Shown here in pieces: positions 1 through 36,531 of a DNA stretch of 36,531 nt. The notes under the pieces are model-generated. The model was not told where the DNA came from. It ran no database searches and was given only the letters and a program-made list of their open reading frames with translations. Within the stretch, counting starts at the first letter, position 1, and each line of letters starts with the position of its first letter. The stretch comes from a virus (lineage: Duplodnaviria > Caudoviricetes). The translations under genes were made by a program, and so were the position numbers. The stretch spans positions 1-36,531 of IMG/VR virus record IMGVR_UViG_3300005805_000226; one strand, written 5' to 3'.

Positions 1-217
1 GTTGAGGAGTGCCAGGAATGTTAATATTAGTTCCAGTCACAGTGTATGATGTGCCAGTTGTATATTCAACTTGACGTATTGTTTCTATAACTTTTGTGGT
101 TGATTCTGTTGTTGCGTTAATAGTACCTCTGGTAAAATTAGGCACAACACTTTCAGCATAAACGGGAGTACAAATGACTCCCGCTGCTAAAAGCAAAGCG
201 GGAGTTAAATGTTTCAT
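1..217 (-). CDS. Secreted hypothetical protein, partial (runs off the window start)
   Basis: Not in the ORF track. Minus-strand ATG at 217 overlaps the TGA of the 214..675 gene (ATGA). Reads MKHLTPALLLAAGVICTPVYA-ESVVPNFTRG..., with a signal-peptide-like N-terminus, and stays open to position 1. Confidence 0.8.
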   Translation of the reverse strand, partial: MKHLTPALLLAAGVICTPVYAESVVPNFTRGTINATTESTTKVIETIRQVEYTTGTSYTVTGTNINIPGTPQ

Positions 218-675
218 TTGAATACGCTTAACTCAATAGATCTTTGAGCTGTTGCAGTAGTACCAGCACCACCAGCAGTAACTGTAGGAACACCAGTTGG
301 GGAAAGAGTACCTGCAAGAGTTCCTTTTTCGCCACCAACTTGAGTTACACTATCTCCGTAGAGATTAGGTGTTCCAATTGCACCGTTGGTAACTGTTTGA
401 GTATTAACTGGAGTATCAGCGGCATTGAAACTTTCTGAGAAAGTAAATGCTTGACCTGGAGTATTGATATCATAGGTTCCAGCACCACCTACACCACCAA
501 AAGATGTAGACTGAATATTGGTTCCTGACGCTGAATATGAAGCACCGATTCGTGTTGATTGAACTGCAGCACCATCAACTTTCAATTGTACGGAGTCAGT
601 GATTCTTGATGTAATTTCAGCAGCATTAACTGGGATTGCGAAGAATAACGAAAAGGCTAGTAGAAGTCTTTTCAT
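214..675 (-). CDS. Secreted hypothetical protein, Gly/Thr/Ser-rich
   Basis: 153 aa with a Sec-type signal peptide (MKRLLLAFSLFFAIPVNA). Late-promoter-like CTAAATA on the minus strand near 707-713. Confidence 0.8.
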   Translation of the reverse strand: MKRLLLAFSLFFAIPVNAAEITSRITDSVQLKVDGAAVQSTRIGASYSASGTNIQSTSFGGVGGAGTYDINTPGQAFTFSESFNAADTPVNTQTVTNGAIGTPNLYGDSVTQVGGEKGTLAGTLSPTGVPTVTAGGAGTTATAQRSIELSVFK

Positions 676-723
676 CTTTCTTATTTTTGTGAATAAACAC
701 TAGAAGTATTTAGTAAGGAGGGC

Positions 724-757
724 TTGACACCTGAGACGAGGGGTGCTATGATAAATA
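724..757 (+). promoter_or_regulatory. Sigma70-type promoter of psbA with an overlapping late-like box
   Basis: TTGACA 724-729, 17-nt spacer, TG extension 744-745, TATGAT 747-752; GATAAATA 750-757. Confidence 0.8.
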
Positions 758-804
758 GGTAAACAAATGTTACGGAACTTAAACATTCCTTTAACATTGT
801 CTTT

Positions 805-903
805 CCTGCCGTTTGACCGAGACTAGGCAGGGTTACCAATCCGTCTCTCATATCCAGTCTTAGGGTGACTGGAGCATAGTATCTCCACCATTTCCCTGAT
901 GGT
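805..903 (+). ncRNA. Structured psbA 5' leader, probably PhotoRC-II-like
   Basis: Three hairpins: CCTGCC 805-810/GGCAGG 826-831, TCCAGTC 853-859/GACTGGA 867-873, ACCAT 887-891/ATGGT 899-903. The position upstream of phage psbA fits PhotoRC motifs; the family assignment was not tested. Confidence 0.6.
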
Positions 904-923
904 CTTACTAACTGCTTAAAAAA

Positions 924-2928
924 ATGACTGCTACAATTTCACAACAAAAACAACTGAATAATTGGGAACAATTCTGCAACTGGGTAACTTCAACCGATAA
1001 TCGTCTTTATGTCGGTTGGTTTGGAGTTCTTATGATTCCTTGCCTGCTTGCTGCTACGACTTGTTTCATCATCGCCTTTATTGGCGCACCTCCCGTAGAC
1101 ATACTGCTTTAATCTGTGTCCTTCATCCGTAAGGGTGATGTTAAAACTGGGTGAATTGCTGGAAACCGAAAGGCAATCAGCAGCCAAGCCTTAGGTACAC
1201 CTAAGGAAGGTTCAGAGACTACCTGAGGAGTTGAGTCTCCTTAATAACAGGCTAGAGTGCCCAGCCCCTTTAATAACTTATAAAGGGTGAAGATATAGTC
1301 CAAATCTCACAGTTGACTTTTTCTTGCTAATGCTGTATAAATAATACAGAAGACGCAAGAGTAAAATGTTAAACTTAACTGAAACCGAAGTTGCTTGGAT
1401 TGCAGGAATTTTAGAAGGTGAAGGGTACTTTGGAATAGATAATCGTTCCAAAGACCGTTATGAAGTTTCTAATACTCCACCATCACCTTTTATTAAAGTT
1501 TCTATGGTAGATGAAGATATTATCCAAAGGTTGAGTAAACTTTTAGATAAATCTTATTTCTCACCATCAAGGAAAACTGTAAAAGATAAACAAGTTTATA
1601 CACTTCACATTGGAGAAAAAGAAAAGGTTCTATTCATTCTGCAAAAAATACTTCCCTATATGGGAGTAAGACGAAAAGAAAGAATAACCGAATGTATTTC
1701 TCATCTACAAACTTGGAAAGAGTGGGTAGAAAATGGTGGAAGAGTAGAAAACGCAAAACGAGCAAATCAAATCGGTCAACTGAAACGGTCTAAGTCGCAA
1801 GATATGACTGTCTTACTGGGATAAGAGACGGGATTCGTGAACCAGTTGCTGGTTCGCTTATGTATGGAAACAACATCATCTCTGGTGCTGTTGTTCCAAG
1901 TTCAAATGCTATAGGACTGCATCTGTACCCGATTTGGGAAGCTGCTTCCCTAGATGAGTGGCTCTACAACGGTGGTCCTTTCCAACTCGTTGTATTCCAC
2001 TTCCTCATCGGCATCTATTGCTATATGGGTCGTGAGTGGGAACTTTCCTACCGTCTTGGTATGCGTCCTTGGATTATGGTTGCTTACAGCGCACCTGTTG
2101 CTGCTGCTTCTGCTGTGTTCCTGGTCTATCCTTTTGGTCAGGGTTCCTTCTCTGATGCGATGCCTCTGGGTATCTCTGGTACTTTCAACTATATGCTTGT
2201 GTTCCAGGCAGAACATAACATCCTGATGCACCCCTTCCACATGCTGGGCGTCGCAGGAGTTTTCGGTGGTTCTCTGTTCAGTGCTATGCACGGTTCTCTA
2301 GTTACTTCCTCACTGGTTCGTGAAACCACTGAGAACGAGTCACAGAACTATGGTTACAAGTTCGGTCAAGAAGAAGAGACTTACAACATTGTTGCTGCTC
2401 ACGGTTATTTTGGACGCCTTATTTTCCAATATGCTTCGTTCAATAACTCACGTTCACTGCACTTCTTCCTTGCTGCTTGGCCTGTTGTCGGTATCTGGTT
2501 TACTGCCTTGGGCGTATCAACAATGGCGTTCAACCTCAACGGGTTCAACTTCAACCAGTCTATCCAGGATAGTCAGGGTCATGTGATTAACACTTGGGCT
2601 GATGTTCTGAACCGTGCTGGTCTGGGAATGGAGGTAATGCACGAGCGTTTTGTGAACGCATGGCGCTCGTTAAATCGGATGAATTGCTGGAACTCTCTTG
2701 TAGACAATCAGCAGCCAAGCCTTGCAAGCGTGTAAGGAAGGTTCAGAGACTAGGCGGTGGATGACGCTTCATCCGTAATACGCCACTAGCGTCCGACACC
2801 AGAAATGGTGATGATATAGTCCTTGCCCCTGGCGACAGTGGGATTTCAAGAATGCACACAACTTTCCTTTGGATTTAGCATCAGTTGAAGCAACACCAGT
2901 TGCCTTGACTGCTCCAACCATCGGATGA
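924..2928 (+). CDS. psbA: Photosystem II D1 protein; exons 924-1102, 1826-2648, 2851-2928 (359 aa)
   Basis: Joining the exons restores ...APPVDI-DGIREPV... and ...[16 protein letters not shown]..., 1080 nt in total. E130 (MGREWEL) is the high-light-type residue. A 15-aa extension follows A344. Confidence 0.98.
1336..1343 (+). promoter_or_regulatory. T4-type late promoter for the intron ORF
   Basis: Exact TATAAATA, 22 nt upstream of ATG 1366. Confidence 0.8.
1366..1824 (+). CDS. Intron-encoded single-motif LAGLIDADG homing endonuclease
   Basis: N-terminal helix motif [10 protein letters not shown], followed by [11 protein letters not shown] and VYTLHI...ILPYM, typical of the LAGLIDADG fold. 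Lies after S (P9 region). Stop TAA 1822-1824 abuts the terminal G. Confidence 0.88.
2649..2850 (+). mobile_element. Group I intron 2 of psbA (202 nt, no ORF, between R334 and N335)
   Basis: P1 ACGAGCGU 2641-2648/GCGCUCGU 2663-2670 with a U.G pair. P 2682-2692, Q 2706-2714, R 2741-2752, S ATGATATAGTCC 2811-2822. P3 TCGGAT 2675-2680/GTCCGA 2791-2796. Terminal G2850. Confidence 0.95.
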
Positions 2929-2939
2929 TATAATAAGGG

Positions 2940-2964
2940 GGAACTCTTCGGAGTTCCTTTTTTT
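2940..2964 (+). terminator. Rho-independent terminator of psbA
   Basis: GGAACTC-TTCG-GAGTTCC followed by a T-run. Confidence 0.9.
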
Positions 2965-2971
2965 ATAAATA
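2964..2971 (+). promoter_or_regulatory. T4-type late promoter
   Basis: TATAAATA fused to the terminator T-run, upstream of ATG 2995. Confidence 0.8.
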
Positions 2972-2994
2972 GTTATGCACGAAAGAAAACACGA

Positions 2995-3423
2995 ATGACT
3001 AAACTATACTCCGAACTTTATAGAACTTGTATGACCTGCGGTAAAGAAAAACTTGCTACGGATTTTTACGTGAGGAATAAAGTGTCTATGGTTCGTCATT
3101 CTTCTTGTAAAGAGTGCGATAAGGTGAGAGTTAAAAAAAGACATCAAGATAATCCTGAACGCACAAGAAACAATGACCTAAAAAGGAATTATGGTATAAC
3201 ACTTCAAGAACATCAGCAAATGTTTGATGAACAAAAAGGAGTTTGTGCCATTTGTAAAGGTGAAGGTGATGGTAAATGGAAAAAACTTTGTGTAGACCAC
3301 GACCATAAAACTGGAAAGGTTCGTCAATTGCTTTGTAGAAATTGTAATATGGTATTAGGTCAGGTAGGAGACAACACAAATCTTCTGGAAGAAATGATTA
3401 AATACCTACAAAAGCACCAATAA
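2995..3423 (+). CDS. Free-standing Endo VII-family homing endonuclease (F-CphI-like)
   Basis: CxxC pairs and CAIC...LCVDHDHKTGKVRQLLCRNCNMVLG (Endo VII motif). Immediately downstream of psbA, as F-CphI is in S-PM2. Confidence 0.88.
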   Translation: MTKLYSELYRTCMTCGKEKLATDFYVRNKVSMVRHSSCKECDKVRVKKRHQDNPERTRNNDLKRNYGITLQEHQQMFDEQKGVCAICKGEGDGKWKKLCVDHDHKTGKVRQLLCRNCNMVLGQVGDNTNLLEEMIKYLQKHQ

Positions 3424-3424
3424 A

Positions 3425-3499
3425 ATGCTCCTCACCCTCCTCCTCTTCCAACTCTTCGGTCTCTTCCTTTTCATAATATCAGTTCTACAAGACTTATGA
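3425..3499 (+). CDS. Putative 24-aa hydrophobic microprotein
   Basis: MLLTLLLFQLFGLFLFIISVLQDL; starts 1 nt after the previous stop and overlaps the next ORF by ATGA. Confidence 0.45.
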   Translation: MLLTLLLFQLFGLFLFIISVLQDL

Positions 3500-3618
3500 T
3501 ATCTTCTACGACCACAGACAAACTCGCAGAAATCATCAGAGATACTTGGCCAGGACTTTACAGACCACCAGTAAAGACTTATAATAATCAAAAGACTTCA
3601 AAGAATGAAAAAGTATAA
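3496..3618 (+). CDS. Putative 40-aa protein
   Basis: MISSTTTDKLAEIIRDTWPGLYRPPVKTYNNQKTSKNEKV; overlaps both neighbours. Confidence 0.5.
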   Translation: MISSTTTDKLAEIIRDTWPGLYRPPVKTYNNQKTSKNEKV

Positions 3619-3913
3619 TGAAGAGTACTTCACAGTAAGAGAAAGAAGAACTCATAAAAAAATTTGTGATTGTGGTAGTTTTGAAGATGCAAGAATGATG
3701 ATGCATCTGGATGGACCAAATCGTGAAATTGTAAAAAACAAAGCACTGATGAGTCCAGTTGTGGATGTTGAAATGCCAAAGGCACTACCCACTACAAATA
3801 TCACCGCAACAAATACACAGGAGAATGGTTGTGCTCCAAGAAAAGAACAACTATTAGATGCAGGAATTTTAAGACTTCCAAAAGATCAAAGGATTCCAGT
3901 TAATGCTAAATAA
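3605..3913 (+). CDS. Hypothetical protein
   Basis: 102-aa ORF in the operon direction. Confidence 0.7.
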   Translation: MKKYNEEYFTVRERRTHKKICDCGSFEDARMMMHLDGPNREIVKNKALMSPVVDVEMPKALPTTNITATNTQENGCAPRKEQLLDAGILRLPKDQRIPVNAK

Positions 3914-3933
3914 CTTTCAGTTTTATTCTAACT

Positions 3934-4170
3934 ATGAAATTTACAGTTTATTCAAAAGACGGTTGCCCATATTGCACGAAAGTTCAACAAGTGCTAGAGT
4001 TGACGCAGCTACAACATGTAGTTTATAAGTTAAATACTGATTTTACTCGTGATGAGTTTTATGCTGAGTTTGGTGAAGGTTCTACTTTTCCCCAAGTGAT
4101 TGTTAATGATCAACACATTGGTGGATGCACCGATACTGTTCAATACCTTAAGGAGCAAAATCTAGTTTAA
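3934..4170 (+). CDS. grx: Glutaredoxin
   Basis: CPYC active site, TFPQV and IGG motifs. Confidence 0.95.
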   Translation: MKFTVYSKDGCPYCTKVQQVLELTQLQHVVYKLNTDFTRDEFYAEFGEGSTFPQVIVNDQHIGGCTDTVQYLKEQNLV

Positions 4171-4529
4171 TGGAAAACACCATTCACGAAGTTTATAATG
4201 ATGTTGAAAAAGCAATTGATTATGCTTTTAATGGACAATTTGTTTTAAAGTTTTATGATTATTTGAAAGTTCGTGGAACTAAAAGAGTAGAAGTTGAGCA
4301 GTTCATTGAAAGTGCTACTGCTAGCGAAATCAGCAATCTTGTAATGGATTTAGATGATTATCTTGAAGGTGGTGCTGATGAAGTTCATAAACAACTTCGT
4401 GAGGGTTATGGGCATATTCCAAAACCACAGGCAAGAAAAATAAGAAATTACCTTTACGGTATTCTTGAAGACGCATGGAAATATAGTCATGATAGACGAC
4501 CAGGAAGGCGGAAGAAGAAAACTAAATAA
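4170..4529 (+). CDS. Hypothetical cyanophage protein
   Basis: 119 aa, TAATG-coupled to grx. Confidence 0.8.
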   Translation: MENTIHEVYNDVEKAIDYAFNGQFVLKFYDYLKVRGTKRVEVEQFIESATASEISNLVMDLDDYLEGGADEVHKQLREGYGHIPKPQARKIRNYLYGILEDAWKYSHDRRPGRRKKKTK

Positions 4530-4695
4530 ATCAGAACCACAAATTAATCGTGGTGTTGAATTATTACTTAGGAATAAACGGAGGAGAGAATCAAAACCAA
4601 AGACTTTTCAAGTGAAGTTTGGTAAGATGATCTCTCTTTTCCGCAGAGAGTATCACTTCTTTATAGAATTTCATTTTGATGTTAGGAAAAAATAA
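4489..4695 (+). CDS. Hypothetical basic protein (start uncertain)
   Basis: Fills the gap between neighbours; first ATG at 4489. Confidence 0.6.
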   Translation: MIDDQEGGRRKLNKSEPQINRGVELLLRNKRRRESKPKTFQVKFGKMISLFRREYHFFIEFHFDVRKK

Positions 4696-4713
4696 ACTCT
4701 CTGGAGAAAACAA

Positions 4714-4947
4714 ATGGAAACAGCATATGTAATAACATTCACTGTAATGTTTACCTTGCTCTTTTTTATGGTAGGTAGTATAATTGGATGGCTAACTTAC
4801 AGACATTTGTTGGAATCAAAACCTCCTTATTTGCATCCAGAGTTTTTTGATGAAAATGGTCAGGTAATACCCGACGAAATAGTATCAGTACGATTTGAAA
4901 ACGATTACGATTATGACTACGACGAAGACGAGGAAGAAATCGACTGA
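4714..4947 (+). CDS. Small membrane protein
   Basis: N-terminal TM helix, acidic tail, GGAG RBS. Confidence 0.8.
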   Translation: METAYVITFTVMFTLLFFMVGSIIGWLTYRHLLESKPPYLHPEFFDENGQVIPDEIVSVRFENDYDYDYDEDEEEID

Positions 4948-5482
4948 AAGTTCAGTTGACACTCTTCCAACAAATCCTTTTGTTTTCGAAATTCTAGAAC
5001 TTGCTTCTAAACAAAGAAGCAATGTTAAAAAAGTAGAAGTTTTAAAAACATATGAACACGATTCTTTGAAATCGATTTTTATTTGGAATTTTGATGAGAC
5101 TGTTATTTCTCTTCTACCAGAAGGAGATGTTCCATATTCTGATGCTAATGATCAGACAGTTTACTCTGGAACTCTTTCTGAAAACATCACAAAAGAAATT
5201 GATGGTGGACAATCTGCTACTGGACAAGATTTAGATGGTAGAGGTAGAACTTCTCTTCGAAGAGAATATCAAAATCTTTACCATTATGTCCAAGGTGGTA
5301 ACAATGGTCTCTCCACAATTCGTAGGGAGATGATGTTTATTAATTTATTGCAAGGTCTTCATCCGAAAGAAGCAGAGGTATTAATTCTTACAAAGGATAA
5401 AAAACTTACTGATAAATACAAAATAACCCTGGAAAATATTAAGGAGGCTTATCCTGATATTACTTGGGGTGGTCGCTCATGA
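4913..5482 (+). CDS. Hypothetical T4-like phage protein
   Basis: Long ORF; ATG 4913 preferred over TTG 4895. Confidence 0.8.
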   Translation: MTTTKTRKKSTESSVDTLPTNPFVFEILELASKQRSNVKKVEVLKTYEHDSLKSIFIWNFDETVISLLPEGDVPYSDANDQTVYSGTLSENITKEIDGGQSATGQDLDGRGRTSLRREYQNLYHYVQGGNNGLSTIRREMMFINLLQGLHPKEAEVLILTKDKKLTDKYKITLENIKEAYPDITWGGRS

Positions 5483-5814
5483 CAGTAACAGTAAGTGTGG
5501 AGAAAAATATGGCAGATATTGGAAGAGAAGAAAAGAATATTCTGCCATTTAAATATGGATGTGAGATTCTTTTAGAAAGGACAACCTTAGAGAAAGCAAA
5601 AGATACTTCTTTTCCAAATGACGCTTACTTAATTTGGTATACTATCGATGAGACTCAATATATTGATTTAACAAGAGGAACCAGGGTTCGTATTTTTGAT
5701 ATGTATTATGATAAATATGGTCCTAGTTCGATTCAAAAAATTGATTTTGGATACGGAAGATGCAATCCAAAACTTTGGGGATATAAACAACCAGAAAAGA
5801 AGAAAAGAAAATGA
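5479..5814 (+). CDS. Hypothetical protein
   Basis: ATGA overlap with the upstream stop. Confidence 0.75.
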   Translation: MTVTVSVEKNMADIGREEKNILPFKYGCEILLERTTLEKAKDTSFPNDAYLIWYTIDETQYIDLTRGTRVRIFDMYYDKYGPSSIQKIDFGYGRCNPKLWGYKQPEKKKRK

Positions 5815-5993
5815 GCGAAGGATTTAGTGAAGAACAGATTGATGTAGCAATCAACAAGAATGAAGTTCAAAAAGTTTTAAAAAAATATAAGAAAATTAAA
5901 AAGTATATGAAGTCTCCTCTATTTGCTATCAAAATGATCGATGGTACAGAGACTATTGTGACAGAATTACTTAAAGATGTAGAGGAGAGTTAA
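5811..5993 (+). CDS. Hypothetical protein
   Basis: 60 aa, ATGA overlap. Confidence 0.7.
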   Translation: MSEGFSEEQIDVAINKNEVQKVLKKYKKIKKYMKSPLFAIKMIDGTETIVTELLKDVEES

Positions 5994-5999
5994 TGATAA

Positions 6000-6326
6000 A
6001 TGGGAAAGCATTATTTACTTAATCTATATGGATGTTCATTCATTCTTTTGAATGATGAGAAGTGTCTTATAGACCTATTAGAAAATGCTGCAGTATCTAG
6101 TGGTGCTACTGTGATTCAAACCATCTCTAAGAAGTTTGAACCACAGGGAGTTACTGTAATTTGTTTGTTATCTGAAAGTCATATTAGTATCCATACATGG
6201 CCAGAAGAAGGTAAAGCAGCAGTAGATGTATATACTTGTGGAGATTGTAATCCTAAGATCGGATGTGATATTATCATTCAACAACTTTTTGCTCAAAATC
6301 ATACTTTAAGTTACATAGAACGATAG
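6000..6326 (+). CDS. speD: S-adenosylmethionine decarboxylase proenzyme family
   Basis: GKH...LYGC, FEPQGVT, LLSESHISIHTWPE (E-S self-cleavage site), DVYTCG. Confidence 0.93.
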   Translation: MGKHYLLNLYGCSFILLNDEKCLIDLLENAAVSSGATVIQTISKKFEPQGVTVICLLSESHISIHTWPEEGKAAVDVYTCGDCNPKIGCDIIIQQLFAQNHTLSYIER

Positions 6327-6376
6327 TCGCATATATAGTTTGATTAGGAGTATAGTAATCTCCTACAGTTCATCCT

Positions 6377-6580
6377 ATGTCTAAAGCACTTCTGCTTTTA
6401 GCATGGGTTCCTTTCCTCTTTGTTTCAGCGCCACAAGTATCCAGTATCCAACAGGTTTCTGTTTCTTGTGACACCGCGATGGAACTAATGGACATCGTTA
6501 AAAACGACGATGTAGTTATTCAAAAAATAGAGGACCGACTATTATTAGAACTCCGAAAGGATTTCATAGTGAAGTGTTAA
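6377..6580 (+). CDS. Small secreted or membrane hypothetical protein
   Basis: 67 aa, hydrophobic N-terminus. Confidence 0.65.
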   Translation: MSKALLLLAWVPFLFVSAPQVSSIQQVSVSCDTAMELMDIVKNDDVVIQKIEDRLLLELRKDFIVKC

Positions 6581-6592
6581 AAACTAATCAGC

Positions 6593-6623
6593 AAGAGGTG
6601 GACTTGACTCCACCTCTTTTTTT
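6593..6623 (+). terminator. Rho-independent terminator
   Basis: AAGAGGTGGA-cttgac-TCCACCTCTT followed by a T-run. Confidence 0.85.
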
Positions 6624-6632
6624 ATGTATAAT
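6604..6632 (+). promoter_or_regulatory. Sigma70-type promoter overlapping the terminator
   Basis: TTGACT 6604-6609, 17 nt, TATAAT 6627-6632. Confidence 0.75.
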
Positions 6633-6655
6633 TACCTTTGTCAGGGTTAATAAAG

Positions 6656-6898
6656 ATGGATAGAGAAAAACTTAAATTAATAGTTCAAAACCTTGAATCT
6701 CTGGTAGAATGTTTAAAGTCAGAGATTTATTCTGATATAGATTCGTATAAATTAAATTACGAAGAAGTGATGCCTTATATTAATGATTATGATGAAGTAT
6801 TTTATGATGGAGACGATGATGACTATGACGATGGTGTGATTAATCGTATAAATAAATCATACCAATTAATCAACGATGATGATGGAGACGGACTTTAA
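6656..6898 (+). CDS. Hypothetical acidic protein
   Basis: ATG 6656 lies downstream of the promoter; Asp-rich C-terminus. Confidence 0.75.
   Translation: MDREKLKLIVQNLESLVECLKSEIYSDIDSYKLNYEEVMPYINDYDEVFYDGDDDDYDDGVINRINKSYQLINDDDGDGL
6847..6854 (+). promoter_or_regulatory. T4-type late promoter
   Basis: TATAAATA 21 nt upstream of ATG 6876. Confidence 0.7.
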
Positions 6899-7382
6899 AG
6901 TACTTGATGAGTATCCTCACTATAAAATATATCAAGATGGAAAGATTTACTCTACTAAACTTAAAAAATATATTAATGGACATAAAAACAAGAGGGGATA
7001 TTATGCTTTTACTTTGTATAACTTAGAGGGAAAAAGAAAGCATAAAGGATTGCATCAACTTCTTGCTATGGCATTTATTCCAAATCCACACAACTATGAA
7101 ATAGTTCGACATTTAGATGACAATAAAGAAAATAACTCTTTATCCAATCTAAAGTGGGGAACAATAAAGGAAAACATAGAAGATGCTATTAGAAATAATG
7201 TTTTTAAAATGCCAGATAACTCTAGAAAATGGTTGGTCAAGATTCCTAGTGGTGATATAATAGAAGTAAGTAATCTTTCTACTTTTTGTTTGGACCACAA
7301 TTTATCAAAGCAAAATTTGCACAAGACATACAAAGGTGATAGAAATCACCACAAAAATTATCAATTATTGAGGATGTTATGA
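6876..7382 (+). CDS. Free-standing HNH homing endonuclease
   Basis: HQLLAMAFIPNP...VRHLDDNKENNSLSNLKWGTIKEN (I-HmuI-type HNH) plus a C-terminal DNA-binding-like module; AT-rich. Confidence 0.9.
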   Translation: MMMETDFKVLDEYPHYKIYQDGKIYSTKLKKYINGHKNKRGYYAFTLYNLEGKRKHKGLHQLLAMAFIPNPHNYEIVRHLDDNKENNSLSNLKWGTIKENIEDAIRNNVFKMPDNSRKWLVKIPSGDIIEVSNLSTFCLDHNLSKQNLHKTYKGDRNHHKNYQLLRML

Positions 7383-8065
7383 TTGAAAATACAGATTTCG
7401 AGTTTATGAAACCAGAAGTAAAACTCATCAGTGTTACTCCTGATGCAGAGAAGCATATGTCTTACTGTGCTAGAGTGAGTAATCCTGCTAATCAAGAGAA
7501 TGAAAAGTTCTCTGGACTACTTAAGTATTGTATTCAGCACCAGCACTGGTCAATTTTCGAACAAGCTTCGATGACTGTAGAGATTAATACGACTCGTGGT
7601 ATCGCTGCTCAAATTTTGCGTCATCGTTCGTTTACATATCAAGAATTTTCGCAACGGTATGCCGATACAAATCTTTTGAACAAGACTATTCCTCTTCCTG
7701 AACTTCGTCGTCAGGATACTAAGAATCGCCAGAATAGTATTGATGATATTCCAGATTATCTCAAACTGACTTTGCTTGAGGATATTCGTGTTCATTTTGA
7801 TCAGGGTCTACGCCTCTACAACCGCCTTCTGGACAAGGGTGTGGCAAAGGAGTGTGCTCGCTTCGTACTGCCCTTAGCGACGCCCACAAGACTGTATATG
7901 ACAGGTTCAGTTAGGTCGTGGATAACATACATTGCTCTTCGTGAAAAAAATGGAACTCAAAAAGAGCATATGGATATTGCTAAACTCTGTAAAGAAATAT
8001 TCTGTGAGCAATTTCCAATTACTGCGGAAGCATTGGGTGGTGTTTATAATGAATGGAGTTTATAA
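7379..8065 (+). CDS. thyX: FAD-dependent thymidylate synthase
   Basis: HWSIFE, QILRHRSFTYQEFSQRY (RHRx7S), KECARFVLP. Confidence 0.97.
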   Translation: MIENTDFEFMKPEVKLISVTPDAEKHMSYCARVSNPANQENEKFSGLLKYCIQHQHWSIFEQASMTVEINTTRGIAAQILRHRSFTYQEFSQRYADTNLLNKTIPLPELRRQDTKNRQNSIDDIPDYLKLTLLEDIRVHFDQGLRLYNRLLDKGVAKECARFVLPLATPTRLYMTGSVRSWITYIALREKNGTQKEHMDIAKLCKEIFCEQFPITAEALGGVYNEWSL

Positions 8066-8073
8066 TATAAATA
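8066..8073 (+). promoter_or_regulatory. T4-type late promoter
   Basis: TATAAATA directly after the thyX stop. Confidence 0.75.
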
Positions 8074-8096
8074 TATAAGTACTTGAATGCACTATT

Positions 8097-8711
8097 ATGG
8101 GAAGAAAATCTAGTTTATCTGTTGGAGATAAAATAGGCGCTTTTACTATATTGGAAGTACTACCAACAAAATCAGGAAACCACTCTAAAGCAATAATATT
8201 GTGTGACTTTTGTGGAAAACAGAAAAAGATGTCATCACAAAATATTAAAAATAAAAATTCTTGTGGTTGCCAACAAAGAAACTCTAGTGGATGGAAAAAT
8301 AATAGTGGAGCATATAATAAAACGTGGCAGTTACCTTTAGGCGAGGCGGCTAAAAACAATCTTTACTATCAATATAAAAAATGTGCAGAAAAAAGAAAGT
8401 ATGCATTTGATTTGACAAAAGAAGAATTTTGTCAAATAGCAATCAAACCTTGTCATTATTGTGGCAGTAAATGTCAAAGTGTAATAAAGGGGCAAGGAAA
8501 AACTAGTGGTAATTTTTATTATACTGGTGTTGATAGATGGAATAATTTTATTGGATATAATAGACAAAATTGTGTTCCTTGCTGTAAAATATGCAATAGT
8601 ATGAAAAATACTTTAAGTGAAGAAGAGTTTGTTTCTCATATTAAACAGATATTATCTTACTTAGGCAGATGTGCTGAGTGTGTTGATGCACCTTCTATCA
8701 CTATTGAATAA
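8097..8711 (+). CDS. Free-standing HNH-type endonuclease (Zn-binding)
   Basis: CDFC, SCGC, PCHYCG, GVDRWNNFIGYNRQNCVPCCKICNSMK. Confidence 0.85.
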   Translation: MGRKSSLSVGDKIGAFTILEVLPTKSGNHSKAIILCDFCGKQKKMSSQNIKNKNSCGCQQRNSSGWKNNSGAYNKTWQLPLGEAAKNNLYYQYKKCAEKRKYAFDLTKEEFCQIAIKPCHYCGSKCQSVIKGQGKTSGNFYYTGVDRWNNFIGYNRQNCVPCCKICNSMKNTLSEEEFVSHIKQILSYLGRCAECVDAPSITIE

Positions 8712-8740
8712 ATATCCTTACATACTATGGAGGTGTAACA

Positions 8741-8989
8741 TTGGCAACATATCCAGTTTATAATAAGGTTACTGGTGAACAAAAAGAAGTTGTTCTAAGT
8801 GTTCACGATTGGGAACAATGGAAGAAAGACAATCCTGATTGGGATAGAGACTGGTCTGATCCATCAACCTGCCCATCATCTGGAGAAGTTGGTGAGATCT
8901 ATGACCGACTTAAGAAATCTCATCCAGGATGGAATGATGTTCTTCACGCAGCATCAAAAGCACCAGGATCAAAAGTAAAACCTATTTAA
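8741..8989 (+). CDS. Hypothetical protein upstream of phoH
   Basis: TTG start with a strong GGAGGT RBS; AATAAATA at 8707-8714. Confidence 0.8.
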   Translation: MATYPVYNKVTGEQKEVVLSVHDWEQWKKDNPDWDRDWSDPSTCPSSGEVGEIYDRLKKSHPGWNDVLHAASKAPGSKVKPI

Positions 8990-8997
8990 TTTTTCTT

Positions 8998-9753
8998 ATG
9001 CCCGCAAAAAGAAGTACTCCTAAGTCTCCGGTGCCTTTTGGAATGAGCAACAAGCAAATGAAAAGAAAGAAGCCTATTAACGCAGATTTGATGAGGACAA
9101 TTGAACCTCTGACAGATAATCAAGAAGAACTTTTCCGTTGTTATAAACTAGAACAAAATTTAGTTGCGTATGGTTGTGCTGGTACTGGTAAAACATTTAT
9201 TACACTTTATAATGCACTTAGAGATGTTTTAAATGAAAAGACTCCTTACGAAAAGATCTATATCGTTAGGTCTCTTGTTGCTACTCGTGAAATTGGTTTC
9301 CTTCCTGGTGATCATGAAGATAAGTCATCACTTTATCAAATTCCCTATAAGAATATGGTGAAGTATATGTTTGAGTTGCCATCTGAGTCTGACTTTGAAA
9401 TGCTTTATGGCAATCTTAAGACTCAAGGAACAATTAGTTTTTGGAGTACTTCTTTTATTCGTGGAACAACACTTGATAATGCAATCATTATCGTTGACGA
9501 ATTTCAAAACTTGAACTATCACGAACTTGATAGTATAATCACTCGTGTAGGTGAAAATAGTAAGATTATGTTCTGTGGTGATGCCACTCAAAGTGATCTT
9601 ATTAAAACGAATGAAAAGAATGGAATCATTGATTTTATGAAAGTACTTCGTATTATGCCTTCAATTGATATTATTGAATTCGGAGTTGAGGATATTGTCC
9701 GTTCTGGATTTGTGAAAGAGTATATTCTTGCGAAAATGGAAGTTGGTGTATGA
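8998..9753 (+). CDS. phoH: PhoH-family ATPase
   Basis: GCAGTGKT Walker A, IGFLPG, FIRGTTL, DEFQN, GDATQSDL. Confidence 0.96.
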   Translation: MPAKRSTPKSPVPFGMSNKQMKRKKPINADLMRTIEPLTDNQEELFRCYKLEQNLVAYGCAGTGKTFITLYNALRDVLNEKTPYEKIYIVRSLVATREIGFLPGDHEDKSSLYQIPYKNMVKYMFELPSESDFEMLYGNLKTQGTISFWSTSFIRGTTLDNAIIIVDEFQNLNYHELDSIITRVGENSKIMFCGDATQSDLIKTNEKNGIIDFMKVLRIMPSIDIIEFGVEDIVRSGFVKEYILAKMEVGV

Positions 9754-10430
9754 GTTTTATTCATCATAATTATTTGGGTGATATTGAATTAGAAAAGAAA
9801 GAACAAAATGGCATCCGCTTGTACAATCTTCCTGATGGTCAGTGGGTGCCTTCTATTACTTCTGTTACTTCTTTCTACAATAGACAGATCTTTGTTGAGT
9901 GGAGAAAGAGAGTTGGTGTAGAAAAAGCTAATGCTATTACACGCAAGGCAACTGCAAGAGGCACAGATTTTCACCAAGTATGTCAAGACTATCTCGAAAA
10001 TAAAGAATTAAACTGGGATGATTATCAACCCCTGACAAAGTTTATGTTTATTCACGCAAAACCATATCTTGATAAGATAAATAATATTCACGCGATTGAG
10101 CGCACACTCTATTCAGAATATCTTGGACTTGCGGGCAGAGTTGATTGTATCGCGGAGTATGATGGAGAACTTGCAGTCATAGACTTTAAAACTTCCGAAA
10201 AAATTAAACCAGAAGAATGGATTGAAAACTATTTCGTTCAAGAAATGTTTTATGCTGCTGCTTATTATGAGATGACCAAAATCCCACCAGTCAAACTCAT
10301 CACCTTAATGGTTACTCCTGGTGGAGAGGTCAAAGTATTTGACAAAAGAAACAAAGAGGACTATATTAGACTACTAGTTCGTTATATTAAAGAATTTGTA
10401 CATCACAATACTGGGTCAGATGGAGAATGA
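9750..10430 (+). CDS. PD-(D/E)XK exonuclease
   Basis: PSITSV, RGTDFH, AGRVDCIAE, IDFKTS, Q...YA. Confidence 0.88.
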   Translation: MSFIHHNYLGDIELEKKEQNGIRLYNLPDGQWVPSITSVTSFYNRQIFVEWRKRVGVEKANAITRKATARGTDFHQVCQDYLENKELNWDDYQPLTKFMFIHAKPYLDKINNIHAIERTLYSEYLGLAGRVDCIAEYDGELAVIDFKTSEKIKPEEWIENYFVQEMFYAAAYYEMTKIPPVKLITLMVTPGGEVKVFDKRNKEDYIRLLVRYIKEFVHHNTGSDGE

Positions 10431-10677
10431 ATTAGAAAAGGTACTAGAAAGTAAATTCTTTTGTCCATCTCGTTTTGCTCAAGAGATCGAATCTTTAGTG
10501 CATATAAACGAAGATATGAATTATATTGATGCAATTGTTTATTTTTGTGAACAAAACAATATTGATGTTGAGTCCGTTCCTAAACTTATTTCCAAACCTT
10601 TAAAGGAAAAAATTAAGTATGAAGCAATGGAGTTAAACTTTCTGAAAAGAAGTTCCCGTGCCAAATTGCCCCTTTAA
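10420..10677 (+). CDS. gp33: Late transcription coactivator gp33
   Basis: F...IE...YIDAIVYFCEQNNID...KLISKPLKEKIKYEA; sits upstream of gp59 and gp32. Confidence 0.88.
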   Translation: MENELEKVLESKFFCPSRFAQEIESLVHINEDMNYIDAIVYFCEQNNIDVESVPKLISKPLKEKIKYEAMELNFLKRSSRAKLPL

Positions 10678-10733
10678 TTTCATTTTTAGGGGGAAAAAAT
10701 CCCGGCAAAAATTTCCCTATATTACTTTTTTTG
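10669..10733. repeat. Intergenic element, copy 1 (hairpin + A-tract/CCGG/A-tract/CCCT/ATTAC/T-tract)
   Basis: Similar in sequence and layout to 36323-36388. Confidence 0.65.
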
Positions 10734-11330
10734 ATGATGCCATTCGATGCTTATAGAGAATATCTTGCTTTAAAAAATCACTTTACAAAAGATAATTATG
10801 ATTATCATAAGTATTGTGGAAAAAGCAGAGCAACTGTGCAATCTTTTTATAAACGTAAAGATCGATTTTGGTTTGAAAAATTTGCAAGAAATAAAACCGA
10901 TAAAGAAGTTGTAGATTTCTTCGTTGCTAATTTTGTTTCTTGTAGCAATCCAGAGTCATTATGGATTGGTGAAATTATGAAAGAAGGTGAAAGTAGATAT
11001 CAAACCTGGCAGAAAAAAGTACAATCACTTTCTTATATTTTCAAAGAAGAAACTCAAACCTTATTTGAAGAGAATAAATTTGAGCAAGTATTTGACTCCT
11101 CTAAAGGTCATCCGCCAGTATTAAAGAAGTTCCTGAGTGGGAATATTAGTCTAGAAACTCTAGTAATCTACGATAGGATATTCCTATTTGGGAACAGTTT
11201 TGATAAGAAACTAAAAGACCCAGTGTGGGAAACCGTAAGTAGGAAATTAAAAAAGTATTCTCCTTTCCTACATATTAATGTACCGAGATATAAAAGTATT
11301 CTGAGAGAAATTGTTTTGGGAGACAAATGA
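10734..11330 (+). CDS. gp59: Helicase loader gp59
   Basis: YLALKNHFTKDNYDYHKYCGK...FYKRKDRFWFEK; ISLETLVI. Confidence 0.9.
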   Translation: MMPFDAYREYLALKNHFTKDNYDYHKYCGKSRATVQSFYKRKDRFWFEKFARNKTDKEVVDFFVANFVSCSNPESLWIGEIMKEGESRYQTWQKKVQSLSYIFKEETQTLFEENKFEQVFDSSKGHPPVLKKFLSGNISLETLVIYDRIFLFGNSFDKKLKDPVWETVSRKLKKYSPFLHINVPRYKSILREIVLGDK

Positions 11331-11671
11331 GTTTTTTTAATTCCGAAGTCGTCCGTGCTGAGATGACTGAAATAGGAGAGTTACAAGAAGAAGTTTATCA
11401 AAATGTCTTCAAGTTTCCTACGATGACTAAGGAGGAAAAACTCCATCACGTAGAAATTCTTGAAAAACTTCTTGATAAACAAAAAGTTCTTTATACTCGT
11501 TTGAGTTTATCTGATGATCCCGAAGCAGTGACTATGAAAGAACGTATTGCTGAGTCTGCTTCAATGATGGGACTTCCACAGAATGTTGATATGAATGTGA
11601 TTTTTAATAATATGTCTAAAATGCTTGAGGTGATGAAGGAACAGATTGACAAAACTGGTTCGGACCTGTAG
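11327..11671 (+). CDS. Cyanophage/cyanobacterial hypothetical protein (DUF1825-like)
   Basis: SFFNSEVVRAE...RLSLSDDPEA pattern. Confidence 0.75.
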   Translation: MSFFNSEVVRAEMTEIGELQEEVYQNVFKFPTMTKEEKLHHVEILEKLLDKQKVLYTRLSLSDDPEAVTMKERIAESASMMGLPQNVDMNVIFNNMSKMLEVMKEQIDKTGSDL

Positions 11672-11674
11672 AAT
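11646..11674 (+). promoter_or_regulatory. Sigma70-type promoter
   Basis: TTGACA 11646-11651, 17 nt, TAGAAT 11669-11674. Confidence 0.75.
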
Positions 11675-11711
11675 ATGGAAACCCTAAATAGATATAGAAT
11701 TAAATATTTTT

Positions 11712-12368
11712 ATGACCGTAATTTATGAATTTGTTAATAATATAAATCAAAAAGTTTATGTTGGACAGGCAGTTGATTATAAACAAAGAATAAGAAATCA
11801 TAAATTTAATTTAAAGAAAGATAAAAATACTCCTTTTTATAACGCTTTAAAAAAATATGGATGGGAAAATTTTTCAATTAATATTATTGAGGAATGTGAA
11901 GCAAACGAATTAAATGAAAGAGAAGTTTATTGGATTAATGAAAAAAAATCTTTGTATCCAAATGGTTACAATCTTTTAGAAGGTGGAAAACAAGCAAGAC
12001 ATAATGATATTACAAAACAAAAAATATCAAATGGTAGGAAGGGAATTAAATTTAGTGAAAGTCATATTGAAAATTTAAGAAAGTCTCATCTTGGATATAT
12101 AATGCCAGAAGAGCAAAAAAAGAAAATATCCAAATCAAATAAAGGAAAAGTTGTTTCTGAAGAAACAAAAAGGAAACTTAAATACAAACAACCACACAGA
12201 AAAGAAGTTGGTAGATTTAATAAAGAAGGTAATTTGATTATGAAATATGAAAGCATAATGGATGCCTCAATTGTCTTAAATTGTTCTCCAGGAAATATAT
12301 CAGAGTGTTGTAATGGAAAAAGAAAAATGAATAAAATTTTAAAGGGAGATATTTTAAAATTTTTATGA
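11712..12368 (+). CDS. Free-standing GIY-YIG homing endonuclease (Seg-like)
   Basis: VIY...VYVGQ...R..H, E.YWI, GYN; NUMOD3-like repeats (TKQKIS, EQKKKISKS, SEETKRKL) and a NUMOD1-like C-terminus. Confidence 0.93.
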   Translation: MTVIYEFVNNINQKVYVGQAVDYKQRIRNHKFNLKKDKNTPFYNALKKYGWENFSINIIEECEANELNEREVYWINEKKSLYPNGYNLLEGGKQARHNDITKQKISNGRKGIKFSESHIENLRKSHLGYIMPEEQKKKISKSNKGKVVSEETKRKLKYKQPHRKEVGRFNKEGNLIMKYESIMDASIVLNCSPGNISECCNGKRKMNKILKGDILKFL

Positions 12369-12376
12369 TCGAGGGC

Positions 12377-12405
12377 TTGACATCCCTTTCTATCACAAGT
12401 AGAAT
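12377..12405 (+). promoter_or_regulatory. Sigma70-type promoter of gp32
   Basis: TTGACA 12377-12382, 17 nt, TAGAAT 12400-12405. GAGGGCTTGACA (12371-12382) is identical to 718-729. Confidence 0.8.
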
Positions 12406-12453
12406 AAAGTCGTCACAAAGGCCAAATCTAATCAACAAAAAAGGTAAATACAA

Positions 12454-13365
12454 ATGAGTTTTAGCGATCTTAAAAAACAATCTTCTATTGGATCTCTTAC
12501 TGCTAAGTTGGTAAAAGAGGTTGAGAAGATGAATACAACTTCTAATGGTGCCGATGAACGCTTGTGGCGTCCAGAAATGGATAAAACTGGTAATGGTTAT
12601 GCAGTTATTCGTTTCCTTCCTGCTCCTGAAGGTGAAGAACTTCCTTGGGCAAAACTTTATACTCATGCCTTCCAAGGACCTGGTGGTTGGTATATCGAAA
12701 ACTCTCTGACCACTCTTGGTCAAAAAGATCCTGTCTCTGAGCACAATCGTGAACTCTGGAACAGTGGTAGTGAAAAGGACAAAGAAACAGTCCGTAAGCA
12801 GAAGCGTAAACTGTCTTACTATTCAAACATCTATGTTGTAAAGGATCCTGCTAATCCTCAAAACGAAGGTAAAGTCTTCCTGTTTAAGTATGGTAAGAAA
12901 ATCTTTGACAAGATTATGGAAGCAATGCAACCTGAGTTTGAAGATGAGTCTCCCATCAACCCCTTTGACTTCTGGCAAGGTGCTAACTTCAAACTGAAGC
13001 TAGTTAAGAAAGATGGTTATTGGAATTATGACAAGTCAGAGTTTGATCGTGTTGCTCCTCTTCTGGATGATGATGCAATGGAATCGGTATGGAAAAAAGA
13101 ATACTCCCTCACTGCAGTAACTGCTGCTGACCAATTCAAGTCTTATGAAGATCTTGAGAAGCGTCTAAAGTATGTTCTTGGTCAGAAGTCTACTCCTCGT
13201 CCTCGTCTTGATGAAGAAGTTGATGATGAAGATAATGATCGTGGCACTTACACTCCCGACTTTACTTCACGTCGTCCCGAACCAGAACTTCCTACAGTGA
13301 GTTCTTCTAATGATGAAGATGAAGATGATGCTCTTAGTTATTTTTCTCGTTTGGCAAATGACTAA
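12454..13365 (+). CDS. gp32: Single-stranded DNA-binding protein gp32
   Basis: GNGYAVIRFLP, WYIENS, YGKKIFDKI, GANFKLK, NYDKSEF, acidic tail. Confidence 0.97.
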   Translation: MSFSDLKKQSSIGSLTAKLVKEVEKMNTTSNGADERLWRPEMDKTGNGYAVIRFLPAPEGEELPWAKLYTHAFQGPGGWYIENSLTTLGQKDPVSEHNRELWNSGSEKDKETVRKQKRKLSYYSNIYVVKDPANPQNEGKVFLFKYGKKIFDKIMEAMQPEFEDESPINPFDFWQGANFKLKLVKKDGYWNYDKSEFDRVAPLLDDDAMESVWKKEYSLTAVTAADQFKSYEDLEKRLKYVLGQKSTPRPRLDEEVDDEDNDRGTYTPDFTSRRPEPELPTVSSSNDEDEDDALSYFSRLAND

Positions 13366-13419
13366 ATACTCATACCTGTAAGTCGCAACTAAAGGTAGAA
13401 TACCTTGGAATAAAAAAAC

Positions 13420-14178
13420 TCATTCATAAAGTCTAATATTTTGTCCTCTCTTCAAGGTTTCAGTCACGTATTGACTGGAACCTTTTTTATATGGCATCAG
13501 TCTTTCAATATCATCAAATACTAGTCTCAGATATTCTGATTTAAGAACTAAGATTGTTCTCTTATTATTTTGAAGTTCTTCTTCGTATTGATAGTTTGTT
13601 ACTTCTTGAGCAACATTTAAAACATCAACGTATCGGTCTAAGTTATAATCAAAAAAACTTACTTTATAATCTTTAGGAACTCTAATTCCCGCAGGAACAA
13701 TAATGGTTCCTGAATTATTTCTCACTTCTTTGGTTTCATAGTGATGTATTCCGTTGTAAAGAATATGATATGCCTCTTCTTCACTAATAACGGGAACTTC
13801 TGATGGAGATACATTTGCACCAAGTAATTTAAAATATTTTATGTAAGCATCTTGCGTCCTATATTTTTCTAATAAGTACTCATCAAATGCTCTTTGTGGT
13901 AATGGCCACTCTGTTTGAATATTTACAATGTTATTTGATAGTAAGATCAACCAATCTAATGTTGAATCATCATAAAACTTATATGCAACATTATCAGGTC
14001 TTTCATCACCAATGATTGTATAGTTTTGGAAGTACGCTAAATTTCCTTCAATATCAGGACGCAGTTTTGCTCTCTTGAATAGATTTTTTACGGGAACATA
14101 ATCAGATATGTTTTTGGACCCAGTGAGTCTGCTTACATATTCAAAGTTTGGAACTTGTCTGAAGTAAGGTCTTGCCAT
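13420..14178 (-). CDS. gp53: Baseplate wedge protein gp53-like
   Basis: ERPDNVAYKFYDDSTLDWLILLSNNI...WP, IHHYET. Confidence 0.88.
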   Translation of the reverse strand: MARPYFRQVPNFEYVSRLTGSKNISDYVPVKNLFKRAKLRPDIEGNLAYFQNYTIIGDERPDNVAYKFYDDSTLDWLILLSNNIVNIQTEWPLPQRAFDEYLLEKYRTQDAYIKYFKLLGANVSPSEVPVISEEEAYHILYNGIHHYETKEVRNNSGTIIVPAGIRVPKDYKVSFFDYNLDRYVDVLNVAQEVTNYQYEEELQNNKRTILVLKSEYLRLVFDDIERLMPYKKGSSQYVTETLKRGQNIRLYE

Positions 14179-14179
14179 T

Positions 14180-15556
14180 TTAGTAACCTATATCGTGTTT
14201 GATATCATAATCATCAAAGTATATTGGATCAAGTTCCATAAATTGCATTGATATTTCGTATGCAGTTAGATTTCCGTCTGCGTGTGATGCATACTGACTA
14301 TCAGGCACATAATTAACACTGAAGTTTTGTAGAGCACACTCTTTAATTAGGTTCATACCAGGGTGGAGTGTTCCATTATGCTTATATTCTATTTTAAATA
14401 CATATGGTTTCTTTAAGAAAAATCCGCTTTTTGTTTGCTTTGCTGCCATTCCTTTCTTAAAGAAGTAAATTATTTTTTTAATAATTATTGCTTCTTTTTG
14501 AGTTCTCGCAGACATCTTAAATGAAAAATTAAAAGGTCTTAAAGACACTCCATTGAATAAAAGTTCTACATTCGGGTTTTTAATCGTACCACTCGTTCTT
14601 GATAAAAGTTCGTTAGCTGATTTATTAATCGCTGTTGCAAGTAATTCAGTGACTATACCATCTTTTGCTGCTTGTGCATTATCTTGTATTGCTTTTACCG
14701 CACTATCCGCATTACTACCTACAGTAGTAAGACCTTTTAATGCAGCGTCTCTAAATGCTTTTGCTCCGGCAATAGATAATGGATCCAATTCATCTTGACC
14801 CCATCCAACTGCATTAGAATCAACAATAGGTCCTGATATTGGAAGTATTACTGTTCCCAAACTCTTTTTGGGTGGTTGTCTTGCACCGATACCAAAAGGT
14901 CCTGCCGGACCTTCTCCCAGTGCTCTTGGTTCAGACTCTATCATAGTAAATAAGATATGATCTTGATTTTGATTCATATCTTCTGGGTATTTTAAATTTC
15001 CCGTTAATCCAGTATCTTCTCCAATTGCAGCATCTCCAGTTCCAGGTGCTTGAGGACCTGTATAAGTTGGAGAACCTTCTTCATTGTCTGATTCTTGTGA
15101 TTGTCCCTGACTTGTTCCGTCACTTACTTCAGTTGGACGGACACCAACATCAGTTACTGTTCCTGCAAGTCCAGGTAATCCAAGTTTTTTTGCTTCAGTT
15201 AATCCTATCGTTGAAATAATTTGGGTAGCATTACCAGCGTTTAATACTTTTTGTGTTTGTTGTGTTTTATATAAAGAATCTTTTACTTGTTCTTCGGTAA
15301 ATCCTTCTCTATCTGCTAAATTTTTAAGACTTGTATCTGTTGTTGGACTCCAAGTCCAAGTTCCATCAGACCTTTTTGATAATGTGAAAGTTGACCGATC
15401 CCCAAGTCCAGCAACTAATGGGTTTGTGTCTCTTGCATATGTCCACTTCGCAGTTCCATCTCTGTATGATGTTAACTGACCTACTATTATTTTTCCGTTA
15501 GGTCCCCCTATAGGAACTCCCAATTGACCTTGTTTTAGTATTACTTGTTCTGCCAT
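14180..15556 (-). CDS. gp48: Baseplate tail-tube cap gp48-like, N-terminally extended
   Basis: LKYP, NPNVELLFNGVSLRPFNFSFKM, CALQNFSVNY, MQFMEL. Confidence 0.85.
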   Translation of the reverse strand: MAEQVILKQGQLGVPIGGPNGKIIVGQLTSYRDGTAKWTYARDTNPLVAGLGDRSTFTLSKRSDGTWTWSPTTDTSLKNLADREGFTEEQVKDSLYKTQQTQKVLNAGNATQIISTIGLTEAKKLGLPGLAGTVTDVGVRPTEVSDGTSQGQSQESDNEEGSPTYTGPQAPGTGDAAIGEDTGLTGNLKYPEDMNQNQDHILFTMIESEPRALGEGPAGPFGIGARQPPKKSLGTVILPISGPIVDSNAVGWGQDELDPLSIAGAKAFRDAALKGLTTVGSNADSAVKAIQDNAQAAKDGIVTELLATAINKSANELLSRTSGTIKNPNVELLFNGVSLRPFNFSFKMSARTQKEAIIIKKIIYFFKKGMAAKQTKSGFFLKKPYVFKIEYKHNGTLHPGMNLIKECALQNFSVNYVPDSQYASHADGNLTAYEISMQFMELDPIYFDDYDIKHDIGY

Positions 15557-15572
15557 CAGATATGGGGAGTTT

Positions 15573-15962
15573 TTATTTATTTAGACGGAACTTTCCATAT
15601 TGTAGAGATAGAAGTTTATCTAGTTCAGTGTCCTTCACAACGTGAAGTTTTCCAATAACCTCTTCCCAAGTATATTGTCTTCCTTCTCTCCAGTGAAAAT
15701 TAATGCCTTTGAAACCCCATCTTTCCAATGATGTACAGGCAATGAGAGGATGTTGATCATATTCTATATCAGGAGTCTTTGGTTTATAGAGGAATGTATA
15801 AAATTTTCCTGGTTCTGGATATAATACTTCTTTCTTAAAGACCTCCATAATTACCATCATTATATCTTCTGGGTCATTTATTCCAAGCGACTCAATTTTT
15901 TTAAGGAGTTCTCTAGTTCTTGCTGTTCCTGTTCCTTTATATTGACCGAAACCTTCTGCCAT
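15573..15962 (-). CDS. DNA end-protector gp2-like protein (short)
   Basis: PGKFYTFLYKPKT...YDQHPLI...GFKGINFHW; adjacent to gp4. Confidence 0.7.
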   Translation of the reverse strand: MAEGFGQYKGTGTARTRELLKKIESLGINDPEDIMMVIMEVFKKEVLYPEPGKFYTFLYKPKTPDIEYDQHPLIACTSLERWGFKGINFHWREGRQYTWEEVIGKLHVVKDTELDKLLSLQYGKFRLNK

Positions 15963-16405
15963 TACTTAATCCTCAGGTCCTCTTCGGTGATAATTTTGAA
16001 CTCTATAAGGCGATCTTTACAAAACTCGTCTGCTGCTTTCCACTTCGCTTGATTTACAGCATACGTCTTACACTCATATATGTATGACTTTGTTGCTCTT
16101 GTTTTTTTCTGTGGAGCTTGTGTTTGCTTCTTTGGTTTTACTTCTATTACGTATGTTTTTATTTGACCTGTTTTTTCTTTTACTTTGATGATAAAATCGG
16201 GAAAATATCTGTGAACTCTATTATCCACTGGAGATAGATAAGGAATCCAAAAGATTTCTGATCCCCACTCTATAATATTCTCATTGTAATCGCAATAGTA
16301 ACAAAACTTTCTTTCCCAACTGCTTCTACAAATAATATTATTGGGATCTCCTTTATATTTTGCTGGGTATGAAGGTTTGTATTTACTCTTGAGACTTTCT
16401 GCCAT
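15962..16405 (-). CDS. gp4: Head completion nuclease gp4
   Basis: KYKGD...RSSWE, WGSE, HRYFPDF, IEVKP, NQAKW. TATAAATA on the minus strand at 16428-16435. Confidence 0.92.
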   Translation of the reverse strand: MAESLKSKYKPSYPAKYKGDPNNIICRSSWERKFCYYCDYNENIIEWGSEIFWIPYLSPVDNRVHRYFPDFIIKVKEKTGQIKTYVIEVKPKKQTQAPQKKTRATKSYIYECKTYAVNQAKWKAADEFCKDRLIEFKIITEEDLRIK

Positions 16406-16436
16406 ACATAATATATAAAGTAAAAATTATTTATAA

Positions 16437-17468
16437 ATGCCTAGGATAAGGTCTGTTTCAGACGTTAAAGCAAATCTACTTAGACCTGCATTAACATCTC
16501 ATTATGAGGTTTATATTGGCATACCATCAAGAGATAAAAATGGAAAATCTAGTGCTCAATTTACTAATTATCTCCAACAAAATAAACTTAATTGGAATAT
16601 AAGTCAGGATAAAATTCAACTGGCTTGTTCAGAAGCACTTCTTCCTGGTTCTTCTTTTGCCACTCACGAACTGACTGGAGATAGGACTGGTGTTACTGAA
16701 AGACACGTTTATAGAAGAGTTTATGATGATCGTATTGATTTGACTTTTTATGTTGATATAAATCCAAAAGATCCATATGCTTCTGTTAGATTTTTTGAAA
16801 CTTGGATGAAGTATGTAACTAATGAATCTATTTCCGGAACTAATAGTGTTGCGGGTGAAGATTTCTACTATAGGGTAAAATATCCTGTTGAATATTATGG
16901 ATCTTTACAAATTACTAAGTTTGAAAGAACTGGTAAAAATAATAAATATACAGACCTAAATGCTAATCTGACATATAATTTTGTTGCCGCATTTCCAATA
17001 GCAGTTAGTTCTATGCCAGTATCATATGAATCTTCCCAGTTGCTTAAGGTTACAGTATCATTTTCTTACTTGAGATATTATATTGATAGTATGCCTGGAG
17101 AACCTGGAGAGCAATCATCTACACTATCAGATACTCCAATTCAAGCATTAACCCCAGCAGAACAAGCAATTTTTAATAATAATAAACTTAGCAATTCCTT
17201 CTATACTGGCGGTGCTGAACCTGGAACAGATTTTTCTGGAACTAGTTTTGGTGCAAGTTCCACTGGATTTGGTGGTATTCCAACTTGGGCTCTATCAGGA
17301 AAGGCAGCTCTTATTGGAGGAAACGCTGAGTCTAATAGTGCTTTAAGTGAAGCAGCAGCACAACAGAGGGGACTTCAAAATAGGGGTATAGTTTCTGGTG
17401 GAACTGTAGGTGTCGTTGACCAAGGAGTACTTGGTAATACTCCTGGTGTTGATTCTAACGTTGGATGA
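16437..17468 (+). CDS. Tail tube-fold protein (gp54/gp19-like)
   Basis: CSEALLPG, LTFYVD, FFETW, AFPIAVSSMPVSY, VTVSFSY; low-complexity tail. Confidence 0.75.
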   Translation: MPRIRSVSDVKANLLRPALTSHYEVYIGIPSRDKNGKSSAQFTNYLQQNKLNWNISQDKIQLACSEALLPGSSFATHELTGDRTGVTERHVYRRVYDDRIDLTFYVDINPKDPYASVRFFETWMKYVTNESISGTNSVAGEDFYYRVKYPVEYYGSLQITKFERTGKNNKYTDLNANLTYNFVAAFPIAVSSMPVSYESSQLLKVTVSFSYLRYYIDSMPGEPGEQSSTLSDTPIQALTPAEQAIFNNNKLSNSFYTGGAEPGTDFSGTSFGASSTGFGGIPTWALSGKAALIGGNAESNSALSEAAAQQRGLQNRGIVSGGTVGVVDQGVLGNTPGVDSNVG

Positions 17469-17506
17469 TAGCAATAAATAATGATATCTGAATTGTATAG
17501 GAGATT

Positions 17507-18226
17507 ATGCCTTTACCAAAGATTGCTACACCAACTTATGAACTTGAATTGCCTTCAACTGGACAACCAATTCAATATAGACCTTTTCTAGTTAAAGAAG
17601 AAAAACTTCTTGTAATTGCTTTGGAGAGTGAAGACACAAAGCAAATTACAACTTCTATTAAGACTGTTATTAAGAACTGTATTATCACAAAGGGAGTGAA
17701 GGTAGAAGATCTTCCAACCTTTGATATTGAATATCTATTCCTTAATATTCGCGGTAAGTCTGTTGGGGAAGACATTGAGGTTAATATCATTTGTCCAGAT
17801 GATGAGGAAACTCAAGTTCCTGTAAAAATTAATATTGACGATATTAAAGTTCAAAAGGATGAGAAACATTCTACTAGAATTAAGATTGATGATTCAATTA
17901 TGATGGAAATGAAATATCCATCACTTGAACAGTTTATTAAAAATAACTTTGATTTTTCTGGTGCAAATGCTATTGACCAATCCTTTGATTTAATCGCTTC
18001 TTGTATTGATAAAATTTATACTGAAGAAGAGGTTTGGACAACATCAGATTGTACCAAGAAAGAGATTAATGAGTTTCTTGATCAAATGAATTCTTCCCAA
18101 TTTAAAGATATTGAGAAGTTCTTTGAAACTATGCCAAAACTTTCGCATACAATTAAAGTTATGAATCCAAATACTAGTGTTGAGAGTGAGGTTGTTCTTG
18201 AAGGGTTATCATCTTTTTTCGCATAG
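17507..18226 (+). CDS. gp26: Baseplate hub assembly protein (gp26-like)
   Basis: MPLPKI..PTYELELPS, YRPFLVKEEK, FDIEYLFLNIRGKSVGE, FFETMPKL, LEGLSSFF. Confidence 0.88.
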   Translation: MPLPKIATPTYELELPSTGQPIQYRPFLVKEEKLLVIALESEDTKQITTSIKTVIKNCIITKGVKVEDLPTFDIEYLFLNIRGKSVGEDIEVNIICPDDEETQVPVKINIDDIKVQKDEKHSTRIKIDDSIMMEMKYPSLEQFIKNNFDFSGANAIDQSFDLIASCIDKIYTEEEVWTTSDCTKKEINEFLDQMNSSQFKDIEKFFETMPKLSHTIKVMNPNTSVESEVVLEGLSSFFA

Positions 18227-18237
18227 CACTAGTCCAT

Positions 18238-18417
18238 ATGGACTTGATATCATATTTCAAACTTAATTTTTCGTTAATGCAATATCATAAATATTCATTA
18301 ACAGAGATTGAAAGTATGATTCCTTGGGAACGTGATGTTTATGTTGAGCTTCTAAAGCAACATCTGGAAGAAGAACAAACAAAACAGCAACAGCAAATGA
18401 ATAATGCCCACTTCTAA
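18238..18417 (+). CDS. gp51: gp51-like small ORF (59 aa; possibly reached by -1 frameshift)
   Basis: Below the ORF-track cutoff. NFSLMQYHKYSLTEIESMIPWERDVYVELL. Confidence 0.85.
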   Translation: MDLISYFKLNFSLMQYHKYSLTEIESMIPWERDVYVELLKQHLEEEQTKQQQQMNNAHF

Positions 18418-21187
18418 AGCAATATCTGCATCCAAACTTCTTGGAAAAGACAGATATGAGTACTATCTCAATGAACTTGTCACTGAGAAAACGCTTGGTG
18501 GGCATAAACTTTCTAGTGCTCAGTTAAAGGAAGCATTTAAGAAAAGATCTAATAAGATAAGTTTTGAACAGTTTGTAGATAAGGTAATTTCTACAAAGAC
18601 TGTAAGAGCGGCATTTTTTCCTGGTACTGGTCCTGTTCTTGGGCCCGCTGGTGGTGGATTGGGACCGAGAGGTGGTGCTCTTGTAAAGTCTCCAACAGGA
18701 GGATTGGCAACATATAAAAAGTTGCAAGTTGCAGAAGATAAAAAAGAAATTGGTGGTATAGGAGATTATCTAAAAGATATCACTAATTCTCTTGGTAATA
18801 TTATAGATGTATTAAACCAAGGTATTTCTGCTGAGGTAAAAAATCAACAACAAAAAAGAAGAGATAAAGAGAGATCAAAAAGAGAGGGTATTGAAAAAGG
18901 TCTAGAGAAAGGATTTGCTGCTGTTGCGAAAGTAGTTGATAAAGTAGTAGCACCAGTTAAATCAATCTTAAGTAGAATAATTGATTTCTTCTTGAAGATG
19001 TTCTTGGCTAGAGCAGTAGTCAAGTTGATTGATTGGTTAGCAGATCCGCAAAATCAAGGTAAGATTAAATCCTTGATGAGATTTTTTGGTGATCATTGGA
19101 GTAAGTTATTCTCACTTTATATTGTATTTGGAACCTCCTTTGGTAAGTTTGCTAGGGGATTAATATCTCTTGTTTTAAGAAGCACTGTTAGACTTGGTGC
19201 TGCTGTTGCTGCTCTTGCTGTAAAGGTAGGTATTGGAAAGGCAGGAGGAAAGTTATCAAAAGTAGCAGGATTCCTTGGTGGTAAAAAAGGAAAACTTCTT
19301 GCTGCTGGATTAGAAGCTGCTGTCACCGTTGGTGGTACGATGGCACTCAGCAAGACGCTTGAGGGTGGTCTTGGTGGTGGAGAGCAAAAAGCACAAGGTC
19401 TTGCTGGTGGTGGATATGTAAGACCAAGATTTCCTGCGTTTAAAGGTGGGGGATTTAACTTTAAAGGAATGTTGGGGGGTGCTTCATTAGGTTCTATGTT
19501 TGGACCACTTGGAATGCTTCTTGGTGGAGCACTTGGTGGATCTGGTAAACCTCAAGAAATGTTTGGTGGTTTTGTAAGTGGTGAGAAGGGTGTAGATAAA
19601 GTCCCTGCGATGCTTAGTGATGGTGAGTTTGTAATGTCTCGTGGTGCTGTTGCAAAGTATGGTGTGGATACTTTGGAATCAATGAATGCTGCTGGAGGTG
19701 GAACAAACAAACCCAAGATAATAAGTGGAACTACTTATGCTGTCGGCGGCGGTTTTATTGGTAATCCAATTGCCGCACAGGAAGCTTGGACTAATTATAT
19801 GAAGATAAATCCTGAAAAATTTATGAAAGGTTCTGTTTATGGTGATATGGATTCTGTTAATAAAGCATCTCGTGATTTTATGAAAACCTTTATGAAAACT
19901 GGTCAACCACCACCGTGGGCTCAATTTGTAGAGGAAGTTGAAAAAGTTAAAAATACAAAAAGAACGCAAGAACCATCTTCAAGAAAATCTCAAACATATT
20001 CGCAACCAAAGTCTCCAAAGTCTTCTGGATTTTCTTGGAAAGATTGGTGGAAAAATCAAACTTCATCAACTCCAAAATCTCCACCACCTTCAGGGTCAAA
20101 ACCACCCACTTCATCTGCCATAACAAAATCGACGGGCGCACTTTCAACTGAGGTTAGAACACCAAAACCAAGAGTTAGGGGTTATGGTGGGGCGTTGCAG
20201 GCAGCGTTTGCTGCTATGGAATTTAACGATAGAAAACAAGCAGGACAAACAACAACACAAGCAGGTTTAGGTGCTGCTGGTTCTGCTTTAGGTGGACAAG
20301 TTGGATGGATGGCTGGGGCAAAAGCGGGAGCGTTGCTTGGTGGTGCCATAGGCGCGATGTTCGCTGGAGTTGGCGCTGCTCCAGGTGCTGCTATAGGTGC
20401 AATAATTGGTGGTGTTGCGGGAGGATTTGGTGGTGCTTCATTAGGTGGAAAACTTGCCGATGATTTATCTGGAGTCAATGCTGCAAAAGAAAGAATGAAT
20501 CGTGGTGGAATTGGTGGTGCAGTCAAAGGTGGATATGGATTGAGGGGTCAATCATTTAAAGATGCGCCGAAGACTATGGTGATGACTGATGATAAGGGAA
20601 GACCTTTTGTTGGTCATAAGGCAATGCGAAATGGGAAATTAACTTATGTAAGACCCCCAACGCCAGGGACGGGAACAACTAATCCACTTGAGGCAATAGG
20701 TAGATTTGTTAATCCAGGTGCATATAAAGAAAATGATCAAAGAGTTGCAATGAAAAATCAAAAAATTGCAATGGTAAATGCACTAGAGAGTTTTCAAAGA
20801 CAAGGAATGGCTCCTGATGCTCAAGCAAGAATGATGAAACAAATGGGTGGAAATTTAAAAGACGTTCAAAATGATTTAAATTATAGAAGAAAAACCGAAC
20901 AAAAAGAAAAAGAAGAACAAAGAAGATTGATGAGTGCTAATGATAAAGGTGGTGTAATGAGAAGAAACAATGCTGCTAGACTTGCAGCACAACAAAATAC
21001 AAAACCTGCAGTAAAACCACCAACAAGACCAACAACGAATGTCGTAAGAATTGCTGGTGTTGGACAGGCAGTTAGCGGTGCTGCCGCTGCTGCACGTAGA
21101 AGAAAACCAGGAACTCCTGTAGTAAGTCCAGCACATCCACAGGGAACAAGAAGAAACCAGGCTGTTCTGGGTATCAGGAGTAGGTAA
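18404..21187 (+). CDS. Large tail/tape-measure-like protein
   Basis: 927 aa; coiled-coil and Gly/Ala hydrophobic stretches; DKVPAMLSDGEFVM motif; follows gp26/gp51. Confidence 0.65.
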   Translation: MPTSKAISASKLLGKDRYEYYLNELVTEKTLGGHKLSSAQLKEAFKKRSNKISFEQFVDKVISTKTVRAAFFPGTGPVLGPAGGGLGPRGGALVKSPTGGLATYKKLQVAEDKKEIGGIGDYLKDITNSLGNIIDVLNQGISAEVKNQQQKRRDKERSKREGIEKGLEKGFAAVAKVVDKVVAPVKSILSRIIDFFLKMFLARAVVKLIDWLADPQNQGKIKSLMRFFGDHWSKLFSLYIVFGTSFGKFARGLISLVLRSTVRLGAAVAALAVKVGIGKAGGKLSKVAGFLGGKKGKLLAAGLEAAVTVGGTMALSKTLEGGLGGGEQKAQGLAGGGYVRPRFPAFKGGGFNFKGMLGGASLGSMFGPLGMLLGGALGGSGKPQEMFGGFVSGEKGVDKVPAMLSDGEFVMSRGAVAKYGVDTLESMNAAGGGTNKPKIISGTTYAVGGGFIGNPIAAQEAWTNYMKINPEKFMKGSVYGDMDSVNKASRDFMKTFMKTGQPPPWAQFVEEVEKVKNTKRTQEPSSRKSQTYSQPKSPKSSGFSWKDWWKNQTSSTPKSPPPSGSKPPTSSAITKSTGALSTEVRTPKPRVRGYGGALQAAFAAMEFNDRKQAGQTTTQAGLGAAGSALGGQVGWMAGAKAGALLGGAIGAMFAGVGAAPGAAIGAIIGGVAGGFGGASLGGKLADDLSGVNAAKERMNRGGIGGAVKGGYGLRGQSFKDAPKTMVMTDDKGRPFVGHKAMRNGKLTYVRPPTPGTGTTNPLEAIGRFVNPGAYKENDQRVAMKNQKIAMVNALESFQRQGMAPDAQARMMKQMGGNLKDVQNDLNYRRKTEQKEKEEQRRLMSANDKGGVMRRNNAARLAAQQNTKPAVKPPTRPTTNVVRIAGVGQAVSGAAAAARRRKPGTPVVSPAHPQGTRRNQAVLGIRSR

Positions 21188-21192
21188 AGAAA

Positions 21193-24100
21193 ATGGCAGT
21201 TAATCCCACAAAACTTTTACCACCATCAGGAGGAGCACTTGCAGTAAGAAGCAAGACGATTGATATTGGCAAAAAGAAAGACGGTGGAATTGAAGGTCAA
21301 GTACTAGTCATAAGAACTCAGGTTATAAAAATTGAAAAATTAATAGCAAGAGGATATACTCTGAAATTAAAGGAACAAAAAGAAGAACAAAAAGAAAATG
21401 AGACTAAAAAGAGAGTAAAAAAAGAAGAAGAACTAGAAGAAAAGAAAGCACCAAAAGAGGGCAAAGGTAAGATACCATCATTACCTAGACTTGGATTCTT
21501 AGATGGAATTAGAAAGTTTATTGGCAATATGCTTCTTGCATATTTTGCTGTTAGATTGATTGACCATCTACCAAAGTTAATTCCTTTTGTAAAGGCAGTT
21601 GGAAATGTTGCTGAGTTTTTGATTGATGTTGGTGGAGGTATATTAAATGGTTTGGTTAGTTTTATTGATTGGGGATATAAGGCATACGATGCAACACGAG
21701 GTTTCATAAAAAATCTTGGTGGTGAAAATTTTGCTAAAGTGTTTGATGGTTTTAATGGTGCTATTGGAACACTTGTTGAAACTGCTATTACTGCCGCGAT
21801 TGTTTTGGCAAGTCAAGGTGAAGGTGGTGTCCTTGATATTGGTATTGATATTGTAAAAGACAAGTTACTTGGTCAAAGTGCTAAGGCAGCGGGACAAAAA
21901 GTTGCAGGACAAGCAGCAGGACAAGCAGCAAGAACCGCTGGTATGGGTGCTGGTGCTGTCGCTGGTATTGTTGCTGGTGCTGGACTTCTTGCCTCTGCTT
22001 TGGGTGAAGGTGCTTTTCAAGTTAGAAAGGTTGCTGTAAAACCAATACAAAATCTTGAAAATGAATTTAATAAAGATCGCAATCCAATAACAAAAATTGG
22101 TCGTGGTATTATTCTTACAATGGTCAGACCTCTTTACGGTCTCTTTTCTACTGTTGGATTTTTATTGGATGTTGTTGGTGCTCCATTTAGATATGCTATA
22201 GAATTACTTCGCTATCCATTTTTAAGTGAAGAGGATAAGATAAAGCAAGCAAATAATCTTGCTAAGTTTGATGCCAGAATACGAGAAGACTTGAGAAAAG
22301 CAATGAATATGCTTACTCTTGGTCTTGCTTTTAAAGAAAAGGGTTCCTTTGGAAATATTTACGGAAATAAAGGTTCTCAAAAAGAAATGATGAATAAGAT
22401 GGCAGGTGGTGGCATCACTAGAGGTGGAAAGAAACAAGGTGCCATCCGTAGAACGGGTGGAGTAACTGGAAAGGGAAAAATAAAAAGAAAAACAAAAATC
22501 GCACAGAAACCAAGAGAAGTTGAGTTTAAAAGTCCAGGTGCTGATATTGGTGGAGAAGATAAACTGTTTGGAATATTTCCAAAACCAAAGATTCCAGATG
22601 CTGTTAATCCATTCAAAGCAATTGAGAATACTGGAAAAACCCTAGGTAAGAGTGATTACTTTGGACCTATTCTTGCGATTACTTCTAAGATTACCTTAGG
22701 TCAGAAACCATCAGAACAAGATTATAAGAATGTTGGTCTTGGTATTAACTTACTGTTCAATGAAGGTATGAGCAAAGGGCAACTTGTTGGTGGTGTTGCT
22801 GCTGCTTATGCTGAAGGTGGTTTTGTTGATAAGAAGACATTAGAAGCAGTTGCCGAAGGAGGTGATATTACTAATTGGGTTGCTGGAGCATTTAAAGATG
22901 CAACAGAAACAAATGCTCAAAAAACTTTGAGAGAAATTGGAGAGAATGCTAAGAAGAAAAAAACCACAATGATAGAGAGTCCTACACCATCCGCTGAAGA
23001 TATGGGTATTGGTGCGGATGTTCAAGTCTCTAGTGATAGTGAAGATTTCTGGTTACTTGCAACAGCAGCTATGTTTGAAAATTCACATCCACAAGGTGCT
23101 GCTGATGTTGCTCAGGTTATCTATAATAGAACAAAATATCCTGCCTGGAATGCTCCTACAATTAGAAAAGCAATATTAAATCCAGGACAGTTTCAACCTG
23201 TAAGGCAATATGGTGGAACTTCTGCTTGGAACTCTATAAAAACAAAAGAAGATGCGGTGCGTTTTTCTAAATCTCATGGAAAAACTGTAGAGCAATTGGA
23301 AAGAGTTGCTGCCGCTTTGTTAGATAAACAAAAACAAGACGATGCTAGAAGATTTGTTGGTCCAAGAGATAGTTTTAGACCAGATGCTTATGAAAGATCT
23401 AACAATCATTTAGCGGATGAAACTGAGAAATCCAGACACGGACATACATTTGGATTTGAACCTGGTGGTGCCATGATAGGGCAGTTTAAAGCAGGCAAAT
23501 TGAGTGCTGCTCAAATTGATACCAATATTGTTAAGGGCGAAACTAAATCTTCCTCTGGAAAATTTCAAGTGATTGAATATATTACCGGAGACAAAAATCA
23601 TCCCAATTTTGATTTAGGTGGTCATGGACTTACTAGTAATTATCACGACCATATTGCATTTTCTACTATAGGTGAAAAGGAGAGGGCAAAAAACGCATTA
23701 ATGAATGCTGGAATTAAAATAGGAAGTGAATATAGACCAGGAGATCCTGGATCTCATGGATCAAACTTAGCTATAGATGTTCCTGGTTATCAGTGGGGTG
23801 GAACTGGATCTATTGGGCAAAAAGAATTTGATGGATCAAAAAGAGTTAGAAATATTCTGGGAATAGGTCAAAAAGTTTCTAAATTTCACGGTGGTATTGG
23901 ATTTGTATCCAAAGACGGACTAACTCTAAAACTCCATAAGGGTGAGATGTATAAAGTTATTGATAAAGATTCTGTGGATCTTCTTGGATTTGGTCTCACT
24001 AAAGAGATAATTGATATTGAAAACAAATCTCAGTTGATCGCAAAAGCACCATCAATCATTGAAAAACTTAAAGCAATTTCTGGTTATGCATCTTACGAAT

Positions 24101-24243
24101 CAGAAGCACCACAAACAGTAATAGTTCAAGATGCTCCGGAACAAGATTCTTATCAAAATCCAATGATTGCTGTTATTGGTGGTGGTGCTGGTGGTGGCGA
24201 TTCTTATGATCCATTTGCGATGCTAGATAGATTATCGGGTTAA
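21193..24243 (+). CDS. Large tail/tape-measure-like protein with putative cell-wall hydrolase domains
   Basis: 1016 aa; SleB-like FE...DVAQVIYNR...ILNPGQFQP...HTF; His-rich YHDHIAF...SHGSNLAIDV. Confidence 0.7.
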   Translation: MAVNPTKLLPPSGGALAVRSKTIDIGKKKDGGIEGQVLVIRTQVIKIEKLIARGYTLKLKEQKEEQKENETKKRVKKEEELEEKKAPKEGKGKIPSLPRLGFLDGIRKFIGNMLLAYFAVRLIDHLPKLIPFVKAVGNVAEFLIDVGGGILNGLVSFIDWGYKAYDATRGFIKNLGGENFAKVFDGFNGAIGTLVETAITAAIVLASQGEGGVLDIGIDIVKDKLLGQSAKAAGQKVAGQAAGQAARTAGMGAGAVAGIVAGAGLLASALGEGAFQVRKVAVKPIQNLENEFNKDRNPITKIGRGIILTMVRPLYGLFSTVGFLLDVVGAPFRYAIELLRYPFLSEEDKIKQANNLAKFDARIREDLRKAMNMLTLGLAFKEKGSFGNIYGNKGSQKEMMNKMAGGGITRGGKKQGAIRRTGGVTGKGKIKRKTKIAQKPREVEFKSPGADIGGEDKLFGIFPKPKIPDAVNPFKAIENTGKTLGKSDYFGPILAITSKITLGQKPSEQDYKNVGLGINLLFNEGMSKGQLVGGVAAAYAEGGFVDKKTLEAVAEGGDITNWVAGAFKDATETNAQKTLREIGENAKKKKTTMIESPTPSAEDMGIGADVQVSSDSEDFWLLATAAMFENSHPQGAADVAQVIYNRTKYPAWNAPTIRKAILNPGQFQPVRQYGGTSAWNSIKTKEDAVRFSKSHGKTVEQLERVAAALLDKQKQDDARRFVGPRDSFRPDAYERSNNHLADETEKSRHGHTFGFEPGGAMIGQFKAGKLSAAQIDTNIVKGETKSSSGKFQVIEYITGDKNHPNFDLGGHGLTSNYHDHIAFSTIGEKERAKNALMNAGIKIGSEYRPGDPGSHGSNLAIDVPGYQWGGTGSIGQKEFDGSKRVRNILGIGQKVSKFHGGIGFVSKDGLTLKLHKGEMYKVIDKDSVDLLGFGLTKEIIDIENKSQLIAKAPSIIEKLKAISGYASYESEAPQTVIVQDAPEQDSYQNPMIAVIGGGAGGGDSYDPFAMLDRLSG

Positions 24244-24251
24244 TAGTAAAA

Positions 24252-25595
24252 ATGTCTGAAGCAATAATCGCAGTAAAAGGAGAAGGTGCTGGTGTAAGTA
24301 GATGTATTATCTACGGAAATGATGGTGGTGAGGTTGATTTTCTAAATGGTATATACTCCATTCACTACTATGAAGATCTTCTTGAAGACTGTGTAAGAGC
24401 AACAATTATCCTTGTTGATTCTGTTGGCACTATTAAGGGAACAACTGCTCTTGATGGTCTTCCTATTGTTGGACAAGAGAAGGTTGAATTGACCATTAAC
24501 GATAATAACAATAATGCAAAAAGTGTTGTTTTATTTGTAAACTCAGTGAAACCTTATTTCAATGATACGAATAGACAGATGATAACTCTTGATCTTGTAT
24601 CAAAAGAATATATTATTAATGAGCAGGTTAGAGTTCGTACAAGATATGATGGTAAGATATCTGATCATATTGATAAAATTTTAAAGGATGTTATAAAGAC
24701 TGAGAAAAAAATAGATCTGGAACAAACAATCAATACATATAATTTCTTGGGTAATAATAAAAAACCATTCTATGTTTGTAGATGGTTATCTAAGAAATCT
24801 GTACCAACCACTGGTGGTGGTCTTGGTAAGACAGCTGGATTTTTCTTTTATGAAGTGGGTGATACTGTTATCAATGGATCCAGAGAGGAAAAAGGATTTT
24901 ATTATAAGTCTATTGATACCTTGATGAAACAAGAACATAAAGTCAAGTTGATGTTTAACACGACTGTTGATAAAAGAGGAGAAAAAGTTCCCGCCGGATA
25001 TGATGGTAAAGTTGTAAGTTATAATGTTGAAACTGCTGGGTCTGGAAATGTTACCGAAAGAATGAAACTTGGACTTTATAATACTAAGATTGTAACCTTT
25101 GATCCATTTAACTGTTTTTACAAAATAACCAATCAGCAGGCAGATGATGATTCATATGAAAAGGGTGGTAAGAAACTTCCCAAATTAAATGATAAAGATT
25201 TCACTTTTAACAAGGGTGAGGGAAATGAAGGACCAACAAAAACTAGTTATTTCTTGATTGATACTGGTTCTATGCCAACTGGAAATACTCAGCAACAAAT
25301 ACAAAAATCGCAAGAACCTAATCTTGATTATAGTAATGTCGTTAATTATTCTACGATGAGATACAATAATTTATTCTCATCAAAGGTCGAAATGACAATT
25401 CCAGGAACATTTAAATTATCTGTTGGCGATACTATTTTTGTTGATAGTCCTAAGATTGAGGATGTAAAAAATCCTGATGTCAATCAACAGCACGGTGGAA
25501 AATATCTAATATCTAGACTATGCCATTATGTTGATCAAAGAAATACTTACACAGTTATGGATCTTGTTAGAGAATCTGTTGAAAGAAAGGCATAA
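24252..25595 (+). CDS. Baseplate hub-like protein (gp27-like position)
   Basis: 447 aa; YYEDL, GFFFYE, IPG...LSVGDTI, GGKYLISRLCH. Confidence 0.65.
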   Translation: MSEAIIAVKGEGAGVSRCIIYGNDGGEVDFLNGIYSIHYYEDLLEDCVRATIILVDSVGTIKGTTALDGLPIVGQEKVELTINDNNNNAKSVVLFVNSVKPYFNDTNRQMITLDLVSKEYIINEQVRVRTRYDGKISDHIDKILKDVIKTEKKIDLEQTINTYNFLGNNKKPFYVCRWLSKKSVPTTGGGLGKTAGFFFYEVGDTVINGSREEKGFYYKSIDTLMKQEHKVKLMFNTTVDKRGEKVPAGYDGKVVSYNVETAGSGNVTERMKLGLYNTKIVTFDPFNCFYKITNQQADDDSYEKGGKKLPKLNDKDFTFNKGEGNEGPTKTSYFLIDTGSMPTGNTQQQIQKSQEPNLDYSNVVNYSTMRYNNLFSSKVEMTIPGTFKLSVGDTIFVDSPKIEDVKNPDVNQQHGGKYLISRLCHYVDQRNTYTVMDLVRESVERKA

Positions 25596-25621
25596 ATAAT
25601 ACTAATTAACATTGTGTTCAT

Positions 25622-25837
25622 ATGGACAGAACACTTCAACAACACATTAATGATGACAGAGATGAACTTGATAATCCAAATACAAGTAGTCAACGTCGTC
25701 GTCACTTAGAAGATGAATTAACTTCACTTGAAAAGTATCAATCAAACCATCCCGATACTGATCACGATCCAACAGGATTAGAGTTATATTGTGATGCGAA
25801 TCCAGATGCTTTAGAATGCCGTATATATGAGGATTAA
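25622..25837 (+). CDS. cp12: CP12 Calvin-cycle inhibitor (phage type)
   Basis: C-terminal LELYCDANPDALECRIYED; no N-terminal Cys pair. CATAAATA at 25591-25598. Confidence 0.92.
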   Translation: MDRTLQQHINDDRDELDNPNTSSQRRRHLEDELTSLEKYQSNHPDTDHDPTGLELYCDANPDALECRIYED

Positions 25838-27903
25838 TGGAAGAGAATTCGTTATATAATCCTGGGTTTCTTGGTGCTGGTGGATTTCACTGGTGGGTCG
25901 GACAGATTATGGACGACGCTAAGTGGAGGGAGAATATTGCTGACAAGAAGTTTGAAGGAACATCAGAAATTCCTGGATGGGGTTATCGTTATAAAGTAAG
26001 AATTATTGGTCTTCACGATAGAGAAGAGGAAACTGTTCCATCCGATCAACTTCCTTGGGCTCAAGTGATGTATCCAATCACTGCTGGTGGTGGTCAAGCG
26101 GGAGCAAGACAAACTCCTAACCTAAGGCAGGGTAATTTTGTATTTGGATTCTTCTTGGATGGTGCGGAACAAGAAGTTCCTGTTATTATGGGAGTTCTTG
26201 GAAACAATGCTCAAACAACACTTCTTAAAGAAACAAGTACGGATAAAGCTAATTATGCTGGTGTCAGTGGATATGCGAAGGGAGAAAAACCTGACCCAGT
26301 ATTAAAAGTTGCTGACGAATATATTTTAACTGACAATAAGACATTTAAAGAAGATTCTACTGCTGTTCATCTTTTACAATCTGCTGATGTAAAGAGGAAT
26401 GACTTATATACTTCTTTCACAGTTCCATTGGCATCTCCTTGCAAGAAACAAAATTCTCAGATGTCAAATATTCAGACCACAATTAAGAATCTGACATATG
26501 AGATAAACAAAATTCAACAGGAGTTCTTAAGTCCAATTGATGCTGCTGCTAGAAGTAACAAAAAAGTTGCTGAAGTAATTACGAAAGCAACAAATGCCAT
26601 ATCTGGTTATATGAAAACCATTATGGATAGAGTGAGAAGTTTTGTTATTAAGCAGTATAATAAAAAAATAGCACCAACAGTTGATAAAATATTTCCCAAC
26701 TCTAGACATAAACTCCTTGAACTAAAAGAGAAAGCAAACCTAAAACTAGTTTGTTTATTCAATAAGGTTATCGGAAATCTTCCAAAACTAATCGGAGCAT
26801 TTCTAAACAATTCATATAGTAAGTACAAAGATAAACCAACTAAGGAAAGTGATTTAATTGTTCCTCCAAAAAATGTTGGTATTGGAACTACATCTTTGAT
26901 TGATAATTATATTACTGGTGAAATTAATGGTGAAGCGGGTCCAAGACCTATTCCTGGATATGAAGAAAGACCACCAAGCAGAAGACCTGTTCCGATTTGT
27001 TCTGTTGAAGAACTTGTTGGTAATATTCTTGGAAACACCTTGCCAGAAATAACTCAAGGAATTGATCAAGCAATTGATCCTATCAATACTTTCTTAGTTG
27101 ATTATCTTTCTGAGATATCTCAAATACCTGGTGGTATTAATGTTGTAGCGGCTTCTGGAGTTTTAAACACTCAAGCATCAGCACTAAATCCATTTGTAGA
27201 CTTAGCAGTTGATACTCAAATCAATACATCAACAACTAGTTCAGTAACAATTGATAGAACTTCATCAGTGAATCAGGTAACGAATACTGGGTCATCGGCA
27301 AGTGTTTCTGATGTTGCCAATTCCATTATGACATCAATTCAGAATGGTCAGAATGTTCTTGGACAAGCAAGTGATATCTATGCTGGAATAAGTGGTGGTA
27401 ATATTCTTGGTGCTGCTGGTGCTGTTGGTGGTCAGGTAGGACAAATTGCTGGACAAGTTGGTGGAGTTGTAGGTGCTCTACAAAATGGAGACTTGCTTGG
27501 TGCTGCTGGTGCTGTTGGTGGACAAGTAGGACAAATTGCAGGTCAAATTTCTCAGTACCTTGGGAAAGGAACTTCCATCATCGGTAGTTTTGTTGGTAAT
27601 ATAACTTCTGCTTTAGGATTTATTAATTCTATCCTTAACTTCTTTAAGTGTGATGATGAACCACAATGCCCTCAAGCACTTGGTTATAGACTACACGATG
27701 GAAGTGTTGGAACTGCTCAAGCAGATAAACCAAATCTAACTAATATTGCTAAAGCAGCAGAGACCGCAGAGAAGGTTGGTGATGCTCTCATTGCTCAACC
27801 TTTTGCAACTCCAACTCAGAATACTGAGAGAACTCAAAATGTGAAAGCAGATGGAACTAGTGTTCAACAAGGTCCTTATACTGTCAGTGTCAGGACTACG
27901 TGA
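25837..27903 (+). CDS. gp5: gp5-like baseplate hub protein (N-terminal OB fold)
   Basis: WWVGQI, RYKVRIIGLH, LPWAQV, VFGFFLDG...PVIMG; no T4-lysozyme motif recognised. Confidence 0.8.
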   Translation: MEENSLYNPGFLGAGGFHWWVGQIMDDAKWRENIADKKFEGTSEIPGWGYRYKVRIIGLHDREEETVPSDQLPWAQVMYPITAGGGQAGARQTPNLRQGNFVFGFFLDGAEQEVPVIMGVLGNNAQTTLLKETSTDKANYAGVSGYAKGEKPDPVLKVADEYILTDNKTFKEDSTAVHLLQSADVKRNDLYTSFTVPLASPCKKQNSQMSNIQTTIKNLTYEINKIQQEFLSPIDAAARSNKKVAEVITKATNAISGYMKTIMDRVRSFVIKQYNKKIAPTVDKIFPNSRHKLLELKEKANLKLVCLFNKVIGNLPKLIGAFLNNSYSKYKDKPTKESDLIVPPKNVGIGTTSLIDNYITGEINGEAGPRPIPGYEERPPSRRPVPICSVEELVGNILGNTLPEITQGIDQAIDPINTFLVDYLSEISQIPGGINVVAASGVLNTQASALNPFVDLAVDTQINTSTTSSVTIDRTSSVNQVTNTGSSASVSDVANSIMTSIQNGQNVLGQASDIYAGISGGNILGAAGAVGGQVGQIAGQVGGVVGALQNGDLLGAAGAVGGQVGQIAGQISQYLGKGTSIIGSFVGNITSALGFINSILNFFKCDDEPQCPQALGYRLHDGSVGTAQADKPNLTNIAKAAETAEKVGDALIAQPFATPTQNTERTQNVKADGTSVQQGPYTVSVRTT
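27406..27547 (+). repeat. Two ~52-nt in-frame repeats, 90-nt period
   Basis: LGAAGAVGGQVGQIAGQ encoded at 27406 and 27496 with synonymous differences. Confidence 0.85.
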
Positions 27904-27949
27904 ATAAATATACTAGACAGATGAGATGTGGTAATAACTAAAATAAAGT

Positions 27950-30733
27950 ATGGCAGATTTACTTGGACCATTACCCGATAATCTAGTAAGAGTTGGATAT
28001 ATATCTACTACTCGTGGATATGTACCTGGACTTACTGTATACCAGGCTAATGTCTATGCCGAATCTAACCCAGGTACAACTTTTATTTTTGAAGATGGAA
28101 ACAATAACGTCAACTATTTGAAAATTGATCAAGTAAATCAATTAACTAATGACGACGTTATTAGAACAGAAGAATGTAAAACTGAAGTTGTGGAGTGTGG
28201 ATCAAAACCGCCTAAGATTGTTATCTCTGGTGGTGGGGGAATAGGTGCTGCGGGAAATCCTATTGTTGATCCAAATACAGGTGCTATTATTGCTGTAGAT
28301 GTTATTTCTGGTGGATTTGGATATAGTAGTCCACCTACCGCTGAAGTTGTAGACGATTGTAATATAGGTAGCGGAGCAACTCTGGATGTTGAAGTTGGAG
28401 CAGCTCCTACTTATATTGAAACCTTTGATGAAGTTGAAGATTATAATCTGGAAGAACCTGAAGAATTTAAACTTGATGATGAAGAGATAGAATTATATGA
28501 TCCTGATGGAAACTTGGTTGGTAGATGGGATCCTGTAGATTACTATCCTGACCCTGCTGATCTTGGAGAACTTGATGATCCCATTCAAAAAGAGATTTTA
28601 GAATATCAAAATTTCATACGAACAATTAAAAATCCTTGGTGGACAACAAGAACAATTAAACCCGGAAGTATTGTTTCTGGAACGCAATCTTTCCCACAAG
28701 CGTATAATGTAATTCTTCCTCCAGACCTTAGAACTAACTTAGAAAGAAGTTCTGCTAAGGTCTGGACGGGATTTATGGATACATATGCTATTTCTCCAGT
28801 CCCTCCTTCAAATGTTAGGGGTAGTGATTATGCTGGTAAACTATTCACTATGAATTGGAGTGTAAACTTTCCTTATGATGGAGAATATATTTTTAGAGGT
28901 TCTTGTGATAATAAATCAAATCTTTATATTGATCAGGCAAAAGTATTTGAACTAGGAGACTTTTCCTCCCCACCAAGACTGATAAAGAAATTCGTAAAGA
29001 AAGGTCTCCATAGTTTACGAATTGATTTACTTAATCAGGAGATTTATCAAAACACTCCAACAGAACCAATTAGTATTCCTACTCCAGGTAGAGATATTAC
29101 TGGTCAAGTGAATCACAGATTTAACAATACTGAAAATAGAGATGTTTCTTTATCTAATACTGGCATAGTTCAAAATGTATTTCCCGAAGGTAGAGAATCT
29201 CCAGATGGAATTTTTGGAACTAGTTTAGCAGAAAAGCATTATCTAGTTACCCTTGATGGGGAATATGGGAACATCGTTGTTATTCCTGGAACTAGCACTG
29301 CTGGTGGTAGAGGTGATTCGGGTATTTCTGTTGCTAGAGTTCAAAAAGAATCCAAAACAACTTTTAGGGTTTGGTTTAATCACTCTGGTGGATTTAATAC
29401 TTATGTAAATTCTTTTACTGTAAAGGTAATAAGTGACCCAACTACTCAAGTACAAACTCCACAAGAACTACCAGTTACTAGTATTGAACCATCTAGTTCT
29501 GCTCCTAGTATTAAGGTACAAACTGTTTTCAATACTATAGATTATATTGATAAAGCTGATGTACCTCTTTATAGAGTTGATAGTTCTCCTTATAATAGAG
29601 AGTTTATAACAAAAAATGGAGTTACTCCAGTAGCATCTCAAGATGAAGCATCTGCAGGACAGTATGTTATTCGTTGGCAATATGTTGAGTTCCCCGTTGA
29701 TGGTTTATATGATGTAACTATTGGTGGTGATGATAATGTAACGGTATATATTGGTAATAGTGCTACTGGTGGAAATGCTGATAATGGAAGTAGATTAATA
29801 CCAATTGAAGAGGGTGGGGATGAAGTTATCATTCAAAAGGAAGGATATAGAGAACCAGGAAAACCAAATCCAATTTCACCATCTCAAGTTTTCTTCAAAG
29901 CAGGTAGATATAGAATTCGTGTTGAGTTGGATCAAGTTGTAGACAAGTCTTATCTGGCAGTTGCTATTGATATTAAGACATCAGTTACCGCATCTCAATC
30001 AGTATCACCTAGGTCTTGGAATGAAAATCCAATGGGAGTGGCACTGACAATTGAAGCACCACCAGCCCCAATTCCGCAGGAGGTTAAGCCACCACAAAGA
30101 GGTCGTTGTCCTAATAATCCTATTTGGTCTACAAGAGATCCTGGCGCATCTCAGCAGTGGTATCCTGTAGAAATTCCTCCAGACAAGAGTAATAAAATTG
30201 GCGATCAATATATCAATAGATATACAATGTCTCCAGTTCCTCCACTTGATACTCCAAATACAGATGGATCTGGAGTTCTTTGGTCAAACACTTGGAGAAT
30301 AAATGTACCATTCACTGGTAATTATAGAATTGATGGTACGAAGAGAGGAGTTGCTAGAATTAAAGTTGATGGAAAAGTTGTAACTGGACTTACGGGAGAA
30401 GCAGAAAACTTTGGGTCTGACTTATCTTGGGTACAAAATAACTTTGCTGGGTGGGAAGATCCAAAAACAAGTGTTGTTAAGATTGGTAGAAAATCAACCT
30501 TCATAAGACTAGAAGAAGGTGAGCACGAAATTGCTGTTGAACTGATCGGTATTCCAAAGAAGCAAGTTAACTATATTGATGAAGTAATATTCAGCAGTGC
30601 TAAGTCAATCAATGAAGCAACAATCCCTCTATATCATACAAACTTTAAGGGTTGGACGGAATTCTTAAATAGAGAGAACGTAACACCTTGCGAAAAGGCA
30701 AATACAAACTCATCCACACCACGGACGCGATAA
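27950..30733 (+). CDS. Virion protein with PA14-like repeats
   Basis: Repeated W.V.FPYDG.Y...DN modules; GGGG.GA and GFGYSSPP motifs. AATAAATA at 27903-27910. Confidence 0.75.
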   Translation: MADLLGPLPDNLVRVGYISTTRGYVPGLTVYQANVYAESNPGTTFIFEDGNNNVNYLKIDQVNQLTNDDVIRTEECKTEVVECGSKPPKIVISGGGGIGAAGNPIVDPNTGAIIAVDVISGGFGYSSPPTAEVVDDCNIGSGATLDVEVGAAPTYIETFDEVEDYNLEEPEEFKLDDEEIELYDPDGNLVGRWDPVDYYPDPADLGELDDPIQKEILEYQNFIRTIKNPWWTTRTIKPGSIVSGTQSFPQAYNVILPPDLRTNLERSSAKVWTGFMDTYAISPVPPSNVRGSDYAGKLFTMNWSVNFPYDGEYIFRGSCDNKSNLYIDQAKVFELGDFSSPPRLIKKFVKKGLHSLRIDLLNQEIYQNTPTEPISIPTPGRDITGQVNHRFNNTENRDVSLSNTGIVQNVFPEGRESPDGIFGTSLAEKHYLVTLDGEYGNIVVIPGTSTAGGRGDSGISVARVQKESKTTFRVWFNHSGGFNTYVNSFTVKVISDPTTQVQTPQELPVTSIEPSSSAPSIKVQTVFNTIDYIDKADVPLYRVDSSPYNREFITKNGVTPVASQDEASAGQYVIRWQYVEFPVDGLYDVTIGGDDNVTVYIGNSATGGNADNGSRLIPIEEGGDEVIIQKEGYREPGKPNPISPSQVFFKAGRYRIRVELDQVVDKSYLAVAIDIKTSVTASQSVSPRSWNENPMGVALTIEAPPAPIPQEVKPPQRGRCPNNPIWSTRDPGASQQWYPVEIPPDKSNKIGDQYINRYTMSPVPPLDTPNTDGSGVLWSNTWRINVPFTGNYRIDGTKRGVARIKVDGKVVTGLTGEAENFGSDLSWVQNNFAGWEDPKTSVVKIGRKSTFIRLEEGEHEIAVELIGIPKKQVNYIDEVIFSSAKSINEATIPLYHTNFKGWTEFLNRENVTPCEKANTNSSTPRTR

Positions 30734-30735
30734 AA

Positions 30736-32547
30736 ATGGTAGTATATAATCAAATTCAACAGCAACCACAACAAGTAGTAAATCCAAACACTGGCACTAT
30801 AATATATGCAATTGCAAGTGGTGGCGGCAATTTTGCTTTAAATCGTGTAGCTGGTAGACCCATTGTTGGTGAAGGTGGAAGTGGTGGACTGGGTGGAAGT
30901 GGTGATCAAGGTGGATTTGGTGGTGGTGCTGGATTGATATCTGGTGGATCTGCTCCATCTGGAGGAGAACTAAGAGGTGGATCTGGTGTCACTCTAGATG
31001 GTAGCGTTAGTGGGTCTGCAAGTGGTCCTGATGGTGCTGGATTTGGTGGTGGTGGAGCAGGACAAAGATTAGAATATATTAGTGCAACCGGAAAAGTTAG
31101 AGGGTTAACGAGGTCTGGTGATGGTGGTGATGGTGCAGTTAGACTTAAATTTAATGGTCAAGTTGTAGACTTTACAAAACCAAGTCCAAGTAGTTATTCC
31201 TTCCAGGTCCCAGATGGTGTCACCACAATGGAGGTCATCTGTATTGGTGGTGGAGCATCAGGCGGTGTTGCGGGTGATCTCGTTAGTTCTACTCCAAATA
31301 TTTTGTCAACTAGAGGTGGTCCTGGTGGGGGATTTTCTAGAAATATAGTAAATGTTACTCCCGGATCAATACTTGAAATACGTGTAGGCGCTGGTGGAAA
31401 GGCACCAACAATAGCTGATCTTACTGCATCGGGTATTCCGGATCAGGTTCAGGGTAGAGATGGTGAAGCAAGTTCTGTTGCCCTTAATACGCCAAGTCCA
31501 TCACCACCACCGCCAGTAGTACCTGATCCTCCAGCACCTCCTCCACCGATTGAAGAGGATATATTTCCTTGTGAAGGTGAATTTAGTTGGTGTTGGGAAA
31601 AGGTTAACTTCCCATATGACGGAGCGTATAGTATACAGTTTGAAGCAGATAACTTCGCTGAACTATCAATTGGAGGTAGATTTATTTCTAGAGCAGAACT
31701 ACAAAATACAAAAGCACCTTTTTCTGTTAACCTTACGAAAGGAGTTTATGATATTTGTGTTAAACTTACAAATACTCCCATTGGTGCCAAATCATTTATC
31801 GAAAATCCCTCTGGTATTGGATTAGTTATTAGATATAGAAGATCGGTTGAGGGTGATAATGCCTCTTGGGCAGAAAATCCTCTTGGTATTTCTGCTTCTC
31901 TTTATGCTCCACCCTGTCCAAAAGAATCAGGTGGTGTTGGAGTAGTGACTTCAATCTATCCCGTTGATCCTGGAAATGGATATCCTGCTGGAAGTGGAGC
32001 TGGTCCATCGTATCCAGTTGCTTTAGTACCAAGTAGATTTGATATTATAAATCCTGGTATTGGATATGCTCTTGGTGACGAATTAATTTTTGATCCACCA
32101 ATTGATCCAGCACCAGTTGTTTGTGAGGTTGGACCTTATGGTGATGTTCAGAGAATATGTTTTACTCCAAATCCAATACCTCCTGCTGCTCCAAGACTTG
32201 TGAGCACAACTGGAGATGGTGTAAATCTTGAGGTTATTCCTAGACTAGATGTTGTTCGGGATCCGATTGATGTTGATCCAGAAAAACTCATTCAAGTAAC
32301 TGATTTAGTTGGTCTTAAGCAGACTGGTTACATTAATGGTCGTGCTTATTTTGGTTCAGTCTTCTTCAAAGATGGAGTCCGATATGCTGGAGTTTATGAG
32401 ACTGCTGGTGAGTTGATTCAAGTGTATGACACTCTACAAGAAAGTATTGGTGCTCAAGTTATTACACCTCCCGATGCGATTCAGAGATATGGTACTGATA
32501 CTAAGAGTAATAATCCAAATCTCAATATTCCAGGAACTCCTCAGTGA
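30736..32547 (+). CDS. Virion protein with Gly-rich, Pro-rich and PA14-like parts
   Basis: ATG 30736 lies 2 nt after the upstream stop; CIGGGASGG, VGAGG, VNFPYDGAY...ADN. Confidence 0.75.
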   Translation: MVVYNQIQQQPQQVVNPNTGTIIYAIASGGGNFALNRVAGRPIVGEGGSGGLGGSGDQGGFGGGAGLISGGSAPSGGELRGGSGVTLDGSVSGSASGPDGAGFGGGGAGQRLEYISATGKVRGLTRSGDGGDGAVRLKFNGQVVDFTKPSPSSYSFQVPDGVTTMEVICIGGGASGGVAGDLVSSTPNILSTRGGPGGGFSRNIVNVTPGSILEIRVGAGGKAPTIADLTASGIPDQVQGRDGEASSVALNTPSPSPPPPVVPDPPAPPPPIEEDIFPCEGEFSWCWEKVNFPYDGAYSIQFEADNFAELSIGGRFISRAELQNTKAPFSVNLTKGVYDICVKLTNTPIGAKSFIENPSGIGLVIRYRRSVEGDNASWAENPLGISASLYAPPCPKESGGVGVVTSIYPVDPGNGYPAGSGAGPSYPVALVPSRFDIINPGIGYALGDELIFDPPIDPAPVVCEVGPYGDVQRICFTPNPIPPAAPRLVSTTGDGVNLEVIPRLDVVRDPIDVDPEKLIQVTDLVGLKQTGYINGRAYFGSVFFKDGVRYAGVYETAGELIQVYDTLQESIGAQVITPPDAIQRYGTDTKSNNPNLNIPGTPQ

Positions 32548-32585
32548 ATCTGGATTAAATAGTAATATATTGTTGATATCTAATC

Positions 32586-33221
32586 GTGCCAGTATCTCAT
32601 AATACACAAAGAGCAAATACAAGAAATAGTAACGCTGCTAAGAGTAATTTTAGTACGATATCATATGGTCAGAAAGATGCTTCAATATCTTTCGGACACA
32701 TTCATAAACCTGGTGATGTGATTTCTGATATCTTCCTTCAAGGTGAAGATGGAAGACATCATTTCTCAATGGATAAAGATGGGCAGAGAAAGGGGTGGAC
32801 TACTTCATCTTCTCCAGGGAACTTCCAACTTCTTTGTGGAATGGATACTCCTGGTGATAAAGATACAATGCTTCTTTGTGCTCAGAACGGAAACATTGTC
32901 ATTCGTGCGATGAATGGTCGTATTCGTTTAGAAGCACTTGATATTGATATTATCGCTGAGAGTGTTAGTAATGGTAGAGGAAATATTCAAGTCAAAGCAA
33001 ATGAAGGAATAAAGCTTGATTGTAAAAACCTAAATATGACAGCATCATCTTCCTGGAAGATTGTTTCTACAGGTATTGGAGAGATGACAGCAAATACAAC
33101 TTTAAAAGTTTATAGTTCTTTGATAAGGGGTGTAACTGACGCTGTGGCAAATAGAGATAGTAAAGTTGGTGGAAGAAGTTTCAAGAGAAGAGAACTTGAT
33201 AAAGATCTTAGTATCGTTTGA
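32586..33221 (+). CDS. Putative spike/beta-helix baseplate protein
   Basis: GTG start; short beta-repeat pattern (GNIVIRAMNGRIRLEA, GNIQVKANEGIKLD). Confidence 0.6.
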   Translation: MPVSHNTQRANTRNSNAAKSNFSTISYGQKDASISFGHIHKPGDVISDIFLQGEDGRHHFSMDKDGQRKGWTTSSSPGNFQLLCGMDTPGDKDTMLLCAQNGNIVIRAMNGRIRLEALDIDIIAESVSNGRGNIQVKANEGIKLDCKNLNMTASSSWKIVSTGIGEMTANTTLKVYSSLIRGVTDAVANRDSKVGGRSFKRRELDKDLSIV

Positions 33222-33236
33222 TTGGAGGTAATGTAA

Positions 33237-34022
33237 ATGTCTTTTCTTCTAGATGATATTGCTGTAGGTGGTCAAATATTTTGTGGGGCAGGGAGTCCTA
33301 TTGCCCTTGGAATAGGTGAAGCAAAAATTAGAGGTTCTGCTTTTGTGGAGGGTCCTCAAATTATTGGTAGAGCAACTGAGTTTCCTATAGTTGCTGGAAC
33401 TGTAATGATTGCTCCTTTGAACAATCCAGACTCACCAGAACCTTTTGTTCCTGGGGCACTCTGTAGACCAGCAGCAAATCCATTTTCTTTGATTGTATCT
33501 GGTAATGCTGGTGTTATTGGTAGATTGGATGTTGACGAATTGTTACAATGTGGCAATGATATTGTTGCTGTTGGAAATGTAAAATCGCAATGTGGGGGTC
33601 ACGTTTTATCTAAAAAGAAAGACTTTGATATTCAACACCCAACTAAGGAAGGTTGGAGACTTACTCACGCTTGTGTAGAAGGACCCGAAGCAGCTGTATA
33701 TGTAAGAGGTAGAATCACAAACAAGAAAGAAATTGAACTGCCAGATTATTGGAGAAAACTTGTTGATCCTTCAACAATCACAGTTTCACTAACTCCGATT
33801 GGTTCTCATCAGAATGTAATTGTTAAGAGAATTGGTGATAACAAAGTCTATCTCCAGTCAAATGGTGGTATGCCAATTGATTGTTTCTATCATATTTTTG
33901 GAGAAAGAATTGATACTGAGAAACTAATACCAGAATATCCCGGAACCATTGAGGATTATCCTGGCGATAATTCTCAAAGGTCTATTGTTGGATATCACTA
34001 TGATGTTAAGGAGAATGTATAA
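33237..34022 (+). CDS. Structural protein with a C-terminal chaperone-like domain
   Basis: KDFDIQHPTKEGWRLTHACVEGPE...IELPDYW; GGAGGT RBS. Confidence 0.7.
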   Translation: MSFLLDDIAVGGQIFCGAGSPIALGIGEAKIRGSAFVEGPQIIGRATEFPIVAGTVMIAPLNNPDSPEPFVPGALCRPAANPFSLIVSGNAGVIGRLDVDELLQCGNDIVAVGNVKSQCGGHVLSKKKDFDIQHPTKEGWRLTHACVEGPEAAVYVRGRITNKKEIELPDYWRKLVDPSTITVSLTPIGSHQNVIVKRIGDNKVYLQSNGGMPIDCFYHIFGERIDTEKLIPEYPGTIEDYPGDNSQRSIVGYHYDVKENV

Positions 34023-36079
34023 TGGCAAAAGCACCCGCTAAAAGAGCAATTTCTTTCACTGGTCCTGGTGGTGGAATTTCTGGAGGATTTACCCCATCAA
34101 GCAATTCACTATCAGAACTTTCTGGTATAGAAGTTGATGGATTAATTGGTAATTATTATGTGGATTCTGGTGGAACAATGGCACAAGACTCCAGAAGTTC
34201 TCCTCAAAATCTTTCTGGATCTGTAGCATATTCTAGTTACTCTAATGTTTCCAATAGCACAGAATCTATCAGTGGTATTTCAAATTATACCAAGATTGGT
34301 TCTTTAGTTCGTTGTTATAGTCCAGATGGTGATGGATTTGGAACTGACTTTGATACGAGTGCTGATGGTAGTGTTATCTTTGTTTCTGCCCCAAGTGCTT
34401 CTGGTTCTGGTACATCAGTTCCTGATAGAAGATTGGGTATAGGAAACACGGATATTGGTGTTATCTATGAATTTAATCGTGATGGTTATAAAGGGGTTGT
34501 TCAGATTTATGATCCACTTGAGGATGAAGCGGGTAACGAAACTTGTTCTCTGATTGCTAATCCTTACAATGGAACGAATGAAGTTGGTATTATTACTGGT
34601 AGAGTTGGATATCCATTCCTAGGAAAGCAGGTTCAAACAAATAAAGATGGAACTATCATTGCAGCAAAACTTTCCAAGGTTGAAGTAGTAGTAAACGAAG
34701 AAGTTGGTATTGGCACTACTTCACAATTAATTGTTTTAAGGGATAAAGTTGTAGTCTATCAACGAGGAAGATCTGCTAACGGAAGTCCAAATTATGTAAG
34801 AATTTCTAACCTTGAAGGTAGTGATAATTCTTCATATGCAACAACCTTCACTATGAGCGGTGATGGTAAAATGGTCTTTGTTAATTGCCCAGAAGAAAAA
34901 GCAACTGGGTGTGGTGGTGCTGAAATTACTGGTAGAGTATATGCCTATGAAAGAAATAAGAGAGAATATACTTTACTTGGAGTAATTGATATTGGTGAAA
35001 TAATTGGTCCATCTGATTCATCACAGAACTTTGGTCTAAAGTTAGCAACAAACTTAGACGGTAGTATTCTTGCTGCTAGTGATGATAATGCAACTTATAT
35101 TCTCAACAGAAACAAAGAATATTATGACAACTATTATATTGATGGTTGTGATTTTGATAGACCTAGAGACAAACATCCACCTTATATTGTAACCAGGGTA
35201 CTATCAGGTGTTTCTCCATTGGATATGAGTGATGATGGTAGAGCAATTATTGTTTCTGAACCTGCAGGAAATGTAAAACTATTCTTCTCTAATGGAAAGG
35301 GAAATAATTACACCTCAGTTTCTGAATTAGATAGTTTTGTTCCAACATATGGTTCTATAACTGCAGATGGAAAAACCATTGCTTTAAGCACCAATTCTTT
35401 AACAAAAATTTATAATTATCAAAGAGATGAATTATATCTGGTCTGTCAGTTTGCCACTTCTGGAAAGACTAAACTAAGTTCGGATGGTAACATTCTCTTT
35501 GACGGTGCTGGTGACTTTTATGGGCAAGAAAGAGAAACATATGTTTATGCTGATGCTTCAGGCAATATTGGAATTGGAACACCATTACCATCAGCAAAAC
35601 TTGATGTTAATGGAAATGTAAAAGTTGGTGGTGATGTTATTCTTTCTGCCGGTGGAAAACTTCAAGGAAATGCTACGGGTCTTACTGGTAGTCCAAGCAT
35701 TGCTGTTGGTGCTATCAATGCTGTTAGTTTAAGTGTCTCTGGATCTAAGAGTTTTGATATTCCTCACCCAATCAAGGAAGGGTGGAGATTAAAATACATC
35801 TGTTTGGAAGGACCAAGTGCTGATGTTTATATTAGAGGAAAACTTGTAGATTCAAATATTATTGAACTTCCTGATTACTGGTCTGAGTTAGTGGATCAAG
35901 AAACAATTATGGTCAATCTAACTCCCTTTGGTGTTTATCAAGAATTATTTGTTGAGAAAATTGAGTGGGGAAGTAGAATTATTGTGAAGAACAATTCTGG
36001 AGGTCCAATAAACTGTTCATATGTGGTCTATGCGGAACGGAAGGACGTGGACAGAAATCAAAGTGAATACCAGCCTTGA
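34022..36079 (+). CDS. Tail fibre/receptor-binding-like protein (beta-propeller repeats plus the same C-terminal domain)
   Basis: Repeated S.DG motifs, GNIGIGT.P...LDVNG, KSFDIPHPIKEGWRLKYICLEGP. Confidence 0.7.
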   Translation: MAKAPAKRAISFTGPGGGISGGFTPSSNSLSELSGIEVDGLIGNYYVDSGGTMAQDSRSSPQNLSGSVAYSSYSNVSNSTESISGISNYTKIGSLVRCYSPDGDGFGTDFDTSADGSVIFVSAPSASGSGTSVPDRRLGIGNTDIGVIYEFNRDGYKGVVQIYDPLEDEAGNETCSLIANPYNGTNEVGIITGRVGYPFLGKQVQTNKDGTIIAAKLSKVEVVVNEEVGIGTTSQLIVLRDKVVVYQRGRSANGSPNYVRISNLEGSDNSSYATTFTMSGDGKMVFVNCPEEKATGCGGAEITGRVYAYERNKREYTLLGVIDIGEIIGPSDSSQNFGLKLATNLDGSILAASDDNATYILNRNKEYYDNYYIDGCDFDRPRDKHPPYIVTRVLSGVSPLDMSDDGRAIIVSEPAGNVKLFFSNGKGNNYTSVSELDSFVPTYGSITADGKTIALSTNSLTKIYNYQRDELYLVCQFATSGKTKLSSDGNILFDGAGDFYGQERETYVYADASGNIGIGTPLPSAKLDVNGNVKVGGDVILSAGGKLQGNATGLTGSPSIAVGAINAVSLSVSGSKSFDIPHPIKEGWRLKYICLEGPSADVYIRGKLVDSNIIELPDYWSELVDQETIMVNLTPFGVYQELFVEKIEWGSRIIVKNNSGGPINCSYVVYAERKDVDRNQSEYQP

Positions 36080-36105
36080 CGGTGGCGGCCGTGGGGTGCT
36101 ATGAT
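36076..36105 (+). promoter_or_regulatory. Sigma70-type promoter
   Basis: TTGACG 36076-36081, 18 nt, TG-n-TATGAT 36100-36105. GGGGTGCTATGATA (36093-36106) is identical to 740-753. Confidence 0.75.
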
Positions 36106-36131
36106 ATGTGGGTAATCAACGGACAGACCGA

Positions 36132-36314
36132 ATGAGCGATGAGTACCTGGCACGATGTGTAGTGGACCCTATCAAGCGTAAAGTGTATCTTTACTCTAGC
36201 GAGGGTTCAGAACGTGAAGTGTCCTGTGATACCGTTGAGGAGTTTATGAATGTGCTAGACTTCGTTCGTGCTACACTAGATGAGGACACACTTTCTTATG
36301 CAAGTCCTCTCTGA
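36132..36314 (+). CDS. Hypothetical protein
   Basis: ATG 36132 downstream of the promoter; 60 aa. Confidence 0.75.
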   Translation: MSDEYLARCVVDPIKRKVYLYSSEGSEREVSCDTVEEFMNVLDFVRATLDEDTLSYASPL

Positions 36315-36322
36315 AATCAAAA

Positions 36323-36388
36323 TCGACCTTTAAACCCAAAAAGGTCGAAAAAAATCTTCCGGTAAAAAATGCCCTTATTACTTTTTTG
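36323..36388. repeat. Intergenic element, copy 2
   Basis: TCGACCTTT/AAAGGTCGA hairpin followed by the same tract pattern as 10669-10733. Confidence 0.65.
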
Positions 36389-36394
36389 AAAAGT

Positions 36395-36531
36395 ATGGTT
36401 TATAAAATCTCATACAAAGACCTCAAAGAGGAACCAATCAAAACTACCCCCCAAAATGTTAAAGAAGCAAATGAAGGTTTGTTTTATGCTAAAATGAATC
36501 TTCCAGAAGCAGCAAAACACTGTGGAATGTC
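36395..36531 (+). CDS. Hypothetical protein, partial
   Basis: MVYKISYKDLKEEPIKTTPQNVKEANEGLFYAKMNLPEAAKHCGM..., open to the window end. Confidence 0.7.
   Translation, partial: MVYKISYKDLKEEPIKTTPQNVKEANEGLFYAKMNLPEAAKHCGM

Follow-up and report, generated by a model that had tools for sequence, protein, structure and literature searches.

A group IA1 intron with a LAGLIDADG endonuclease gene at nucleotide 179 of a cyanophage psbA gene, a likely homing element akin to psbA introns of green-algal chloroplasts

The psbA gene of a T4-like cyanophage is interrupted after nucleotide 179 by a group IA1 intron with an intact open reading frame (ORF) for a protein of predicted I-CreI fold. The intron likely spreads by homing between cyanophages; it and the psbA-179 intron of green-algal chloroplasts are likely a single mobile element, a reading to which we assign a probability of about 0.8. 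Judged by its sequence and that of its relatives, it is a real homing intron and is probably active. In the proposed cycle, the intron RNA would splice itself out, after which D1 can be made. The start of the ORF would be held in a hairpin in the psbA transcript, and a late promoter within that hairpin would yield a short transcript without the 5' arm, from which the enzyme would be made late in infection. The protein would dimerise via its LAGLIDADG helices and cut the near-palindromic Pro57-Ile63 stretch of intronless psbA genes in co-infecting phages. Repair would then copy the intron with a few flanking exon bases, and the intron, by splitting the site, would protect its own allele. The ORF cassette may disappear, be exchanged among ribozyme variants, or relocate to a slot behind psbA and, after plastids arose, the element may have crossed between cyanophages and green-algal plastids.

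The window, that is, the whole stretch of 36,531 nt that was analysed, is a fragment of a T4-like cyanophage genome (17 % complete) with genes for speD, thymidylate synthase, phoH, gp59, gp32, and baseplate and tail proteins. A plastid-DNA assembly chimera was ruled out, as T4-like cyanophage genes flank psbA and the arrangement is repeated in 28 other viral contigs. The psbA locus is composed as follows.

724 to 752, plus strand: sigma-70-like promoter before psbA, called on consensus match only (11 of 12 positions).
792 to 887, plus strand: PhotoRC-II RNA motif in the psbA leader (Rfam RF01717, 61.2 bits).
924 to 1102, plus strand: psbA exon 1, nt 1-179, terminating within the Ile60 codon.
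1103 to 1825, plus strand: group IA1 intron of 723 nt at psbA nt 179 (RF00028, 79.7 bits); D1 is restored on its removal and the junction is conserved in relatives.
1826 to 2648, plus strand: psbA exon 2, reaching codon 334.
2649 to 2850, plus strand: second group I intron, ORF-less, 202 nt, after nt 1002, the S-PM2 site (RF00028, 71.4 bits).
2851 to 2928, plus strand: psbA exon 3.
2995 to 3423, plus strand: free-standing EndoVII-type (F-CphI-like) endonuclease gene (Pfam PF02945, 93 bits) with its own late-promoter motif at 2964.

Excision of 1103-1825 and 2649-2850 restores a stop-free D1 of 359 aa. The two Rfam group I matches in the window lie at 1093-1323 and 2609-2842; the former, with an E value of 7e-19 and a score well above the gathering score of 50, spans all 253 model positions. 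The ORF-less intron at codon 334 and the EndoVII gene downstream of it in the same locus were absent from the preliminary description of this DNA. Four free-standing endonuclease genes are present in the window, at 2995-3423 (EndoVII), 6876-7382 (HNH), 8097-8711 (EndoVII/HNH-like), and 11712-12368 (GIY-YIG-like). They adjoin psbA, thymidylate synthase, and gp59/gp32, and two of the four have a late-promoter motif.

Because psbA begins at 924, position 1102 is nt 179 of the gene. The insertion splits the Ile60 codon (AT-A), adjoining that of Asp61; T is the last base of the exon and G (1825) that of the intron. The preliminary description had placed a group I core and splice sites within Ile60, beside Asp61, and the Rfam score and the restored D1 bear this out; its intron coordinates, 1103-1825, were exact. 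Within the intron, the following elements were distinguished.

1113 to 1120, plus strand: internal guide, of which 1116-1120 pairs with exon positions 1098-1102 (P1) and 1113-1115 with exon positions 1826-1828 (P10).
1124 to 1300, plus strand: ribozyme core with P2, P3 (1147-1152/1259-1264), P4-P6, P7 (1217-1221/1296-1300), P7.1 (1222-1225/1248-1251) enclosing P7.1a (1226-1230/1237-1241), and P8, from the Rfam alignment, with helices read from the sequence and some coordinates set by hand.
1321 to 1361, plus strand: ORF leader with a T4-type late-promoter motif (1336-1343) in a hairpin (fold -13.5 kcal/mol, z -3.5).
1366 to 1824, plus strand: single-motif LAGLIDADG endonuclease ORF of 152 aa in loop L9.1.
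1775 to 1825, plus strand: 3' structure overlapping the ORF end, with the 3' strand of P9.1 (1310-1317 with 1775-1782), P9.2 (1786-1790/1806-1810), P9.0 (1304-1309/1817-1822), and the terminal G, drawn from comparison with ORF-less introns.

P1 has a U-G pair at the cut. The guide was found by motif and the P1 pairing is, hence, partly by construction; P10 covaries. Of 86 distinct introns at site 179, 79 showed full P10 pairing (3/3), and the exon triplet concerned took three forms, in 67, 9, and 3 cases. This covariation backs the splice sites and, as pairing is kept with each triplet, the Ile60 wobble base changes in step with the guide. Introns of subgroup IA1 are defined by extra P7.1/P7.1a stems between P7 and P3, and both stems are found here within 1222-1251. 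The intact 152-aa single-motif ORF that the preliminary description had located in the P9 region could be assigned more precisely, from comparison with ORF-less copies, to the loop of P9.1; most of the short ORF-less copies checked have a GNRA-capped P9.1 hairpin instead. The last ~16 codons of the ORF overlap P9.1, P9.2, and P9.0, and its stop codon lies directly 5' of the terminal G. Three relatives (L112, L114, and L120) are ORF-deletion derivatives in which a long P9.1 stem is kept, in one case with a promoter remnant.

The assignment of the ORF product to the LAGLIDADG family failed the curated Pfam cut-offs (PF14528, LAGLIDADG_3, 20.9 versus 22.5 bits; PF00961, 18.4 versus 23.1 bits) and held at the level of predicted fold; the sub-threshold scores are taken as a limit of the profiles because the fold matches. 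An AlphaFold model built from a 39-sequence alignment (pLDDT 89.6) matched I-CvuI (E 1.2e-6), I-CreI, and I-MsoI in Foldseek with E values of about 1e-6. In VIA, variants of I-CreI were found with Z 12.4 (rmsd 4.9, 125 residues aligned) and Z 12.2 (rmsd 2.5, 107 aligned); the best 22 rows were LAGLIDADG-fold proteins throughout, the first unrelated row having Z 4.7. A profile of the ORF matched I-MsoI at E 5.6e-8. Model and profile together predict a LAGLIDADG fold with a motif helix that ends in an acidic residue. The HNH identity implied by a PHROG label (phrog_5046) was ruled out by the fold search. Glu19, at the position of the catalytic acid, is invariant in all 39 aligned homologs and in 17 of 17 plastid-type ORFs; Asp49, Pro97, Arg102, and Arg103 are likewise invariant across the 39. 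A two-copy model scored 0.77 and the best of three controls 0.01. Of solved pairs, 20 of 30 attain the mark of the model, as does 1 of 23 single chains, and the score may reflect memory of solved LAGLIDADG dimers. Contact agreement between runs was 100 %, pLDDT was at least 82, and the predicted interface is formed by the motif helices (residues 6-19). Among 30 distinct copies of the ORF, dN/dS was below 1 in all 353 pairs with usable dS (median 0.17); the ORF is under purifying selection. The protein thus described resembles I-CreI, I-MsoI, and I-CvuI in fold, single motif, size, and predicted helix-to-helix dimer. It differs from them in sequence (9-21 % identity), in its EGEG motif and Met47, and in its predicted target, psbA, whereas the three known enzymes target rRNA genes.

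The leader hairpin closes 4 nt 5' of the ORF start codon. The late-promoter motif is present in 29 of 33 leaders of relatives, and the hairpin persists with changed letters. A late promoter within a hairpin at the start codon resembles the control of the intron endonucleases of T4. A sigma-70 promoter overlapping the late promoter, seen by eye with a 17-nt spacing, was dropped when the promoter scanner did not report one.

Close viral homologs of the ORF lie in a codon-60 intron in 28 of 29 cases (21 with both junctions seen), and the remaining one is free-standing. A junction scan gave 45 viral loci with a site-179 intron, 26 with the LAGLIDADG ORF, 16 without an ORF, and 3 with other ORFs; site 179 therefore does not depend on the LAGLIDADG enzyme. 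The intron is rare: the 45 viral stretches compare with about 3,900 intronless ones, an estimated occupancy of ~1 % from counts made with different patterns, so that homing falls well short of saturation. In a psbA exon tree of 112 rows (codons 75-330; 68 intronless and 43 intron-bearing rows, one of which duplicates the window, and 1 plastid root) intron presence changes 24 times, at least 11 of these changes being forced by strong branches. A flank signature, CCC-GTA before the site and GGG (Gly62) after it, marks 45 of the 58 distinct phage alleles with the intron and 1 of 120 without it, counts that come from related sequences and are hence not independent. Its simplest reading would be homing with short co-conversion, in which case the enzyme would accept varied wobble bases; RNA pairing between both exon flanks could add to the signature. 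The sole intronless allele with these flanks, L348, has ATA as codon 60 and perhaps represents precise intron loss. Around the centre of Asp59-Ile60, the joined site forms a near-palindrome, with 7 of 10 pairs in the window and 8 of 10 in 38 of the 58 phage alleles, and would therefore suit a homodimer. The window intron is itself a mosaic, its core (92 %) and 3' tail (97 %) being like those of L110 and L122 and its leader (92 %) and ORF (94 %) like those of L083. Predicted fold, purifying selection, patchy distribution, and co-conversion-like flanks thus all lend support to the earlier proposal that the intron is self-mobile.

The free-standing copy, at 1826-3480 of L022 (89 % identity over 131 aa), follows a divergent psbA that has no intron and whose site is changed (P57G, P66M). 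The D1 of L022 retains all Mn ligands and has G80A, F158L, and T286A, which we take to be marks of the low-oxygen D1' form. A second free-standing phage homolog (44 %), at 125-607 of L031, has a late promoter and an L022-like C-terminal tail; its contig starts 3' of psbA. With P0061 and the L031 protein as queries, the search for more free-standing copies yielded nothing beyond distant matches and L022 and L031 themselves, and the element was absent from the cultured phage records searched. Four site-179 phage introns (L096, L121, L154, and L102) have unrelated ORFs of ~200 aa that are GIY-YIG-like or HNH-like by eye. A paralogous single-motif LAGLIDADG family (35-39 %) was seen in phage psbA introns at nt 548 (L026, L032-L040, and L202). 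Over L001-L253, phage psbA introns were mapped to nt 179, 230, 276, 317, 408, 499, 548, 645, 649, 890, 1002, 1008, and 1011; only high-scoring sites are quoted, as automatic mapping is unreliable where introns crowd.

Alternatively, the ORF product could act as a maturase that assists splicing, or as a nuclease of reduced activity, and the intron could spread by other nucleases or plain recombination. Met47, which replaces the Gln that is presumably usual at this position, as in I-CreI, would fit this reading, and copies without the ORF are no less scattered than those with it. LAGLIDADG maturases do exist, an example being that of the Thermotoga 23S intron, according to the overview in PMC3984707. 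The persistence of ORF-less copies, however, implies that no maturase is needed, and neither the catalytic Glu19 nor the two basic Arg residues vary. The free-standing gene of L022 stands beside an intronless psbA with an altered site, as would be expected of a nuclease that avoids its own genome, and a late promoter in the hairpin suits a nuclease as well. We consider a maturase or weakened nuclease very unlikely and retain the reading of the ORF as a homing enzyme.

Sequences from metatranscriptomes are consistent with excision. Contigs of relatives with intron and ORF were present in 8 of 8 runs, where DNA carry-over is possible. Joined exons were found at the site in 2 of 8 runs, the next base being C, and may come either from spliced mRNA of the more common variant or from alleles that lack the intron. 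A joint of the intron 3' end to its 5' end was found in 1 of 8 runs (X4; one contig, depth 24). It implies 56 unread letters; for a full-length circle, 56-57 would be expected from 22 of the 25 introns of this variant. A neighbouring second intron was ruled out as a source of the joint, since 56 letters cannot accommodate the 51-nt exon up to site 230. The X4 sequence is suggestive of an excised intron circle, i.e. of excision in nature.

The element might also be kept because it benefits the phage, either as a light-dependent switch of D1 splicing or as a means of attacking co-infecting phages or host psbA. Light-dependent splicing has been reported for the psbA intron of S-PM2, as summarised in PMC5931967. 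Three cyanobacterial psbA sites, obtained as the comparable site of three of four plasmid-borne psbA genes and not including that of the real host, show 3-4 differences from the joined site over the central 20 positions; most intronless phage alleles show more (median 5 over the central 20). If phage alleles are cut, host psbA copies can probably be cut too; that the phage enzyme does cut host psbA is a guess. The occupancy of ~1 %, the frequent loss of the ORF, and the many optional introns in psbA fit selfish cycling instead, and a benefit to the phage has, in our estimate, only a small probability.

Among 120 of ~170 stretches from a scan of metagenomes, many psbA genes of green-algal-plastid type with an intron at the same base were found, the contigs being assigned to plastids by D1 sequence type (N-terminus and short C-terminal extension). 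At least 26 distinct plastid-type site-179 introns have both junctions, and at least 21 carry a LAGLIDADG ORF. The window ORF is 27-50 % identical to 17 plastid-type ORFs (six at 45-50 %), which have a median identity of 36 % to one another. Most plastid-type introns match the 5' domain of the window intron with 81-89 % identity over ~80 nt, and a P9.2 motif is common to phage and plastid site-179 introns. ARAGORN detected a tRNA in 1 of the 17 plastid-type loci. Two introns of this kind have been published, Oc.psbA.1 of Oedogonium cardiacum (site 179, subgroup IA1, a single-LAGLIDADG ORF of 184 codons in L9; Table 4 of PMC2442088) and psbA-179 of Ulva (695 bp, single LAGLIDADG; Table 2 of PMC10151680). 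These tabulated introns and the homologous plastid-type contigs confirm the statement of the preliminary description that nt 179 is also an intron site in green-algal chloroplast psbA. The window intron shares with them the gene, the base, the subgroup (Oc.psbA.1), the loop, and the type of ORF, and is of similar length (723 nt versus 695 bp in Ulva); sequence identity was measured to the plastid-type contigs, the Oedogonium and Ulva introns being compared by description. It is unlike the algal introns in its T4-like phage host, in the late promoter and hairpin of its ORF, and in having ORF-less, free-standing, and other-ORF states among its relatives. By sequence comparison, phage and plastid site-179 elements can firmly be called homologous, and in this form the suggested link between phage and plastid intron pools is supported. 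Sites 179, 276, 408, 548, and 645 are common to phage psbA and the Oedogonium plastid, as judged from the tabulation in PMC2442088, in which the site-548 intron has an HNH ORF, in contrast to the LAGLIDADG family of phages.

Whether this kinship reflects exchange after the origin of plastids was assessed with trees. In an 82-row ORF tree, site-179 ORFs group with support of 92/93 and neither direction is favoured. In a 54-row ORF tree, phages nest within plastid-type ORFs (97/92), along with the site-548 paralogs; plastid monophyly was not rejected (p-AU 0.24). In a tree of the ribozyme core, site-179 phage and plastid introns group (99/99) with plastids nested in phages, the group also taking in two plastid 276 and two phage 230 rows; this tree has 59 rows and 161 columns, 51 rows having been dropped for want of a motif match, and its outgroup is non-monophyletic and contains no plastid introns from other genes. 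ORF and ribozyme trees thus disagree on the direction of exchange. Among 185,579 species genomes no cyanobacterial match was found in a scan run without a positive control. Its four matches were two unrelated genes and two plastid-type contigs in non-cyanobacterial bins; the latter (L247 and L250) carry plastid-type psbA in bins of non-photosynthetic bacteria and are probably contamination.

The kinship could also stem from descent of an old cyanobacterial intron, or from independent capture at a favoured site, with no exchange after plastids arose; this bears on the crossing step only. No vector between cyanophages and algae is known, the trees are short and in disagreement, and the phage and plastid ribozyme cores form separable groups. 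The absence from cyanobacteria is moreover weak evidence, since psbA is multi-copy and often missing from assemblies. That absence nevertheless counts to some extent against old descent, as do the identity of ~50 % between some phage and plastid ORFs, which exceeds the median between plastid ORFs, and the shared site, subgroup, loop, and P9.2 motif. Old descent or independent capture is, in our view, unlikely, and these comparisons make phage-plastid exchange after the origin of plastids likely.

The intron-borne LAGLIDADG enzyme stands out against the known phage intron enzymes, which are mostly of the GIY-YIG, HNH, PD-(D/E)xK, and EDxHD types in the survey of PMC3984707. In S-PM2, the psbA intron and the free-standing F-CphI are described as a case of collaborative homing (PMC6083498; PMC5931967). 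The window resembles S-PM2 in having a group I intron in cyanophage psbA and also contains a codon-334 intron with an EndoVII gene; the intron described here differs in its site (nt 179 versus 1002), in having the enzyme within the intron, and in the enzyme type (LAGLIDADG, not EndoVII). Collaborative homing of the F-CphI type was not found for site 179: the ORF is intronic, and no ORF-less site-179 intron together with a free-standing copy occurred among the loci examined. Endonuclease-bearing psbA introns have been reported for cyanophages S-CBWM1 and S-SRM01 (PMC8557907), which are alike in having a cyanophage psbA intron with its own endonuclease ORF. S-CBWM1 was ruled out as an earlier report of site 179, its introns mapping to about nt 649 and 1011; S-SRM01 is intronless at 179 and the ORF of its psbA intron has no match to the window ORF. 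LAGLIDADG genes themselves are common in phages (149 records), where they are free-standing or in inteins according to PMC10448857. With such introns already published at other sites of cyanophage psbA, and with phage LAGLIDADG genes this common, the preliminary description had overstated the novelty of the element. The homing mechanism is ordinary and the plastid twin is already published. Metagenomic psbA introns at more than one site are reportedly listed by Millard 2010, and site 179 may be among them. No description of a LAGLIDADG intron at site 179 of a phage was found in the literature, Zeng 2009 and Xu 2018 being known by citation.

The new aspects are the occurrence in a phage under phage-type control, the joint presence of states in which the ORF is missing, free-standing, or swapped, and the exchange that is implied between cyanophages and plastids of algae. 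A more far-reaching reading, which we consider unlikely, is that cyanophages are the workshop and reservoir in which the psbA-179 ribozyme and the LAGLIDADG gene were joined before crossing into green-algal chloroplasts, perhaps with the site-276 intron too, and that the late enzyme also cuts host psbA and leaves phage D1 as the sole template. On this reading, the joining took place in T4-like cyanophages, in which composite introns, introns without an ORF, and free-standing genes 3' of psbA still occur together and exchange cassettes.

In conclusion, psbA introns of cyanophages and of green-algal plastids, which have been studied separately, are joined in one family. The enzyme would be a new small meganuclease against a stretch of psbA that is fixed at the protein level across phages, cyanobacteria, and plastids. 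With ORF-less, free-standing, and composite states side by side, the gain of endonucleases by introns may be testable on one small element, and the family suggests that genes pass between viruses of bacteria and organelles of eukaryotes by a route for which no vector is known.
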